Made by a program: the position numbers and the translations under genes | Shown here: positions 1-64,000 of the stretch, one piece after another | How the letters are laid out: each line of letters opens with the position of its first letter | Numbering within the stretch: the stretch's first letter is position 1 | Sequence record: MT995927.1 | Direction: 5' to 3' (one strand) | Length of the DNA stretch: 64,000 nucleotides | The notes under the pieces: generated by a model | Told to the model about the DNA's origin: nothing | Seen by the model: only the letters and a program-made list of their open reading frames with translations | Databases searched by the model: none

Positions 1-28
1 AGACCCCTCTATATAGAGGGGTCTTATG
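1..28. terminator. Intrinsic terminator hairpin after the FN3-like operon
   Basis: AGACCCCTCT-ATAT-AGAGGGGTCT perfect 10-bp stem just past the stop at 39; the minus-strand tail would lie outside the window. Confidence 0.65.
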
Positions 29-38
29 TCGTATAAAG

Positions 39-899
39 TTATTTTAGTATAGGTCTAAATACAAACATCACATCAACTGCATTAGCTATGTCAACATCAT
101 GTTCAATACCATCGTTATCGATAGCAACTAGCATGGTATTATTTCTTGGAGATGGTGTCGACGTGAGAAACTTCACATTATCTGGAAGTGATAAATTGGT
201 TACCGGTGACTGGTCTGTTTGGATACCTGTCTGAAAAGCTGTACCCATATAACGCTTGAATTCGTCTAATGTTGGAACATATACCTCCCACTTAACGTCC
301 TGCATATCTATTATACGTCCTTGTTGAGTCGGACCACCTATATGCTCTATCAATTCACTCGGCCATGCATCGGACATATCTCCTGACCGCCCCATATACC
401 CTGCATGGTAAACAGCCACAGCGACAGCTTTCTTAATACTAGATGCATCATGAAAAGCCACATACTCATTATCGATAAAATATGGGGTTGGAGCTTCATC
501 AAGATTCATTCCTGGGATACTATATGGCGAAGAACCAATTGGTTTAAGGGTTGGCCTATTTTCATCTTTATAAGACTTTGTCAACCTAGCATATTGTCCA
601 TCACCGGCTTCGAGCTTTGTATACCCTAATACACTTTGCCATTTACTACTTACACTAAGAGTACGCATTGGTCCTGTATAAGCTAATTGACCAAATATAT
701 CCTTATATTTTAAGTTCAACCAAACGCATGTATCTTCAGGATATCTGGATGGCCAGAATCCCGCTATTAAATCCCAATCGTGGTAATAGTGGGGTGGTAG
801 ATTATTGTAATCCCAAGGTATCGCATTGGTATATGACCAAAATGTAACGATCGGTGTGGAACCAGGCCAACCTCTAACATTTTTAAGAGTGATGTACAT
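39..899 (-). CDS. Putative virion protein, degenerate member of the FN3-like paralogue family
   Basis: Start moved to the ATG at 899, which overlaps the upstream stop (TAATG); retains the NLPP and YTGP motifs of its neighbours. Confidence 0.6.
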   Translation of the reverse strand: MYITLKNVRGWPGSTPIVTFWSYTNAIPWDYNNLPPHYYHDWDLIAGFWPSRYPEDTCVWLNLKYKDIFGQLAYTGPMRTLSVSSKWQSVLGYTKLEAGDGQYARLTKSYKDENRPTLKPIGSSPYSIPGMNLDEAPTPYFIDNEYVAFHDASSIKKAVAVAVYHAGYMGRSGDMSDAWPSELIEHIGGPTQQGRIIDMQDVKWEVYVPTLDEFKRYMGTAFQTGIQTDQSPVTNLSLPDNVKFLTSTPSPRNNTMLVAIDNDGIEHDVDIANAVDVMFVFRPILK

Positions 900-1753
900 T
901 AATTTACTCCTGATTCTTGGATAAATTTTAATATGGGTTTCCAATACCAACTAACGTTAGCATCGATAGTCGGGTTAAAAGTGGTGATGGTTGATGACCC
1001 ATACTTACTCAGATCCTTAAATGCTCTAGTTGAATTCACACCTACTACAGTCATAATTACCCTGACATCATCTGCATTTTTATTAACCTGTTCACTAATT
1101 GACCGGATCATTGATTTTCTAGGATAATCAGCTGGTAGTATATACGATCCAACAAACCGACCATCCATAACTTGCATATAGAAAGAACTTGGCAATGATG
1201 GAACATAAAAAGAATATTTACAATTACCTTTGATGATAGTTTGATTATTATCTGCATTGTTAATCAACTCAGATAATTTGTCTTTTGGTATCTCAATATA
1301 ACCCATATATGGGAGAAAGTAAATATCTGATTTATGTTTAATTTTTGTCCACTGATCAGTCCAATTTACGGCATTTTCCAATTGTCCATCAAACATCATT
1401 AATAGATCTTGAAGACTAGGTAGCTCAGGACTAGTTACCCTATCTAGCAATGCAGCTCCATCTGCTTGCATTATAGGTTCTAAGAAACCACCTGGCCCAT
1501 ATTGTGAAACAGCTTTAAATGTAAATACTGGACTAATTGCAGCATCACCACCTTCCCTTACAATTCGGATACGGTAATCGTAAACATTACCCACTATTAC
1601 ATCACGATCAATAATAGCTGAGGTGAATCCATCTAGTTTCTGGATCGGTGGGTTTATAGGAGTATCTGGAATAGGTGTACCTGATAACTCACGATATACC
1701 TCAATACTTGTAATTGATCTAGAATTAGGATTCCGGATTTTAAAGGTGATCAT
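899..1753 (-). CDS. Putative virion protein with N-terminal FN3-like domain
   Basis: IEVYR...YDYRIRIVR...YGPG pattern shared with adjacent ORFs; overlaps the upstream gene by 4 nt. Confidence 0.65.
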   Translation of the reverse strand: MITFKIRNPNSRSITSIEVYRELSGTPIPDTPINPPIQKLDGFTSAIIDRDVIVGNVYDYRIRIVREGGDAAISPVFTFKAVSQYGPGGFLEPIMQADGAALLDRVTSPELPSLQDLLMMFDGQLENAVNWTDQWTKIKHKSDIYFLPYMGYIEIPKDKLSELINNADNNQTIIKGNCKYSFYVPSLPSSFYMQVMDGRFVGSYILPADYPRKSMIRSISEQVNKNADDVRVIMTVVGVNSTRAFKDLSKYGSSTITTFNPTIDANVSWYWKPILKFIQESGVN

Positions 1754-3696
1754 ATTGAAACCTCAGCATAAGTTGTAAATATCCGACTTGTACCAACTTG
1801 TACATCTTCGACTGGGATGATTGGCGCATCGATTGGATCAATTAATCGAACAATATAGAAACTGGATGTAAATGATTCATTAAGCCAAGGTTGATTATAC
1901 ATAAGCACGAGCTTATCTTCATAAAACGCCCCATTTAAAGATGCTCTACTGCTATTACTTAATCCTGGTATCACTACAGTTATTTTCAACCAGCGGCTTT
2001 CACTAGGTACGTATTGATATAGGTATAACTCACCTTCTACGCCATCAAGAGATGCCGAACTATACATGAAGATAGTATCTCGCCAAATATGGATTTTACC
2101 ACCTTTAGTGGCTGGTAATTCTGTACCTTGTTGAGTTATCTTGGTTCTATACACATACGACTCAGTTCCTTCAGGTATGGTTAATTTATAAGTCGCATTT
2201 GTAAAACCATTAGTATTTCTTTCTGGAGCAACCCATATGAAATAATCTTCATGGGGGGCTATTGGACCACCGCCACCTTCATAGAAACTAGACCGATTAT
2301 AGACTGTAAATGTACCATCGAATGTATCCAGATCCGCTGTTGCAAAATTATATTGTCCGGAAGGAATTACATTACCATACCCACCAATATATAAAAGTCT
2401 TTGACGATCAGTGACTTTATCATAATACTTCGTAACACTAGCGCCATAATAAAATTGTAAACTATTTGTTATAGTTGACCAAGAACCTTCTGGCGTGCCA
2501 TCATCCTCCCATACCTGAATGTCATTGTATAATTCAGTATACGTATATTCGTTACTACCCATCTTTTTGACGCCACCCATACAGTAGATTTTATTCCCGT
2601 TAACCCAGGTACATGCATTATACACCCCCACTGGCATATCCGCATGAACCTGCCTATCGGATCCATCCAAATTAATACTGATATGTTTAGTAGTAGCAGA
2701 TGCATATGAATTAAAATGACTATAAACACCACCAAAGAAATGAGCACGTCCATTAATAATTTCAGATTGGCAAAACATCATACGGTCAGTTGGATCAGCT
2801 GGAACAATATTTACACCAGGGCTTGGCCATGCCATATCACCCCTATTCATTAACTCAACCACCATATAAAGTGGTCCCTTAGTGGTCCACTCGGTGCTCG
2901 AAGAAATACCATCCAAGCCAACTGTCCTGAATTCACTACCCTGTGATCCGATATCTACAACTGGTGATTTATATGAATGCGTGTTACAATTACCTATAAC
3001 TCGATCACATGTAAGACCCATAGGGGAATCTGGATATAACTTAACATATAGTTCAGCATATTCACTTGTTGTCATCAGTCTGAACTTAAATGAATAATTG
3101 TTATATGTTACAGGTTTCCCTTGTTCAACTTTAGTTGTTAAAGAATCGTAGAATGTGCGGCTGAATATACCTAATCCGTCTCCGTACGATAGTAGAGCAC
3201 CATCATTATAAAGATCTTCAGGACTACCATAGAAAACAGGTATATTAGAAATAAATAATACGTTCCCATGATAACTACACTTCTCGACCTCTATTGTTTC
3301 ATGATCGATTCCTTCAAGTACAGTACATGATGGTACTAATTTTTTAGCTTCATCTATTGACAATATGACGTTCAAAGGTAATGTACCATATCGACCAATA
3401 TAACTATCACCACGTAAGATTTTATCTGGGGTATTCTTATCAATCTGTGGTCCAGTATAATAACGTTTCATTGTTGTGTATAAAGGACCAACTACTTCAT
3501 TGCCATTATGTACAACTGATACCCTATAATAAACCATGGTGTTGAGTATGAGGGTCTCATCGGTGTAGCTACTTGTATTACCAGGTAATTCAACTAGTAC
3601 GGGCGGCAAATCTTCTGCATCAAATGGGAAATAATGCCGATATATCTTTATAGTAGTGGATGGATCTGAATTATAGTCAGTTAATTCAATTCTCAT
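1750..3696 (-). CDS. Putative virion protein: FN3-like N-terminus plus C-terminal Kelch-like beta-propeller
   Basis: KIYR...YYRVSV...YTGP N-terminus; Kelch-type GG repeats (AHFFGG, KIYCMGG, LLYIGG). Confidence 0.7.
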   Translation of the reverse strand: MRIELTDYNSDPSTTIKIYRHYFPFDAEDLPPVLVELPGNTSSYTDETLILNTMVYYRVSVVHNGNEVVGPLYTTMKRYYTGPQIDKNTPDKILRGDSYIGRYGTLPLNVILSIDEAKKLVPSCTVLEGIDHETIEVEKCSYHGNVLFISNIPVFYGSPEDLYNDGALLSYGDGLGIFSRTFYDSLTTKVEQGKPVTYNNYSFKFRLMTTSEYAELYVKLYPDSPMGLTCDRVIGNCNTHSYKSPVVDIGSQGSEFRTVGLDGISSSTEWTTKGPLYMVVELMNRGDMAWPSPGVNIVPADPTDRMMFCQSEIINGRAHFFGGVYSHFNSYASATTKHISINLDGSDRQVHADMPVGVYNACTWVNGNKIYCMGGVKKMGSNEYTYTELYNDIQVWEDDGTPEGSWSTITNSLQFYYGASVTKYYDKVTDRQRLLYIGGYGNVIPSGQYNFATADLDTFDGTFTVYNRSSFYEGGGGPIAPHEDYFIWVAPERNTNGFTNATYKLTIPEGTESYVYRTKITQQGTELPATKGGKIHIWRDTIFMYSSASLDGVEGELYLYQYVPSESRWLKITVVIPGLSNSSRASLNGAFYEDKLVLMYNQPWLNESFTSSFYIVRLIDPIDAPIIPVEDVQVGTSRIFTTYAEVSI

Positions 3697-3698
3697 GG

Positions 3699-4667
3699 CT
3701 ACACCTCCTTCGGTTTAGTTAGACCTGTATAAACTAGAATTGGCCAAATAAGCATTTTATTCCATACGTCATCTGTGGCTACATTAACTACTTCGGTATG
3801 TAGTTCTTTTGCTCTTAATGGATATACCGCATCTCTACTTGTCCAATTAATAGCTGTACATTCATTATCAGTCCAATCTGAACTAATTATATATTTTATT
3901 TCGGTATCTGGAAATCTGGCACTCAATGGGTCATAGAACATATTTAAACCACTGTTTAATGTAAGTCTACCACCTGTTTTGTTACCTGTCTCAGCATCTT
4001 CAACACGAGCATACATCTCTGTAATAACTGCCATCATTGACCGCAGTTCACCTGGGAAATGCTGCACATTATGGTTTGGATTATTATGATGTTCGGCTGA
4101 AGGTATTATTATTTTCCAATCATGTAAACCTATTGTTAATGGAATTGCACCACCATTAATTAATGTTTGCATGATTTCACTATCTCTTGGTAGTTCCGAC
4201 CCAATTGCCAATGGATATGGGAAGGTACCTCTAACAGTACCACCTATTGCGAATTTATGAAGTTCTGCTACTTCTAGATAGTTACCTGTAATTGGCCCTA
4301 AACTAAATGCTTCACGAACCATATTAAACGATGGTAATGACGGTAAGTCCATTGGGAACTTTCCAAAATAACCAAAACGTTCATCTCCAAATTGGAAAAT
4401 AGCTGGACCAGGTCCAGTGTATGGGATAGCTGTAAATGTGAACATATCCGATGCTTCAAATTTTTGTGATCCATAGATCAATCTAAAGCGATAATAATAT
4501 GTTTTTTTATGTTCCACGGTTGTATCTTGATAAGATGTTATCCCTGGTCCAACTGTAGCAATTAATTCAGCATCTTCAATATTATCGAATTCGTAATCGG
4601 CTCGATAAATTTCAGTGGAGTGATATTTTGTTTTATTAGGATCAAGCCATTTAAGTTCAATTATCAT
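3699..4667 (-). CDS. Putative virion protein with N-terminal FN3-like domain
   Basis: TEIYR...TSYQD...TYYYRFR...YTGPGP...GD.RFGYFG motif. Confidence 0.7.
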   Translation of the reverse strand: MIIELKWLDPNKTKYHSTEIYRADYEFDNIEDAELIATVGPGITSYQDTTVEHKKTYYYRFRLIYGSQKFEASDMFTFTAIPYTGPGPAIFQFGDERFGYFGKFPMDLPSLPSFNMVREAFSLGPITGNYLEVAELHKFAIGGTVRGTFPYPLAIGSELPRDSEIMQTLINGGAIPLTIGLHDWKIIIPSAEHHNNPNHNVQHFPGELRSMMAVITEMYARVEDAETGNKTGGRLTLNSGLNMFYDPLSARFPDTEIKYIISSDWTDNECTAINWTSRDAVYPLRAKELHTEVVNVATDDVWNKMLIWPILVYTGLTKPKEV

Positions 4668-4815
4668 CCGGTATAACCTCTGGTTCAGTCACGGTATTAT
4701 CTAAATCGATAACCTGGAAACTTGCTGAAGGTGGTAAACTACCTTCGTATATGTCTATAGCATCCACAACAGGTTTTAAATTAACAAGTGGTGTAAATAA
4801 TAACGCCTCAAACAT
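4657..4815 (-). CDS. 52-aa small protein absent from the ORF track (MFEALLFTPLVNLKPVVDAIDIYEGSLPPSASFQVIDLDNTVTEPEVIPDDN)
   Basis: Hand-translated; GAGG SD upstream; overlaps the start of the next gene by 11 nt. Confidence 0.65.
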   Translation of the reverse strand: MFEALLFTPLVNLKPVVDAIDIYEGSLPPSASFQVIDLDNTVTEPEVIPDDN

Positions 4816-4936
4816 TTAAATACCTCTTCTAAAAATTACTATAATTTATAGTTAATGGCATATGCGAAGTCATTAAAAATGACTTCGCATATGCGTACTA
4901 TATTTTATTTAGACAACAATGTCATATCATAACAAC

Positions 4937-4968
4937 ATAAAGCCCTCCATGACGGAGGGCTTTTATTT
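4937..4968. terminator. Intrinsic terminator, probably bidirectional
   Basis: AAAGCCCTCC-ATGAC-GGAGGGCTTT with A/T tails on both sides. Confidence 0.8.
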
Positions 4969-4982
4969 TACCTATTTATATT

Positions 4983-5507
4983 TTAACTAAAGCGAACTAC
5001 AATTACATTAGCACCGAAAGTATCAGCTACCCATTGATTAAATTCTTTATCAGTGATACCTCGTAAATTCAGATTATACGAAGCATTATCTACAAGCACA
5101 TAGCGGATATTTGAAAGTACATTTTCATTAAAGTCTTTCTGGATTGATGATTGTCCAGGTTTATGGATATAGCTACGTAGTTTAAATGTAGTTAAATATG
5201 GAATAATGTTATCTGGTGTTTTGGATAGTTTATCTTGAGCACCACATCGAATTCTTTCGTCGGTGAATACTGCCAAACATTCACCAGGATGGCGTTGTGA
5301 AAATTCCATTAATGCTGTAGTACTACCAGATTGACGACCAATAAAAAACCCTACTGTTCTATGATCACGTATGGTGATATGGTTGGCATCATTAAGATAA
5401 CAATGCATCCAATACTTATTCCAATTCTCATTAGTTTTATATATCAATGCATCCAGGATACCCTGGTAATCAACAATAGTTCTTACGAACTGATTAGTGT
5501 TACTCAT
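4983..5507 (-). CDS. Hypothetical protein with degenerate P-loop NTPase-like motifs
   Basis: GFFIGRQSGSTT (Walker A-like) and YVLVDN (Walker B-like); start placed at 5507 after an AAGGA SD. Confidence 0.6.
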   Translation of the reverse strand: MSNTNQFVRTIVDYQGILDALIYKTNENWNKYWMHCYLNDANHITIRDHRTVGFFIGRQSGSTTALMEFSQRHPGECLAVFTDERIRCGAQDKLSKTPDNIIPYLTTFKLRSYIHKPGQSSIQKDFNENVLSNIRYVLVDNASYNLNLRGITDKEFNQWVADTFGANVIVVRFS

Positions 5508-5792
5508 TGCGTTATTTCCTTTATTACAATGTAGTATATAATCCATGGTAGGTTATATACCGATTATGAAAATGACTCGTTACCATTTTCTTCATCTAAA
5601 TTAATATCGTTAGGGGTTACAAAGAACGAGAACCACCTATTGATGTAATATAGCCAGGGGTGGCAAACCCCTGGCATTCAGACACACTCTATAACTAAGT
5701 CTACCACCGAGTATGTTTAGTGGGTAGCTTTAAGATTATCTAAATACAGTAATCCTACATAATATCATCGCACTGGTATTTTTATCTTTAGT

Positions 5793-6800
5793 TTAATCGA
5801 GAACTAATGGGGCTACTTTAACTTGGTATATGCCAGTTAATAATTGGCTTTTCAACATATATGCTCCACCACCAACTGCCATTTTAGATCCACCAACAAT
5901 AATCATACTGCCATCTGGACCTTTAGCTATTGACGATATATTAAGGAACCCTATGCCAAGTTCTAATGGTTCAGCCCATTTACGACGCCTAATGTTAAAA
6001 CGTTGTGCAAACATTTTAGTTACGCCATTGACATCAACTGCATTAATATAATTAAAATATTCTCCATCTACATAACCGTTACCTTGCCAGATTGTTCCTT
6101 TATCAGCAGGTATAATCATCCAAGGTGTTTGCTCCCATACTAAGGTAGTTGCATTATATCGATAAACTTCAAGATTAGGTATGTTCTTTGTATTATCCCA
6201 GCCGCCAAAATGATAAAAGTAACCATTATAGAAGAATAACTGTTGACCTGAACGAGCACCACCTGAATAATCTTGTCCACTAAGCCATGTCTTACCCGAT
6301 GGTTTTAACCGCATTGCATTTACCCCAACTGGGTTTACACACAAAATAAGATCATTACCATCTGATGCGGATGCTGTACCCCAAAATGGTACAGGCCCAC
6401 TATATCGTTCAACCCTGCTACCTGTACTTATATCAAAATGTTGTATAAAGTTAGATGTCCCCGTACCACCATTACCCGCCGCGTTCCATCCAGTAATACC
6501 GCCATAAACAATAAAGTTATTCTTATGTAATGTTCCAAATCCTAAGGATACACCTGGTAGGAATGTTCCAGAAGCTGTTGCACCTGCATCTGCGAATGGT
6601 GATATGGTAAAACGTCTGAATACAGTTGCGGCTGTTTGTCCTTCAGTATGATGTCCAGATCCAACATATAGTGTATTTCCATCTACATATGACATAGTAC
6701 CAGCTAGTGCCACAGGTAGATCACCTAATTTAATAATTTCGTTAAATCCAACCAAGGGTAACTCTTCGCCTATATCTGGCGATAATAGTAATTCAAACAT
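5793..6800 (-). CDS. Kelch-repeat beta-propeller protein, probably virion-associated
   Basis: Repeats LYVGSG, FIVYGG, FYHFGGW, MIIVGG with Kelch-type spacing. Confidence 0.75.
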   Translation of the reverse strand: MFELLLSPDIGEELPLVGFNEIIKLGDLPVALAGTMSYVDGNTLYVGSGHHTEGQTAATVFRRFTISPFADAGATASGTFLPGVSLGFGTLHKNNFIVYGGITGWNAAGNGGTGTSNFIQHFDISTGSRVERYSGPVPFWGTASASDGNDLILCVNPVGVNAMRLKPSGKTWLSGQDYSGGARSGQQLFFYNGYFYHFGGWDNTKNIPNLEVYRYNATTLVWEQTPWMIIPADKGTIWQGNGYVDGEYFNYINAVDVNGVTKMFAQRFNIRRRKWAEPLELGIGFLNISSIAKGPDGSMIIVGGSKMAVGGGAYMLKSQLLTGIYQVKVAPLVLD

Positions 6801-6851
6801 GAGTGTGCTCTCAAGTAAATCATTTTAATTCATAAGATAACCCATGGCAAC

Positions 6852-6878
6852 ATAAAAGAGTAGCCGAAGCTACTCTTT
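6852..6878 (-). terminator. Terminator after the tRNA-Asp/Asn transcript
   Basis: Minus strand reads AAAGAGTAGC-TTCG-GCTACTCTTTT. Confidence 0.85.
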
Positions 6879-6884
6879 AGAAAT

Positions 6885-6971
6885 TGGCTGGTAAGGTAGG
6901 ATTCGAACCTACGGTGGGCTTTCGCCAACGGATTAACAGTCCGCTCCCTGCTACCACTCGGGTACTTACCA
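6885..6971 (-). tRNA. trnN: tRNA-Asn(GTT), 87 nt, with long variable arm
   Basis: Folded by hand: acceptor TGGTAAG/CTTACCA, anticodon arm GCGGA-CTGTTAA-TCCGT, T arm GTAGG-TTCGAAT-CCTAC, G73, encoded CCA. Confidence 0.9.
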
Positions 6972-6980
6972 ATGAAATCG

Positions 6981-7017
6981 TAAAAGTCACTTGCTCTACC
7001 GACTGAGCTATCACGGA
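6981..7017 (-). pseudogene. Truncated tRNA 5' half (Asn-like body, TTT in the anticodon position)
   Basis: TCCGTGA-TA-GCTC-AGTCGGTA-GAGC-A-AGTGA-CTTTTA, then no 3' anticodon strand, T arm or acceptor strand. Confidence 0.75.
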
Positions 7018-7023
7018 ATTAAA

Positions 7024-7100
7024 TGGCGCGCCCAAGGGGACTCGAACCCCTGACCACCCGCGTGACAGGCGGGTATTCTAACCAACTGAACTATGAGCGC
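7024..7100 (-). tRNA. trnD: tRNA-Asp(GTC)
   Basis: Acceptor GCGCTCA/TGGGCGC, anticodon loop CTGTCAC, GTTCGAG T loop, G73, encoded CCA. Confidence 0.95.
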
Positions 7101-7187
7101 AAACGTATGGACATGACTTCCTACATAGTATTACATAACCAGTAATATTTTTATTACGGATGATCAACTCAGTACTTGAAACAATTG

Positions 7188-7502
7188 TCATCTTTGGGGG
7201 CTATCATGTTCAGCAAGGACGTTCTTAAGTTCCTCATCATACAGCTTGACCCTATCCCCTACGGGAATATCCAGTTCAGGGCATGGTTCAATTTTACGTG
7301 TAATAATCAGATTATCAGATCCATCTTTAAAGACAAAGATGAATTGTGTCTCAGTATCACTTACCTTTTTCCTGACGCAGTGTTTTACTTCTGGGTATTG
7401 TTTGTGGATAGCTGTAAAAGCTTCTACAATAGTCATGCACATTAACTTAGGGCTACAAAAAGAAAAGTATACATCATGCTGAAGTTCGGTTAGATTGCTC
7501 AT
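7188..7502 (-). CDS. Hypothetical protein in tRNA region
   Basis: 104-aa ORF collinear with neighbours; GGAG SD. Confidence 0.6.
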   Translation of the reverse strand: MSNLTELQHDVYFSFCSPKLMCMTIVEAFTAIHKQYPEVKHCVRKKVSDTETQFIFVFKDGSDNLIITRKIEPCPELDIPVGDRVKLYDEELKNVLAEHDSPQR

Positions 7503-7504
7503 AT

Positions 7505-7792
7505 TTACTCCGTATGCTTAAGATAGGTTTCGATAGCTTTCAACCCTTTATTAAAGAACATTGCTGGTACATAGGTAATGTTGATTACATTGTACTCGTC
7601 CAGTTCCCACCGGATTGGTTTTGTAACAGCGTTGATTGTTACATCTAATCCATTCGGATACAGTATTACTTCATCCGATAATCTAATCCAATCTGGTCCT
7701 TTAGCACCACCCCTATGAACTGGATTAAATGTAAGATTATAAAGTGTTTGAAGTGGTTGCTTCAATAGTTCTTTTTGTTCTTGATGTTCCAT
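7505..7792 (-). CDS. Hypothetical protein
   Basis: 95-aa ORF, tightly packed; AGGA SD. Confidence 0.6.
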   Translation of the reverse strand: MEHQEQKELLKQPLQTLYNLTFNPVHRGGAKGPDWIRLSDEVILYPNGLDVTINAVTKPIRWELDEYNVINITYVPAMFFNKGLKAIETYLKHTE

Positions 7793-7801
7793 ATATTTTT
7801 C

Positions 7802-8023
7802 CTAGGGACATTTAAAAATATAAATAGAATGGTTATCTCTGTCGGTTATCTTTAGAGTGTTCTCATTTCGAATAACTTCAAAAGACTTGTATTTATGTTC
7901 CAGAATATCCAGATGAGAAATACATTGTTCCCTATTTTCAAATATGATCTTACTTTCATCAGTCGAAGTGAAACCAAATAATCCGACCTTGATAGATAAT
8001 ACCAACATTATTACAGTATTCAT
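7802..8023 (-). CDS. Hypothetical protein with hydrophobic N-terminus
   Basis: 73 aa; GAGG SD; N-terminal IMLVLSIKVGLFGF. Confidence 0.6.
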   Translation of the reverse strand: MNTVIMLVLSIKVGLFGFTSTDESKIIFENREQCISHLDILEHKYKSFEVIRNENTLKITDRDNHSIYIFKCP

Positions 8024-8042
8024 GTTTTCCTCATTGAGGCAA

Positions 8043-8067
8043 TATAAAGCCTCCCGAATGGGAGGCT
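8043..8067 (-). terminator. Terminator after tRNA(CAT)
   Basis: Minus strand reads AGCCTCCC-ATTC-GGGAGGCT-TTATAT. Confidence 0.8.
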
Positions 8068-8073
8068 AGTACA

Positions 8074-8150
8074 TGGTGGGCCCAGCAGGACTTGAACCTG
8101 CGACCAAGCGATTATGAGTCGCCTGCTCTAACCAACTGAGCTATAGGCCC
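8074..8150 (-). tRNA. trnI: tRNA with CAT anticodon, Ile2 (lysidine, AUA-reading) type rather than Met
   Basis: GGGCCTATAGCTCAGTTGGTTAGAGCAGGCGACTCATAATCGCTTGGTCGCAGGTTCAAGTCCTGCTGGGCCCACCA; the anticodon arm and T arm match the gammaproteobacterial ileX pattern as recalled. Confidence 0.85.
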
Positions 8151-8157
8151 TTTTTAT

Positions 8158-8451
8158 TTATTCTGGTAAGAATGTTCCATCTTTTTGACGGACTAATACA
8201 CCTGACCATTTGAATTTATTTGTATCACTAGCAGGGCACTCTCTAATTACATTGGTTCTAAACGTGCCATGTGGATAGGTTACAGTGAATGTAATATGGT
8301 TATTACAAACATGTAATACAGAAGACTTTGCTTCTGTTAAATAGTGTAAGCCTTGAGCTAATTGAATATTAGTTAATTCAGGGTCACTAAGAATAGCGTA
8401 AAGAGCTGTTCCTATAATCTGATGTTCCCATGATATCCATTTATTATCCAT
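8158..8451 (-). CDS. Hypothetical protein between tRNAs
   Basis: 97-aa ORF filling the gap between tRNA-Pro and tRNA(CAT). Confidence 0.6.
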   Translation of the reverse strand: MDNKWISWEHQIIGTALYAILSDPELTNIQLAQGLHYLTEAKSSVLHVCNNHITFTVTYPHGTFRTNVIRECPASDTNKFKWSGVLVRQKDGTFLPE

Positions 8452-8472
8452 CCTATTTACCTATTATTAAAA

Positions 8473-8548
8473 TGGTCGGAGTGGGGAGACTCGAACTCCC
8501 GACATCCTGCTCCCAAAGCAGGTGCGCTACCAACTGCGCTACACTCCG
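8473..8548 (-). tRNA. trnP: tRNA-Pro(TGG)
   Basis: Acceptor CGGAGTG/CACTCCG, anticodon arm CCTGC-TTTGGGA-GCAGG, A73, encoded CCA. Confidence 0.95.
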
Positions 8549-8557
8549 TATTTAAAT

Positions 8558-8642
8558 TGGTGCCCGAAGTCGGATTCGAACCGACAAGACCGTAGCCGGA
8601 AGATTTTAAGTCTTCTGTGTTTACCAATTTCACCATTCGGGC
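8558..8642 (-). tRNA. trnL: tRNA-Leu(TAA)
   Basis: Acceptor GCCCGAA/TTCGGGC, anticodon arm GAAGA-CTTAAAA-TCTTC, long variable arm, A73, encoded CCA. Confidence 0.95.
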
Positions 8643-8700
8643 ATTGTGCTTCAATACATAACATGTAATGCTAGGTATTTTATTACAACTTATTTTAAAT

Positions 8701-9180
8701 TCAACGTGGCCATTGTAATGATGTTATCTTTTTACCATTAATGTACACTGTAATTACTTCAGCCCAATTATGAATAACATGTTCAATAATTGGTACATCA
8801 TGTCTACTGGCTACACCATTCATATTCCATTTGACGTAGATGTTCATTAGATTAGTGGTTAACTTATCTTTCATAATACTGGGGGAATCTAATTTAGTAC
8901 CACCTAAACTAAAGAAATAATCATTTATTTCTTTTAGATAACCAGTATTATAAATATTAAGTTCTTCATTAATCAATGATTCTTTAGGTAGTACATAATT
9001 ATCTTTAGATGAATCTAGTTTAGTTTGATTTACAATATTATTTACTAGACCCCTTAGGATAGCACTTGCTCGACCAGCTTCACGTCTTTTATATTTATCA
9101 TAATCTTTTACATTAGCTGCAATCTTATCAAATTCTTTTTGGGCATAGATTAATCCTGGTAAAAGTTCATTCTTAATCAT
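8701..9180 (-). CDS. Hypothetical protein
   Basis: 159-aa ORF with AT-rich phage codon usage. Confidence 0.6.
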   Translation of the reverse strand: MIKNELLPGLIYAQKEFDKIAANVKDYDKYKRREAGRASAILRGLVNNIVNQTKLDSSKDNYVLPKESLINEELNIYNTGYLKEINDYFFSLGGTKLDSPSIMKDKLTTNLMNIYVKWNMNGVASRHDVPIIEHVIHNWAEVITVYINGKKITSLQWPR

Positions 9181-9234
9181 TTTATAATTACTCTATGTTG
9201 TTTGTACATATTTTAATATACATACGTAAAAACA

Positions 9235-9261
9235 AAATATAAAGCCTCCCCGAAGGGAGGC
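9235..9261 (-). terminator. Intrinsic terminator
   Basis: Minus strand reads GCCTCCC-TTCG-GGGAGGC-TTTATATTTT. Confidence 0.85.
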
Positions 9262-9388
9262 GATATATCGTCATTAATGCCCAGCAAAGAGTTTTACTCT
9301 CTGGGAGCCAGTTGGAAGGGGGACTGGCTCCGATTTATTATGACTAATGTAGAAACAAGGGGGAGGGATTATTTCTACATATCATTAC
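9237..9388 (-). ncRNA. Candidate structured small RNA with two C-rich loops
   Basis: Two perfect 9-bp stems, a third hairpin and a closing stem, between a TATG late-promoter-like motif and a terminator; no ORF. Confidence 0.45.
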
Positions 9389-9430
9389 ATACTTGGTAAG
9401 TTATTCTTCAACACCAATGAGCGTATTGTG

Positions 9431-11284
9431 TTAATTGGTGTTCTCTACGGATGAACCACTTGGGAAGCTACTGATAGACGCTTGCATTAGTTTCAACATA
9501 TCGATAGCAAATACTCGATATGTAGATTCAACCTTAGCATCGTCGTATGCTGCATGAATGTTAAGAATGCTATTATCGGCCCGTTTAGCCAGCAGATATA
9601 CGTCCTCAAGAGCATCTTTATCTTTAATAGTGGATAGCTTATGTTTGTAAATATCCCCATTGACAGATAGATCAGGATACTGGGCTAACCAAGTGTCCGC
9701 AATAGTCTTAGTGTTGTTAGACAAAATATCAATGATAACGTTAGCTGCTTCCACAATACCGGTAGCATCAAGTAACTTAATCTTAATACCAGCATTATCA
9801 GGCCATTTGGGTTCTTGGAAGTTTGTCTTTACATTGGGTTTCCATTCAGCAAGAAGAGTAGCGACTTTCTTAGGGTCTTGCCAATCATTCCCTTTGAACA
9901 GATTAACCACGGGGGCTAGCATCTTACTGTTCTCATCCAGAACTTTCTGGTTGTGTTGATCAGCTTTAGCTACAGCATTAGTTACATTAGCTTTTGCGGT
10001 CTTAGGATCATTAGATGCAAACGTCTCGTAACTCGATACTTTTACTTCGCCGGTTTTAAGTTTTGCTTCTGCCACCCATTTGGGGTCACCATAGGTACTT
10101 TTCAGCGTAGCAATAGCTTTCTTCTTTTTATCGAGATTGATCTCAGGGCCAGAGTCGAAGATACTCTTAATGATGTCGATAAGACCTTCATTTGAGACTT
10201 GTATAAAACCGGGAGTGTTAATGATGGACTTCTCTACATACCCGCCACGAATAACCCGATTTATAAAACCATTAAGACCACTACCAGTTTCGGCCATATC
10301 TTTCATGATTTCTATATTCGTTTCACCAGCACTTTGGGCATTGTATAAATAATAAGAACCATCTTTAAATTTTAGTATAATCCAGTCATCTCCAGTTAGA
10401 TATGAATCAATATTACTATCATTCATACTTTGGTATTTAATGAATTCTGGATTAGTGCTTAGTACTTCTTCAATAAATTCTTCTAATGCCGCAGAATTAT
10501 TAATAGCATCAACAGGTGGAATTTCACCATCAATGGGTTCAGTAGTTGGACCAGTAACAATGGCAGGTAACGGATCCTCCTCTACAATAACAGTTTCTTC
10601 TACTGGTAGAGCACCACATGAAGCATCAATTAGTTTATTAAAACTACTAATGATTTCACCAAGTGCTACAAGAACTGCTGGCTGTTCAACTTGCTCAACT
10701 TTGGCAATACCAGTTTCTGTAAATTCTTCAGTGATTCGGTTATAGACTTCCACTAATTGATTAGTAAGCTCTGCTACTTTTGGCAGAGTCTGCTTAGACA
10801 GAGGTTCAACTACAGTTGTATCTGCTTCAACAAAAATAGAATCATCTTCTTCTAAACGGCTAGTATTAGCTGAGCCAGCTGTGAAGTTATAAGGCATATC
10901 TTGAATTACTTCATTAATTTCAGATGCCGCCATATCTTCATTTAGACGACCACTATAAGTACGCATCATACCTTCTGCTTCTTTAATAGTGGAATGCGCT
11001 AAGCGTCCCCAATCACCACGCATAATACCGCGCTCGGTAAGACCGCGTGCAGCTGAACCAAGATCAATAGGTTCTTCAATAAATGATTGTTCTTCAACCC
11101 ACTCCTCATTACTGTAACATTCTTTTAGAATGGTTTTAAATTTAGTACTAAAGGGTTGTAGAATCTTTTTATCTACTTGTTCAACATTTGTTTTAAAGTG
11201 TTCTAGACTTGGTGTAGCTTTTGAAGATACTTTTTCAGTACCGCTATATAGCGTACGATTTAGGAAGTTTAGCATTTTATTCAT
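9431..11284 (-). CDS. Internal head (ejection) protein, phiKZ gp303-like, likely processed by the prohead protease
   Basis: Acidic N-terminal region with S/A-x-E sites (SLE, ALE) and SNE|GLIDIIKSIF typical of phiKZ head proteins; position two genes downstream of nrdB. Confidence 0.7.
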   Translation of the reverse strand: MNKMLNFLNRTLYSGTEKVSSKATPSLEHFKTNVEQVDKKILQPFSTKFKTILKECYSNEEWVEEQSFIEEPIDLGSAARGLTERGIMRGDWGRLAHSTIKEAEGMMRTYSGRLNEDMAASEINEVIQDMPYNFTAGSANTSRLEEDDSIFVEADTTVVEPLSKQTLPKVAELTNQLVEVYNRITEEFTETGIAKVEQVEQPAVLVALGEIISSFNKLIDASCGALPVEETVIVEEDPLPAIVTGPTTEPIDGEIPPVDAINNSAALEEFIEEVLSTNPEFIKYQSMNDSNIDSYLTGDDWIILKFKDGSYYLYNAQSAGETNIEIMKDMAETGSGLNGFINRVIRGGYVEKSIINTPGFIQVSNEGLIDIIKSIFDSGPEINLDKKKKAIATLKSTYGDPKWVAEAKLKTGEVKVSSYETFASNDPKTAKANVTNAVAKADQHNQKVLDENSKMLAPVVNLFKGNDWQDPKKVATLLAEWKPNVKTNFQEPKWPDNAGIKIKLLDATGIVEAANVIIDILSNNTKTIADTWLAQYPDLSVNGDIYKHKLSTIKDKDALEDVYLLAKRADNSILNIHAAYDDAKVESTYRVFAIDMLKLMQASISSFPSGSSVENTN

Positions 11285-11335
11285 GTCTACTCTCTCGTTG
11301 ATGACTGTTAATAAGAGTGCTATAGAATTGTTAGC

Positions 11336-11361
11336 ATAAACCCTCCCAATTAAGGGAGGGT
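11336..11361 (-). terminator. Intrinsic terminator
   Basis: ACCCTCCC-AATTAA-GGGAGGGT; identical 22-mer at 13017-13038. Confidence 0.75.
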
Positions 11362-11369
11362 CATTATGT

Positions 11370-11786
11370 CTACATTATTTCGTAGGTACCATCAGACATT
11401 TCTACAATAGTTACAGACATGTCTGGTTCTAACTTCTTATTTGTGACGATTTGATTCATGTACAGTTTACCATGATCTTCAATGATCATCTTACATTGGT
11501 AAGTTTCTGTTGCAGCCATGTTATTACCGATAGCACCGCCAGCTGCCCCACCAATCAGACCTCCAATCCAACTACCCGATTTACCAAGAAGTGCTTTACC
11601 CACCGCAGCACCGGCAGCAGCTCCGACGGTGCCTCCAATAGTTGCACCAGCGATACTATTATCTTTAGCTACAAGTTGGCAATCGACTTGTTTAATAATC
11701 CCACTAGTGGTTGCTTTAATTTCACTGGCTTCAAGAGTCATAGATACGAGTACTAAGGATAGTGCAAGAATTAATTTATTCATCAC
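11370..11786 (-). CDS. Exported glycine-zipper (2TM) protein
   Basis: Signal-peptide-like MNKLILALSLVLVS...; GATIGGTVGAAAGAAVG and GGLIGGAAGGAIG GxxxG repeats. Confidence 0.8.
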   Translation of the reverse strand: MMNKLILALSLVLVSMTLEASEIKATTSGIIKQVDCQLVAKDNSIAGATIGGTVGAAAGAAVGKALLGKSGSWIGGLIGGAAGGAIGNNMAATETYQCKMIIEDHGKLYMNQIVTNKKLEPDMSVTIVEMSDGTYEIM

Positions 11787-12946
11787 ATGAAATCTACTTC
11801 GAATTCTTCTTCTTCACCAACATCATTTACAACGTTGACCATGTAATCAGGCTTCTCTTCTTCCTGAGGAGATGCTTGGGTTGATGAAATATCTAGGTAG
11901 TCTTCCATATAAAGAAGTGGGTTCTTCTCTGGCCAAACAAAATCAAATCCAGCTGATTCTTTAAACTCCACTTGATACTGTTCTACAACATCATTTTCAA
12001 TACTTAGGAATGTTGCTGCGGCATTAGCATTGAAAAGTACCCAGTTAATAAGTTTAGTCGCATTAACACCAGTTAGTTCACGACCTTCAGAGAATAGATA
12101 ATTAATCCAGGTAACTTCAGTCTTTACAATTTCCCATAGTAGTTCAATGATTTTATCTTTACATTGACTGTAAGCGAGTTTACCGCGTTCAGTTGCCAGT
12201 AGTGCACGAATAACTTCTTGTCCATATTGCGCATGGATTTCGAATTCGTCTTGGGCAATTTTCTTAACAGCAGCTGCAATTTGCTGGAATGCACCAGTAC
12301 GACCAATAGCAAAGGTTACTGCAAAGGATGCCATGAACTGGATACGTTCTAGGAAATATAGAGCGATGAAGAACATGAATACTTTATTGTAAAGTTCTTG
12401 ATCATTGGGTACCTGATTAAGAGCATACGCATGAACTGCGTCATGTGCTTCACCCATAGTGCGGGCTACGGCAACCATTCGTTCTTGTGCTTCTTCTACC
12501 CTAAGAATTTCGTCTAGAATAACTTTAGGATCTTTAAAGCTATTACGTACAATTTCAGAATAAGTTAAAGCATGTACGTCTTCATTATCATTAATACGTA
12601 CATATCCCGCCCATACTCGTGAATCTGTCATGACAGGTGATAGAATATTAACAATGGAACGACTAGCTACAGAGTCAGCTTCCCATTGCCAGGCCAGCGT
12701 CTTAATCATCATGTCATAAGTTGATTTATCACACGTTTCAAATTCTACTAGACAAGTGGAAAAGTCAAATTCTAGCTCATCCCAATCAAGCATCTTTAGA
12801 CGCTTATATAGCTCCCACATTTTAGGATAATGAGTGTGGATTGAATCTAGTAGACCTGGATCATCTCCAAGAATAATTTCCGGTAGATGATAATCACTCT
12901 TAGCAGCATTGAAGATTTTCTTTGGTAGTTGAGATTTAGTAGACAT
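11783..12946 (-). CDS. nrdB: Ribonucleotide reductase class Ia beta subunit
   Basis: Diiron motifs EADS, EDVHALTY (radical Tyr), LERIQFMASF and DEFEIH. Confidence 0.95.
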   Translation of the reverse strand: MSTKSQLPKKIFNAAKSDYHLPEIILGDDPGLLDSIHTHYPKMWELYKRLKMLDWDELEFDFSTCLVEFETCDKSTYDMMIKTLAWQWEADSVASRSIVNILSPVMTDSRVWAGYVRINDNEDVHALTYSEIVRNSFKDPKVILDEILRVEEAQERMVAVARTMGEAHDAVHAYALNQVPNDQELYNKVFMFFIALYFLERIQFMASFAVTFAIGRTGAFQQIAAAVKKIAQDEFEIHAQYGQEVIRALLATERGKLAYSQCKDKIIELLWEIVKTEVTWINYLFSEGRELTGVNATKLINWVLFNANAAATFLSIENDVVEQYQVEFKESAGFDFVWPEKNPLLYMEDYLDISSTQASPQEEEKPDYMVNVVNDVGEEEEFEVDFM

Positions 12947-13014
12947 ATCAGTTCCTTTACAATTTAAAAATATTTCTTACAATAAATAATAGAGGTTAGT
13001 ATAAATTGGGAATA

Positions 13015-13040
13015 ACACCCTCCCAATTAAGGGAGGGTGT
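13015..13040 (-). terminator. Hairpin between nrdA and nrdB
   Basis: ACACCCTCCC-AATTAA-GGGAGGGTGT; weak U-tail, so possibly an attenuator or processing site. Confidence 0.55.
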
Positions 13041-13046
13041 ATACAC

Positions 13047-15335
13047 TTAAAGAGTGCACGAACCGCCTGCACACCCAACTTCAGTATTAGTTACCTCAAC
13101 AGCACGTTCAAGTGATTTAATATCAAGTCCTGCTGCTGTTTCTAGATTTACATAATACCGGGTTTTCATTCCACGTTTCACCATGTAGAAGTGATTACCT
13201 AGCATTTCATTAGAAGAGATCTTTTCAGAACCTACAATGCGTCGGTAGAGGTCCGCACTGATTGTTTGATCAGTCCACTTTTGAATAATGGCATAGCAAT
13301 CAATAAGATCTTTAGTGGGGATATCATAAGCTGATTCATACACATAGGAATCATCATCTCCATATGGAGCAGCCCATAGCACACGTGCACCATTATCAGT
13401 CTTATTAAGAATTAGGCGACGTACCGGGTATGGACCATTAGTTGACCCTAGTGCCTTAGATGATGCTTCACCAGGCATGTATGCAGCTAGTACGGAGTGT
13501 GCAATACCACCATTCTCCTTAATTTCTTTCTCTAGCTCATCCCATGGATAAAGTTCTTCAAAGCCACCTTCAATGATAGTATCCACTGACTTATTATAAG
13601 TCTTACGTGGAGTCCATCCCTCTGGCCATTTAGTCTTATGAATCCAAGGCGCATTCCCGCGTTCTTTAGAAATCTTAAGTGACGCCTTAATAAGGAAGTA
13701 CATATGCCGTTCAGCAATGAAGTGGATTTCAGCTTTACCAGCATCGCTGCTATATTTAAGGCCAGCACGTGCCATATGTGTGGCTAGACCCATGATACCA
13801 ACACCAGCACTCATTCGATTCTTAGCGGTTAGTGCAAGGTGTGGGAAAGCATACTCTGCATTAAGGATACAATAGTCAATCATCTTAAGTGCGTAGTAAG
13901 CCGCCATTTCATAAGTTTGCTTATCAGGAACGTTATCCACTGCAATAGCAGCCAGTGAACAAGTAGCAATCTCACCGCGCCCGTGATCCTCACTAGAATA
14001 AAGATCTTCCATTCGATAGTAAGGCTTAGTGGGTTCTGCGATTTCAAGGCATAGGTTAGAACTGTAAATAGGTTCTTTAAATGGTGTATGATGATTGAGT
14101 TCATCAATTTGAGCTGAATAGATGGTTCCAGTCTCATATGCTTCAACTAGCATTGATTTGAGAAGATCCCGAGCATTTACATAAGTTTTCTCAAATTTAG
14201 GATCCGCTTCATATTTTTCATAAAGCTTAATAAACTTATCAATATCACCACTATAGAAAGCATCATGTAGATCTGGAGCAGTAAATGGATTGAATACAAA
14301 GATCATGCCATCTTTCTGAGCCGCTTTCTTAGCAAAGAACTTATTACTTAGGAATGCATAGTGAAGATCACGGTTCTTCCTATCCTCAGTAGAACGTGGA
14401 TTACGTAGCTGTGTAATCATATCTGCTTCAGGATCGAAAGCACTATAGTAACACGTAACAGCACCACCTCGACCATTTTGTAGGTTAGCCCTTACTGCTT
14501 TACCAATTACATCGATGTATGGTTTCTTACCTTGGTGAATGATTAGGCCATTACGGATAGGATCACCAATTGACCTAGTCATTAAGTTAACACCAATGCC
14601 TGCTGATGATTGGGTCATGATGTTAGCAATATAATCACCCATTGCCAGTGATACACCATTATCACCAGAAGCAAATAGGCAACATGATGCAAAACCACGA
14701 AGCTTAGTACCTAGGTTAACGTAGTTAGGTGTTGGCGCACTAAGAATTTTATTAGAAAGTAGTTTATAGTAATTCTCCACATGGGTCATGCGAGTTTCAG
14801 CTGGCTCTTTTTCAGCTAGAGCCATTGCCATTCGCATATATACAAACTGGGCAGTCTCATATTCTTGACCAGTTTTACGATTACGTAGAGCATACTTTCC
14901 ACGAATGTGATGAAGTGAAAAATGCGGACAAAGTAGGTCAAGATCGTGATCAATGATCTTTTCAATCTGAGCGTATTCTTTACTACTATAATCTAATTTA
15001 ACAATGATACCATCTTTACGCATCCTGGTTTGAAGCGCTTTAACAGTTGGGATGCCATTTAGACCATAGAACTTCTTACGAAGATAAATCGCATATAGTC
15101 GACCAGCCATTAGATAATAAGACCATGTCTTACGATTTAGACATTCTTCAATAAGTTGTAATTGTAGTTCTTGTGATGAAGTTTTATCACCAAGAGCTTG
15201 AACAGCATCCATCACAACACTACTCCAATCCACCTTATCGCCAAGATGTTGGGCTGCCCATTCACCCCAACCATTAATCTTAGCAGGTGAGTATGCTTCT
15301 TCAGTACCGTCTAGTTTAATGATAGTTTTTAACAT
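13047..15335 (-). CDS. nrdA: Ribonucleotide reductase class Ia alpha subunit
   Basis: ATP-cone-like N-terminus (MLKTIIKLDG, start placed at 15335), SAPTP, FASCC, SSNLCLEI and C-terminal CAGGSCTL. Confidence 0.95.
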   Translation of the reverse strand: MLKTIIKLDGTEEAYSPAKINGWGEWAAQHLGDKVDWSSVVMDAVQALGDKTSSQELQLQLIEECLNRKTWSYYLMAGRLYAIYLRKKFYGLNGIPTVKALQTRMRKDGIIVKLDYSSKEYAQIEKIIDHDLDLLCPHFSLHHIRGKYALRNRKTGQEYETAQFVYMRMAMALAEKEPAETRMTHVENYYKLLSNKILSAPTPNYVNLGTKLRGFASCCLFASGDNGVSLAMGDYIANIMTQSSAGIGVNLMTRSIGDPIRNGLIIHQGKKPYIDVIGKAVRANLQNGRGGAVTCYYSAFDPEADMITQLRNPRSTEDRKNRDLHYAFLSNKFFAKKAAQKDGMIFVFNPFTAPDLHDAFYSGDIDKFIKLYEKYEADPKFEKTYVNARDLLKSMLVEAYETGTIYSAQIDELNHHTPFKEPIYSSNLCLEIAEPTKPYYRMEDLYSSEDHGRGEIATCSLAAIAVDNVPDKQTYEMAAYYALKMIDYCILNAEYAFPHLALTAKNRMSAGVGIMGLATHMARAGLKYSSDAGKAEIHFIAERHMYFLIKASLKISKERGNAPWIHKTKWPEGWTPRKTYNKSVDTIIEGGFEELYPWDELEKEIKENGGIAHSVLAAYMPGEASSKALGSTNGPYPVRRLILNKTDNGARVLWAAPYGDDDSYVYESAYDIPTKDLIDCYAIIQKWTDQTISADLYRRIVGSEKISSNEMLGNHFYMVKRGMKTRYYVNLETAAGLDIKSLERAVEVTNTEVGCAGGSCTL

Positions 15336-15679
15336 TGTTAATTTCCAATTGTGAGTCGTAAGTTCATGTGAAAAAGTATTCAACATATCTTTAGATCAAC
15401 TAAGTATTTTTACGACCCATTTTAAATGAATTTAGTTGATCTATTGTAAAAGCATATTATGGTACATTGGATATCTTTATCTTAAAAACCTCTGTAGCCT
15501 TAGTGCCTTAAGGGTTACAGCTATATAGTCCAATATCGTTCTACCATGCTATTTAAGAGCTTTAAATAATAACCCACTATGTACCCTTAGGTTTTATTTT
15601 ATCAGCAATATAGCTTAAAATAGAAATATACCTAAGTGCTTTTTACTATACTACTATTATTTATCGGAGTTAATTAAGA

Positions 15680-16069
15680 ATGTCTTTTTATCTACCGAGA
15701 TACACCGATCCAATTGAAGCAATCGAATGGAAAAAGAACGGTGATATACCTGGTGATGGCGTTATCAATAATATCAACCAAGGTGCTATTGTTGGTTATG
15801 CTATACCTACTAAAGAGTCTACTCTTAGTAATGCGATTTGCCCATTATGTAATCTAACTGAATCTAGTCATGGTATTTTACGTGTAGGCTCAGATAAAGA
15901 TAAAATTGTCTGTCCGGGTGATTTTATTATTTTAATTCGTAAAAATAATGGGCGTATACTAGATTACAAATTAATGCGTCAACGTGAATTTAATAAACTT
16001 TATCAACTGGTAACAAAAGAGGAAGCTAAACAATGGGCAATGATGTTGGATCCAGAAAAGAAGGACTAA
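15680..16069 (+). CDS. Hypothetical protein with putative Zn-binding motif (phiKZ gp1 position)
   Basis: CPLC...H...VCPGD motif; GGAG SD. Confidence 0.65.
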   Translation: MSFYLPRYTDPIEAIEWKKNGDIPGDGVINNINQGAIVGYAIPTKESTLSNAICPLCNLTESSHGILRVGSDKDKIVCPGDFIILIRKNNGRILDYKLMRQREFNKLYQLVTKEEAKQWAMMLDPEKKD

Positions 16070-16617
16070 AGTTATATGAAGCTTTAGTTGAGGATATAAT
16101 CATCACCAATGATCTTGGTACTGGTCTTCGACCATCTCTTAATATAACCACTAATGATGGTGTAACTAGGAATGTTACATTTGATCAACTTGAGAATTTT
16201 ATTAAAGTTATAAAAGCCACGCATGATACGCAAACTGTTGGCACTCCATTACAATGGTGTATTTACAGGTATGCTCCTAATTTAGTTAAAGCTCGGTATA
16301 TTGCAACTAGTTGGAAAATAACTGTAGACCATGTTAAAAAGACTTTGAATTTTCAAGGTACTTTAAACCACGAAGGTACTGTAGTTGATCATCCTAACTA
16401 TGATCCAGATATTACCGCAAGAGAACTAATGTTCGATGAAACTATTACTGATTTTAGTCGATTTGAACAAATTGCTCTGTCTGGAAATATCGCTAACTTT
16501 AAAGAAGAATTCAAAATGATGAAATATAGTTTTGACTTTAGTTACATTATTGAAGTTAGTAATGGCATGACTAGACTCAAGGAGTTAGCTAATGATCAAA
16601 CTGGATTATCAGATTAA
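16033..16617 (+). CDS. phiKZ gp2 position; probable phage-nucleus shell-associated protein ChmB
   Basis: Positional inference only (two genes before DHFR, which is phiKZ gp4); sequence not independently recognised. Confidence 0.45.
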   Translation: MGNDVGSRKEGLKLYEALVEDIIITNDLGTGLRPSLNITTNDGVTRNVTFDQLENFIKVIKATHDTQTVGTPLQWCIYRYAPNLVKARYIATSWKITVDHVKKTLNFQGTLNHEGTVVDHPNYDPDITARELMFDETITDFSRFEQIALSGNIANFKEEFKMMKYSFDFSYIIEVSNGMTRLKELANDQTGLSD

Positions 16618-17098
16618 ATCAGAAGTCAATCATCTATTAAATAGATTATTAGTTAAAAACTTAGATGGCACTGTTTATTTTAGAACAACTATTAAAGAAG
16701 ACGATTTAAAAGACTTACCTGTTAATCTGATTAGCCTACAAGTACTTATAAATCTATTGATAGGTTATGAAGGACTAGATATTACAACTAGTATTGAGGA
16801 ATTCACACAGCAGATTAGTCTGATTCTTTGGGACATGCCCATACTAGAAAAAGGCGAAGTGGAATACCTCTATATTGAACAAGATATTAAGTTGAATGAA
16901 TTAGTTATTAAACATAAAAGACCTGGTGTATTGATTGATGAGAAAGTATATGGTGAATTAACGCTATTACAAATGGCTCAAATTAATTACCTATTAGCGT
17001 CTACATTTAAGTTTAAAACTAATTTCACTTGCTGTAGTTGGGCTATTGAATTTAAAGATAATGAAGTATCTTGTAAATTCTGGCCTAAGGAAAATTGA
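16592..17098 (+). CDS. Hypothetical protein (gp3 position)
   Basis: 168-aa ORF overlapping both neighbours. Confidence 0.65.
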   Translation: MIKLDYQIKSEVNHLLNRLLVKNLDGTVYFRTTIKEDDLKDLPVNLISLQVLINLLIGYEGLDITTSIEEFTQQISLILWDMPILEKGEVEYLYIEQDIKLNELVIKHKRPGVLIDEKVYGELTLLQMAQINYLLASTFKFKTNFTCCSWAIEFKDNEVSCKFWPKEN

Positions 17099-17619
17099 TG
17101 GCTATTAAATTAATCGTTGCCCATGACCTAAATGGTGTCATTGGATATAATAATCTATTACCTTGGCATATACCTGAGGATTTAGCTTTCTTTAAAGAAA
17201 TGACAACTGGTTGCTGTGTTATCATGGGTAAAAATACTTTCTTATCCTTAGGTAGTAAACCGTTACCTAATCGTAATAACATTGTTGTATCATCAAGTTT
17301 ATATCGTAACGGTAATTATCCAGTAGCCTATGATAATAAATTAGGTGTACTCCCTAATCTAAGTGCAGCTATTGTTTATGCCACTCATTTCAATAAAGAA
17401 ACTGGAAAGGATGTATGGATCATTGGCGGTTCTCAACTTTATAAAGAAGTCATTGAAAAGGATATTTTAGACGAAATGTACATTACTACTGTCAAGATGG
17501 AAATAGATAATAGTAGTTGTGTTTATTTCCCTAAAGAAATCATTAAATGGGATAAATGGAAATCAACCATTATTAAAGAAACTGACCTATGTACATATAC
17601 CCATTGGATTAAAGCATAA
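17098..17619 (+). CDS. folA: Dihydrofolate reductase
   Basis: LIVAHDLNGVIG, LPWHIPEDLAFFK, VIMGKNTF, PLPNRNNIV and WIIGG motifs. Confidence 0.97.
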   Translation: MAIKLIVAHDLNGVIGYNNLLPWHIPEDLAFFKEMTTGCCVIMGKNTFLSLGSKPLPNRNNIVVSSSLYRNGNYPVAYDNKLGVLPNLSAAIVYATHFNKETGKDVWIIGGSQLYKEVIEKDILDEMYITTVKMEIDNSSCVYFPKEIIKWDKWKSTIIKETDLCTYTHWIKA

Positions 17620-17623
17620 TAAT

Positions 17624-17650
17624 AGCCTTCCCCCCAGGGGAAGGCTTTAT
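17624..17650 (+). terminator. Intrinsic terminator
   Basis: AGCCTTCCCC-CCA-GGGGAAGGCT-TTAT. Confidence 0.8.
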
Positions 17651-17658
17651 GTCATGTA

Positions 17659-17685
17659 TTCAAACATATTTAAACAGTATATTAC
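17659..17685 (+). promoter_or_regulatory. Phage early promoter (class A)
   Basis: TTCAAACATATTTAAACAG-TATATTAC; TATATTAC is the published phiKZ early consensus. Confidence 0.85.
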
Positions 17686-17727
17686 AAAGGTGAATTAAAT
17701 ATAGATTATTCTATTTATTATTGAGGA

Positions 17728-18141
17728 GTGCAGTCCATGAAAAACTCTAAGAAAACAACTTATAATGCAATCGATCTAAGTAAATTAAGTAAAGATATGT
17801 TCAGTGGTGGTAGAACCTGGGCAGCGGTTGAGTTTGCAATAAATTGTGCAAATGAGTTAATGGAGTTAAATAGTAAAGGAAATACTATTTTATTTGATGA
17901 CGATATTGTCGACAAAGTTGAATTTGAACTTAAGATCTATGATTGGTGTGATGCACCACATGGCTGTTATCTTTATAGATCTTTATGGAAGAATACTCAG
18001 GAAATTGTCTTTGGTGATAATGTAAATAAAGATGGAAGACTTGTATTGACTAAAGAAGAAGTACGTGAATACTTTTCAAGATTCAAAATTTTCCGTAGTG
18101 TCATGTACTTATCCAACAGTATTAAAAAGTTAAAAGGGTAA
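17728..18141 (+). CDS. Hypothetical early protein
   Basis: First ORF after an early promoter; GAGGAG SD. Confidence 0.7.
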   Translation: MQSMKNSKKTTYNAIDLSKLSKDMFSGGRTWAAVEFAINCANELMELNSKGNTILFDDDIVDKVEFELKIYDWCDAPHGCYLYRSLWKNTQEIVFGDNVNKDGRLVLTKEEVREYFSRFKIFRSVMYLSNSIKKLKG

Positions 18142-18162
18142 CCCTCCCCTACCGATAATACA

Positions 18163-18225
18163 TTCAAAGCATTTTAAACAGTATATCACAAATGTGATAT
18201 TTAACCTTCAATTAATGTAAAAAGG
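18163..18225 (+). promoter_or_regulatory. Early promoter plus conserved leader
   Basis: TTCAAAGCATTTTAAACAG-TATATCAC, then a 31-nt leader (18195-18225) identical to 20046-20076. Confidence 0.8.
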
Positions 18226-18235
18226 AATCTATACC

Positions 18236-18751
18236 ATGTTCGAAATTAAATTTTCTAAAAAAGAACAATTCCCTGGCCGTGGTCACTGCATCGAACTTTA
18301 TGGTGATTATGTCACCGAGCGTGTATGGCATGCAGTGAAACAAATGGTTGAATGTAACATTACCAATCACGAGTTTTATAAGGCAAAAGAAGGTTTCTGT
18401 GTATTCTTCCAAGGTGGGCATGATAACCCTCATGGGAAATGGATCCTTCTGGAATTCTGGGTAGACGACATCGAGAAGACTCGTGAGTTCGTTCGTCTCT
18501 TGACCATCACTATTAATCGAGTATTGACGGAGCGTTTTACTCAAATCTGCGTTAACCCTAATCAAATGGGTTATGCAGATGGGGCAGGTGCATATACTGT
18601 ACTTGGCGAAATCCATAAAGAAACTGGATGTCGTGTTAATTGGGGTAGTCCGACTACACCCATTACCTTCTATCCAGAAAATAACTTGGAACATCGTAAA
18701 GTACTCGACTTGTGTGAAACCTTCGAACTCCCAGTAACTAAATGGGTATAA
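18236..18751 (+). CDS. Hypothetical early protein
   Basis: 171 aa; AAGGA SD. Confidence 0.75.
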   Translation: MFEIKFSKKEQFPGRGHCIELYGDYVTERVWHAVKQMVECNITNHEFYKAKEGFCVFFQGGHDNPHGKWILLEFWVDDIEKTREFVRLLTITINRVLTERFTQICVNPNQMGYADGAGAYTVLGEIHKETGCRVNWGSPTTPITFYPENNLEHRKVLDLCETFELPVTKWV

Positions 18752-18768
18752 TTAGAGGATAAAGTGCC

Positions 18769-19005
18769 ATGTACATCGTTATCCACAGAGACGAGTCTGA
18801 AAGACATGAATTGACTGTAGGTGATCCTAAAGATCTTATCGCGATCTTAGTCATTCTGGAGAATAGTGATAAAGTCATTGAATATAAGGTTATCGATTCG
18901 GATGTTGGTGTAATCAAGGACTTTAGATACTCATTTGGTTGGGGTAACGGGTTCTTCACTAAAAATGCAAAAGATAATTTTAACTGGAATCAATCGAGGA
19001 AATAA
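18769..19005 (+). CDS. Hypothetical early protein
   Basis: 78 aa; GAGGA SD. Confidence 0.65.
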   Translation: MYIVIHRDESERHELTVGDPKDLIAILVILENSDKVIEYKVIDSDVGVIKDFRYSFGWGNGFFTKNAKDNFNWNQSRK

Positions 19006-19007
19006 TA

Positions 19008-19220
19008 ATGGCTAACAGTAAAATCAGTGGCGAAGCTGTAATGAAATATCTACGTTCTCGAAATGACCACGTGGATTTTATGCGAGATAAACTGTCGGTT
19101 TACATTGAAAATGATGAAGTGGTAGTTAAGATTATAGATACTACTTCAGGTGGTTCTGCAACACACCACTCAGGTTATGATGTAAACAACTTTGAAAGAA
19201 CGTATGGTCAAACTAACTAA
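19008..19220 (+). CDS. Hypothetical early protein
   Basis: 70 aa; GAGGA SD; followed by a terminator. Confidence 0.65.
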   Translation: MANSKISGEAVMKYLRSRNDHVDFMRDKLSVYIENDEVVVKIIDTTSGGSATHHSGYDVNNFERTYGQTN

Positions 19221-19251
19221 ATAAATTAGTAACACTTATTGGCGACATACA

Positions 19252-19278
19252 CCCTCCCTTCGGGGAGGGCTTTATTTT
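19252..19278 (+). terminator. Intrinsic terminator
   Basis: CCCTCCC-TTCG-GGGAGGG-CTTTATTTT. Confidence 0.85.
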
Positions 19279-19321
19279 CAATATAGACATATTTTTTTAA
19301 TACATTAGTTGGAGTTTAAAA

Positions 19322-19654
19322 ATGTTTAATAAAAATTTTATCAATGGTATTCAAATTTTTGTTGCCGCAACTACTGTTGCTACAACTATTGTTAAGTTAG
19401 TCGAATCATATAACAAATTAAATGAAGAAAAATCGGCTAACGATGTATGTAAGAAAATCCATATGGAAATCCATAAATTAACTAGCCTGTTTATCGAACA
19501 AGATATACCTAATGAAGAACGCTGTGTTAGGTTACGTAAAACTGTTGATACATTAGTTAATAAACACTGCTCTAAATTAACTGGCCGCCGGCGACTCAGG
19601 GCTGTTGCAGAAATCACTCGACATGTAGATGACTATTGTCGTCTGTGGAAATGA
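19322..19654 (+). CDS. Hypothetical protein with hydrophobic N-terminal helix
   Basis: GIQIFVAATTVATTIV segment; GGAG SD. Confidence 0.65.
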   Translation: MFNKNFINGIQIFVAATTVATTIVKLVESYNKLNEEKSANDVCKKIHMEIHKLTSLFIEQDIPNEERCVRLRKTVDTLVNKHCSKLTGRRRLRAVAEITRHVDDYCRLWK

Positions 19655-19663
19655 AATAATACA

Positions 19664-19690
19664 TTCAAACCATTTTAACCAGTATATCAC
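19664..19690 (+). promoter_or_regulatory. Phage early promoter (class A)
   Basis: TTCAAACCATTTTAACCAG-TATATCAC. Confidence 0.8.
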
Positions 19691-19735
19691 AACAGTGTAA
19701 TTAAACCTATTAAATCAGTAAAAAGGAATCAAACT

Positions 19736-19996
19736 ATGACAACTTTCCTGACTTTTAAATCTGACGAAGACTTGGAGAAAGAAGCAATCCGTCGTGCACG
19801 TGCTATCATGGGTTTCCGTGGTGACCGTGATGCAGCTACTCGTCAGGTATGCATCAATCCTGTACGAGGTAAGGATTACCGTAACTGGTTATCCCATAGC
19901 GCTACCTGGAAAGATGGTAACATTGTTGTTGATGAAGATAGTCTCATTGAGCTAGCCCGTGCCATCATTGATGAGACCTACCTGCACGATATGTAA
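19736..19996 (+). CDS. Hypothetical early protein
   Basis: 86 aa; AAGGA SD; host-like codons. Confidence 0.7.
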   Translation: MTTFLTFKSDEDLEKEAIRRARAIMGFRGDRDAATRQVCINPVRGKDYRNWLSHSATWKDGNIVVDEDSLIELARAIIDETYLHDM

Positions 19997-20013
19997 TAAC
20001 TACTACTCCCTTA

Positions 20014-20076
20014 TTCAAACATATTTAAACAGTATATTACTAACTTGATATTTAACCTTCAATTAATGTAAAAAGG
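20014..20076 (+). promoter_or_regulatory. Early promoter plus conserved leader
   Basis: Promoter identical to 17659-17685; leader identical to 18195-18225. Confidence 0.85.
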
Positions 20077-20086
20077 GACTTTAAAA

Positions 20087-20236
20087 ATGAAAGCATTCGC
20101 ACTAGTGGTTATTGGTTTGACTTTTGGTGGACTGTTTGTAAACGCTAAGTTTGAAGAGCAAACTATTTCTAATGAAACTGTTATCCTCGGTCATCGTATC
20201 GGTCCCAATGGTCAAGAAATGCTCGTAACTAAATAG
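20087..20236 (+). CDS. 49-aa membrane or exported peptide absent from the ORF track (MKAFALVVIGLTFGGLFVNAKFEEQTISNETVILGHRIGPNGQEMLVTK)
   Basis: Hand-translated; follows the AAAAGGGA SD of the early leader; signal-peptide-like N-terminus. Confidence 0.7.
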   Translation: MKAFALVVIGLTFGGLFVNAKFEEQTISNETVILGHRIGPNGQEMLVTK

Positions 20237-20246
20237 AGAAATAAAA

Positions 20247-20588
20247 ATGGAAAAGTCCGTAGCAGTTAAAGTAATCGACAACATGTGCCGTCCGAATATC
20301 GTTGCTCGCATGAATGGTAAACTGGTCTACCATGCTCGTAATGTAAAAATAGTAGAAGGTAAGGATCTATGGCCGAACCGCACTGACGTAGATGATGTTC
20401 GTGTACTGGTCGGTGAAGCCTTCCGTAACGGTGAATGGGTACCCATGCGCAGTTCTAGCCTGGTTAACGTAGATGCTGTTACCGGTGTATACGAAACCCT
20501 CAACTCTGTTTACATTGCTCCGGATCTTCTGGGAAGTCTCTCGGTGGGTCCTGATATCTTCAATGATGATGCAACTTTGAAAGGATAA
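20247..20588 (+). CDS. Hypothetical early protein
   Basis: 113 aa, collinear in the early operon. Confidence 0.7.
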   Translation: MEKSVAVKVIDNMCRPNIVARMNGKLVYHARNVKIVEGKDLWPNRTDVDDVRVLVGEAFRNGEWVPMRSSSLVNVDAVTGVYETLNSVYIAPDLLGSLSVGPDIFNDDATLKG

Positions 20589-20593
20589 TCAAT

Positions 20594-20992
20594 ATGAACT
20601 TCATCAAAGAAAACGCACTTGGTCTTGGTCTTATTGCACTGGCAGTTGGCGCAACAGCCGTTGCTGCCATCCTCGCGGTCAAAGCTACCGTAAAGGAAGA
20701 CGGTCAGGCTGTAGCCGAACAGATCGAAAGCAGTATCTCTGATATTCTTATCGATAAGATCTCCACCTACCGTAACAGTGAACAACATCGCAAGCTGGTA
20801 AATCATCTTCGTCGAGATCACGAGTTGGATGTCGCAGAGTTCATCTCACGGACCCAATTGGACATCGCGCTCAACATTCTTCCAGAGGTAGAAGTACTTC
20901 TGGAATCTCATCGTGATCAGCTGACCGTGGAAGAGTTCGATCGACTGGTTGCAAATCTCCAACATTTCGTGCAACGGATCATCACTAAGTGA
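20594..20992 (+). CDS. Early protein with N-terminal TM anchor and helical domain
   Basis: ALGLGLIALAVGATAVAAILAV segment. Confidence 0.75.
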   Translation: MNFIKENALGLGLIALAVGATAVAAILAVKATVKEDGQAVAEQIESSISDILIDKISTYRNSEQHRKLVNHLRRDHELDVAEFISRTQLDIALNILPEVEVLLESHRDQLTVEEFDRLVANLQHFVQRIITK

Positions 20993-21132
20993 AAACCAAA
21001 ATAGTGGTAGGTTTTCTTGCAGTTCTAATAGAACTGACCAAACCCGAAGGTAAGGTTTCGAAGGAATGGTGTCAACAGCCGGCTAAACCGAAATGTACTA
21101 TGTTTGTATTTACTATTACTGAGGAATAATAA

Positions 21133-21540
21133 ATGGATAGTCGTCTGTCGAGAGTCTTCCAAAACGTGGACCATGTGTTCACCCAAGAACAGACCAATGA
21201 ACTGGTCAACCGTCGTAATGAAGACATGTTGTTGACTGTACAGGTTGATGACATGTTGGCATTGATCCATAACGACCATGTTAAGTACAGGGACCTAGTA
21301 AAGATTATCATCGAAGATACTATCGCCTTCATAAAAGCAGAGCGTCTCTCGCTCATTGGTATAGGTCTTTTCAACAAGATGGTCTATGTTGATCAAGGCC
21401 CGGATGCTGTTGGCTTTTTAGAATATATTAAGGTAGCTGAGTACACATCCACTCACGTGGATGAGTCCAATGCATGGGTAAATATGTATCGCAATAAGAT
21501 AAAGACTTTCATGCTACCAATTCTCTCTCAGCTTCTGTGA
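21133..21540 (+). CDS. Hypothetical early protein
   Basis: 135 aa; GAGGA SD. Confidence 0.7.
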   Translation: MDSRLSRVFQNVDHVFTQEQTNELVNRRNEDMLLTVQVDDMLALIHNDHVKYRDLVKIIIEDTIAFIKAERLSLIGIGLFNKMVYVDQGPDAVGFLEYIKVAEYTSTHVDESNAWVNMYRNKIKTFMLPILSQLL

Positions 21541-21689
21541 TATGAATAAACCAGCGCCCGAGGGTACTGTCAAAGAACTGACCCAGGAATAAAAGATGGG
21601 ACTCTTCGGAGACTCCATCCCAATGTATCTTGGAAAGGATGCATTGGGATGTACATAATCCAAATTAATCGTAAAAAGGAAAATACACC

Positions 21690-22802
21690 ATGAAACAATA
21701 TCGTGAACCCGTAACCCGTCTGACCAAAGAAAAACTGGAATGGGTTATCAGCCGTCGTAAAGAAAGAAAGGCCGAACAACCTTTCGGTCGTGCCCATTTC
21801 CCTGCCGGTACTCGTGCTATCTTCGAATCCTGTTCCCTTCGTTACCTGGATGAGAATGAACGTGTGTATCCTGGACAGCGCTACGAGACATTCGAAGCTA
21901 CTGTTCTCGGCGTTGTGGCCAATGGTCATAACAGTTATGTCGCTATTCTGGACATGCCCTGTGATCTTACTGAAAGCCGTAACAAGGCAATCAACGTCAG
22001 TTGGTGCCGTGGTATTGTATCGCGCGGTGAAGGTAATTTCACCTGGTTCAAAGAAGAGTCAACCGAGTATGATCGCAATCATGGTTGGAACATCCGCGAG
22101 AAACATCCGACTGTTCGTTGGGCAGAAGGTCCTCGTCCTACTAAAGTACGTAGCCTTACCTGGGCAGAGGAATTCGATTATAACCGCGCAGTAGATCCGG
22201 TATACATCGAAATCAACAAACATCACAGTCAGTACTATATCACTGACATGCGTTCGTTTGTGATGTTCACTCTTCGGGAACATCCTGCTTATGCAAACTC
22301 GTTTAAAGATCATCTGCACAAACTGGACAAGCTAGTCATGGCGCTGTACTCCGATCCGACTATCAAAGCAGCTGAAGTAAAGCTGTCTCGCTACTCTGTT
22401 AGCTGGTTGATCAGCAAGAAGAAGTTCCATAAAGTCCTGCAACGCCTGCTTCCGTTCTACAAGACTTCTCGTCGTAAGGCGCAAGAAGAAGACGATAAAG
22501 CAATTAGCGAGATGTATGAGGCTGAACTGGACCGTGACCTCAGTGAACAGTATGGTGAGTCTGATGATACCTCGGATGAATCAAGCTATTCATGGAATGA
22601 CAGCACGCCCCTGGATGATGATGATCTGAATGTGTTTGATATGTACGACGACTCGGCATGCTCGCGTGAAATCAGTGATGATGTTCAACCCAAAACTATT
22701 GGTGAACTCCTGCGTGAAGCAATGGAGAACCCTGAAGAAGAGAAATCCAAATTAGTTATTGGAAGTATGGAAACTCTTTCTAAAGCGGTTATCATCAAAT
22801 AG
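21690..22802 (+). CDS. Early protein, probably the phiKZ014-type ribosome-binding protein
   Basis: 370 aa with basic N-terminus and long acidic C-terminal tail; identity inferred from position and architecture. Confidence 0.55.
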   Translation: MKQYREPVTRLTKEKLEWVISRRKERKAEQPFGRAHFPAGTRAIFESCSLRYLDENERVYPGQRYETFEATVLGVVANGHNSYVAILDMPCDLTESRNKAINVSWCRGIVSRGEGNFTWFKEESTEYDRNHGWNIREKHPTVRWAEGPRPTKVRSLTWAEEFDYNRAVDPVYIEINKHHSQYYITDMRSFVMFTLREHPAYANSFKDHLHKLDKLVMALYSDPTIKAAEVKLSRYSVSWLISKKKFHKVLQRLLPFYKTSRRKAQEEDDKAISEMYEAELDRDLSEQYGESDDTSDESSYSWNDSTPLDDDDLNVFDMYDDSACSREISDDVQPKTIGELLREAMENPEEEKSKLVIGSMETLSKAVIIK

Positions 22803-22817
22803 ATTACACGCAATAAT

Positions 22818-22844
22818 GGGAGTCTTCGGACTCCCTTTTATTTT
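22818..22844 (+). terminator. Intrinsic terminator
   Basis: GGGAGTC-TTCG-GACTCCC-TTTTATTTT. Confidence 0.9.
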
Positions 22845-22906
22845 CTACATCGTAATATTTTTTTATTTAGCAATATATTCATAAACTGTAAAAAGGAAGA
22901 TATCTC

Positions 22907-23908
22907 ATGATCATCAATGCAACCATCACTCGCGCAATGTTGAGTGCTCAAACTACAGAATCATCGCTTCTGTTTATTCTGACACACCTACATGGCAGTC
23001 CAGATGCTACTTCGTCGGATATGAACGACACCAAGCGCATTCTCGCCTCTAACGATCCTCTAAGTACCCTGTGGCAATGTGGTTGCCATTTGGTCGTATC
23101 GGAAGACGAACGCTGGTTCATTTCTCCATTCGGTGATACTGTACGCCTGGCATACCAGCACAAAGTACGTGGTAGCTGGATTACTTTCGGCATAGACCTG
23201 TTCGATCCGGAAGAATCCGAATCGGTACTATTGGCTATCCGTAGGCGGCTCCGCACCGGTTTCCCAGCAGATGAACTTGAAGTTAACTGTGGTATCAAAG
23301 GTTACCTCGAAGAAAGTTACGAGGTCAACGGGACCGGTTTGTGGAGCGTAGGTCGGATCATTCTGGCTCTGCATCCCACCAGCCCTTTCCGTTTTGCTGC
23401 TCTGGAACGTTTGTACGAGATTGCTAAGTTCCATAAGAACTACGCTGACATCGTGGATAATGTCGGGATCAATCATGATCGTAATTACCTGAATAACATC
23501 GTTGATGGAAAATGGGTGGTCGAAGAGAAAGATGCTCAAGCTGTATTGAACAGCTACTTCACTTCGATGCTGAAGTTATTCTTCGACCGTGGTTTCTACT
23601 ATCAGGATACTATCGATGGCGGCAGGATCGATGTTCGTAGCAATGAAGGATCGTACTACCTCATTGGTGGTAATGCCACTGTAAATACCATCAATATCAC
23701 TTACCTCAGTGCTAACAAAATAGAGATTCGTGATGGTGAATGGGAGTTCGCTTGGGACTGCAACAACACTGAATACTTCTTCGCTGAACATCCAGTAGAT
23801 GCACTGCTTGCATATCACAAGCGTGTTGATCAGGAACATTCTTACAAAGCCACTGGTCTTGGTCATAGCCTGGAAGACATCCACAAGGTTCAACATATTC
23901 TAAAATGA
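22907..23908 (+). CDS. Hypothetical early protein
   Basis: 333 aa; AAGGAAG SD. Confidence 0.75.
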   Translation: MIINATITRAMLSAQTTESSLLFILTHLHGSPDATSSDMNDTKRILASNDPLSTLWQCGCHLVVSEDERWFISPFGDTVRLAYQHKVRGSWITFGIDLFDPEESESVLLAIRRRLRTGFPADELEVNCGIKGYLEESYEVNGTGLWSVGRIILALHPTSPFRFAALERLYEIAKFHKNYADIVDNVGINHDRNYLNNIVDGKWVVEEKDAQAVLNSYFTSMLKLFFDRGFYYQDTIDGGRIDVRSNEGSYYLIGGNATVNTINITYLSANKIEIRDGEWEFAWDCNNTEYFFAEHPVDALLAYHKRVDQEHSYKATGLGHSLEDIHKVQHILK

Positions 23909-23920
23909 GGAAGATTAATT

Positions 23921-24400
23921 ATGTCGTATAACCTAGGCATTGTCACTCGCAATAAGTCGGCACTGATTGTCACCAATGATTACAAATATGATGAGTTCGT
24001 TCTACTAAAACCGACCAGTGGTCTCAAGGTAGAAGGTCAGTTGGTGCAATTGGTCTGTATCTGTTTCGGTGACAAGGAAAAGCGTTCTCTGACTCACAAG
24101 ATCATGACCAATGCTGAACAAGCAGATTACACCAAGGAAGACATCCTGGCTATGATGAAGGAACACGGTGTAGAACTTCGAGTGATCACTGATAAGGCAG
24201 TTCATGTATTTCAGTACATTCGTGATGTGGCTATCCATGGTGTGGTTGATTCCAATAACACCACCTTCTGGTTCGGCGACACGGAACACCGAAAATTGTT
24301 TTATCCGTATTGCGGTATTGAAGGTAAATCTTTTCATCATGCCCATCGTGATAAAGAATTGTGTCGGGTATTTGAGTTTGTCGCTGTAATCAATTGGTAA
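23921..24400 (+). CDS. Hypothetical early protein
   Basis: 159 aa; GAGGA SD. Confidence 0.75.
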   Translation: MSYNLGIVTRNKSALIVTNDYKYDEFVLLKPTSGLKVEGQLVQLVCICFGDKEKRSLTHKIMTNAEQADYTKEDILAMMKEHGVELRVITDKAVHVFQYIRDVAIHGVVDSNNTTFWFGDTEHRKLFYPYCGIEGKSFHHAHRDKELCRVFEFVAVINW

Positions 24401-24407
24401 CGATATA

Positions 24408-24437
24408 AATACCCTCCTTCGGGAGGGTATTTATTTT
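24408..24437 (+). terminator. Intrinsic terminator
   Basis: AATACCCTCC-TTCG-GGAGGGTATT-TATTTT. Confidence 0.85.
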
Positions 24438-24456
24438 GTGATTAGAGGAATAAAAA

Positions 24457-24600
24457 ATGGTAGGTTATCGTATTATTGCTTTTAATGGTACTCAGTGGGA
24501 ATCTCCGAGTGGGTACACCATTCAGCAAGCGGTGAATGAGTTCCTAAAGAAATATGATTTACATGAATTAGATATTCGCAGTATTACCGCATTACACTAA
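24457..24600 (+). CDS. 47-aa small protein absent from the ORF track
   Basis: Hand-translated MVGYRIIAFNGTQWESPSGYTIQQAVNEFLKKYDLHELDIRSITALH; GAGGA SD. Confidence 0.6.
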   Translation: MVGYRIIAFNGTQWESPSGYTIQQAVNEFLKKYDLHELDIRSITALH

Positions 24601-24628
24601 ATCCAATTTTAAATAGGAATACGTATTA

Positions 24629-25021
24629 ATGAATTATAATGCAGAGAAATATGCTGCACTGCTAGTTTCAATTGCAGCAAACATTGACACTGTAAATAAA
24701 CTCACCAAAGAAATTTTATCGTCTTCTGATAATAGGGATTTTCTCTATGATGTGCATCAAATGACTGACATGTCCCTCGCCAGTCTTCATACGCATCTAA
24801 CTAAAGAAGTCGAAAAGTTGGTAGAAACAATGGATCTAGTTAAAGATGGTCTATATGTCCAGGATGTTGAACTCATTAAGGGTAAGGGAAACTGGCGACA
24901 TATCGCGGATAATGAACCTACCATCAACGCTATTAAAGCACTGCGTAAACACATTGGCGAAATCAGTGCATTAGAAGCTAGAACTGTTGTTAAAGGTTAC
25001 AAGGCAGGTGTCTTAAAATAA
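24629..25021 (+). CDS. Hypothetical protein
   Basis: 130 aa; AGGA SD. Confidence 0.7.
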   Translation: MNYNAEKYAALLVSIAANIDTVNKLTKEILSSSDNRDFLYDVHQMTDMSLASLHTHLTKEVEKLVETMDLVKDGLYVQDVELIKGKGNWRHIADNEPTINAIKALRKHIGEISALEARTVVKGYKAGVLK

Positions 25022-25060
25022 CATCGAATAGTATTAAGTCTACCTCCTAAGGAAAATATA

Positions 25061-25390
25061 ATGTCCAATATGAAAAAATCTAGTTTGAAAGAATTCTTCG
25101 AACATATCACTCAGGCTGATCCATTTAATCCTTATTCCTTCATCTACTCCAGACCTATGCAATACACTGGTGAAGATAGTGAGTACGCACTACATGTTAC
25201 GTATGTGCATGGTGCAGCTTACATTGAAGGTCTTGTTGGCCATGAAGGAATCAGAATCAATGTATTCTACAATAAACTCCAAGGTATTCAACTTTGGACA
25301 TACTTTGATAATGAACCTCGTGTTGATTCATGGCCGTATTATCAAGTTGATGCAGCTTTAGAAGAAATCATCCGCCTAACTAAACTATAA
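25061..25390 (+). CDS. Hypothetical protein
   Basis: 109 aa; AAGGA SD. Confidence 0.7.
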   Translation: MSNMKKSSLKEFFEHITQADPFNPYSFIYSRPMQYTGEDSEYALHVTYVHGAAYIEGLVGHEGIRINVFYNKLQGIQLWTYFDNEPRVDSWPYYQVDAALEEIIRLTKL

Positions 25391-25409
25391 ACTCTATTTA
25401 TAAAAATAG

Positions 25410-25628
25410 GTGAAGAAAATGATCTATCTGGGATGGTTTACCATTATCTTTGTTACAATGAGTCTGTGTCTGTTTTATGTATTTTGTCACCGTAGTATTC
25501 GTGAATCACACCCAAGTGTAATAGAAAAACAGACTACTCGAAAAATTGTTATTTGGGCTGGTATTCTATTGGCGCTCGCTTACTTAAATGAAATCAGCCG
25601 AGTCTATATAGAGCAGATGGTAACCTAA
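25410..25628 (+). CDS. Small 2-TM membrane protein
   Basis: Two hydrophobic helices (IYLGWFTIIFVTMSLCLFYVF and IVIWAGILLALAYL). Confidence 0.65.
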   Translation: MKKMIYLGWFTIIFVTMSLCLFYVFCHRSIRESHPSVIEKQTTRKIVIWAGILLALAYLNEISRVYIEQMVT

Positions 25629-25685
25629 ATATTTAATAACTCCGAAATAATCAAAACTATTTAATATATCAAAAGGAATATTTCA

Positions 25686-25973
25686 ATGTTTGAAACTCAA
25701 GTCGCCCTTACTGATAAACTCAAACAGATCTTCGATCAGATGACCAATGAGTTCATTCGTGAGAAAGGTTACATTACTTGTGAGTTTTCCATCCAACAAA
25801 AATATCTTGCGGCTGCTCACGATTATGCTTATTTGAAAAACCGTGAACTACCTTCGTATGGAATGTGGCGTATCTTCAAATGCGAGGCATGTATCAGCCA
25901 TAATGTGGAGCATCCTTATCATGTCGAAATCGTGGCGCTGGCGGCCATCGATACGAAGGAACACAATATCTAA
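25686..25973 (+). CDS. Hypothetical protein
   Basis: 95 aa; AAGGA SD. Confidence 0.7.
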   Translation: MFETQVALTDKLKQIFDQMTNEFIREKGYITCEFSIQQKYLAAAHDYAYLKNRELPSYGMWRIFKCEACISHNVEHPYHVEIVALAAIDTKEHNI

Positions 25974-26023
25974 CAACTGGAAGATATTCATAATGTCCAA
26001 CATACTAAACGTAAGCCCACCGT

Positions 26024-26329
26024 GTGGGAACAAGAGAAGTGATTAACATTAATCATGATCTACCTATCTGGATATTACTACTGTTAAGTACAGCTACATC
26101 ATTCATCTATGCCTTTGTAAAAACCTTTCAGCAAAGAAACATCTTTCATGGGTACAAAAAAGCTGCTTTCTTCACCTCATGGGGTATCAGTACCCTTGAG
26201 TTGACCACCATTGGACTATTTGTAATAGTGGGTCTTCCTGCTATCATATCCAGCGGTCTAGGTGGTTCGATAGGCGTCGTGTTGGCAATGACGTTCCATG
26301 ATAAGATTTTTCGTAAAACAACAGAATAG
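26024..26329 (+). CDS. Small multi-TM membrane protein
   Basis: About three hydrophobic segments; GLGGSIGVVLAM glycine-rich helix; true start may be the GTG at 26039. Confidence 0.65.
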   Translation: MGTREVININHDLPIWILLLLSTATSFIYAFVKTFQQRNIFHGYKKAAFFTSWGISTLELTTIGLFVIVGLPAIISSGLGGSIGVVLAMTFHDKIFRKTTE

Positions 26330-26340
26330 GAAAAAACATA

Positions 26341-26679
26341 ATGTCTAGGAAACTTGGAAAGAAGCATCCTGATAATAATCATGTCGATGCCAAGAACTAT
26401 GAACATCGCCTGCGTACCGAGAAAGCATCCCTGGCTAATTGCCGCCTGGGGCAGCTGTACTCTGTCCGTATCCTGAACGACAACTGTTTTCTGCGTAATC
26501 GTTACATGTGTAAGACGCAGGATATGTTTGACCCTCTACGTCTTACCCCGGCTAAACGGGAACGTTATTTCAAAGGTGAGCGTTATTGGCTCAATGCTGG
26601 ATCGGGTAAATTCATTCGTTCTGGCTATGAAAAGAACTGGGCTAAGAATAAACGTAAGGAGATGGCAAATGAACAATAG
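26341..26679 (+). CDS. Basic hypothetical protein
   Basis: 112 aa, K/R-rich; AGGA SD. Confidence 0.65.
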   Translation: MSRKLGKKHPDNNHVDAKNYEHRLRTEKASLANCRLGQLYSVRILNDNCFLRNRYMCKTQDMFDPLRLTPAKRERYFKGERYWLNAGSGKFIRSGYEKNWAKNKRKEMANEQ

Positions 26680-26896
26680 TTATAATCCACTAGTGGACAC
26701 CGAGACCCTAATGATTAAGGGTCTTATCGTCGGTTGACGGCATAAATCCCCTACCTTCTGGTAGGGGCTAAATCCCTTTTCATTTCACCAAAGAGTTCGT
26801 CTCGGATATTTCGCGTTATGGGTACTAACCCAGCAGTAGGAATAAGAAGTAACGCGTAATCTTCTTACATGCTATCAACCAATAGGTATTATTCAC

Positions 26897-27460
26897 ATGG
26901 ACAAAAAATTGAAGGAATTCCAAGCAGCGACCCCTGGTGTTGATCGTTTCGTTTACTACGAGAAGACTGACACCTGGCTTCCGAAGGATACTCGTCCTCT
27001 GGATTGTCACCGTAATAAAAACGCGATAGCCGCATTCGATAAAGCCAACGAAGAAATCCAAGAACGTTGGTATTATTGGTGCATTGCATGGGAGAAAGCC
27101 TCTGTTCGACCCACCATGGAAACCGAACTCTGGAAGAATCCGTTTATCTCCGTCGAAGAGCGGCTGGAGATTGCAGAAGGTGCTATTGCATTCCGCAACG
27201 AAGTAATCAGAAATCTCCAGGATCGTTTGGTTTCACCTACCATCGCTGAATTCGAACTCAATGATGAAATGGTGGAGGCTATCTTGGATAGCGATTACAC
27301 GGTTAAAGATTTCGACCGAAACTCTGAATCTGAAGATGGAATCGTTGAACTTCGTTACCAGGTATCCAATAACTTCCACACTCGTGAACTTGCACGTGAT
27401 ACTGTTCACCGTATTATCAACGCACTTAAACAACTTACTCCAGTGAAAAGGATGGGATGA
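26897..27460 (+). CDS. Hypothetical protein
   Basis: 187 aa with host-like codon usage. Confidence 0.7.
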   Translation: MDKKLKEFQAATPGVDRFVYYEKTDTWLPKDTRPLDCHRNKNAIAAFDKANEEIQERWYYWCIAWEKASVRPTMETELWKNPFISVEERLEIAEGAIAFRNEVIRNLQDRLVSPTIAEFELNDEMVEAILDSDYTVKDFDRNSESEDGIVELRYQVSNNFHTRELARDTVHRIINALKQLTPVKRMG

Positions 27461-27463
27461 ATA

Positions 27464-27730
27464 ATGGGTCTTGCTTATGCAGGTTATTCAGTAAAAGCCA
27501 CTGTAACTGACAGAGAAGGGGTAGTCCACGTTTATGACGGGTTCGCTTCTCCAGGTGAAGGTGATAAAGTCTATCCTGGTACTCGCGGTGAAGGTGATAA
27601 GCGGCTAGCAGCTCGCCGGGCTCTTGAAGAGTTTATGGATAGTCCTGTCTTCGATGAGCTAACTGCTGACATGTACGATACGTTCGATGTCCGTTTCAAT
27701 TCTCTCGTTCATACCAAAATGCCGGGGTAA
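27464..27730 (+). CDS. Hypothetical protein
   Basis: 88 aa, packed behind the previous gene. Confidence 0.65.
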   Translation: MGLAYAGYSVKATVTDREGVVHVYDGFASPGEGDKVYPGTRGEGDKRLAARRALEEFMDSPVFDELTADMYDTFDVRFNSLVHTKMPG

Positions 27731-27735
27731 CTAAT

Positions 27736-27980
27736 ATGACAATGCAACAAAAGAAAGATGGTGAACTCTATACTCACAAAGAGGATGGTGGGATCTACTA
27801 CTACAATGGACTTGCCCATGGTACTGGCGATTAACGAAGTGAATTACTCCATATCTACACCGACTACTTTACCGACGTGACCTTGTTATTATATCGATGG
27901 GTATTCCCAGTATGGTACTCCATCTGCTTTATCGCTGGAAATATAAAAAGCCTACTAAAAAGAAGGTTAAGACGGTATAA
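27736..27980 (+). pseudogene. Possible degenerate gene
   Basis: MTMQQKKDGELYTHKEDGGIYYYNGLAHGTGD stops at TAA 27832-27834; about 150 bp remain unexplained before the terminator. Confidence 0.35.
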
Positions 27981-28033
27981 AGCCCCTCCCTTCGGGTAGG
28001 GGTTGTCTATTAATTTTTTAACAGGAAATTCTA

Positions 28034-28369
28034 ATGGAAGACTTCAAAGAAATCGAGATTTACAATATGACATTCATCGACCATTCGGAAAATGCTTCTC
28101 GTGTAGTTATTGCACAGATCACTACTCTGGATGATCGCACTGTTTACGGGGTAATGGAGGTCAATGGTTTTGGCGGTCAGGCCACTACTAATCTGCGTCG
28201 GTTCGAACAGAATCGTCAGCACGCTCGTTACTTCTTCACCAAGTCAGTAGCCACTGCTCACGCCGAGGCTTACGTCAAGTACCTGAATGACGACATGGTC
28301 GAACAAGACTACCTCGACATGAATACCGGCTACAACTACGCCGAATTCATGAACATGGTGAATATCTGA
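28034..28369 (+). CDS. Hypothetical protein
   Basis: 111 aa; AGGA SD; strong host-like codon bias. Confidence 0.75.
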   Translation: MEDFKEIEIYNMTFIDHSENASRVVIAQITTLDDRTVYGVMEVNGFGGQATTNLRRFEQNRQHARYFFTKSVATAHAEAYVKYLNDDMVEQDYLDMNTGYNYAEFMNMVNI

Positions 28370-28618
28370 GGTCATCATGGTCAAGATGTGCTCGATGTTC
28401 GAGTTCAGAAATTCGCGACTACACTGTCAGTAGGTATCATCCAAGAGAACTGCGGATTAGCTACTTACCTATCATGGGTATTTTCACTAGCAGTATTATA
28501 ACAACACCGTACGTTCTGAAAAGATTAGCCCTCCTGTTGCACCAGGAGGGCTATATGTCGTCAAGTTTAAGCTTGACATTTTTGCCCAAAATGGGCTTTC
28601 TTGCAGAGGAGACTTCGA

Positions 28619-28885
28619 ATGAAAGTCTTTGAAACAAGTTCCAGACCTGATCCAATTTATGGGTACATGTCTGGTTTAGAAGTAACAGCATTCAATGGTA
28701 AGCCACTAGTCTACGGACGAAATGAGCTAATCAAAGTTGCTGTATATGATAATAAAACTTTCCTAGGTTACATTGGCAATGGTCAGCTTGTAAACAAGAT
28801 TTCCGATGCTAAATGGATTGACGGATCGTCTAACTATCATATTAATTCTAACTCCAGTAATCTTTTGTTCGCTAGAGTTACTTAA
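28619..28885 (+). CDS. Hypothetical protein
   Basis: Start placed at the ATG 28619 after a GAGGAG SD. Confidence 0.6.
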   Translation: MKVFETSSRPDPIYGYMSGLEVTAFNGKPLVYGRNELIKVAVYDNKTFLGYIGNGQLVNKISDAKWIDGSSNYHINSNSSNLLFARVT

Positions 28886-28938
28886 CTTCAAATACCCTCT
28901 TCATTGCGAAGAGGGTAACGTATTATTATTTTTTTTGT

Positions 28939-31092
28939 TTAATACCAACTATTTCTAGAATATCTGTTAATACGCACTCTACGTGTACGCTCTGCACGAG
29001 CTTGGTTTAACATGGCATCAATACCTACACCACTGCTATCATCAATATTAACACGTTTAGACAATTGTTTCAAACGCATTTCTAATTTAGCTGCAATCAT
29101 CGGGTTCTTTTCACCGCGAAGCTGTTCAATTATCTCTTCAAATTCTTTGCGACCTTGCTGTTCTTTCTCTTCATGATATTTTTCAAGTTGACTTGGTTCT
29201 TTATCACGTAATTTTGATTTACCTAAGATGGGAACATTGATACCATAATAAGATAAATTCTTACCTTGTATTAATAACCAATGGGCTAATAATAATGATA
29301 CCACTAAGTCATCATGGTTCCCCTTAGCATGGTCAATTCTACCATTACGGATAGTAAGTGCTAATAACTCCGTGCTAAGTGGTTTATCATAGATGGTCCT
29401 TACCCCATAATGCATTGCTGATGGTAATGCCACCTTAAATAGATTATCACGAGAATACTCGCCAGTACCTGACGTTGCATAGCCAAAATAACGTTTAAAC
29501 CTATCATAGAACGATGGTTGTCTTGCTGATAGCGGAGTTTGAATGTCTCTGAAATCATTTTCTCTTTCTGATGATTCATTGACAATTCTGTTAAAGATAC
29601 GCCGGAATGGATCTACTCCTTTAGTATGTAGAATCAAGATAACATGGTCAATTAACGATATACCTATTGATTTACGTTCTGGTATCCAAAGAATATTAGG
29701 ATATCTTAATAGCATTGTTGCAAAGAAATTACCCATTGATGGCACTGATGATTCATTGTATCTACCAACACACATAACCTCATGTGTTTCTACATCAACT
29801 ACAACTGTGCCGGTGGCGTCATTATCTTCACCAAGAAGTTCAGATGGGTCTGTACCCATAACGAACCTACCCTTCATCATCCGTGAGGCTACTTCTTCTT
29901 TTGGTATATACCAACGAAGTGTGTAACCATCATCCGTGATTTCTGTCCAGCTTGGCTCACGCATATTGTTTTTAAGTTTATCTTTCTCATCTGATGATAA
30001 GGGTGAACCTTCACCACCAACTGTCCAGATATTGAAGAAGTCCCTATCGGCAATTTCACCGAATGAACCTGATTCACGAAGTGTGTTATATAACCACTCA
30101 TCGGTACGTCCTAATTGACGGTGGTTAAATGCACCATAAACTAGAGGTTTCTTTCCAGTAGTGCCTTTTTCTACAACACGATGTAGAGTTTTCTGATCTG
30201 GTAGATCAAAGAATTCCTCTGACCATGGGCAGCCACCTGTTAAGAAGTGATATGCAAATTCACCATCACGGGTAGTGATGTTACCAGCTGTAGTTGTATA
30301 GATGTTACCATAAGGCTGGTTCTCACGGCGAGCTTCATCACGAGCTGCTGAACCTGACGCAAGTGCAACAGGTAGTGAAACACCAATTAAGTTAATATAT
30401 GCAAGTTCGTCAAAGTGCATATTTGGTACTGTAAGACCACGACCTAATTTATCAGCTGCGTTAACATCATTTCGACCAACAGCTGTTAGATACCTATTAC
30501 CTAATCTAATACATGTCATCAATTCGGAGTTATCCGCATCTAATGGATCAGTATAGTGGATATACTCTGGTAACAAATCACGCATTACTTTTAGACGCTC
30601 GATGTTAGCATTGCGTAGTTTGTTATCTTTAGTAATAAGGTTAATCTTAGTGTTCTCACCCCAGATATACATCATGCCTGTATTGAGCACGTCAGTTGAT
30701 ACGGACTTACCTGTCTGACGAGGCTGTAATAAACCAAAATCTACGTGATTGAAATAACACCAGAATAAAGCAATATTACCACGGTTAGCTTGGAATGGAA
30801 TTGGGTTATTACCCGAGTTAGGGGGGATTCTTGCCACTTCCCTAAAAAAATACCAAGGATTATATTTGCATTCCATGTTAATACGGAACTTCATTTCTTC
30901 GCTAAGATTAGGGTCATATGGATCCACCCCAATTAAACCTTGGTCCAATATAGCTAGTATAAATTTGTAATTTTTAATACCCATCTTTTTATAAGTTAAA
31001 GCTAACTTTATAAAAGATTTATTTTTAGTAGTAAGATCAACACTAGCGCTGTAGTATTTATCCCAATCACTATTGAAAAGTATAACGTCCAT
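28939..31092 (-). CDS. terL: Terminase large subunit (phiKZ gp25)
   Basis: Walker A PRQTGKS, Walker B MHFDE, nuclease motifs VMGTDPS and HDDLV. Confidence 0.93.
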   Translation of the reverse strand: MDVILFNSDWDKYYSASVDLTTKNKSFIKLALTYKKMGIKNYKFILAILDQGLIGVDPYDPNLSEEMKFRINMECKYNPWYFFREVARIPPNSGNNPIPFQANRGNIALFWCYFNHVDFGLLQPRQTGKSVSTDVLNTGMMYIWGENTKINLITKDNKLRNANIERLKVMRDLLPEYIHYTDPLDADNSELMTCIRLGNRYLTAVGRNDVNAADKLGRGLTVPNMHFDELAYINLIGVSLPVALASGSAARDEARRENQPYGNIYTTTAGNITTRDGEFAYHFLTGGCPWSEEFFDLPDQKTLHRVVEKGTTGKKPLVYGAFNHRQLGRTDEWLYNTLRESGSFGEIADRDFFNIWTVGGEGSPLSSDEKDKLKNNMREPSWTEITDDGYTLRWYIPKEEVASRMMKGRFVMGTDPSELLGEDNDATGTVVVDVETHEVMCVGRYNESSVPSMGNFFATMLLRYPNILWIPERKSIGISLIDHVILILHTKGVDPFRRIFNRIVNESSERENDFRDIQTPLSARQPSFYDRFKRYFGYATSGTGEYSRDNLFKVALPSAMHYGVRTIYDKPLSTELLALTIRNGRIDHAKGNHDDLVVSLLLAHWLLIQGKNLSYYGINVPILGKSKLRDKEPSQLEKYHEEKEQQGRKEFEEIIEQLRGEKNPMIAAKLEMRLKQLSKRVNIDDSSGVGIDAMLNQARAERTRRVRINRYSRNSWY

Positions 31093-31231
31093 ACACTGCC
31101 CTTTAAGGTACTTATTTTAATGTGCCATAATAAAGCCGTATTGAACGGCAATTGTAAAGTATAGTCTCATATGGATAATGTGTTAAAAGACGTTATAAAG
31201 CCCCCTAGGTGGTTCCTAGGGGGCAGTATAT

Positions 31232-36562
<5,331 letters not shown>

Positions 36563-36639
36563 TACCGCTACTCCTTAAATGGATAGTAAAAAATAACTAG
36601 TATGGTCAACTATGATTAATATCTATGATTGACTGTTAG

Positions 36640-38778
<2,139 letters not shown>

Positions 38779-38809
38779 GTGGGTGGCTTTCAGAATGAGG
38801 AAAAGTTAA

Positions 38810-39690
<881 letters not shown>

Positions 39691-39691
<1 letters not shown>

Positions 39692-39873
39692 TGGCAAAAG
39701 TATATCCGATGGTCCCACCTGGGAAGACTCGCAACCAAGATCAGAACTTTGATATCAATGCATTCTTTTCTCCCGATGTAGTTGCGGCTGGCAATGGTCT
39801 GGTTAGTCAACTTCGGCGAAATGCTCAAACTGAAAAGAATGGGCAGACTGTCGGTACTAACCAAAAAAGCTAA
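39691..39873 (+). CDS. Small protein coupled to the tail tube gene
   Basis: TAATG stop/start overlap; followed by a terminator. Confidence 0.6.
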
Positions 39874-39881
39874 AGCATATC

Positions 39882-39904
39882 GCCTCCCTTCGGGGAGGCT
39901 TTAT
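39882..39904 (+). terminator. Terminator of the sheath-tube operon
   Basis: GCCTCCC-TTCG-GGGAGGC-TTTAT. Confidence 0.85.
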
Positions 39905-39920
39905 GTTGTTAAAAACTATG

Positions 39921-39947
39921 CTAAAAAATAATTAAGATATATATTAC
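39921..39947 (+). promoter_or_regulatory. Early-type promoter (class B)
   Basis: CTAAAAAATAATTAAGATA-TATATTAC. Confidence 0.75.
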
Positions 39948-40000
39948 ATGTTTGCTTATTCAATAAGTAAAACTAGGTTGTAAATTTTAGAGAGGTTAAA

Positions 40001-41197
40001 ATGAAAATTAATGAACTTACAAATACTGATTTATTATTAGAAAACCACACTATTAATAAAATTGATTGTTTACTAGGATTACTTTATAAGCATAACTTCA
40101 ATAAAGAATTTACATCTAAAATTAATTTTGGCATTCTAACACAAATGACATATCAGAAGGATGATGTCAGTTTTGTAGTGAAGCCTAGCTTTGAACAAGG
40201 TTTTATTAATATCACTTTTAGTAATGATACATCATGGAATGTTAATTTTGCACTTATCGACGGTAAGCCTAAATACATTGGTTATACTGATCAAGAAGTG
40301 ACAATTGAAGAGCCGCACAACAGGGAATATTACACTCTAACAAGTGAGAGTATTCGGCAACTAACCATTCAAGTATTAATTAATACATGGTACCAAGTAA
40401 ATAATATTACAAGTGAAGTATACGAATATCAACATTACTGGAAACTGGATAAAAATATTCTTAACGATGATGATATTATTCGATACTATTATCGTTTCAT
40501 TCTAGCTACCTATTGGGGAATGCCAACACCTGATAGACAAGCTACATTTGAAAAGTGGTTAGAAAGCGATATTACAAATGGGGATGGTGATGATACAACT
40601 AGTGCTCATTTAAAATGGCTATTCGAACAGGATCATTCTAACATTACTGAAACAACTAATGTTAGAGATGAAATTAATGCATGTAGCATCCACCACATTT
40701 ATCCGTCTGGCAATATCACGTGTGTTTTAACTGATAATAAGAAACCCACACGCTGGCGTGAATATGTGATGTATGCCTTCTATAAAACTATTGGGTATAC
40801 TTGGGTTAATCCAATTGAACTATACTGGCATAAAGGTACTTCCGTAGAGTACGTTAGTTTAGAAACGGTTAATGCCAATCTTTTACTAGCTGCAAATATT
40901 TTCACTGTATACAGTAGTTGGAATATTACGGAGAATAGCCATACTTCAGATAACCCTGTATCTATTCAGGCTATTAACCTATTTTGTGTTAATAGTGAAA
41001 ATAGCCAATATGCGGTATCCTTTAAGAATAAAAATAATAACTCTTATGAATTATTTGATTCATTATCCTTAAGTGGAAATCAAATAATTTCATACACTGA
41101 AACTGCTATTGAGAAATCTAATTGTTCTGGTCCATTGAAATTTGTAAGTGATCACGTTATCAAGTTTATTTGTAAGGAACTAACAACGTGTCGATGA
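40001..41197 (+). CDS. Hypothetical protein
   Basis: 398 aa; GAGG SD. Confidence 0.7.
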   Translation: MKINELTNTDLLLENHTINKIDCLLGLLYKHNFNKEFTSKINFGILTQMTYQKDDVSFVVKPSFEQGFINITFSNDTSWNVNFALIDGKPKYIGYTDQEVTIEEPHNREYYTLTSESIRQLTIQVLINTWYQVNNITSEVYEYQHYWKLDKNILNDDDIIRYYYRFILATYWGMPTPDRQATFEKWLESDITNGDGDDTTSAHLKWLFEQDHSNITETTNVRDEINACSIHHIYPSGNITCVLTDNKKPTRWREYVMYAFYKTIGYTWVNPIELYWHKGTSVEYVSLETVNANLLLAANIFTVYSSWNITENSHTSDNPVSIQAINLFCVNSENSQYAVSFKNKNNNSYELFDSLSLSGNQIISYTETAIEKSNCSGPLKFVSDHVIKFICKELTTCR

Positions 41198-41550
41198 AGA
41201 ATGAAATTGATAGTTTAACTAAAATTATTAATGATTTATTAAAAGAGCATTTTACTAATCGTAAAGAATTTATTACGAAGATTGGTAATAAACGTATAGT
41301 CGTTCCAGGTGCTCTAGTTTTCTTCAAAAAGTTACGTGGAGAGATTACTGCTAAAGTTTATGCAAAGCGTAAAGTAGATGGTGGTTATCATGAGCCTGCC
41401 ATCAGTACTGTATGTGTTAGCAATACAAATGTATCATGGGGTGGATTCAGTGGTACCCCACGTAAGGAAATTAAAGATAGTCTAACTATCTTTACTTACG
41501 TAGCAATTTACGATGCTCTGAAAAATTTATGTAATGATCAATCTAGCTAA
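41188..41550 (+). CDS. Hypothetical protein
   Basis: 120 aa, overlapping the previous stop. Confidence 0.65.
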   Translation: MSMKNEIDSLTKIINDLLKEHFTNRKEFITKIGNKRIVVPGALVFFKKLRGEITAKVYAKRKVDGGYHEPAISTVCVSNTNVSWGGFSGTPRKEIKDSLTIFTYVAIYDALKNLCNDQSS

Positions 41551-41596
41551 TGTTACTTAACAGCATAAGCCCTCCCATTGCGGGAGGGCATTATGT

Positions 41597-42835
41597 TTAT
41601 TTTGTTTTTGTATAGTAATTCTTAGTCATAGCACGTAGAATTAAATACAACATCAGTCCAGTCCTAGTTGCTGCGATATATGCAGGCACCCTAGAATTAG
41701 TCGCGTCCCTAACTAATTTCTCACCTTCTTCACGCATGAAAATAACTTGAGCATTTTCTGTTTTAGATGCCATTATCTTTGCTCGTATTTTTACAAGCAA
41801 TGTTTGTAGATCGTTATTTCTGGCAACCATTGTGCGTAATGACTGCATATAATCGAAAGCATACAGTAAGCACTCATCCACGAGTTTCTCAAGCTTTTGC
41901 GCCCTAGGTTGGCCGATGTTACGGGAAAGATGTCTAAGCGTCGCCATGAACATTTCTGGTGGCATTGTGGGCATTATCTTTTCAATAATACCAACTAGCT
42001 CAGGTCTAATGAAATTTTGTTCTTGTTGTGCAACTTGATGAATATATGTTAAATACGAGCGATAACCAGTAGACTTATCTCGTAGGATTTGTTCGCCATC
42101 CGAGTTAACTGCCATGTCTGATGAAATGACTAATTTACCGCCTGATTGTAATGTTCTAATGTAAACATCATAATACTTGTTAATTAATTCACGTAAACGC
42201 GTTTGTGTATCTGAAACTACACGACCTGACCAATAATCCAGCTCTTGTGTTTTACCAGTTAAGAAAGGTGCATAAATAGAATCAGGTGCAATGATCCCTT
42301 CAGCCCGTTGCCTAAACAGTTTTTCCCATGACCCAATTGTCTTAATATCAAACCGATAATTAAGGGCGGCGAATGCAGCTTCGGCCACTTCTTTACGTGC
42401 AGGATATTTAAAGCGTGGTACAAGTAAAGATGTTAGATATTTAAAATGCAATACCATGAAACAACTAACCATTGCTTCATGTCTAATATTCAAAGGAACA
42501 TTAGTTGTTTTTAAAAGCCTAGAACAAATATATGCCGGTAGATGGTTAAATACATCTGACATTACTCGATGGTTGGGGTCAATGAATTCAACTGATTTAA
42601 AATCTTGGACTAACAATGCTTCATCGATTCGTAAAACATCGTCATACCAAATCTCACGATCCGTATCGAAAAATTTAACTTGTTGGACACCTAACAACAC
42701 ACCACCAAAGAAAGCAGAGTGGTCAGCATTCCTATTCATAAAACTAATAGTGAAGTCAATAATTCTTTTACACAAATCGCGATCAAATTGTACATCCTTG
42801 AAATTTCTATCAAGGACTTCTTTAATAGTAGCCAT
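41597..42835 (-). CDS. Conserved putative virion protein (gp32 position)
   Basis: 412 aa; GGAGG SD; converges on a hairpin near 41566-41590. Confidence 0.7.
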   Translation of the reverse strand: MATIKEVLDRNFKDVQFDRDLCKRIIDFTISFMNRNADHSAFFGGVLLGVQQVKFFDTDREIWYDDVLRIDEALLVQDFKSVEFIDPNHRVMSDVFNHLPAYICSRLLKTTNVPLNIRHEAMVSCFMVLHFKYLTSLLVPRFKYPARKEVAEAAFAALNYRFDIKTIGSWEKLFRQRAEGIIAPDSIYAPFLTGKTQELDYWSGRVVSDTQTRLRELINKYYDVYIRTLQSGGKLVISSDMAVNSDGEQILRDKSTGYRSYLTYIHQVAQQEQNFIRPELVGIIEKIMPTMPPEMFMATLRHLSRNIGQPRAQKLEKLVDECLLYAFDYMQSLRTMVARNNDLQTLLVKIRAKIMASKTENAQVIFMREEGEKLVRDATNSRVPAYIAATRTGLMLYLILRAMTKNYYTKTK

Positions 42836-42925
42836 GGGTAAACCTCCTGGAGAATCAAATCATAAGTCATAAAAGTACTTATGTTATTTATTCCATGTGA
42901 TTACATAGATTAGAGGTTAATATAA

Positions 42926-43795
42926 ATGGTTTATAAGATGATTAGTTTATTAAATCTAGCTAACTCTGGTTTAATCCAAAAATTAAGTCATTCAGTAGCT
43001 AATGAAAAAGATCTAGAAAATCTCAAAACTAGCGGATGGTTAAAAGATGATCTTAATAAAGATGTATTTTTCATTTATTCTGAAAACTCATCAGATATCC
43101 TAGCTAGCCTTATGATCTATATGGCTTCTGATCCATGGCTTGATGACGACCATAATTCACAGAAATTAAGTATTAGTCAAGTCAGTCGATATATAACCAT
43201 AGCCCTCGCATGTGCAAGCAATGATTATGAAGTTAATGTTATCAGAACTATTTCTAAAATGTTAATGACATTCGTTAATGATTTAACATGTGAAGTTAAT
43301 AATATCCAATTTAATAATAACGGTAGTGAAACACAATTATTAATTAGTCTAGTGAAGAATTCTTATTTATTAGATATTAGTTTAAATATTGGTTCTAGTC
43401 CATTTATAAGTGATACAGCTATTGTTGATAAATATAAGCTATTTGTAACGTCTCAAGGTACGTTTAAGAATGACTTTAACTTCTCTGTTATTAATAATGG
43501 TAAAGTTAATAAAGTTGCGTCTATATTTAAAACCTTATCATCAGTTGAGTATGGTCATGCAAATCCATTTAATAAAAATTCATTACTAGGTATTAAACCA
43601 ATTATAGATGGACATGAATTTATTACAATCGATTTCATTGAAGCACTCATCAAAGAAATTCAGAATAAAGAAACTAAGAAACTAAAGTTAATTAAGATTA
43701 CATGTTTCAATCATTATCAGAAAATAAATAGAGACTTAATTTCGATTGTCTTATGCAGCCCTGATAATGTCTGGAATATAACCATCCACGTATAG
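42926..43795 (+). CDS. Hypothetical protein
   Basis: 289 aa; GAGG SD. Confidence 0.7.
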   Translation: MVYKMISLLNLANSGLIQKLSHSVANEKDLENLKTSGWLKDDLNKDVFFIYSENSSDILASLMIYMASDPWLDDDHNSQKLSISQVSRYITIALACASNDYEVNVIRTISKMLMTFVNDLTCEVNNIQFNNNGSETQLLISLVKNSYLLDISLNIGSSPFISDTAIVDKYKLFVTSQGTFKNDFNFSVINNGKVNKVASIFKTLSSVEYGHANPFNKNSLLGIKPIIDGHEFITIDFIEALIKEIQNKETKKLKLIKITCFNHYQKINRDLISIVLCSPDNVWNITIHV

Positions 43796-43802
43796 GTAAC
43801 AT

Positions 43803-44006
43803 ATGGATTTAAATCCCTATGACATCGACAATCAAGCAATATTCAATTATTTAGAAATGCTACCATCTACTTTTAAGATAACTGAATCTACTTTTGTTGC
43901 TGCTGATTTTGATAGCAATGGCGATGTCATCATACAACTTGGGCAATCATTAATTTATACTGGTTGCTCATTATCTAAATTTAATGCATGTTTTAACACT
44001 ATGTAA
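43803..44006 (+). CDS. Hypothetical protein
   Basis: 67 aa, followed by a terminator. Confidence 0.55.
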   Translation: MDLNPYDIDNQAIFNYLEMLPSTFKITESTFVAADFDSNGDVIIQLGQSLIYTGCSLSKFNACFNTM

Positions 44007-44086
44007 ATATAATGCCCTCTCCATAAGGAGAGGGCTTATGATGTATTTTCTCTTTTATCATCTGTAGTACAATAACTCAAATATAA

Positions 44087-44872
<786 letters not shown>

Positions 44873-44881
44873 GGTACAACC

Positions 44882-45697
44882 ATGGCTAAACAAAAAGCTC
44901 GCGCAGTAAGTGCACCGGTAACATTATCAGAAATTAGTGAAACCCCTAATGAAGTAACTAATGCAGAGGATAGTGTCAATGAACTTGAAACCACTCCTAC
45001 TGAAATTGTTTCTACTGAATCAAGTGCAAATGAAAATACCACAGCCGATTCAGAAAACACAACCGCAACTGACTCGCCAACAGATGAAGAATCAGAAGAC
45101 ACGTCTTCTACTGAAGCAAATGGAGATGGGAAATCAGAAGAGCCAGATCTACAGGAGAATCAGGAAGATCCGAAGGACCCTGTAGAAACGCCTGAGGAGC
45201 CCACTGAAGATGATGATGGTTCAAGTGACCCTGATGGTGGCACATCTGAAGAAAATTCAACAGAAGGCGATCCAGAAGCTCCTGAAGAACCTACTGAACC
45301 TACTGACCCTGAAGAACCCACTGATCCAGTTGATCCAGTGGAACCACCGCCTGAAGAACCTAAAGCATTCCAATTAAACCTAGCTACAGTGAAATCACAG
45401 TTTGGTGATTTACCAATGTACTGGGCTATTGAGTTAATTAAACGTTATTTCAGTGCGCCGCCTGCTATCTATATTCCAGATGTAGCCGATAACCCTGATT
45501 TCAAAATAATGGTTCAACAAGTGAAATTCTTTGGTAATGGCCTACGACCGGTATATAACTCTAAGAACATGATTACTTTCACTACTATGTTAGAAGGTGC
45601 AAGTGAAGCAACAATCTTAGAGGATATGAAGAAACAACAACCGGCATTACTAAGTTTATTACCCTGGTATGATCCAAACGCTGAAATAGATAAATGA
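44882..45697 (+). CDS. Acidic low-complexity protein (gp35 position; reported as an outer capsid decoration protein)
   Basis: About 160-aa E/D/T/P-rich N-terminus with EPT/DP repeats, then a compact C-terminal domain; identity by position. Confidence 0.6.
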   Translation: MAKQKARAVSAPVTLSEISETPNEVTNAEDSVNELETTPTEIVSTESSANENTTADSENTTATDSPTDEESEDTSSTEANGDGKSEEPDLQENQEDPKDPVETPEEPTEDDDGSSDPDGGTSEENSTEGDPEAPEEPTEPTDPEEPTDPVDPVEPPPEEPKAFQLNLATVKSQFGDLPMYWAIELIKRYFSAPPAIYIPDVADNPDFKIMVQQVKFFGNGLRPVYNSKNMITFTTMLEGASEATILEDMKKQQPALLSLLPWYDPNAEIDK

Positions 45698-45733
45698 ACA
45701 TATTGCCTCCCCTAGGGGAGGCTTTATGCTGAG

Positions 45734-45760
45734 TTAAAAAAAGTTTAAGATCTATATTAC
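45734..45760 (+). promoter_or_regulatory. Early-type promoter (class B)
   Basis: TTAAAAAAAGTTTAAGATC-TATATTAC, immediately after a terminator. Confidence 0.8.
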
Positions 45761-45800
45761 CTATTTGCAATAATAAACAATATTCAAATAGGTATCTATA

Positions 45801-46613
45801 ATGACTGAATCAACTACTTTTAGTTTTACCCCTAACCCACATCTAAAAAAAATATACGATGATTTTAAAAATAAATATCCTAGAAACAGTGTAATCTACG
45901 GTTGGATAAATACAGAAAATAATAAATGGGGAATTACCGGTAATACGAAATATAATTCAATTACAGGTACTGGTAATAATGTTCAATACATTAATCATCT
46001 AATTTCTAAACTATTAGAAGAAGAACAGCATTTTGAGAATACACGTATTGAAAGAGCATGGCTTAATTTAATTGAGTCATATGAAGACAGTTATAAAAGT
46101 GATGTATCACACTATACCAACCTACCATTAAAAGCCACCTTACCGATTGGTAAGCTCAATGTATTTCAAATCGGAAGAGCACACTCAGATGAACTAGGCA
46201 TGATTACACTAAAATCTGCCAATGTATCAGAAATTATTATTGAGTCTAAATCAGCTCTTGATGAAGCTCTTGATTCTATTGAATACATTATTCATGAGAA
46301 CATTAAAACTGATTTTAAAGTACTCATGCACGAATTTTATAAAAATGAACCGTATCGACCTGATTGGTTAAAAGAAAATGATACATGCAAATTTATCCAA
46401 TTAACCTTTAACATTGGTTCATCATTTGATTTAATTTACTATGGATGGAAGTGGGAAGGTGTAACCAGCAAAACAAGTGATCGAGATGTAGCCGATATGC
46501 TGTATTCTGGCATTATTATTAATACATCAAAATTAGTTAATGTTCCAGATAACGAACCGTTATTTGAACAATTAGTTAATGTATGTGAAGTATCAACTGC
46601 TAAAGTAAAATAA
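45801..46613 (+). CDS. Hypothetical early protein
   Basis: 270 aa; first gene after the promoter. Confidence 0.7.
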   Translation: MTESTTFSFTPNPHLKKIYDDFKNKYPRNSVIYGWINTENNKWGITGNTKYNSITGTGNNVQYINHLISKLLEEEQHFENTRIERAWLNLIESYEDSYKSDVSHYTNLPLKATLPIGKLNVFQIGRAHSDELGMITLKSANVSEIIIESKSALDEALDSIEYIIHENIKTDFKVLMHEFYKNEPYRPDWLKENDTCKFIQLTFNIGSSFDLIYYGWKWEGVTSKTSDRDVADMLYSGIIINTSKLVNVPDNEPLFEQLVNVCEVSTAKVK

Positions 46614-46650
46614 GCGTATTATTTTTAATAAACGAAGAGGTTAGAAAAAA

Positions 46651-47472
46651 ATGACTCAGTTTAACATCACTTGGGAAGAACAACTCCAATCGCTATCTAA
46701 GCTAGATGGTTTATGCCATCCACATAAATTAGAGGATATCTCTGTTCACTGGGTATTTAACCCAGTAGATGTTTCAGTTTTTGTTACATGTGCGACCATG
46801 AGTAGTCATAACACCCACTATACGTTTAAACCGCAATCAAGTCCAGATGATGCCATGGTTCGAGAATATGTGCTATCTCGCATTATTGCTGAGAATCTGA
46901 AATATGTTGATAATTTATATCTAGCAGCTGGTGCCGTTATTTGCAGTGATGACGAATACATTAGTGATGGTAATGTGATTGGAATTCATATCGCTGACGG
47001 TGTAGGAGGTAACAAGCTTATTCTACCAGTCATTGAATTTATGCCAGGTGTTCATGTTGATGATATCAGTGATGAACTAATTGAGTCATCATCTTATCAA
47101 GGTATTTTCAAAACAGATAACCTTGAAGAGTTTGAATTCCTTGTTGATAAGAAGAATGCGATTAATGTAAAAGAATTAATTCTAGCATATACTGATTATT
47201 TCGCTAATAAGCTGGCCTTTAAAGATCCAGCTGAGCCAGCTGTAGAAATGTATCAGTTTATTGATCGGACTGAAGTATATTTTAGTTTTGAAGGATGTCA
47301 TTCAGATGTTGAAGAAGTTCTATTTACTATTAAGATCACCCGTTATAATCAACCACTCAATTCAACCGCGATGCAAGTATTTTTGAAAAACCCGCTATTA
47401 CCGCACATCCGGACCATCGTGCGGCAGGCCAATCCGACGCAACGGCCGCGCGGTGTACTATTTAATTTTTGA
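46651..47472 (+). CDS. dip: Degradosome-interacting protein Dip (RNase E inhibitor, phiKZ gp37)
   Basis: Sequence recognised (MTQFNITWEEQLQ.LSKLDGLCHPHKLEDISVHWVF); two genes before phuZ. Confidence 0.85.
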   Translation: MTQFNITWEEQLQSLSKLDGLCHPHKLEDISVHWVFNPVDVSVFVTCATMSSHNTHYTFKPQSSPDDAMVREYVLSRIIAENLKYVDNLYLAAGAVICSDDEYISDGNVIGIHIADGVGGNKLILPVIEFMPGVHVDDISDELIESSSYQGIFKTDNLEEFEFLVDKKNAINVKELILAYTDYFANKLAFKDPAEPAVEMYQFIDRTEVYFSFEGCHSDVEEVLFTIKITRYNQPLNSTAMQVFLKNPLLPHIRTIVRQANPTQRPRGVLFNF

Positions 47473-47719
47473 GAAATTCATTACTTTAATAAACTGTATT
47501 TCTCTTATTTATCTCTTTTCTTCTAAAAAGAAAATTATATAAATAGTATATTATGTGGGGGGGACCCTTTGGGGGGGTCCCATATAATATTCCTTATTAT
47601 TAGAGAAGGGGTATAACCCATCCTTAGTTCGAGAATCTAATATTTTTAGTAATAAGGGATTGGCTATAAAAAGCCAATACCGTTTAATTTGAAAATAGAA
47701 AAATTGGAAAAAATGAAAA

Positions 47720-48232
47720 ATGACTGAACAGAAAGATTACACTCTAGTACGTACTCCACTAACTTATGATGAACTAAAGAAAGCATTTAAAGAAGATAAC
47801 ATTCATGCCTCTGATGTTCAACTAGATAGGTTAGTTAAGTTATCTGTAGAAGTATGTAGTGCTAAAGGTAATTACAACGTTCGACCTTTAGCTAACACAA
47901 AAGGTATGGTATTTGAATTCACCAACAAAGATGGTGAGATCATTGCATTAATTCCTTTTGATATTTCTAAAGAACGTAAAAATGCCAAAATCCCAAAAAC
48001 GAAATGGCTTACTGAACTTCTAAGTATCTACCGTTATAACGTCAGTAAGATTGAAGTTAAGAATGTACTAAACATGATTATTGATTGTGTTAAGTCCGGT
48101 GGCACTTGGCAAACTTATATGTGTCGAGATAAGCTTGCAATTGAATTTAAATCAGATATTGGTAAAGTGGTTAATGAATTAATTGTTCATCAAGAACGAA
48201 CTCATGAAGAGATCGTTACTTTTAAGCACTAA
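47720..48232 (+). CDS. Hypothetical protein
   Basis: 170 aa, upstream of phuZ. Confidence 0.7.
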   Translation: MTEQKDYTLVRTPLTYDELKKAFKEDNIHASDVQLDRLVKLSVEVCSAKGNYNVRPLANTKGMVFEFTNKDGEIIALIPFDISKERKNAKIPKTKWLTELLSIYRYNVSKIEVKNVLNMIIDCVKSGGTWQTYMCRDKLAIEFKSDIGKVVNELIVHQERTHEEIVTFKH

Positions 48233-48282
48233 TGCCATTTACAAGTTGGTATATGAATTTATATTAAACACAATGAGGTGTA

Positions 48283-49266
48283 ATGATGTCTAAAGTAAAA
48301 ACTCGAATTTACTTTTGTGGTGGTGCTGGTTTCCGTATTGGTGAACTATTCCATGGTTATCATGAGGATGTTTGCTACATTGATACCAGTGTACAGAATA
48401 AACACAAACACAATACTGACGATAATACGATCATTATTGAAGCGGATACCAAGCTAGCCGACCAGACTGCACGTAAACGTGCTATCGGCATGGGTAAAGA
48501 TCGTAAGGCAGCCGCAGAACTAATCTCTGCACATATTCCTGCCATTGCTCATCATTTCCCAGCAGGAGATACTAACATCGTAGTGTACTCAATGGGTGGT
48601 GCATCTGGTTCAACTATTGGCCCTTCTCTTGTTAGTCATCTACAACAACAAGGCGAAGTAGTTGTAAGTGTGGTCATTGGATCTTACGACAGTGATATTA
48701 GTCTTCGAAATAGCAGTGGTAGCCTTAAGACTTTTGAAGGGGTTTCCTCTGTTAGTAAAGTTCCGATGATTATTAACTATCATGAGAATGTTGAAGGTGT
48801 ACCGCAGTCAATGGTAAACCAAAACATTCTTGAAGTACTAAATGCACTAGTAATTCTATTTAATCAAGAACACCAAAGTCTTGATCTAATGGATATCACT
48901 AACTGGGCACACTTCCATAAACACCATGATGTACCTGTACAGACTGTGCAATTACACGTGTGTTTCGATCGTCAAGAAGCTCAGGCTATTCTGGATCCAA
49001 TTTCTATTGCTTCATTATACACTGATCCTGATCGTGACGTATCTATTAGTACAGTTCTAACTCGTACTACTGGTTATGCTGATCCTGAAAAATATGATTT
49101 CGATCAAATGCATTTTGTGATCAATGGTCTATCTATTGAAGATATTCGTAAACGATTAGAAGAACGTCGTGAAATGATGAATCGAGCCAAAGCTAATATG
49201 CGTAAGCGTCAGTCTACTTTAGATGTGGATGACCAAGCAACTAGTAGTGGTCTTGTATTCGATTAA
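48283..49266 (+). CDS. phuZ: Phage tubulin PhuZ/TubZ (phiKZ gp39)
   Basis: CGGAG, SMGGASGSTIG tubulin signature, LDLMD T7 loop and acidic C-tail ending GLVFD. Confidence 0.95.
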   Translation: MMSKVKTRIYFCGGAGFRIGELFHGYHEDVCYIDTSVQNKHKHNTDDNTIIIEADTKLADQTARKRAIGMGKDRKAAAELISAHIPAIAHHFPAGDTNIVVYSMGGASGSTIGPSLVSHLQQQGEVVVSVVIGSYDSDISLRNSSGSLKTFEGVSSVSKVPMIINYHENVEGVPQSMVNQNILEVLNALVILFNQEHQSLDLMDITNWAHFHKHHDVPVQTVQLHVCFDRQEAQAILDPISIASLYTDPDRDVSISTVLTRTTGYADPEKYDFDQMHFVINGLSIEDIRKRLEERREMMNRAKANMRKRQSTLDVDDQATSSGLVFD

Positions 49267-49271
49267 CTTAT

Positions 49272-49305
49272 AAAGGAGCCCTTCGGGGCTCCTTTTATTT
49301 TTTTT
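49272..49305 (+). terminator. phuZ terminator
   Basis: AAAGGAGCCC-TTCG-GGGCTCCTTT-TATTTTTTTT. Confidence 0.9.
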
Positions 49306-49320
49306 GTAACGAGGTGTAAT

Positions 49321-49803
49321 ATGAAACCAGTAAATACAGTTACTTATATTCCTTTGCAGGTAGCTGAATCATTCCATTCCCCTAGAAATATGATCTGTCT
49401 ACTGGAGAAAGGTAGAGTCCCTCTTTATTCAGCAAAACATCTTAATTATTTACGTATCAATGTTGACGATATTGAGGATTATATTGATTCTTCTTATGAT
49501 TTATTTGATCATCGCCATGCACAACGTATTATTTCTTTCTGTGAAGCTCTTGGTAAGGATCAACACCTATTCGTACACTGTGAGGCAGGTATTAGCCGAT
49601 CGGCTGCTGTAGCTAAGTTTCTGTGCGATAAAATGGGATTCATTCATGTACCGTACAATCCATCTTTATTTAATTTTGATGGTTACAATGGTCACATTTA
49701 TGGAGTTCTATGTAACGCTAAAGCAGGGAAGCTTTATTATGATGATAGAGCTGATGGTATTTTTATGGGTAAGGTAAATCAGAATTTTGCAGATATTAAA
49801 TAA
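49321..49803 (+). CDS. Cys-dependent (PTP/dual-specificity-like) phosphatase
   Basis: FVHCEAGISRSAAVA, an intact HCX5R(S) motif. Confidence 0.8.
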   Translation: MKPVNTVTYIPLQVAESFHSPRNMICLLEKGRVPLYSAKHLNYLRINVDDIEDYIDSSYDLFDHRHAQRIISFCEALGKDQHLFVHCEAGISRSAAVAKFLCDKMGFIHVPYNPSLFNFDGYNGHIYGVLCNAKAGKLYYDDRADGIFMGKVNQNFADIK

Positions 49804-49842
49804 CTAGCGATAATTAATAATCTGTATATTAGGAGATAACCG

Positions 49843-50316
49843 ATGGCAAAGAACACTGCTAAAAAGCTCGACGAGCAAATGGCAGCTGAACTTGATCTGA
49901 CGTTATCTCCGTTTACTATGGTTCTGAAACACGTAGTTCGTCTCCCCAACATAGTTGAGGGATTTATCTTTGTAATGGTTAAGGATGGAATTATTAGCTA
50001 TGACCGGGTAGACAAATGGGCTGAAGTAAACGGGATGCGTTTGCGAGTTCCTCGTTTCAAATCGCATTCGGTTATTGAGAAGCGGTTAAACGATAAGCTG
50101 TATAGACGTTGGTATGTTTGGGGGAATGGTATTTTATATCCATTGCAAACATCCAAGGTTGAAGATTTAAAAGATAACTTCTATTTCAAGATTGACAGTA
50201 ACCCCCACTGTTGTACCATCCACATTCCAAATATTGATGCAGATAGTATACGAAATAATACATTACCATTTTTCGAAAGAGTCCACCCTGGATGGGGTGT
50301 TATATTAACTGATTGA
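49843..50316 (+). CDS. Hypothetical protein
   Basis: 157 aa; AGGAG SD. Confidence 0.7.
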   Translation: MAKNTAKKLDEQMAAELDLTLSPFTMVLKHVVRLPNIVEGFIFVMVKDGIISYDRVDKWAEVNGMRLRVPRFKSHSVIEKRLNDKLYRRWYVWGNGILYPLQTSKVEDLKDNFYFKIDSNPHCCTIHIPNIDADSIRNNTLPFFERVHPGWGVILTD

Positions 50317-50645
50317 GATTTACGTATATGCTATTATTGATTGATTATCCTGAGGTTAAGGAACTGGCAGATTATGTAATGTCTGAATTTGAACAATATC
50401 CTAAATTAGTTAGTGGTTCTATTCTTACACTTGAGCACCACACTAAAGGATCATTTGATTTTATCTGGAGATATGACGGGTGTATTGATATTAGATATAA
50501 AAATCATATCTGTGGGACTATTACATTTATGGGTTCATATCCAACTTATTTAACTTATAAAAATGTTATTACCATTAATGTCCGAGATATGATTAGTTCA
50601 TTAACAGATATCGAGAAATCATTATGTCAACAGTTGCTCAGTTAA
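50313..50645 (+). CDS. Hypothetical protein
   Basis: 110 aa; TTG start overlapping the upstream stop. Confidence 0.55.
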   Translation: MRFTYMLLLIDYPEVKELADYVMSEFEQYPKLVSGSILTLEHHTKGSFDFIWRYDGCIDIRYKNHICGTITFMGSYPTYLTYKNVITINVRDMISSLTDIEKSLCQQLLS

Positions 50646-50911
50646 GTGTTTATGTAAAACAGTTTGTTCGTCTTAATCTTAAAGATGAAGATGTTATTTT
50701 AACTGATGGCGAGAAATGGAATATTTTTGTTTTAAATAAAAATAAACTATTGATTCGTGATAGTGATCGAATAGTGGTTACAACTATCGATTATGATTCA
50801 TTCGGTAAGATTATTAAGATTGATCATTCTGATTTTGTCAATAGCTCCATGGCAACCGATAAGGCGTATGAGGTATTGAAAACATATATAGCCCATCGCT
50901 ATGGGGTTTAA
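50624..50911 (+). CDS. Hypothetical protein
   Basis: 95 aa, collinear. Confidence 0.6.
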   Translation: MSTVAQLSVYVKQFVRLNLKDEDVILTDGEKWNIFVLNKNKLLIRDSDRIVVTTIDYDSFGKIIKIDHSDFVNSSMATDKAYEVLKTYIAHRYGV

Positions 50912-51206
50912 TAAATATTTAAATACATTTAAAGGCTATATTACAAACATGATAATAACCCATGTTAAAGGAATAATCATGAATAGCCTTGCATATAAAA
51001 CAACTGTTGTATTCGGTAAGACATATCGCGTAACAGGTAACAAAGCATTTATATCCATTCTAGATTCACGTGGTAATATTTGCTTTGAATTAAATATCGT
51101 TGAAAAGAAAGCATGCCAACCGTGTAATAACTTTAGACGGTATTGTTCAGGTATTGGTATTGCACCTGGTGACCTCATCAAAAAGATTCTCAATAGTGTT
51201 AATTGA
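50901..51206 (+). CDS. Hypothetical protein
   Basis: Start uncertain (possibly the ATG near 50979 after AAGGA). Confidence 0.55.
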   Translation: MGFNKYLNTFKGYITNMIITHVKGIIMNSLAYKTTVVFGKTYRVTGNKAFISILDSRGNICFELNIVEKKACQPCNNFRRYCSGIGIAPGDLIKKILNSVN

Positions 51207-51310
51207 TGATGGGTTATACCAGTATGTTTTTAAATATAGCGTTATCTAGATATTATCTTAATGGCATAAGCCCTCCCGTAATGGGAGGGCTTTATGTCTT
51301 TTTTTATTTT

Positions 51311-52120
<810 letters not shown>

Positions 52121-52205
52121 CTATAATGCGCTGTACGCGTTTTTTCGATGGAGATAATACCCAACTAAGGTATAATATACATCGGCTTACCACGAACAGA
52201 TTTGA

Positions 52206-52232
52206 CTAAAAATATTTTTAGATCTATATCAT
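52206..52232 (+). promoter_or_regulatory. Early-type promoter (class B)
   Basis: CTAAAAATATTTTTAGATC-TATATCAT. Confidence 0.65.
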
Positions 52233-52247
52233 GTTCCTGAACATTTA

Positions 52248-52676
52248 ATGAGAGATTGTACTGTGACTACTCCCCAAGTAGCTGACCTGTATGTAATAGA
52301 TGTAACGAGGGTGATAGCCAAGTTAGTACCAAGATCGCCAAAAGAGCTAATAAATGCGCGTTTAGCAATTAGGTGCCAAAGCTTTGGAATACATCCAGGT
52401 GACTATGGCGCATTAGAGCATATATTTAAATCAGTAGAGGACAGCTTAATTGATGACTTCTTTAAATACTCTATTGACTCTTTTGAATTCATGTATACTA
52501 CTGGATATAGCCCAATAAATAATACCCCTCAGGAAATCCAATGGTTTCATGATAATCATGAAGCCGCATCTGATCTTTGGGATATATTAAAAATTATACC
52601 TAGAGTAAATGCAGGTAAGTTTGTAATATTCTATCGATTAAAGAACACAGTTTGGATCGCCATTCCAAAAAATTAA
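52248..52676 (+). CDS. Hypothetical protein
   Basis: 142 aa, after the promoter. Confidence 0.65.
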   Translation: MRDCTVTTPQVADLYVIDVTRVIAKLVPRSPKELINARLAIRCQSFGIHPGDYGALEHIFKSVEDSLIDDFFKYSIDSFEFMYTTGYSPINNTPQEIQWFHDNHEAASDLWDILKIIPRVNAGKFVIFYRLKNTVWIAIPKN

Positions 52677-52689
52677 TTGGAGAAATATA

Positions 52690-53763
52690 ATGTCGAATAA
52701 GCTCATTGTACTTGATACACGCCACCAAGAAAAAGCAATATACGATTTACTAGGTCAGATGATAGCTTCAGCTTCAATTGATGAAGCAATTGGGGTGAAA
52801 TTGAGTAAAGATGTGGCTCAACAGTTTTTACATCTAATGGTTGAAAATATAGTAGAGAGTTTAGTTTCATATAAAACAGCCAAAAACCAGTATACCAATC
52901 TTAAGATGGCAGCAGCTATTTTTAATTGTGCTGTAACTGACGTAGATAGTAATAAAGCTACTTGGGTAGAAAATCTAATGAAACTACCTTATCTAGAAAC
53001 TATCTATCTAGATATCTATAAGCAAGTAGCAAAATATATCGATAGCGGTACATGGATTCAATGGGATGTAGTTAAAGCTGGTTCAGTGATAACTTTAATC
53101 AGTGGTAAAGATTATCGGATCGCGGAATATGATCGTGTCCATGGGATTGATAATGGTGATGATCATGCAGTGGTATCACTTAACCTATTGAACCCATTAA
53201 ACTATTTATTTAGTGAATTTCTCAGTACATTCTTCCATGGCTTTGATAAAACTAATTTACAAAGACTAGGTTATAGTATCTACGAATCTAGACGTAGAAC
53301 TCAGCTAACTCTTGCTAATGGCGGTAGCTATACTTTAAATAAAGACCACATCACTACTAACCATGCATATAACATCGCAGTAGAATATATTCAAGAACAG
53401 TTAACTGCATTACTTATTGGTGTAATTGTTAAACAATATAGTAATATTAAAGTATCTTATCTAATACCTAAGGTTAACCATGATTTCTTTGCAAGCTTAG
53501 GACTCGATAATTTATTGCTATTTGAAGAGAAATATATTAGCCCTCTAGTTAGTTCTATTAACATGGCATACTTTTCAACTAGGATTGAACATGATGTTAA
53601 GTATGAGCTAGAGTATCATAGCTATGTAATTTCTGTATACAAGAATAAGAATGCAACTTACCCTATTGAGAAATTAGTATTTGAATATCAACGTGGTGAT
53701 TATTTACCTGACGATCAGCGGGCGCAAGCTGAGCGATACATTTTAGAAAATAATCTATACTAA
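52690..53763 (+). CDS. Hypothetical protein
   Basis: 357 aa; GGAG SD. Confidence 0.75.
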   Translation: MSNKLIVLDTRHQEKAIYDLLGQMIASASIDEAIGVKLSKDVAQQFLHLMVENIVESLVSYKTAKNQYTNLKMAAAIFNCAVTDVDSNKATWVENLMKLPYLETIYLDIYKQVAKYIDSGTWIQWDVVKAGSVITLISGKDYRIAEYDRVHGIDNGDDHAVVSLNLLNPLNYLFSEFLSTFFHGFDKTNLQRLGYSIYESRRRTQLTLANGGSYTLNKDHITTNHAYNIAVEYIQEQLTALLIGVIVKQYSNIKVSYLIPKVNHDFFASLGLDNLLLFEEKYISPLVSSINMAYFSTRIEHDVKYELEYHSYVISVYKNKNATYPIEKLVFEYQRGDYLPDDQRAQAERYILENNLY

Positions 53764-53813
53764 ATAAAGCCCTCCTTATGGGGGGGCTTTATACCGATTA
53801 TAAGGTTTTTATA

Positions 53814-54203
53814 ATGAACATATCTAATGATAAAAACACATCAATGTGTATCAGAATGGAAGTAAGATCTTTTGTACAAGACCAACATTCTGATATTTGG
53901 AAGTCTATAAAAAATAGTATTGGTGTAGAATATGCATTAACAATTGTACTGGCAGCAGCATCTGAGAGAGCATCAGGTGGCACATCTAATGATGTCATAG
54001 AACTAATTAATCAGATGTTGGGTTATAGAGATATTTGTGATATTGATTTAACAAATTATCTGTATAATTGTTCTAACCGGGTAGTTCTACCATCAGTTGG
54101 TAACATCCAGTTAAATAGGGTTATTTATGATACTGAGAAACCAGAAGATCTATACGTCACCATTACCCACACCACAACCTCGTTTTTTACTAAGAGCGAC
54201 TAA
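53814..54203 (+). CDS. Hypothetical protein
   Basis: Start placed at the ATG 53814 because the track start lies inside a terminator. Confidence 0.65.
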   Translation: MNISNDKNTSMCIRMEVRSFVQDQHSDIWKSIKNSIGVEYALTIVLAAASERASGGTSNDVIELINQMLGYRDICDIDLTNYLYNCSNRVVLPSVGNIQLNRVIYDTEKPEDLYVTITHTTTSFFTKSD

Positions 54204-54579
54204 AAGTAAGCTTATTAAAGATGATAACTATCTAAGATTTGTATTAGACTTTTTAGATATTAGTTATATCGAAGCAATGCATTTGCTTGTCGCATTAGCA
54301 GAACAGAAGCTTATGCAAATGGTAGTTAAAGAAGAAATGTTCTATGAATATGCTAAAGACATTCATTTCATGCATAAACTAATAGAACTTCTTGACGAGG
54401 GTGCTGAGCAGATCATGCACCTCATTCCAACAAATACTAAGGAACTGTGGTATGAAACAGAAGCACGAGATGGATTGTACATCGGAGGAAGTACAACGTC
54501 TGGTATATGCATTGCCAATCGAAGTGGTATTCCCACAATTAATCACATTGATAAAGAAATTTACTTACCTAACAAATAA
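54127..54579 (+). CDS. Hypothetical protein
   Basis: 150 aa, overlaps both neighbours; start uncertain. Confidence 0.55.
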   Translation: MILRNQKIYTSPLPTPQPRFLLRATKSKLIKDDNYLRFVLDFLDISYIEAMHLLVALAEQKLMQMVVKEEMFYEYAKDIHFMHKLIELLDEGAEQIMHLIPTNTKELWYETEARDGLYIGGSTTSGICIANRSGIPTINHIDKEIYLPNK

Positions 54580-54910
54580 AGATGAAGCTACTGTCATCAC
54601 CTTATTAACTCAATGGGTTGTTAAGGTGATGTCTAAATTACAACAAGATAATACGGTTATTCCTTTTGTGGATATACCAATACAACTAGGAAATGGTCCA
54701 GATTGGGATGAGTTCATTAATTTGTTCTATACAACTGGAATCCAATTATTACATAGAACACCGAAGAATTTAATAGACTATAAGTTCATTAGAGTAATAG
54801 ATAATAAAGTTGTTCTATTAACTATAGTCACTGGTAAAGAGTGGAGTCAATATGCAATTGTTGCTAATTTTGAAACCGCGTTCTTTTACGGAAGAGCTAG
54901 GTGTAGATGA
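54392..54910 (+). CDS. Hypothetical protein
   Basis: True start probably internal (MKQKH or MDCTS). Confidence 0.6.
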   Translation: MTRVLSRSCTSFQQILRNCGMKQKHEMDCTSEEVQRLVYALPIEVVFPQLITLIKKFTYLTNKDEATVITLLTQWVVKVMSKLQQDNTVIPFVDIPIQLGNGPDWDEFINLFYTTGIQLLHRTPKNLIDYKFIRVIDNKVVLLTIVTGKEWSQYAIVANFETAFFYGRARCR

Positions 54911-55286
54911 ACCGACTGATTTTGTACTGTGGTGTATCAATAGACTTCTAGCAGCATATGTTGAATACTTTAACCATTGGCAGAGATTAGATTGGCCTAC
55001 CTTTTTAGAGCAATGGTTAGAAGATTACTTAAGCGATACCTATATAGAACCAGATAGGCCGGTAAGCATGATGGTATTTGATCATCAGGGAAATCCCAAT
55101 ACTATCAATTGGCACTTAAGATCTGCTGAAATTATCGAAAGGGTATTGGATTTATTTGGAACTGATTTCTTAGAGATAATCCAAAAACAAGTTATTCAAG
55201 CAGGTAATCTTATTACTAGTCTTAAATGTATAGAAGTAGATAAATATAAGATGGTAACTAAATTAGTTATGAGGTCTCAAACATGA
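54852..55286 (+). CDS. Hypothetical protein
   Basis: 144 aa; overlaps the upstream gene by 59 nt. Confidence 0.6.
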   Translation: MQLLLILKPRSFTEELGVDEPTDFVLWCINRLLAAYVEYFNHWQRLDWPTFLEQWLEDYLSDTYIEPDRPVSMMVFDHQGNPNTINWHLRSAEIIERVLDLFGTDFLEIIQKQVIQAGNLITSLKCIEVDKYKMVTKLVMRSQT

Positions 55287-55819
55287 TGCATCCACTTCTT
55301 TATAGACAACAAGAAATGCAGCGGATAAATGATGCTAATAACATAACTCCAGGCCAACAAGGAATGACGAGTTTCGTAGTTGTTAACATCAGTGATATCT
55401 GGCCCCTTGTTAATAAAATGGCTGATGTAGTTGTCAATAAGTCTTACAATACCCCTTACCCATATACTGAACACCAATCTATAGAACAGTTATGGTATCA
55501 GGCGATTAATGCATATATTGAATTTCTAGCACAACAGCCTACTCAACCAATTATAGGGGTTGACTATTATTTACAAGAATACTTTCCATCGGTAGCACCG
55601 GTGATTATGCAAGATAAATATGCATTGAGTGTTCTTAATATGTGGTTTGCGGCTGTGTGTAAAACATTGGCTAGTAAACTACAATCTGAAATAGCGCATC
55701 TCTATCAGAATGGATATGGTGTAGAAAGAATCCAATCAATCTCAGTTGATCAACATAATCAGGGTTATATCCTAGAAGGTGAAGACTTTGGTATGGACTG
55801 TTACAATGATGTTGATTAA
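55283..55819 (+). CDS. Hypothetical protein
   Basis: 178 aa; ATGA overlap; GAGG SD. Confidence 0.7.
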   Translation: MMHPLLYRQQEMQRINDANNITPGQQGMTSFVVVNISDIWPLVNKMADVVVNKSYNTPYPYTEHQSIEQLWYQAINAYIEFLAQQPTQPIIGVDYYLQEYFPSVAPVIMQDKYALSVLNMWFAAVCKTLASKLQSEIAHLYQNGYGVERIQSISVDQHNQGYILEGEDFGMDCYNDVD

Positions 55820-55891
55820 GTGACACATATTAACAATTGACGCAAATAGGAAAGCCTATCGGTTCACATAGGCTTCCTACTAGGAACCGAT

Positions 55892-56275
55892 ATGGAAAAA
55901 CGAGTATTTATCGTATTCAAATCTAAGGAATCAGAAGTATATTCGCAACATTTGCTTCGTGAATATACAAAACGAATGATATATCCAGATTGTCCAACAC
56001 CACTTGATTTATTTGAAGAATCACGTAAGTTAAGTTATATGGATACGCTTAATAATGACATATATATCCATATGCTGATGTATGGACATGACTCATTTGA
56101 TGATCCTGACGAAGATATTGAGTTAGAGAATTATTCTACTAAAGGATATGTTATTGAATATTGCACCGACTTTATCAATAGTTTTAAAGAAAAGTATCCA
56201 GATGGACATGTACTCATTACAGTACCAATGGATACGAAAGGTCTGTTTGGTGTAGTAGTATTACTAGATGAGTAA
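55892..56275 (+). CDS. Hypothetical protein
   Basis: 127 aa; AGGA SD. Confidence 0.65.
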   Translation: MEKRVFIVFKSKESEVYSQHLLREYTKRMIYPDCPTPLDLFEESRKLSYMDTLNNDIYIHMLMYGHDSFDDPDEDIELENYSTKGYVIEYCTDFINSFKEKYPDGHVLITVPMDTKGLFGVVVLLDE

Positions 56276-56300
56276 TACCCTATGTAACCAACTATTTTAG

Positions 56301-56726
<426 letters not shown>

Positions 56727-56927
56727 CTATAAAGGAGCCATAATGGCTCCTTTTATGTTGTTTTATTTTTACTTACTTACATCATCTAATGTGAATGTAA
56801 GTTGATGTGCTACCTCTCAATTTAGGGTACCCGTATAGGGTACCCATTCTTTCCTTTTCTTTTTTAGTTAAAAAGAGAGAAATCATTCACTATAATTAAA
56901 AAATAAGTATACTGAGAGATATGTGAA

Positions 56928-59123
56928 ATGACCGCATTTGCCCAACCAAATCCGTTTTTAAAAGATGTCAATGATTACCATCGTGATATTGATATCATTA
57001 ATGCATGTCTTGATGATAATGCCAAATATCTTCAATTAATGACAAAAGATGAATTAAATATTAGTTTAGAAGAATGTAAAGAATTTGTTAAAGAACAATT
57101 ACGTCAAAATGGTGAATATGCACTTCGTAATCCAGTTGCAACTATTCTAGATAAAAATAAGTTTGGTGATAGGGAATTAAAGACTGTTTCATTCATGGCT
57201 TTCCTTAACCGTGTTAAGAAACAGAATCTATTATTATCACCATCAATGACTGCATATTTACCAGAGTCTGTTAGACAGTCTACACACTCCATCTATATTG
57301 CCGAAGGTGTGAAAAACCGTAAGCGAGTTAAAGGTGAACAGATGCAGGCTGAACGTGAAGCAGCCGCTTTCTTACAGGCTGGCGATAAAGAGAATTCACA
57401 AATTAAAACAGAACTTGCACAAGTACGTAAAGGTGAACAAGAAAACTTCAAAATTAACAATAACTCATATTCAGGTGGAACTGTATCTGCTGCTACTATT
57501 CTTTATTATAAGTCCACACACTCTAGTTTAACATCAACCTGTAGAACTGGCACCTCTTATGCTAACTCAAATAATGAAAAATTCATTATGGGTAATAGGC
57601 ATTATTACACTCCAGAAATCACAAAAGCTAATTTAGTAAATATTATTAATGTAGCTGACATGGAGTTAATTCAAAAAGCAGTAACTAATTTTAATCTATA
57701 TTGCCCAACGCCAGAAGAAGTAGTTGATATGGTTCTTTATTCAACTAAACACTATTGGCAAAATAAGTACTACACGGCACAGATTTTAAAACTAGCTACT
57801 GGGATGACACCAGTCGAACGGGCAGCAGTTATGTATGTAGGTGATCTATATCACTTATATAAATACAATAAAGAATTAATCAAGAGCTTTCTAATTAAGT
57901 TAAGCCAGGTTGGGACAAAAGAACAAATCATCACTGAAGAAGAATATTCAACTTACGATGGTGATATGGATCTATTGGCTAGCTTTATTTGCTTTGATAC
58001 TGTTAAGGGTCGATCTAAAGCTAAACTAAAAGAATCTGATCCAGATACACTGAATCAAATTTTTGCAACTGGTCGAAACATTGCAGAAACTCTTAATGAA
58101 TACCGTCTATTGATTGAAGCATTCTTCTTGACTAATTGTGTACCATCAAGCATTCATGCTTTTCCAACTGTGTATAGGCGCGCCGCTGTTATTTCAGATA
58201 CCGACTCCACTATGTTTACATTACAATGGTGGGTTGAGGAATTCTTTGGTAAAGTAACTTTTAGCAATGAGGCTAAACGACTAGTATTCGCACTAGTATT
58301 TCTAGTATCTGAAGTAGTTATGCATATCTTAGCGATTCAATCCGCTAATATGGGTGTAGCTAAAGATAAGCTTCGTTTATTTGCAATGAAGAACGAATAT
58401 TATTTCGCAGTACTGGCCCTAACTACTCGTTCTAAACATTACTTTGCATCGCAGGATGCTCAAGAAGGGGTAATGTTTAATGAATCTCGGATGGAGATTA
58501 AAGGCGTGGGACTAAGGGATAGTAAAGTACCTAAGAAGATTAATAGTCGTGCTAAAAAACTCATGGAAGATATTATTAAGACGGTAAAGGCCGAAGAGAA
58601 AATCGACTTAGCTTCAATTCTAAAAGAAGCCGGTGATATCGAAAGAGAAATTATTGAGTCTGTTAGAAGTGGTAAAGCTGAGTATCTAACAAGTGGTCAA
58701 ACTAAGCGACCAGAATCTTATAAATCTGAAGATAACTCAACTCATAAAAAGGGATTGGTGTGGAAGACTGTATTTGCTCCATCATTTGGTGAAGCTGGTG
58801 ATCCACCTTATTCACATGTAAAGATCTCGGTTACTCTTAATAATAAAACTGCGATCAAAGAATGGATTGATGGTATCGAAGATAAGAAATTAGCTGCTCG
58901 TATTCAGGCATGGGTTACTGAAGAAAATAAAACCAGTATTGGTGATTTCCATATCCCTAGTACAGTAGTAGAAACTGGTCGTATTCCAGAAGTTATTACG
59001 CGTGTTGCTGACGTTAGAACAATCATTGGAAATACTATGGGTGTATTCTATTTAACTTTAGAATCCTTAGGTATTTTCCTTATTGATAAAAATAACGATC
59101 GACTTATCTCTGACTTCTATTAA
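56928..59123 (+). CDS. Divergent B-family DNA polymerase, polymerase-domain subunit (phiKZ gp50)
   Basis: Motif B-like KINNNSYSG and motif C ISDTDS, followed by SKHYF and IKGVGL; no obvious N-terminal exonuclease motifs. Confidence 0.8.
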   Translation: MTAFAQPNPFLKDVNDYHRDIDIINACLDDNAKYLQLMTKDELNISLEECKEFVKEQLRQNGEYALRNPVATILDKNKFGDRELKTVSFMAFLNRVKKQNLLLSPSMTAYLPESVRQSTHSIYIAEGVKNRKRVKGEQMQAEREAAAFLQAGDKENSQIKTELAQVRKGEQENFKINNNSYSGGTVSAATILYYKSTHSSLTSTCRTGTSYANSNNEKFIMGNRHYYTPEITKANLVNIINVADMELIQKAVTNFNLYCPTPEEVVDMVLYSTKHYWQNKYYTAQILKLATGMTPVERAAVMYVGDLYHLYKYNKELIKSFLIKLSQVGTKEQIITEEEYSTYDGDMDLLASFICFDTVKGRSKAKLKESDPDTLNQIFATGRNIAETLNEYRLLIEAFFLTNCVPSSIHAFPTVYRRAAVISDTDSTMFTLQWWVEEFFGKVTFSNEAKRLVFALVFLVSEVVMHILAIQSANMGVAKDKLRLFAMKNEYYFAVLALTTRSKHYFASQDAQEGVMFNESRMEIKGVGLRDSKVPKKINSRAKKLMEDIIKTVKAEEKIDLASILKEAGDIEREIIESVRSGKAEYLTSGQTKRPESYKSEDNSTHKKGLVWKTVFAPSFGEAGDPPYSHVKISVTLNNKTAIKEWIDGIEDKKLAARIQAWVTEENKTSIGDFHIPSTVVETGRIPEVITRVADVRTIIGNTMGVFYLTLESLGIFLIDKNNDRLISDFY

Positions 59124-59157
59124 GAAATATAGCCTCCCCTAGTGGGAGGCTTATATA

Positions 59158-59184
59158 CTAAAAAATAATTAAGATTTATATAGT
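59158..59184 (+). promoter_or_regulatory. Early-type promoter (class B, variant core)
   Basis: CTAAAAAATAATTAAGATT-TATATAGT. Confidence 0.5.
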
Positions 59185-59221
59185 CTAATTGCCAATTACT
59201 AACTTAATATGGTTCAATATA

Positions 59222-59398
59222 ATGACAAATCATACCGAATTTAATTTTGACTTAGATCGGATGAAGAAGGCAATTAATAGCGGTACTATCACATTACCAA
59301 CAGCGCCATCAGGATTAACTCGTGAAGAAAAACGAGCTTTTATCCGAAAATATATTAAAGATAAATTAAAAGAGGTAACTAATGATGAAAGAGAATAA
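59222..59398 (+). CDS. Small hypothetical protein
   Basis: Start placed at the ATG 59222; GLTREEKRAFI motif. Confidence 0.55.
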   Translation: MTNHTEFNFDLDRMKKAINSGTITLPTAPSGLTREEKRAFIRKYIKDKLKEVTNDERE

Positions 59399-60104
59399 AG
59401 AAGTCCGCGTAATTACCTGGAATGATTATAGCGCATTAGTAAATGATAATCGTATTAGGATCCATGGATTAGCACCTGATGATTCCACCAAAGCAACAGC
59501 CTATGTTCTTTTGGATGACGGTAGTGAAGAATTAGTATATGTAACTTATACCAATGAATTAAAAGAAGTTGATGTTACTACTGAAACAACTGCAATTACC
59601 AGTGATAAAAGTTCACTAGATGATGTTCAACCAATTGGTTTAATTACTTCTAATAACGAACCACCAAAGTTAATGAGTCTAAATGACTATATCGATGAAT
59701 TCAATTGGCACTCAAGTGCTGACAATGATTACAATAATGTCTCACTTGAATTAATGCTAAATACTCATCATACAACTCTTTGGGAATGTGATAATATTCT
59801 AGTAAAAGACGTAACTATTAAACAAGCTCTTAAAGAAGGTGTTGATAAACAACTTATTAATACTGATAGTTCATTTGATGAACTAGTTACTCATCTACGT
59901 TTAACTGCTAGATCTATCATGGATCCATTAGATGAAATGGACAATGGAATTAAGAGCGAAGATCAGGCGGTGGTTAATCAGTTACTAGATAATAGTCGAC
60001 CTGTTGGGAAGTTTAGTAATAAAATGCTACTTCCAGCAATTCCAGGTATTAATCGTGCAGAACGTAGGAAACTACTTTCTAAAATGAAGAAAGGTAATTT
60101 CTAA
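59382..60104 (+). CDS. Hypothetical acidic protein with basic C-terminal NRAERR tail
   Basis: 240 aa; GAGG SD. Confidence 0.7.
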   Translation: MMKENKEVRVITWNDYSALVNDNRIRIHGLAPDDSTKATAYVLLDDGSEELVYVTYTNELKEVDVTTETTAITSDKSSLDDVQPIGLITSNNEPPKLMSLNDYIDEFNWHSSADNDYNNVSLELMLNTHHTTLWECDNILVKDVTIKQALKEGVDKQLINTDSSFDELVTHLRLTARSIMDPLDEMDNGIKSEDQAVVNQLLDNSRPVGKFSNKMLLPAIPGINRAERRKLLSKMKKGNF

Positions 60105-60147
60105 TAAAACGGCATATAACCCCCTCCAATTTAGGAGGGGGTTTATG

Positions 60148-61239
60148 TCACATTTCTTTTCTTTTAAGTGCATCTATCATCCAATCAACTTGTGCCTGTT
60201 GAGCTTTTACAAACTCACTATTTGCTTGTTGCTTAAATGCTTGATCATTAGATGCTTCTATAAGATCAATTAATACAGCATTAACAGAAGATTGATCATA
60301 ACCAGTATTCTTTAAGAGCTGTCCTACAAGATACTTAATGAAGGGTGTGCGGGCTAATACATAAGCCCACTCATTATTCCTGTTAATTGGTTCTCGTGGA
60401 AGCCGCATCATATCAAATAAATTAGATTGTACGATAGCTGGTGTTATCCATGATAAACCTTCCATGTCTACACCTTTTAATATGGATTCTCTATTGATAG
60501 TTGTACATAGTTTATCAATACGTGGATTCATATCAGTGATGTAAAATGGATGCGGTATAGGGAATGTTGGATTTTTAATATCTAAAGCATTCCTTGCTAA
60601 CCTGTTAAAGAAAGAAATATCTAAATAAGAGTCAACCATATTTGGCAATACAAATGATCCTATAAACCTATAAGTATCTTCAACTTCATCAGGATTCTTC
60701 TCAACTTGCCATCGATACCAGTAACGGTACATCACAAGAAGCATTGGTATATTTACTAGAGTTACGCCATAACCTCTACCCTGTGTGGTATTGTTCATGA
60801 TAGGTAAGTTAGTATCAGTACGTGTATGATACAGATACGTAACAGGGGAAAGTTTATACCATGTTTTATTTAGATCTTTTAGATCAAAGCTCTCTGATGT
60901 AGATACTAGAACTTCTTCAGTTTGAGGACCAAGTGTAACACCACCTACATGAACCTTACCTTTATTTAAAGATGATGTAATACCAAATGAACGAATAATA
61001 GCACGTGAACGATCGTCCACGTTCTTTATAAAAGTAGCATCATCACTTAGTAACTCTACGTTAAAATGTCGAATCATTTGTGCTAATATATTTTTAGATT
61101 CAACATACTTCGGCGCCCGTCTATAATAACTTTTAACGTCCCTAATTTGCTCAGCGTAGATTCGTCGGATATAATGGATGTTAGGATCAACCACCTGCCC
61201 CAATTTACGTGACGGAGCATTCTTAAATAAATTATACAT
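60148..61239 (-). CDS. Conserved putative virion protein (gp52 position)
   Basis: 363 aa, converging on a hairpin at about 60119-60141. Confidence 0.7.
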   Translation of the reverse strand: MYNLFKNAPSRKLGQVVDPNIHYIRRIYAEQIRDVKSYYRRAPKYVESKNILAQMIRHFNVELLSDDATFIKNVDDRSRAIIRSFGITSSLNKGKVHVGGVTLGPQTEEVLVSTSESFDLKDLNKTWYKLSPVTYLYHTRTDTNLPIMNNTTQGRGYGVTLVNIPMLLVMYRYWYRWQVEKNPDEVEDTYRFIGSFVLPNMVDSYLDISFFNRLARNALDIKNPTFPIPHPFYITDMNPRIDKLCTTINRESILKGVDMEGLSWITPAIVQSNLFDMMRLPREPINRNNEWAYVLARTPFIKYLVGQLLKNTGYDQSSVNAVLIDLIEASNDQAFKQQANSEFVKAQQAQVDWMIDALKRKEM

Positions 61240-61252
61240 GGTTATTATCCGA

Positions 61253-61279
61253 TTAAAAATTAATTGAGATCTATATCAT
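61253..61279 (+). promoter_or_regulatory. Early-type promoter (class B)
   Basis: TTAAAAATTAATTGAGATC-TATATCAT. Confidence 0.65.
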
Positions 61280-61320
61280 AGTTTGGTAACAACAGTAGTA
61301 ATTACAAATAGGAATATACA

Positions 61321-61686
61321 ATGGCTAAAAATAATGTTGAAGACCCGCCACTATATTTAGGTAATAATAAAGATCTTACTGTATACATGACTAGCAAAGA
61401 AATTGTAGTGAACTTTTTCAATGTCGAGCGAAGAGTTAAGATAGATCCTAATGATCCCAATCCATTAGCAACTGCTACTAAACTTCATGAGGAATTAGTG
61501 AAGCTATTAGTCGCATATCGATTTGGTAGTGTGATTAAAGTAAATGAAACATCTGCTTCAGCACATTCACCATTTATTGCTAAATTTGACACAACCGATA
61601 ATAATAAAGTTGATCCAGTTAGTAAACTATACAAACTGTATCATTCTCTTTTTGGAACAGTTCGTAAGTACATGCAAAGTAAATGA
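61321..61686 (+). CDS. Hypothetical protein
   Basis: 121 aa; AGGA SD. Confidence 0.7.
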   Translation: MAKNNVEDPPLYLGNNKDLTVYMTSKEIVVNFFNVERRVKIDPNDPNPLATATKLHEELVKLLVAYRFGSVIKVNETSASAHSPFIAKFDTTDNNKVDPVSKLYKLYHSLFGTVRKYMQSK

Positions 61687-61899
61687 TAACTGCATTTTAT
61701 AAAAATACTGATAGTTATTATTTAATACAGGACTGACGTAAATTAGTTTCTGGATTCAAACTTTATACCCATAAACTCAAAAAAGAAGATATGGAAATTG
61801 TAAGATGAAAAAATAAATAATACTCAGATTGTAATAATATGTAGTGAACATAGTGTTCGTTACGATCTGCTGATAGCAGATTATAGCGTCTATGTTGTA

Positions 61900-61926
61900 A
61901 TGAAAAAAATTTGAGATTTATATTAC
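61900..61926 (+). promoter_or_regulatory. Early-type promoter for chimallin (class B)
   Basis: ATGAAAAAAATTTGAGATT-TATATTAC, 72 nt before the ATG. Confidence 0.8.
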
Positions 61927-61998
61927 TAAATTGAATCTAGTATACTAAGTACTTAGGTTCTTCTTGATCAAGAAACCATAATCGTAAAGGTATTTAAA

Positions 61999-63879
61999 AT
62001 GGCTGTTAACGAAAACGAAATCGGCACCGTTCAAACTCAAGCTACCACTCCTGCTCCGCAACCCACTGCACAGCGTCAAGCTCAACGTCCTGCTGGCGCG
62101 CCTGGGTCAACTACTGGCATTAACCATCTAATGCGTCGCTCTGGGCGGCTAGATGGATCTGATGCTCGTTCAGCAGATGCCCTACAAGTATTCACTAAAG
62201 TAAAAGAAGAAGCAATCCGCCATCAGGACCTACCTGATGACTTCGATATCCATCGTTTCGATCGCGATGCGCAACAAGTTGGTATGGCTGGTCTACTCAT
62301 TGTTAAACTAGCTAAAGATATCAACGGTTCCATGAAGGCATTCGTTCGTACTCTAGTACTCGATAACCTACCTGGTACTCGCATCCGTCCCCGTACCCAC
62401 AAAATCAACAATGGTCTAACTGATGACATCATTGAAGAGAAGGTACTACCGCGTGATGTATTCACTGCTCAGTACTGGAGCAAGATCGGCGAGTTCCTAC
62501 GGAACCGTTACAATATCCCTGGTCTAGAAGTACTATCCGCTGGTCCCCGTGCAGTGTATGCTGACTTCGACTTCAAAGATGAACTAGCTGTTAAGAACCT
62601 ACTAGTTGAATCTGTTAATATCTGTGAAGATGCTATTGCCCGTCGTAACAATGAGACTCCGTTCTCTATTGCAACCCACATCAAAGCAGAAAACGAACAG
62701 CTTACCTGCAACCTAGACTACAATGGTATTCCGGTTAAAGATAGCTGTGGTAATCCGATTCGTTCTGACCTGGTTATTTCCACTAGCCGTGGTAAGAAAA
62801 CCAACGTACCTGAGAACGAGTTCTATGATACCGATAGCCAGCTAAACCAAGTTAGTCTATTCGTAGATCTACATTGGACTCCGACCACTGGCCAGCAACA
62901 AGGTATGTTTGGCGTAACTCTACCTGGTGCAGTTCTACCTCCGCAGTTCACTCCTTACATCGTTATCACTGACGTTCGTAAGGCATCCTGGATCCAAGCA
63001 TGGACTCTAGAAATGTGGCTGTTCGCACTTGGTAATGCGTATCGTGCAACTGCATCTCAGGCATGGGCTCGTACCCTAATGCCGAAGATTGCTACTAGCA
63101 AGATGCGTGATATTGGTGCGCTTGGTTATTACTCAGAGCTAGGCAAAGCGATTGAAACTCGCACCGAAGCATTCATGGCAGACGATAGCAACTTCGTAAT
63201 GCTAATGAACAAGATGGTTAACCAAAACCCTGCATTCCAGATCGATATCGATCCGATGGGTGACAACTCTGCTCTTGAGCAGGTAGTCCTAGATGCAGCT
63301 GGTGGCGTAAACCAAGCTCGTGCAGTTAGCCTGATCTTCCAAGCTCTAACTAACCTATATGGCACTGATTTCCGTCAGTTCTATAACCTAGCTGAAGCTG
63401 GTCCGATTATCTTTGACAACCATCATGAAGTAGACCTCGGTCACTACACTGATGAGCATGGTGAACTAAGCGACCGTCGTGATCTTGACGTTCTAGGCGC
63501 CATGAACATGTCTGAAGGTAATGATCAAGAGTGGAAGACCTGGTATGCTACTCAAGTAGGTAATGACCATATTGTGCGTCGTATGAATAACAGTAAAGGC
63601 TTCGACAAGATGTACCTAGGTAACGTTACCTATACTGGTCGTGCTCGTCGTCTAACCTTTAACCCGAAATTCATCACCGCAATGGATGCCGCAGCAGCAG
63701 CAGCTGGTGTAACTGTAACCATGGAAAACCTAATTACCAACTTCGGTCAACAGCGCTTCGCTGGTTACACCGGTATGGGTAACATGGCTGTTTCTGGTAG
63801 TGCACAAGTTGGTATGGCTGGCAGCATGGGTCAAACTTACGGCGCTCCTTCCTATAATGCACCGGGTACCTGGTACTAA
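61999..63879 (+). CDS. chmA: Chimallin, major phage nucleus shell protein (phiKZ gp54/PhuN)
   Basis: 626 aa with flexible T/Q/P/A-rich N-terminus and G-rich C-tail; strong codon bias; position after the gp50-gp53 block. Confidence 0.9.
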
Positions 63880-64000
63880 TAGGAAATACCTCGGTAGATA
63901 GGGATGTTAAATAAGTAACATCCCGATTCTAATACTGCGACCCTGGTTCACTTCGGTGATAACGGTTAGGAGTAGGTTCTGTGAAGTAATCGACTAGTGA

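Follow-up and report, generated by a model that had tools for sequence, protein, structure and literature searches.

How did a phage tRNA-Asn come to carry the long variable arm of a class II tRNA, and does it still work as a tRNA-Asn? These questions are raised by one gene of phage U1B (genus Phikzvirus, host P. aeruginosa), since in bacteria the class II architecture is taught as limited to Leu, Ser, Tyr and Sec. The gene lies in a stretch of 64,000 nucleotides from record MT995927.1, referred to here as the window (Table 1). A preliminary description of this DNA reported a gene of 87 nt with the anticodon GTT, the pair U1:A72, the discriminator G73, a 3-bp D arm and a 15-nt variable region containing GGC-GAAA-GCC, and all of these are present in the sequence. 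It was silent on the minus strand and on a 37-nt tRNA-Asn half upstream of the gene.

The gene is a real tRNA and is correctly called Asn. Positions 6885-6971 match Rfam RF00005 with 55.8 bits against a gathering score of 29 (E 2.5e-9), and the single-sequence fold of this region is a cloverleaf with an additional hairpin. The acceptor stem UGGUAAG/CUUACCA provides the U1:A72 pair and is followed by G73 and an encoded CCA. The D stem has 3 bp (CCC/GGG) with a G13.A22 mismatch, the anticodon loop is CUGUUAA and the T arm reads GUAGG-UUCGAAU-CCUAC. Between the anticodon and T arms, the 15 nt of the variable region, U-GGC-GAAA-GCC-CACC, form a 3-bp stem and a 4-nt tail. U8 and A9 can be read directly, and the invariant nucleotides are kept (U8, A14, G18G19, U33, the T-loop UUCGAAU and the 3' CCA). 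The D loop has two additional nucleotides, and position 10 is C, not G. A class I body, with its variable loop of 4-5 nt and no supernumerary D-loop base, does not describe this molecule.

Table 1. Long-arm tRNA-Asn gene of U1B and neighbouring features in the window.
Feature	Position	Strand	Basis or remark
Long-arm tRNA-Asn(GUU)	6885..6971	minus	ARAGORN, Rfam and fold; 87 nt including the encoded CCA at 6885-6887
Hairpin of 10 bp with UUCG loop, then a U run	6855..6878	minus	Fold of 6850-7023; just after the CCA
Junction CGATTTCAT, 9 nt, 5' edge of the inserted cassette	6972..6980	minus	Follows the split class I tRNA-Asn in phiKZ too
Class I tRNA-Asn stump, tRNA positions 1-37	6981..7017	minus	One-base difference from the intact phiKZ class I gene
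tRNA-Asp(GUC), upstream neighbour	7024..7100	minus	ARAGORN
tRNA(CAU)	8074..8150	minus	ARAGORN, Rfam
tRNA-Pro(UGG)	8473..8548	minus	ARAGORN, Rfam
tRNA-Leu(UAA)	8558..8642	minus	ARAGORN, Rfam

An alignment of 63 diverse relatives contains compensatory changes at 18 of the 20 consensus pairs of the acceptor, D, anticodon and T stems, so the cloverleaf is no chance fold. The stems of the extra arm vary as well and yet stay complementary (GGC/GCC, GUC/GAC, UCC/GGA, GAC/GUC and others). The GAAA loop in this alignment is imposed by the search pattern; GNRA loops (GAAA, GCAA, GUAA) also recur in long-arm tRNAs that were found independently of it. This bears on one of the roles considered in the preliminary description, that of a decoy, and likewise on any other non-translational RNA, such as a tRNA mimic that absorbs a nuclease or primes another process. 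The unusual shape speaks for a decoy and nothing else does, while the covariation of four stems and the retention of the invariant nucleotides, the T-loop box, the encoded CCA and the whole identity set all speak against it, and we put its probability close to nil.

The Asn-type identity that had been read from GUU, G73 and U1:A72 stands, as does the likeness of the body to tRNA-Tyr. We compared the architecture of the long-arm tRNA-Asn genes with that of the class II tRNAs from the same loci. Among the matches listed, long-arm tRNA-Asn has a variable stem of 3-4 bp, an unpaired 3' tail of 3-4 nt and G73 (77/81); tRNA-Tyr has a stem of mostly 3 bp, a tail of mostly 3 nt and A73 (41/41); tRNA-Ser has a stem of 4-8 bp, a tail of 0-1 nt and G73 (38/49); and tRNA-Leu has a stem of mostly 3-5 bp, a tail of 1-2 nt and A73 (56/56). 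The stem of the long-arm family is usually capped by a GNRA loop, and its dimensions (3-4 bp, a 4-nt loop and a tail of 3-4 nt) are those of phage tRNA-Tyr, unlike Ser and Leu. The 3-bp stem and 4-nt tail of the U1B tRNA lie outside the ranges of tRNA-Ser in particular. With bacterial and phage tRNA-Tyr the U1B tRNA shares a 3-bp D stem with a 13.22 mismatch, a D region of 18 nt and a short arm made of a 3-bp stem, a loop of 3-4 nt and an unpaired 3' tail of 3-4 nt; over most of the body it is about 80% identical to the tRNA-Tyr of Acinetobacter phage TAC1. It differs from tRNA-Tyr in having GUU instead of GUA, G73 instead of A73 and U1:A72 instead of G1:C72, so the Tyr identity positions have all changed to Asn values.

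The nearest bodies outside Asn are those of a long-arm tRNA-Lys (identity 0.77) and a tRNA-Tyr (0.74), compared with about 0.64 for class I tRNA-Asn. With the class I tRNA-Asn that stands beside tRNA-Asp in phiKZ, the U1B tRNA has in common the loop CUGUUAA, G73, U1:A72, the encoded CCA and the slot after tRNA-Asp. The two differ in the variable region (15 nt, not 5), in the two additional D-loop nucleotides and in the D arm, which is CCC/GGG in U1B and GCUC/GAGC in the class I gene.

Asn identity consists of the anticodon and G73, which can confer it on a different tRNA body (PMC9976931). Both GUU and G73 are present in the U1B tRNA. Tyr identity requires A73, which is critical for TyrRS, together with U35, and Leu identity requires A73 (PMC9976931). 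Taken together with these rules, the data on G73 and GUU argue for a true Asn acceptor and against charging with Tyr, Leu or Ser.

In P. aeruginosa, AspRS is non-discriminating and GatCAB serves solely as an Asp amidotransferase (PMC2330236). For Asp-tRNA-Asn to be amidated U1-A72 is required, while G1-C72 and an extra base in the D loop oppose the reaction (PMC9976931), the extra base being an antideterminant in tRNA-Asp (PMC9976931). Bacterial GatCAB reads the U1-A72 pair and the D loop, and the tail domain of GatB has been modelled near the variable loop (PMC2811023). The U1B tRNA has the U1:A72 pair on which bacterial GatCAB depends. From GUU, G73 and U1:A72 it can be proposed that the tRNA would be charged with Asp by the non-discriminating AspRS of the host and then amidated by GatCAB. 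However, with two additional nucleotides in the D loop, C10 and an arm near the GatB tail, acceptance by GatCAB is not assured.

The first base pair varies within the family. Of 90 unique long-arm tRNA-Asn, 43 have U1:A72 and 34 have G1:C72 with G73, among the matches listed. Where the host of the phage is named, U1:A72 is found in phages of Pseudomonas (phiKZ-like and PA1C-like phages and Milchi) and in Xanthomonas phage BUDD, whereas G1:C72 is found in the enteric phages Shivani, Gravdalen and nepoznato. A Bradyrhizobium tRNA array has U1:A72 too, and AsnRS does not score above its family cut-off in that genome (91.8 bits, with 342.6 required). As far as sequences can tell, this pattern fits a GatCAB determinant that is retained wherever charging takes the indirect route. 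However, the enteric phages are closely related, so few independent lineages stand behind a connection of the 1:72 pair with the host.

It had also been suggested that the tRNA recodes Asn codons because it stays Asp-charged or is Tyr-charged, and charging by SerRS would likewise insert a wrong residue. In favour of this reading, the body is class II, G73 is the usual discriminator of tRNA-Ser as well (38/49, among the matches listed), and the extra D-loop bases might hinder GatCAB. However, TyrRS and the Leu system depend on A73, the 3-bp stem and 4-nt tail are unlike those of tRNA-Ser, and U1:A72 is kept exactly where GatCAB is the route. Moreover, in several phage groups the long-arm gene is the sole phage tRNA-Asn, and Asn makes up 6% of the codons. 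We consider recoding highly improbable.

The distribution of the long-arm form points the same way. The preliminary description would have given up a special role for this tRNA if long-arm tRNA-Asn proved to be common in Pseudomonas phages and to behave ordinarily, and as far as occurrence goes it is common in phages. A BLAST search with the 87 nt against 50,697 phage records returned 368 matching records, including T5-like Salmonella and Escherichia phages (Shivani, 83 nt), the T4-like Erwinia phage Gravdalen (84 nt), Escherichia phage nepoznato (86 nt) and Pseudomonas phage Milchi (87 nt). Look-alikes with other anticodons were returned too, namely a tRNA-Lys(CUU) of Caulobacter phage CcrColossus and tRNA-Tyr genes of Acinetobacter and Ralstonia phages. 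Long-arm tRNA-Asn is present in 22 of 51 phiKZ/PA1C-type records, in Milchi and phiPsa374-like phages, and in several hundred T5-like records.

A search pattern was built from the GUU loop, a GAAA located 3-6 nt past the anticodon stem and the T-loop box. It matches at least 119 IMG/VR contigs, and ARAGORN finds at least 130 tRNA-Asn of 80 nt or more at the IMG/VR loci, of which at least 90 are unique. In prokaryotes (one genome per species, 185,579 species) the same pattern gives 19 matches. A true long-arm tRNA-Asn is present at 15 of these 19 loci, nearly all of them in tRNA clusters with 3 to 22 tRNAs per locus. Most are on MAG contigs; one is from an isolate, Bradyrhizobium sp. Ai1a-2, where 22 tRNAs lie within 8 kb. 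With so few matches in so many species, and with the tRNAs clustered, the type is essentially confined to phages and mobile tRNA arrays. We found no earlier description of long-arm tRNA-Asn or of long-arm phage tRNAs in a literature in which older subscription papers, such as the T5 tRNA sequencing of the 1980s, were mostly not covered.

The extra-arm shape is normal for a large family of phage tRNA-Asn. In the examined part of the tRNA region of Shivani and Gravdalen, the long-arm gene is the sole tRNA-Asn and a separate tRNA-Tyr is present; for T5-like phages, Gravdalen and U1B, no other phage tRNA-Asn was seen. tRNAs for Lys, initiator Met, Thr, Cys and Trp have long-arm versions as well, and these mostly keep their own discriminator: among the matches listed, long-arm tRNA-Cys has U73 in 6/6, tRNA-Lys has A73 in 3/4, and the CAU tRNAs have A73 with an initiator-like C1.A72 mismatch in 4/5. 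As this shape is usual across the family, and as G73 is found in 77 of 81 long-arm tRNA-Asn among the matches listed, nothing supports a singular device for recoding or a decoy.

The origin of the gene can be studied from its neighbourhood. ARAGORN finds five tRNA genes in the window, all on the minus strand; six are present in the whole U1B record, the long-arm gene being the only tRNA-Asn among them. The window has 37.6% G+C, and in its 30 longest ORFs Asn codons reach 60 per 1000 (about 6%), which makes a demand for this tRNA plausible. A 2.3-kb segment around the gene is 100% identical to T2P, U5 and phi9_PA9 and about 89% identical to phiKZ.

According to the phiKZ annotation and sequence, most phiKZ-like phages have tRNA-Asp followed by a class I tRNA-Asn. 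The intact class I tRNA-Asn adjoining tRNA-Asp in phiKZ was the reference for the stump comparison. The U1B stump corresponds to the 5' strand of the acceptor stem, the D arm and the 5' part of the anticodon stem and loop through A37, and its anticodon G34 has become T, giving CTTTTA. A motif for the 3' half of the class I gene was not found in the window. In the alignment between U1B and phiKZ, the flanks of the phiKZ class I locus are present on both sides, with tRNA-Asp upstream and the terminator hairpin downstream, while the 3' part of the class I gene is swapped for the junction and the long-arm tRNA. The right boundary of the swap is a short stretch just past the CCA that is similar in both loci. 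The identical junction occurs at this paralogous tRNA-Asn site beside tRNA-Asp in 8 records including U1B. The hairpin after the CCA also stands after the class I tRNA-Asn in phiKZ, and is probably the terminator of the tRNA transcription unit; a consensus terminator scan has no entry for it.

The source of the swapped segment is visible in phiKZ, which has two tRNA-Asn genes, a class I gene right after tRNA-Asp and a long-arm gene about 2 kb away. On its 5' side the long-arm gene has the same stump and junction as in U1B, and on its 3' side a terminator and the HNH endonuclease gene PHIKZ296. Past PHIKZ296 lies the missing class I 3' half, from A38 through the CCA. The insertion, made up of the junction, the long-arm tRNA, the terminator and PHIKZ296, is 774 bp long and sits between A37 and A38. 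In PA_ZH1 the class I tRNA-Asn is intact at this site and the flanks are 99.5% identical. Altogether the site is filled by the 774-bp unit in about 10 records and empty in about 20, in the same tRNA-Asn gene. The split halves in phiKZ are mutated, with one change in the anticodon stem and three in the T loop, which indicates that the stumps are decaying and are not spliced. A group I intron was considered for the phiKZ insertion, where Rfam gives no intron family at E up to 10, and for 12 split-tRNA loci, where it gives none at the gathering score.

The PA1C group has the same layout of a 5' stump, the long-arm tRNA, a full-length HNH gene of 185 aa and a 3' stump. The identity is about 92% over the tRNA and stump and about 83% across the wider cassette, and the tRNA-Asn gene that holds the PA1C cassette has an acceptor stem that differs from that in phiKZ. 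PHIKZ296 and its PA1C homologue contain an HNH_3 domain (phrog_15471), and in the phiKZ copy the ATG is out of frame at an A run. A Protein Data Bank sequence search with the PA1C endonuclease gave no match, and Pfam gave no significant domain in its C-terminal half. Both the activity and the target of the cassette endonuclease are predictions from sequence. A literature search on phiKZ tRNAs and their endonucleases found no mention of the long-arm gene. In U1B, neither a PHIKZ296 homologue nor the endonuclease ORF of the cassette was found in the window or in the whole record, while the tRNA and the stump are present; U1B has thus kept the cargo and the scar and lost the endonuclease.

Relatives of PHIKZ296 lie among tRNA genes at 77 of 80 viral loci. 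Many share only the C-terminal domain, which holds a conserved motif. The closest viral relative, 43% identical over the full length, splits a tRNA-Lys(UUU) gene between A37 and A38, and the two halves of this gene still pair perfectly. Another lies between a long-arm tRNA-Thr(UGU) and a class I 3' stump, in the same order as in phiKZ. In a structure-aware scan, insertions of 80-900 nt were found to interrupt the anticodon loop of further class I tRNA genes, and several of these split genes span PHIKZ296-like endonuclease genes. A long-arm tRNA lies directly downstream of an endonuclease gene in 4/31 cases compared with 22/443 (71 loci, p = 0.08), and we accordingly claim no general association between endonucleases and long-arm tRNAs. 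Among the viral loci scanned, a class I stump immediately upstream of a long-arm tRNA-Asn is found in phiKZ and the PA1C group only. Neither an endonuclease gene nor a stump adjoins the long-arm gene of T5-like phages and Gravdalen, so the arm is older than the cassette and independent of it.

These results can also be read without any role for the endonuclease. tRNA genes would then have recombined or duplicated with the HNH gene as a bystander, and the arm would be a neutral legacy of a tRNA-Tyr whose anticodon changed. The absence of any HNH gene beside the U1B tRNA, the short homologies flanking the U1B replacement, a body nearer to tRNA-Lys and tRNA-Tyr than to class I tRNA-Asn, and the neighbour enrichment that falls short of significance are all in line with such a history. 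It does not account for a tRNA and an HNH gene that are present or absent jointly as one 774-bp unit with exact boundaries in the anticodon loop, for the same unit inside the tRNA-Asn gene of the diverged PA1C group, or for the location of the closest HNH relative at 37/38 of another tRNA gene. We regard the bystander history as improbable.

The preliminary description had proposed a nuclease-resistant replacement tRNA. The replacement part of this proposal stands in altered form, since the tRNA substitutes for the class I gene of the phage itself, broken at the DNA level by an HNH cassette; nothing indicates that it substitutes for a host tRNA attacked by an RNA nuclease. A counter-defence at the RNA level would mean that the arm resists a tRNA nuclease or a tRNA-modifying toxin, from the host or a competitor, that disables class I tRNA-Asn, so that translation continues once the host tRNA-Asn is lost. 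Class I and long-arm tRNA-Asn coexist at at least 27 viral loci, Xanthomonas phage BUDD pairs the two forms for both Asn and Lys, and several of the other isotypes with long-arm forms (Lys, initiator Met, Thr, Cys, Trp) are known targets of tRNA nucleases, all of which could be expected from such a defence. Phage tRNAs reportedly evade host anticodon nucleases through changes of the anticodon loop (van den Berg 2023, Azam 2024). The loop CUGUUAA is, however, the same as in class I phage tRNA-Asn, whereas the published evasion alters this loop; a tRNA-Asn-specific nuclease of P. aeruginosa was not identified here, and the insertion scars in the DNA would be left unexplained. We think counter-defence unlikely.

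Some support for transcription is provided by four RNA libraries that hold a phiKZ-type phage. In these, the long-arm tRNA and the stump are covered by a contig (window 6876-7010) that carries the phiKZ allele at 6953 and extends into the phiKZ terminator flank. The depths of the tRNA contig are 18.8, 196, 59.6 and 21.4 in the four libraries, against about 23, 36, 68-88 and 3-7 for its neighbours, depth being a poor measure in these contig-only runs. The contigs are compatible with transcription as a precursor but fall short of proof because they are strandless and DNA carry-over is possible.

From all this, we consider it probable that the gene encodes a working tRNA-Asn, a cassette-borne substitute for a split class I gene that now serves as the sole tRNA-Asn of the phage. 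We suggest the following scenario. In phiKZ-like phages, the long-arm tRNA-Asn would be the cargo of a mobile cassette with an HNH homing endonuclease gene. The cassette would enter the part of a class I tRNA-Asn gene that codes for the anticodon loop, destroying the gene and at the same time supplying a substitute. In the lineage of U1B, the left junction and the tRNA of the cassette could have taken the place of the 3' portion of the class I gene beside tRNA-Asp, the endonuclease gene and the 3' stump being gone. The tRNA would be cotranscribed with the tRNA cluster and freed from the dead stump by RNase P. Asp charging by the non-discriminating AspRS and amidation by GatCAB would then follow, and the product would serve an AT-rich phage in which Asn accounts for about 6% of the codons.

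The arm itself may provide immunity against endonucleases or resistance to RNA nucleases, or it may be a legacy of tRNA-Tyr. We favour the first of these roles, speculative as it is, in which endonucleases directed at class I tRNA genes would cut the long-arm gene poorly. The altered flanks, together with a spacing from anticodon loop to T-loop box that is 10 bp longer, could be sufficient for this. Modular endonucleases with a shared C-terminal DNA-binding domain would cut class I genes at the anticodon-loop region, and a 10-bp insertion would leave a tRNA gene that is uncuttable and still functional. That the extra arms on Asn, Lys, Thr, Cys, Trp and initiator Met tRNAs all represent immunity against the endonucleases of tRNA arrays is a tentative extension, to which we give a modest chance at best. 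If it is true, cassettes that bring cut-proof substitutes would burden the phage less as they spread, homing elements would have a novel means of compensating their hosts, and class II-like tRNAs would have arisen repeatedly by this route.

The consequences extend beyond U1B. Phage-borne long-arm tRNAs for Asn, and apparently also for Lys, Thr, Cys, Trp and initiator Met, keep their own discriminators, and if they are charged, the synthetases and GatCAB must accept the extra arm. phiKZ-like phages, including the phage-therapy candidate OMKO1, carry either class I or long-arm tRNA-Asn and so provide natural matched pairs.

Three known systems resemble the cassette in part. SegB of T4 is a free-standing homing endonuclease encoded in the T4 tRNA cluster, and its recognition site includes the T-loop box (PMC2330249). 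Here too an endonuclease gene lies among phage tRNA genes, and SegB drives the preferred inheritance of its region (PMC2330249). However, SegB is a GIY-YIG enzyme located between genes, whereas the cassette enzyme is of the HNH_3 type, lies inside the anticodon loop of a tRNA gene and comes with a substitute tRNA. Phage tRNAs that escape nucleases are also isoacceptors unlike the host tRNA and able to replace it. Unlike these, the U1B tRNA has an unchanged loop, and the documented event is the disruption of a gene at the DNA level. Finally, group I introns in the anticodon loops of bacterial tRNAs occupy the same insertion region and can contain an endonuclease ORF, but the cassette has too little non-coding sequence for a ribozyme core. 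Splicing is also not what restores function here, since the tRNA halves on either side of the cassette are in decay or have been lost and a separate tRNA gene takes over. We found no description in the literature of a homing-endonuclease cassette that interrupts a tRNA gene in its anticodon loop and brings along a substitute with the same specificity but another structure. A cassette that breaks a gene and yet brings a divergent replacement is a solution distinct from that of self-splicing introns and inteins.

The class I tRNA-Asn stump that lies directly upstream of the long-arm tRNA-Asn(GUU) in the window was reported by no tRNA finder and carries no annotation in the U1B record. The RNA runs X1, X2 and X13, which are stored as contigs, contain contigs of very high depth (reaching about 4,270) over window positions 6896-6913 and 6981-7010. 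The match of these contigs is limited to the T arm and the D arm, with ACCAATTGGT in between, and they are probably host tRNA-Lys(UUU); they make the depth look greater than it is in parts of the phage's tRNA region. The CAU tRNA of the window is labelled Met in most records, whereas PA02 and Churi label it Ile. One possibility is a lysidine-dependent tRNA-Ile2 for AUA codons, which occur in the window at a frequency of about 10 per 1000.

In viral tRNA arrays, insertions of 80-900 nt interrupt the anticodon loop of many class I tRNA genes, and the split isotypes are Lys, Thr, Pro, Cys and Asn. The complementarity between the halves is still kept, and several of the insertions contain endonuclease genes. 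An Rfam search of these split genes found no group I intron. In one viral array, a ROOL RNA (L187 3379-3968; Rfam RF03087, 320 bits) adjoins a split tRNA-Pro gene.

In phiKZ, the HNH endonuclease gene of the insertion that splits a class I tRNA-Asn gene, PHIKZ296, has an ATG that is out of frame with the remainder of its ORF (L005 1900-1980, i.e., about 269400-269480 of NC_004629), because the A run contains one extra A relative to PA1C. In the phiKZ record the annotated protein is shorter and begins with an internal Met. Sequencing error, slippage and decay are all possible causes of the extra A.

tRNA features in the window and in compared loci (L numbers; coordinates within each viral locus or tRNA array)
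Feature	Location	Strand	Remark
5' half of class I tRNA-Asn gene	window 6981-7017	minus	37 nt; G34 mutated to T
tRNA(CAU)	window 8074-8150	minus	
Split class I tRNA gene	L154 2418-3091		
Split class I tRNA gene	L178 2011-2817		
Split class I tRNA gene	L187 1893-2813		
Split class I tRNA gene	L197 1937-2837		
Split class I tRNA gene	L219 1982-2806		
Split class I tRNA gene	L099 6661-7629		
Split class I tRNA gene	L062 56-254		
Split class I tRNA gene	L079 5746-6058		
Long-arm tRNA, non-Asn set	L004 296-385		
Long-arm tRNA, non-Asn set	L130 1491-1580		Xanthomonas phage BUDD
Long-arm tRNAs, non-Asn set	L134 2648-2831 and 4666-4749		Bradyrhizobium sp. Ai1a-2
Long-arm tRNA, non-Asn set	L166 2786-2870		
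Long-arm tRNA, non-Asn set	L192 2786-2870		
Long-arm tRNA, non-Asn set	L228 2922-3005		
Long-arm tRNA, non-Asn set	L193 2081-2162		

Long-arm forms are also seen for Lys (CUU and UUU), for a CAU tRNA with C1.A72, and for Trp, Cys and Thr. In most of these the extra stem is short, often with a GNRA cap, and the discriminator is the one expected for the tRNA's own isotype. The isolate Bradyrhizobium sp. Ai1a-2 (NZ_AUEZ01000004) packs 22 tRNA genes into 8 kb, with long-arm Asn, Lys and Met among them, and its genome shows no AsnRS above the family cut-off.

In Xanthomonas phage BUDD (L130 1491-2172), Lys(CUU) and Asn(GUU) are each represented by a class I tRNA next to a long-arm one, and there are two tRNA-Asp as well, all of them without annotation in its record. 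Pseudomonas phage Milchi (L129 1501-2080) has three genes in succession, for a class I tRNA-Asn, a small HNH endonuclease and a long-arm tRNA-Asn. Astolliot, a relative with 97% identity, matches no more than about 39% of the 900 nt surrounding this row, and no tRNA-Asn annotation was found under the match. The Milchi endonuclease belongs to a different family from that of PHIKZ296.

Follow-up and report, generated by a model that had tools for sequence, protein, structure and literature searches.

A structured small RNA with pyrimidine-rich loops in three genera of nucleus-forming Pseudomonas jumbo phages

Introduction

What is made from the 250 nt that separate the PHIKZ303 and PHIKZ302 homologues in Pseudomonas phage U1B (Phikzvirus), and could it act as an RNA in its own right? 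This gap lies in the window analyzed here, the first 64,000 nt of record MT995927.1, to which 250 nt around the RNA are 100% identical at the same coordinates, and a tRNA cluster follows downstream. From the letters of the window, the original prediction had proposed that region 9237-9388 encodes, on its minus strand, a candidate stand-alone small RNA. The locus is framed by the following features, with coordinates counted from the first letter of the window.

9431-11284, minus strand, homologue of PHIKZ303, a structural head protein; the gene 5' of the RNA
9238-9378, minus strand, small RNA of ~141 nt, with both ends inferred from phiKZ data
8701-9180, minus strand, homologue of PHIKZ302; the first gene 3' of the RNA in U1B
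downstream of the PHIKZ302 homologue, minus strand as for the RNA, five tRNA genes (Leu, Pro, Met, Asp, Asn)

For phiKZ, part of the answer has been published. Using ONT-cappable-seq, Putzeys et al. (2024, microLife, PMC10914365) mapped TU237, a 141-nt transcript with a start site of its own and the same orientation as the genes; its 3' end is at terminator T131. The start site was detected in a cap-enriched library and is specific to the short RNA, while a northern blot confirmed length and abundance and also made a longer read-through form visible. TU237 was labeled "5'UTR of PHIKZ302" and is one of 17 phiKZ "5'UTR-derived ncRNA candidates"; the paper reports its boundaries and the northern blot, without a structure, a cross-genus family, or a function (PMC10914365). 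At 10 min after infection, dRNA-seq gave a single predicted phiKZ sRNA, which was unconfirmed (PMC8244752), and this agrees with a later expression of the TU237-type RNA. The ncRNAs found by Grad-seq (Gerovac et al. 2021) belong to other loci, namely, the PHIKZ298 3'UTR and the p40 5'UTR. We found no functional study of this RNA in the literature to late 2026.

Results

Relationship of the U1B locus to phiKZ TU237

Gene order at the locus is identical in U1B and phiKZ, with the RNA between PHIKZ303 and PHIKZ302 on the gene strand. The U1B intergenic region matches that of phiKZ at 97.2% over 212 nt, and inside the RNA the two phages differ by two substitutions only, of which loop 1 and the junction have one each. 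TU237 shares its locus, strand, and terminator with the U1B RNA, and the spacing from TATG to the terminator in U1B is 141 nt, equal to the published phiKZ length. We are confident that the U1B RNA is a copy of TU237. The RNA itself is already known; its existence as a discrete transcript was demonstrated for phiKZ, and the U1B copy is recognized from its sequence. A transcript with its own start site, the same terminator, and a signal on northern blots (PMC10914365) is what the original prediction of a stand-alone minus-strand sRNA had called for. No second copy was found in the 64-kb window, where a covariance model (R2) gave one copy only.

Fold and strand of the RNA

The minus strand folds with an MFE of -57.9 kcal/mol, compared with -33.3 +/- 3.9 kcal/mol in 200 shuffles (z = -6.28). 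The architecture is that of a 5' hairpin followed by a three-way junction, in which a closing helix surrounds hairpins 2 and 3.

9347-9380, minus strand, hairpin 1, with arms ATGTAGAAA/TTTCTACAT and a 12-bp stem that includes a U-G, A-U, A-U extension
9359-9368, minus strand, loop 1 (hairpin 1), 10 nt, UCCCUCCCCC
9337-9344, minus strand, 5' arm of the closing helix of the three-way junction (RNAfold)
9304-9331, minus strand, hairpin 2, a 9-bp stem with arms GGAGCCAGT/ACTGGCTCC
9313-9322, minus strand, loop 2, CCCCCUUCCA, which contains the invariant octamer CCCUUCCA
9285-9303, minus strand, hairpin 3, CAGAGAGU-AAA-ACUCUUUG, 8 bp
9270-9278, minus strand, 3' arm of the closing helix, with one bulged A
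9233-9261, minus strand, intrinsic terminator, equivalent to phiKZ T131; GCCUCCC-UUCG-GGGAGGC (7-bp stem) at 9261-9244 and a U-rich tail at 9243-9233

All of the stems previously described from the letters, as well as both C-rich loops, the closing stem, and the strong terminator, are present on the minus strand. Hairpin 3 had been drawn in a CCAG...CUGG form; the hairpin stands, but RNAfold and the relatives favor the 8-bp pairing of CAGAGAGU with ACUCUUUG.

The opposite strand had been offered as an alternative, with GGA loops of the RsmA type, and an RNA of this kind could serve as a sponge for RsmA/RsmN. Its fold does beat shuffles (z = -3.5), and the loops would be GGGGGAGGGA and UGGAAGGGGG. 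However, this fold is weaker than that of the minus strand, and about 28 alignment cells that are G-U pairs on the minus strand, where they are conserved, turn into C-A mismatches. The plus-strand hairpin also has no U-tract behind it, since the U-tract that follows the terminator hairpin occurs on the minus strand only, and the mapped phiKZ transcript follows the direction of the genes (PMC10914365). The G-U pairs, the one-sided U-tract, and the published orientation together fix the minus strand, and we rejected the plus-strand reading as vanishingly improbable.

Coding potential and matches to known RNA classes

No conserved ORF was found in the RNA, in agreement with the original prediction, and the small ORFs present are not conserved among relatives. 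One short ORF begins at an ATG upstream of G 9378. It is twice as long (26 codons) in PS119XW, HPP-Temi, and PhiPA3 as in Phikzvirus (13 codons), PA1C has a frameshift in it, and the differences among relatives are mostly non-synonymous. Read from the translations, the peptides of PS119XW and HPP-Temi differ at 7/26 residues, and this pattern appears to track the covariation of the stems rather than purifying selection on a protein. A 40-aa ORF on the plus strand was rejected as a gene because it is unique to U1B. Two annotated CDSs of AttikonH10 were likewise rejected, as they depend on a substitution that is itself a compensatory stem change.

When the window was searched with Rfam at gathering thresholds, the matches were five tRNAs only, and there was no riboswitch or leader match at the locus. 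In E-value mode, Rfam returned only sub-threshold noise there (ar14 at 19.8 bits and Phe_leader on the terminator). A tRNA or tmRNA identity was rejected, since ARAGORN finds the five annotated tRNAs only and none at the locus.

Start site and promoter

In phiKZ, the non-virion RNA polymerase (nvRNAP) initiates at the G of TATG, and middle promoters have an AAanTTACc motif centered near -24, some of them also carrying TATG (PMC4666361). Three elements in the U1B sequence bear on the start of the RNA.

9395-9403, minus strand, middle-promoter-like element TAACTTACC, at -25 to -17 relative to G 9378
9388-9391, minus strand, first TATG, a possible alternative start site, which the original prediction had named
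9378-9381, minus strand, second TATG, the probable nvRNAP start motif, with G 9378 as +1

The second TATG lies 10 nt downstream of the first. The first is kept in U1B-type Phikzvirus, Pawinskivirus, and PhiPA3 but is TATC in phiKZ proper, from which the published transcript map comes. All nine aligned Phikzvirus and Pawinskivirus sequences carry the second without change, as does PhiPA3, making 10/10 distinct sequences, and a length of 141 nt counted from G 9378 ends at ~9238, within the U-tract. For these reasons, we prefer the second TATG, and the RNA probably starts at G 9378, which would correspond to a start near 274,149 on the minus strand of phiKZ. An element of the TAACTTACC type is found at the same spacing in Pawinskivirus and PhiPA3, while phiKZ proper has AAAACTACC at -29 to -21 in its place; among relatives, the promoter-like elements TTACY and TATG are conserved. 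We infer a promoter of the middle type with a TATG start rather than a purely late one. The late-promoter claim attached to the TATG at 9391-9388 thus holds in part: the motif is there, but with its loss in phiKZ, a better start at 9381-9378, and a middle-like element upstream, a purely late assignment probably does not.

Distribution among phages

By BLAST, the locus was found in 47 Phikzvirus records at 88-100% identity and in eight Pawinskivirus-type records of the collection (PS119XW, PA1C, phiLBG22, HPP-Temi, and others) at ~73%. The Pawinskivirus-type phages are without a PHIKZ302 homologue, and the RNA element lies directly upstream of tRNA-Leu. With only five Phikzvirus sequences as input, a covariance model scored the Pawinskivirus copies at 46-54 bits. 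Once both genera were included in the model, the search added PhiPA3 (Miltoncavirus), whose copy scores 57.8 bits (E = 7e-11) and is located at ~304,180-304,335 on the minus strand, downstream of gp375, the PHIKZ303 homologue, and upstream of gp374. No copies were found after the PHIKZ303 homologues of 201phi2-1, Phabio, and Viktualia. With PHIKZ304 as a synteny anchor, IMG/VR gave nothing and GenBank phages gave Phikzvirus and Pawinskivirus only. Scanning IMG/VR, metagenomes, and 185,579 genomes (one per prokaryotic species) for the motifs returned phiKZ-type and PhiPA3 contigs only. The remaining matches of these scans are attributable to chance and lie in high-GC coding DNA.

The first feature 3' of the RNA is PHIKZ302 in Phikzvirus, tRNA-Leu in Pawinskivirus, and gp374 in PhiPA3. 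The constant neighbor is the upstream PHIKZ303 homologue, and in most relatives the stop codon of the upstream gene falls ~20 nt ahead of hairpin 1. In all three genera, tRNA-Leu is found on the same strand as the RNA, ~40-940 nt downstream. As far as can be seen, the RNA family does not extend beyond three genera of nucleus-forming jumbo phages of P. aeruginosa.

Covariation of the stems

Because MAFFT alone did not align the 3' closing arm correctly across genera, pair counts were taken from model-fitted alignments. As such alignments are biased towards structure, the folds of single sequences and base-pair swaps within a genus served as the independent check. Across the 10 distinct sequences fitted to the model, standard pairs fill 96.9% of the cells, and 19/37 pairs change on both sides; shifting the 3' partners by 1-3 columns leaves 0-5 such pairs. 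The changes are densest in hairpin 1, where 9/12 pairs have double changes in the model-fitted alignment, and in the closing helix, where 7/8 pairs are double-changed and 100% of the cells are paired. The bulged base of the closing helix is A or C, with variation in PA7_Y12. Hairpin 2 has two covarying pairs with 100% of the cells paired. Hairpin 3 has one covarying pair, with 92.5% of the cells paired and one mismatched position in Pawinskivirus.

When folded singly, PS119XW and HPP-Temi adopt the same hairpin and three-way junction. In the MFE structure of PhiPA3 the hairpins recur, but a distal GU-rich arm closes the junction and a small extra hairpin is added; a further independent check is the proximal closing pairing of this phage, CUCGG/UCGAG, which has an unrelated sequence. 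Swaps within a genus were seen in hairpin 1 of AttikonH10 (Phikzvirus; A-U to G-C), in hairpin 2 of HPP-Temi (G-C to A-U), and in the closing helix of three Pawinskivirus phages, which reads GACCACA/TGTGGTC, GATCACA/TGTGATC, and GAACCGCA/TGCGGTTC. Stems and loops are thus kept, with covariation, across three genera. The original prediction had named covariation in phiKZ relatives as a check, to be refuted by an unprocessed 3' UTR without an independent 5' end and without conserved stems and loops, and the conserved stems and loops go against this refutation.

Conserved loops and single-stranded motifs

The octamer CCCUUCCA in loop 2 is invariant in 10/10 distinct sequences from the three genera, while the surrounding stems covary, and it occurs once in the window. 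Loop 1 differs by group: UCCCUCCCCC in U1B-type phages, UCCUUCCCCC in phiKZ, UCACUCCU in Pawinskivirus, and CCUACUCCU in PhiPA3. In phiKZ proper, this loop contains CCUUCC, which interrupts CCUCC. The two Phikzvirus loops are ~45 nt apart and carry CCCUCC or CCUUCC in one case and CCCUUCC in the other.

From the folded domain to the terminator there are 8 nt in Phikzvirus and several tens of nucleotides in PhiPA3 and Pawinskivirus. A single-stranded linker between junction and terminator measures ~45 nt in Pawinskivirus, is somewhat shorter in PhiPA3, and is absent in Phikzvirus. Pawinskivirus and PhiPA3 have in common a fully conserved 20-nt single-stranded block, UUCUCCUUGUUGUGUUGAUG. Extra single-stranded motifs of the CUCCUU type are also present, CCCCUCCUUUC and UUCUCCUUG in Pawinskivirus and UUCUCCUUG in PhiPA3. 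The anti-Shine-Dalgarno (anti-SD) end of bacterial 16S rRNA reads ...CACCUCCUUA-3', and the C/U-rich loops and linker motifs resemble it.

Search for pairing partners in the window

According to the original prediction, the exposed C-rich sequence would seed on SD sites or else interfere with terminator folding, as it is complementary to one arm of many terminators. The complementarity is real: the 64 kb contain 10 hairpins of the form CCTCCC-N3-6-GGGAGG, with 0 expected. Evidence for either of the two proposed actions is weak. For complements of either loop of at least 8 nt, the window gave the antisense strand of the RNA itself and three 8-mers that are chance or terminator-arm matches, and nothing else. 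The loop-2 complement TGGAAGGG with one mismatch was found 22 times in the window against 31 expected, which is no enrichment. The phage SDs in the window are short (AGGA in 35/73, GAGG in 21/73, and GGAGG in 2/73) and have no extended complement to either loop, so pairing at these sites would be limited to 4-6 bp and poorly selective. Interference with terminators remains less likely than SD pairing, because loop 1 of Pawinskivirus and PhiPA3 (ACUCCU) matches the GGGAGG arms over 4 nt only.

Discussion

The additions made here to the published transcript are incremental. They consist of a fold backed by covariation, the strand, a probable start site and promoter class, a range of three genera, and the view of the RNA as a portable gene that is not the leader of PHIKZ302. 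The last of these bears on how the transcript has been classified. In a cis leader or attenuator, the promoter, the fold, and a leaky terminator would gate downstream transcription, including that of tRNA-Leu, and the short RNA would be a by-product. The class of Putzeys et al. is of this nature, being 5'UTR-derived with conditional premature termination, and a read-through form was seen (PMC10914365). In 201phi2-1, a tRNA closely follows a short 5'UTR RNA, and tRNA-Leu is under a middle promoter (PMC11512511), which, together with the downstream position of tRNA-Leu on the same strand in three genera and a conserved folded domain ahead of the terminator, speaks for gating. However, the first downstream gene varies by genus, so that the label of TU237 as a PHIKZ302 leader fails in Pawinskivirus and PhiPA3, and the distance from fold to terminator differs several-fold between genera. 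By eye, there is no shared alternative pairing between the domain and the terminator, with a plausible antiterminator (GAGGG:CCCUC) in PhiPA3 only. When the proximal closing arm is held open, the fold loses 3.5-5.3 kcal/mol and the terminator is unaffected. Rfam gave no riboswitch or leader match, and a 110-nt covarying domain with invariant loops exceeds what a terminator needs. A riboswitch-like switch was rejected on similar grounds, in that there is no conserved antiterminator and the alternative, distal closing helix of Pawinskivirus and PhiPA3 falls short of the MFE by 3.5-5.3 kcal/mol. The differing downstream genes, the variable distance between fold and terminator, the lack of a shared alternative pairing, and the terminator that stays intact when the arm is opened favor an RNA gene complete in itself, to which the terminator is a separate module, and we consider a leader unlikely, though it deserves attention. 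Less probable again, and in our view improbable, is that the region is a 3'-end module of the PHIKZ303-homologue mRNA, a tail and terminator that stabilize or insulate the head-protein transcript and leave the short RNA without a role. The PHIKZ303 homologue is indeed the neighbor kept in three genera, and with a stop codon ~20 nt before hairpin 1, any read-in from upstream must end at the same terminator. But the start site in the cap-enriched library is specific to the short RNA (PMC10914365), promoter-like TTACY and TATG elements are conserved, and a stabilizing tail has no need of invariant loop sequences.

Our best explanation as a whole, which we hold tentatively and with somewhat less than even confidence, is that the U1B RNA is a copy of TU237, a self-contained gene, and acts in trans through its loops. 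The phage nvRNAP starts the RNA at TATG, probably at G 9378, with a middle-promoter-like element upstream. After ~141 nt, the intrinsic terminator stops most of the transcripts; the minority that pass it continue towards PHIKZ302 and the tRNA cluster. The RNA folds into the 5' hairpin and three-way junction and displays two pyrimidine-rich loops. Through CCCUUCCA of loop 2 and CUCC or CUUCC of loop 1, it might then pair with purine-rich, SD-like stretches of mRNAs, and the outcome would be altered translation initiation or mRNA fate from mid-infection onwards. Features common to trans-acting sRNAs are present, namely, its own promoter, an intrinsic terminator, no coding capacity, and a conserved single-stranded seed. 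Several points weigh against pairing in trans: the RNA is made in the phage nucleus and would need export to reach ribosome-bound mRNAs, its tail UUUAUAUUUU is not a typical Hfq-binding U-run, and loop 1 is not invariant. Base pairing by the anti-SD-like loops is by itself possible but doubtful, slightly more so than the explanation as a whole.

The same loops could instead present repeated C/U-rich motifs on a rigid fold to a host or phage RNA-binding protein, so that the RNA would be a protein decoy or scaffold. This resembles the logic of RsmY/Z or CrcZ, but the motif here is a pyrimidine one. Several C/U-rich copies fit a protein sponge equally well as base pairing. The two similar loops ~45 nt apart in Phikzvirus, the added motifs in Pawinskivirus (CCCCUCCUUUC and UUCUCCUUG) and PhiPA3 (UUCUCCUUG), the abundance of the RNA on northern blots (PMC10914365), and the 64-kb window that yielded no specific RNA target would all suit a decoy. 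We nonetheless think it unlikely, since there is no candidate protein, the RNA is unreported in Grad-seq at 10 min, and the motif varies in loop 1.

Several known RNAs offer comparisons. The closest functional precedent is the cuckoo/alpha-r14/CcsR/NfeR1 group of alphaproteobacteria, trans-acting RNAs with C-rich, anti-SD-like loops on variable, covarying stems that occlude ribosome-binding sites (PMC4615179, PMC10746234). Adjacent hairpins, variable covarying stems, and conserved C-rich loops are common to this group and the phage RNA. On the other hand, the CCUCCUCCC that defines every cuckoo loop is absent, the phage loops UCCCUCCCCC and CCCCCUUCCA differ from each other, the phage RNA has a three-way junction, and the phage is not of alphaproteobacterial origin. 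Although ar14 (RF02344) gave the best Rfam score at the locus, its 19.8 bits are far below the gathering score of 58.8. We regard the relation as one of analogy, not of homology or membership. In Firmicutes, C-rich hairpin loops of RsaE/RoxS and the UCCC loops of RNAIII pair with SDs via short G-C-rich duplexes, largely without Hfq; the C-rich loops are alike, but there is no sequence or structural homology, and hosts and biology are different. T4 "species 1 and 2" (rnaC and rnaD) are small, stable, structured RNAs in a tRNA gene cluster and are processed from a tRNA precursor. Compared by description, they are likewise structured phage RNAs beside tRNA genes, but the RNA described here is a separate unit upstream of the tRNA cluster, with a start site and a terminator of its own. 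Closer to home, the phiKZ group has 3'UTR_PHIKZ298 and 5'UTR_p40 (Gerovac 2021) and a gp182/gp277 5'UTR sRNA conserved in phiKZ, 201phi2-1, EL, and PhiPA3 (PMC11512511). These RNAs are likewise short, abundant, ended by terminators, and made from nvRNAP promoters, some of them across genera, but they come from different loci and have different sequences.

In phiKZ-like phages, transcription takes place inside a protein nucleus and translation outside it, and abundant conserved ncRNAs are the first candidates for control at the RNA level. With the loop and stem positions of this RNA now exact, its function can be addressed directly by mutants and antisense knock-downs. A broader idea, which we consider unlikely on present evidence, is that the RNA represents a family of anti-SD mimics in three jumbo-phage genera that would be made from mid-infection onwards and would reprogram translation globally, either through SD-like tracts or by titrating a factor that recognizes the 16S 3' tail or C/U-rich RNA. 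If that were true, phages that keep transcription and translation apart would have, in anti-SD mimics, a means at the RNA level to shut off the host or to control timing.

The 3′ end of the PHIKZ303 homologue and its overlap with the promoter-like element in relatives

Comparison with relatives covered the end of the U1B PHIKZ303 homologue and, in the AttikonH10 record, two annotated reading frames across the small RNA:

9431-9433, minus strand: TAA stop codon of the U1B PHIKZ303 homologue
L002 (AttikonH10 locus) 2557-2655 and 2642-2746: pair of very short annotated CDSs, 32 and 34 aa long, across the small RNA

The U1B stop falls 30 nt earlier than in the AttikonH10, PA7, and Pawinskivirus relatives, in which this codon is GAA and the ORF continues to GAAGAATAA. 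In these relatives, the stop codon adjoins the middle-promoter-like element, with the first bases of the element forming part of the stop. Both AttikonH10 CDSs are probably spurious, because the ATG needed by the first is made by a substitution that is itself a compensatory stem change.

Linker and positional analogue in related phages

Other loci compared carried these features:

L004 3131-3177, L008 1640-1686, and L017 about 4829-4855 (Pawinskivirus and PhiPA3): extra single-stranded linker from the three-way junction to the terminator
L025 (IMG/VR contig) 1440-1500: 19-mer TCTCCTTGTTGTGTTGATG
L018 6306-6390 and L020 5432-5516 (201phi2-1 and Viktualia): different short unit just 3′ of the PHIKZ303 homologue

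The linker is C/U-rich first and G/U-rich after, and Pawinskivirus and PhiPA3 share one 20-nt block of it without any difference. Its GUUGUG repeats the proximal closing arm of the junction; therefore, a larger alternative junction is possible in both, and this is the MFE fold in PhiPA3. This segment has been lost from Phikzvirus. The 19-mer lies on an unrelated 144-kb contig with a stop codon immediately 5′ and an intrinsic terminator directly 3′, a placement as in Pawinskivirus and PhiPA3. This match could be due to chance, since about one is expected for a collection of this size.

The short unit, conserved between 201phi2-1 and Viktualia, starts at a TATG and reaches a terminator about 80 nt on. 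It had no detectable homology to the small RNA and is a positional analogue of it.

Counterpart of a second phiKZ ncRNA and shared terminator hairpins in the window

Besides the small RNA at 9238-9378, the window holds the counterpart of the other published phiKZ ncRNA, named 3′UTR_PHIKZ298 (Gerovac 2021) and since given new bounds of phiKZ 270595-270485 (Putzeys 2024), as well as a recurrent hairpin:

About 5547-5792, minus strand: gap separating the homologues of PHIKZ298 and PHIKZ297, counterpart of 3′UTR_PHIKZ298
8050, 9245, 11342, 13019, 19253, 39883, 41571, 45706, 51272, and 59133: CCTCCC/GGGAGG hairpins

These arms are common to 10 hairpins, against a chance expectation of 0. Their palindromic sequence allows each hairpin to serve as a terminator on either strand. 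The CCTCCC/GGGAGG hairpins are a terminator “brand” across the phage.
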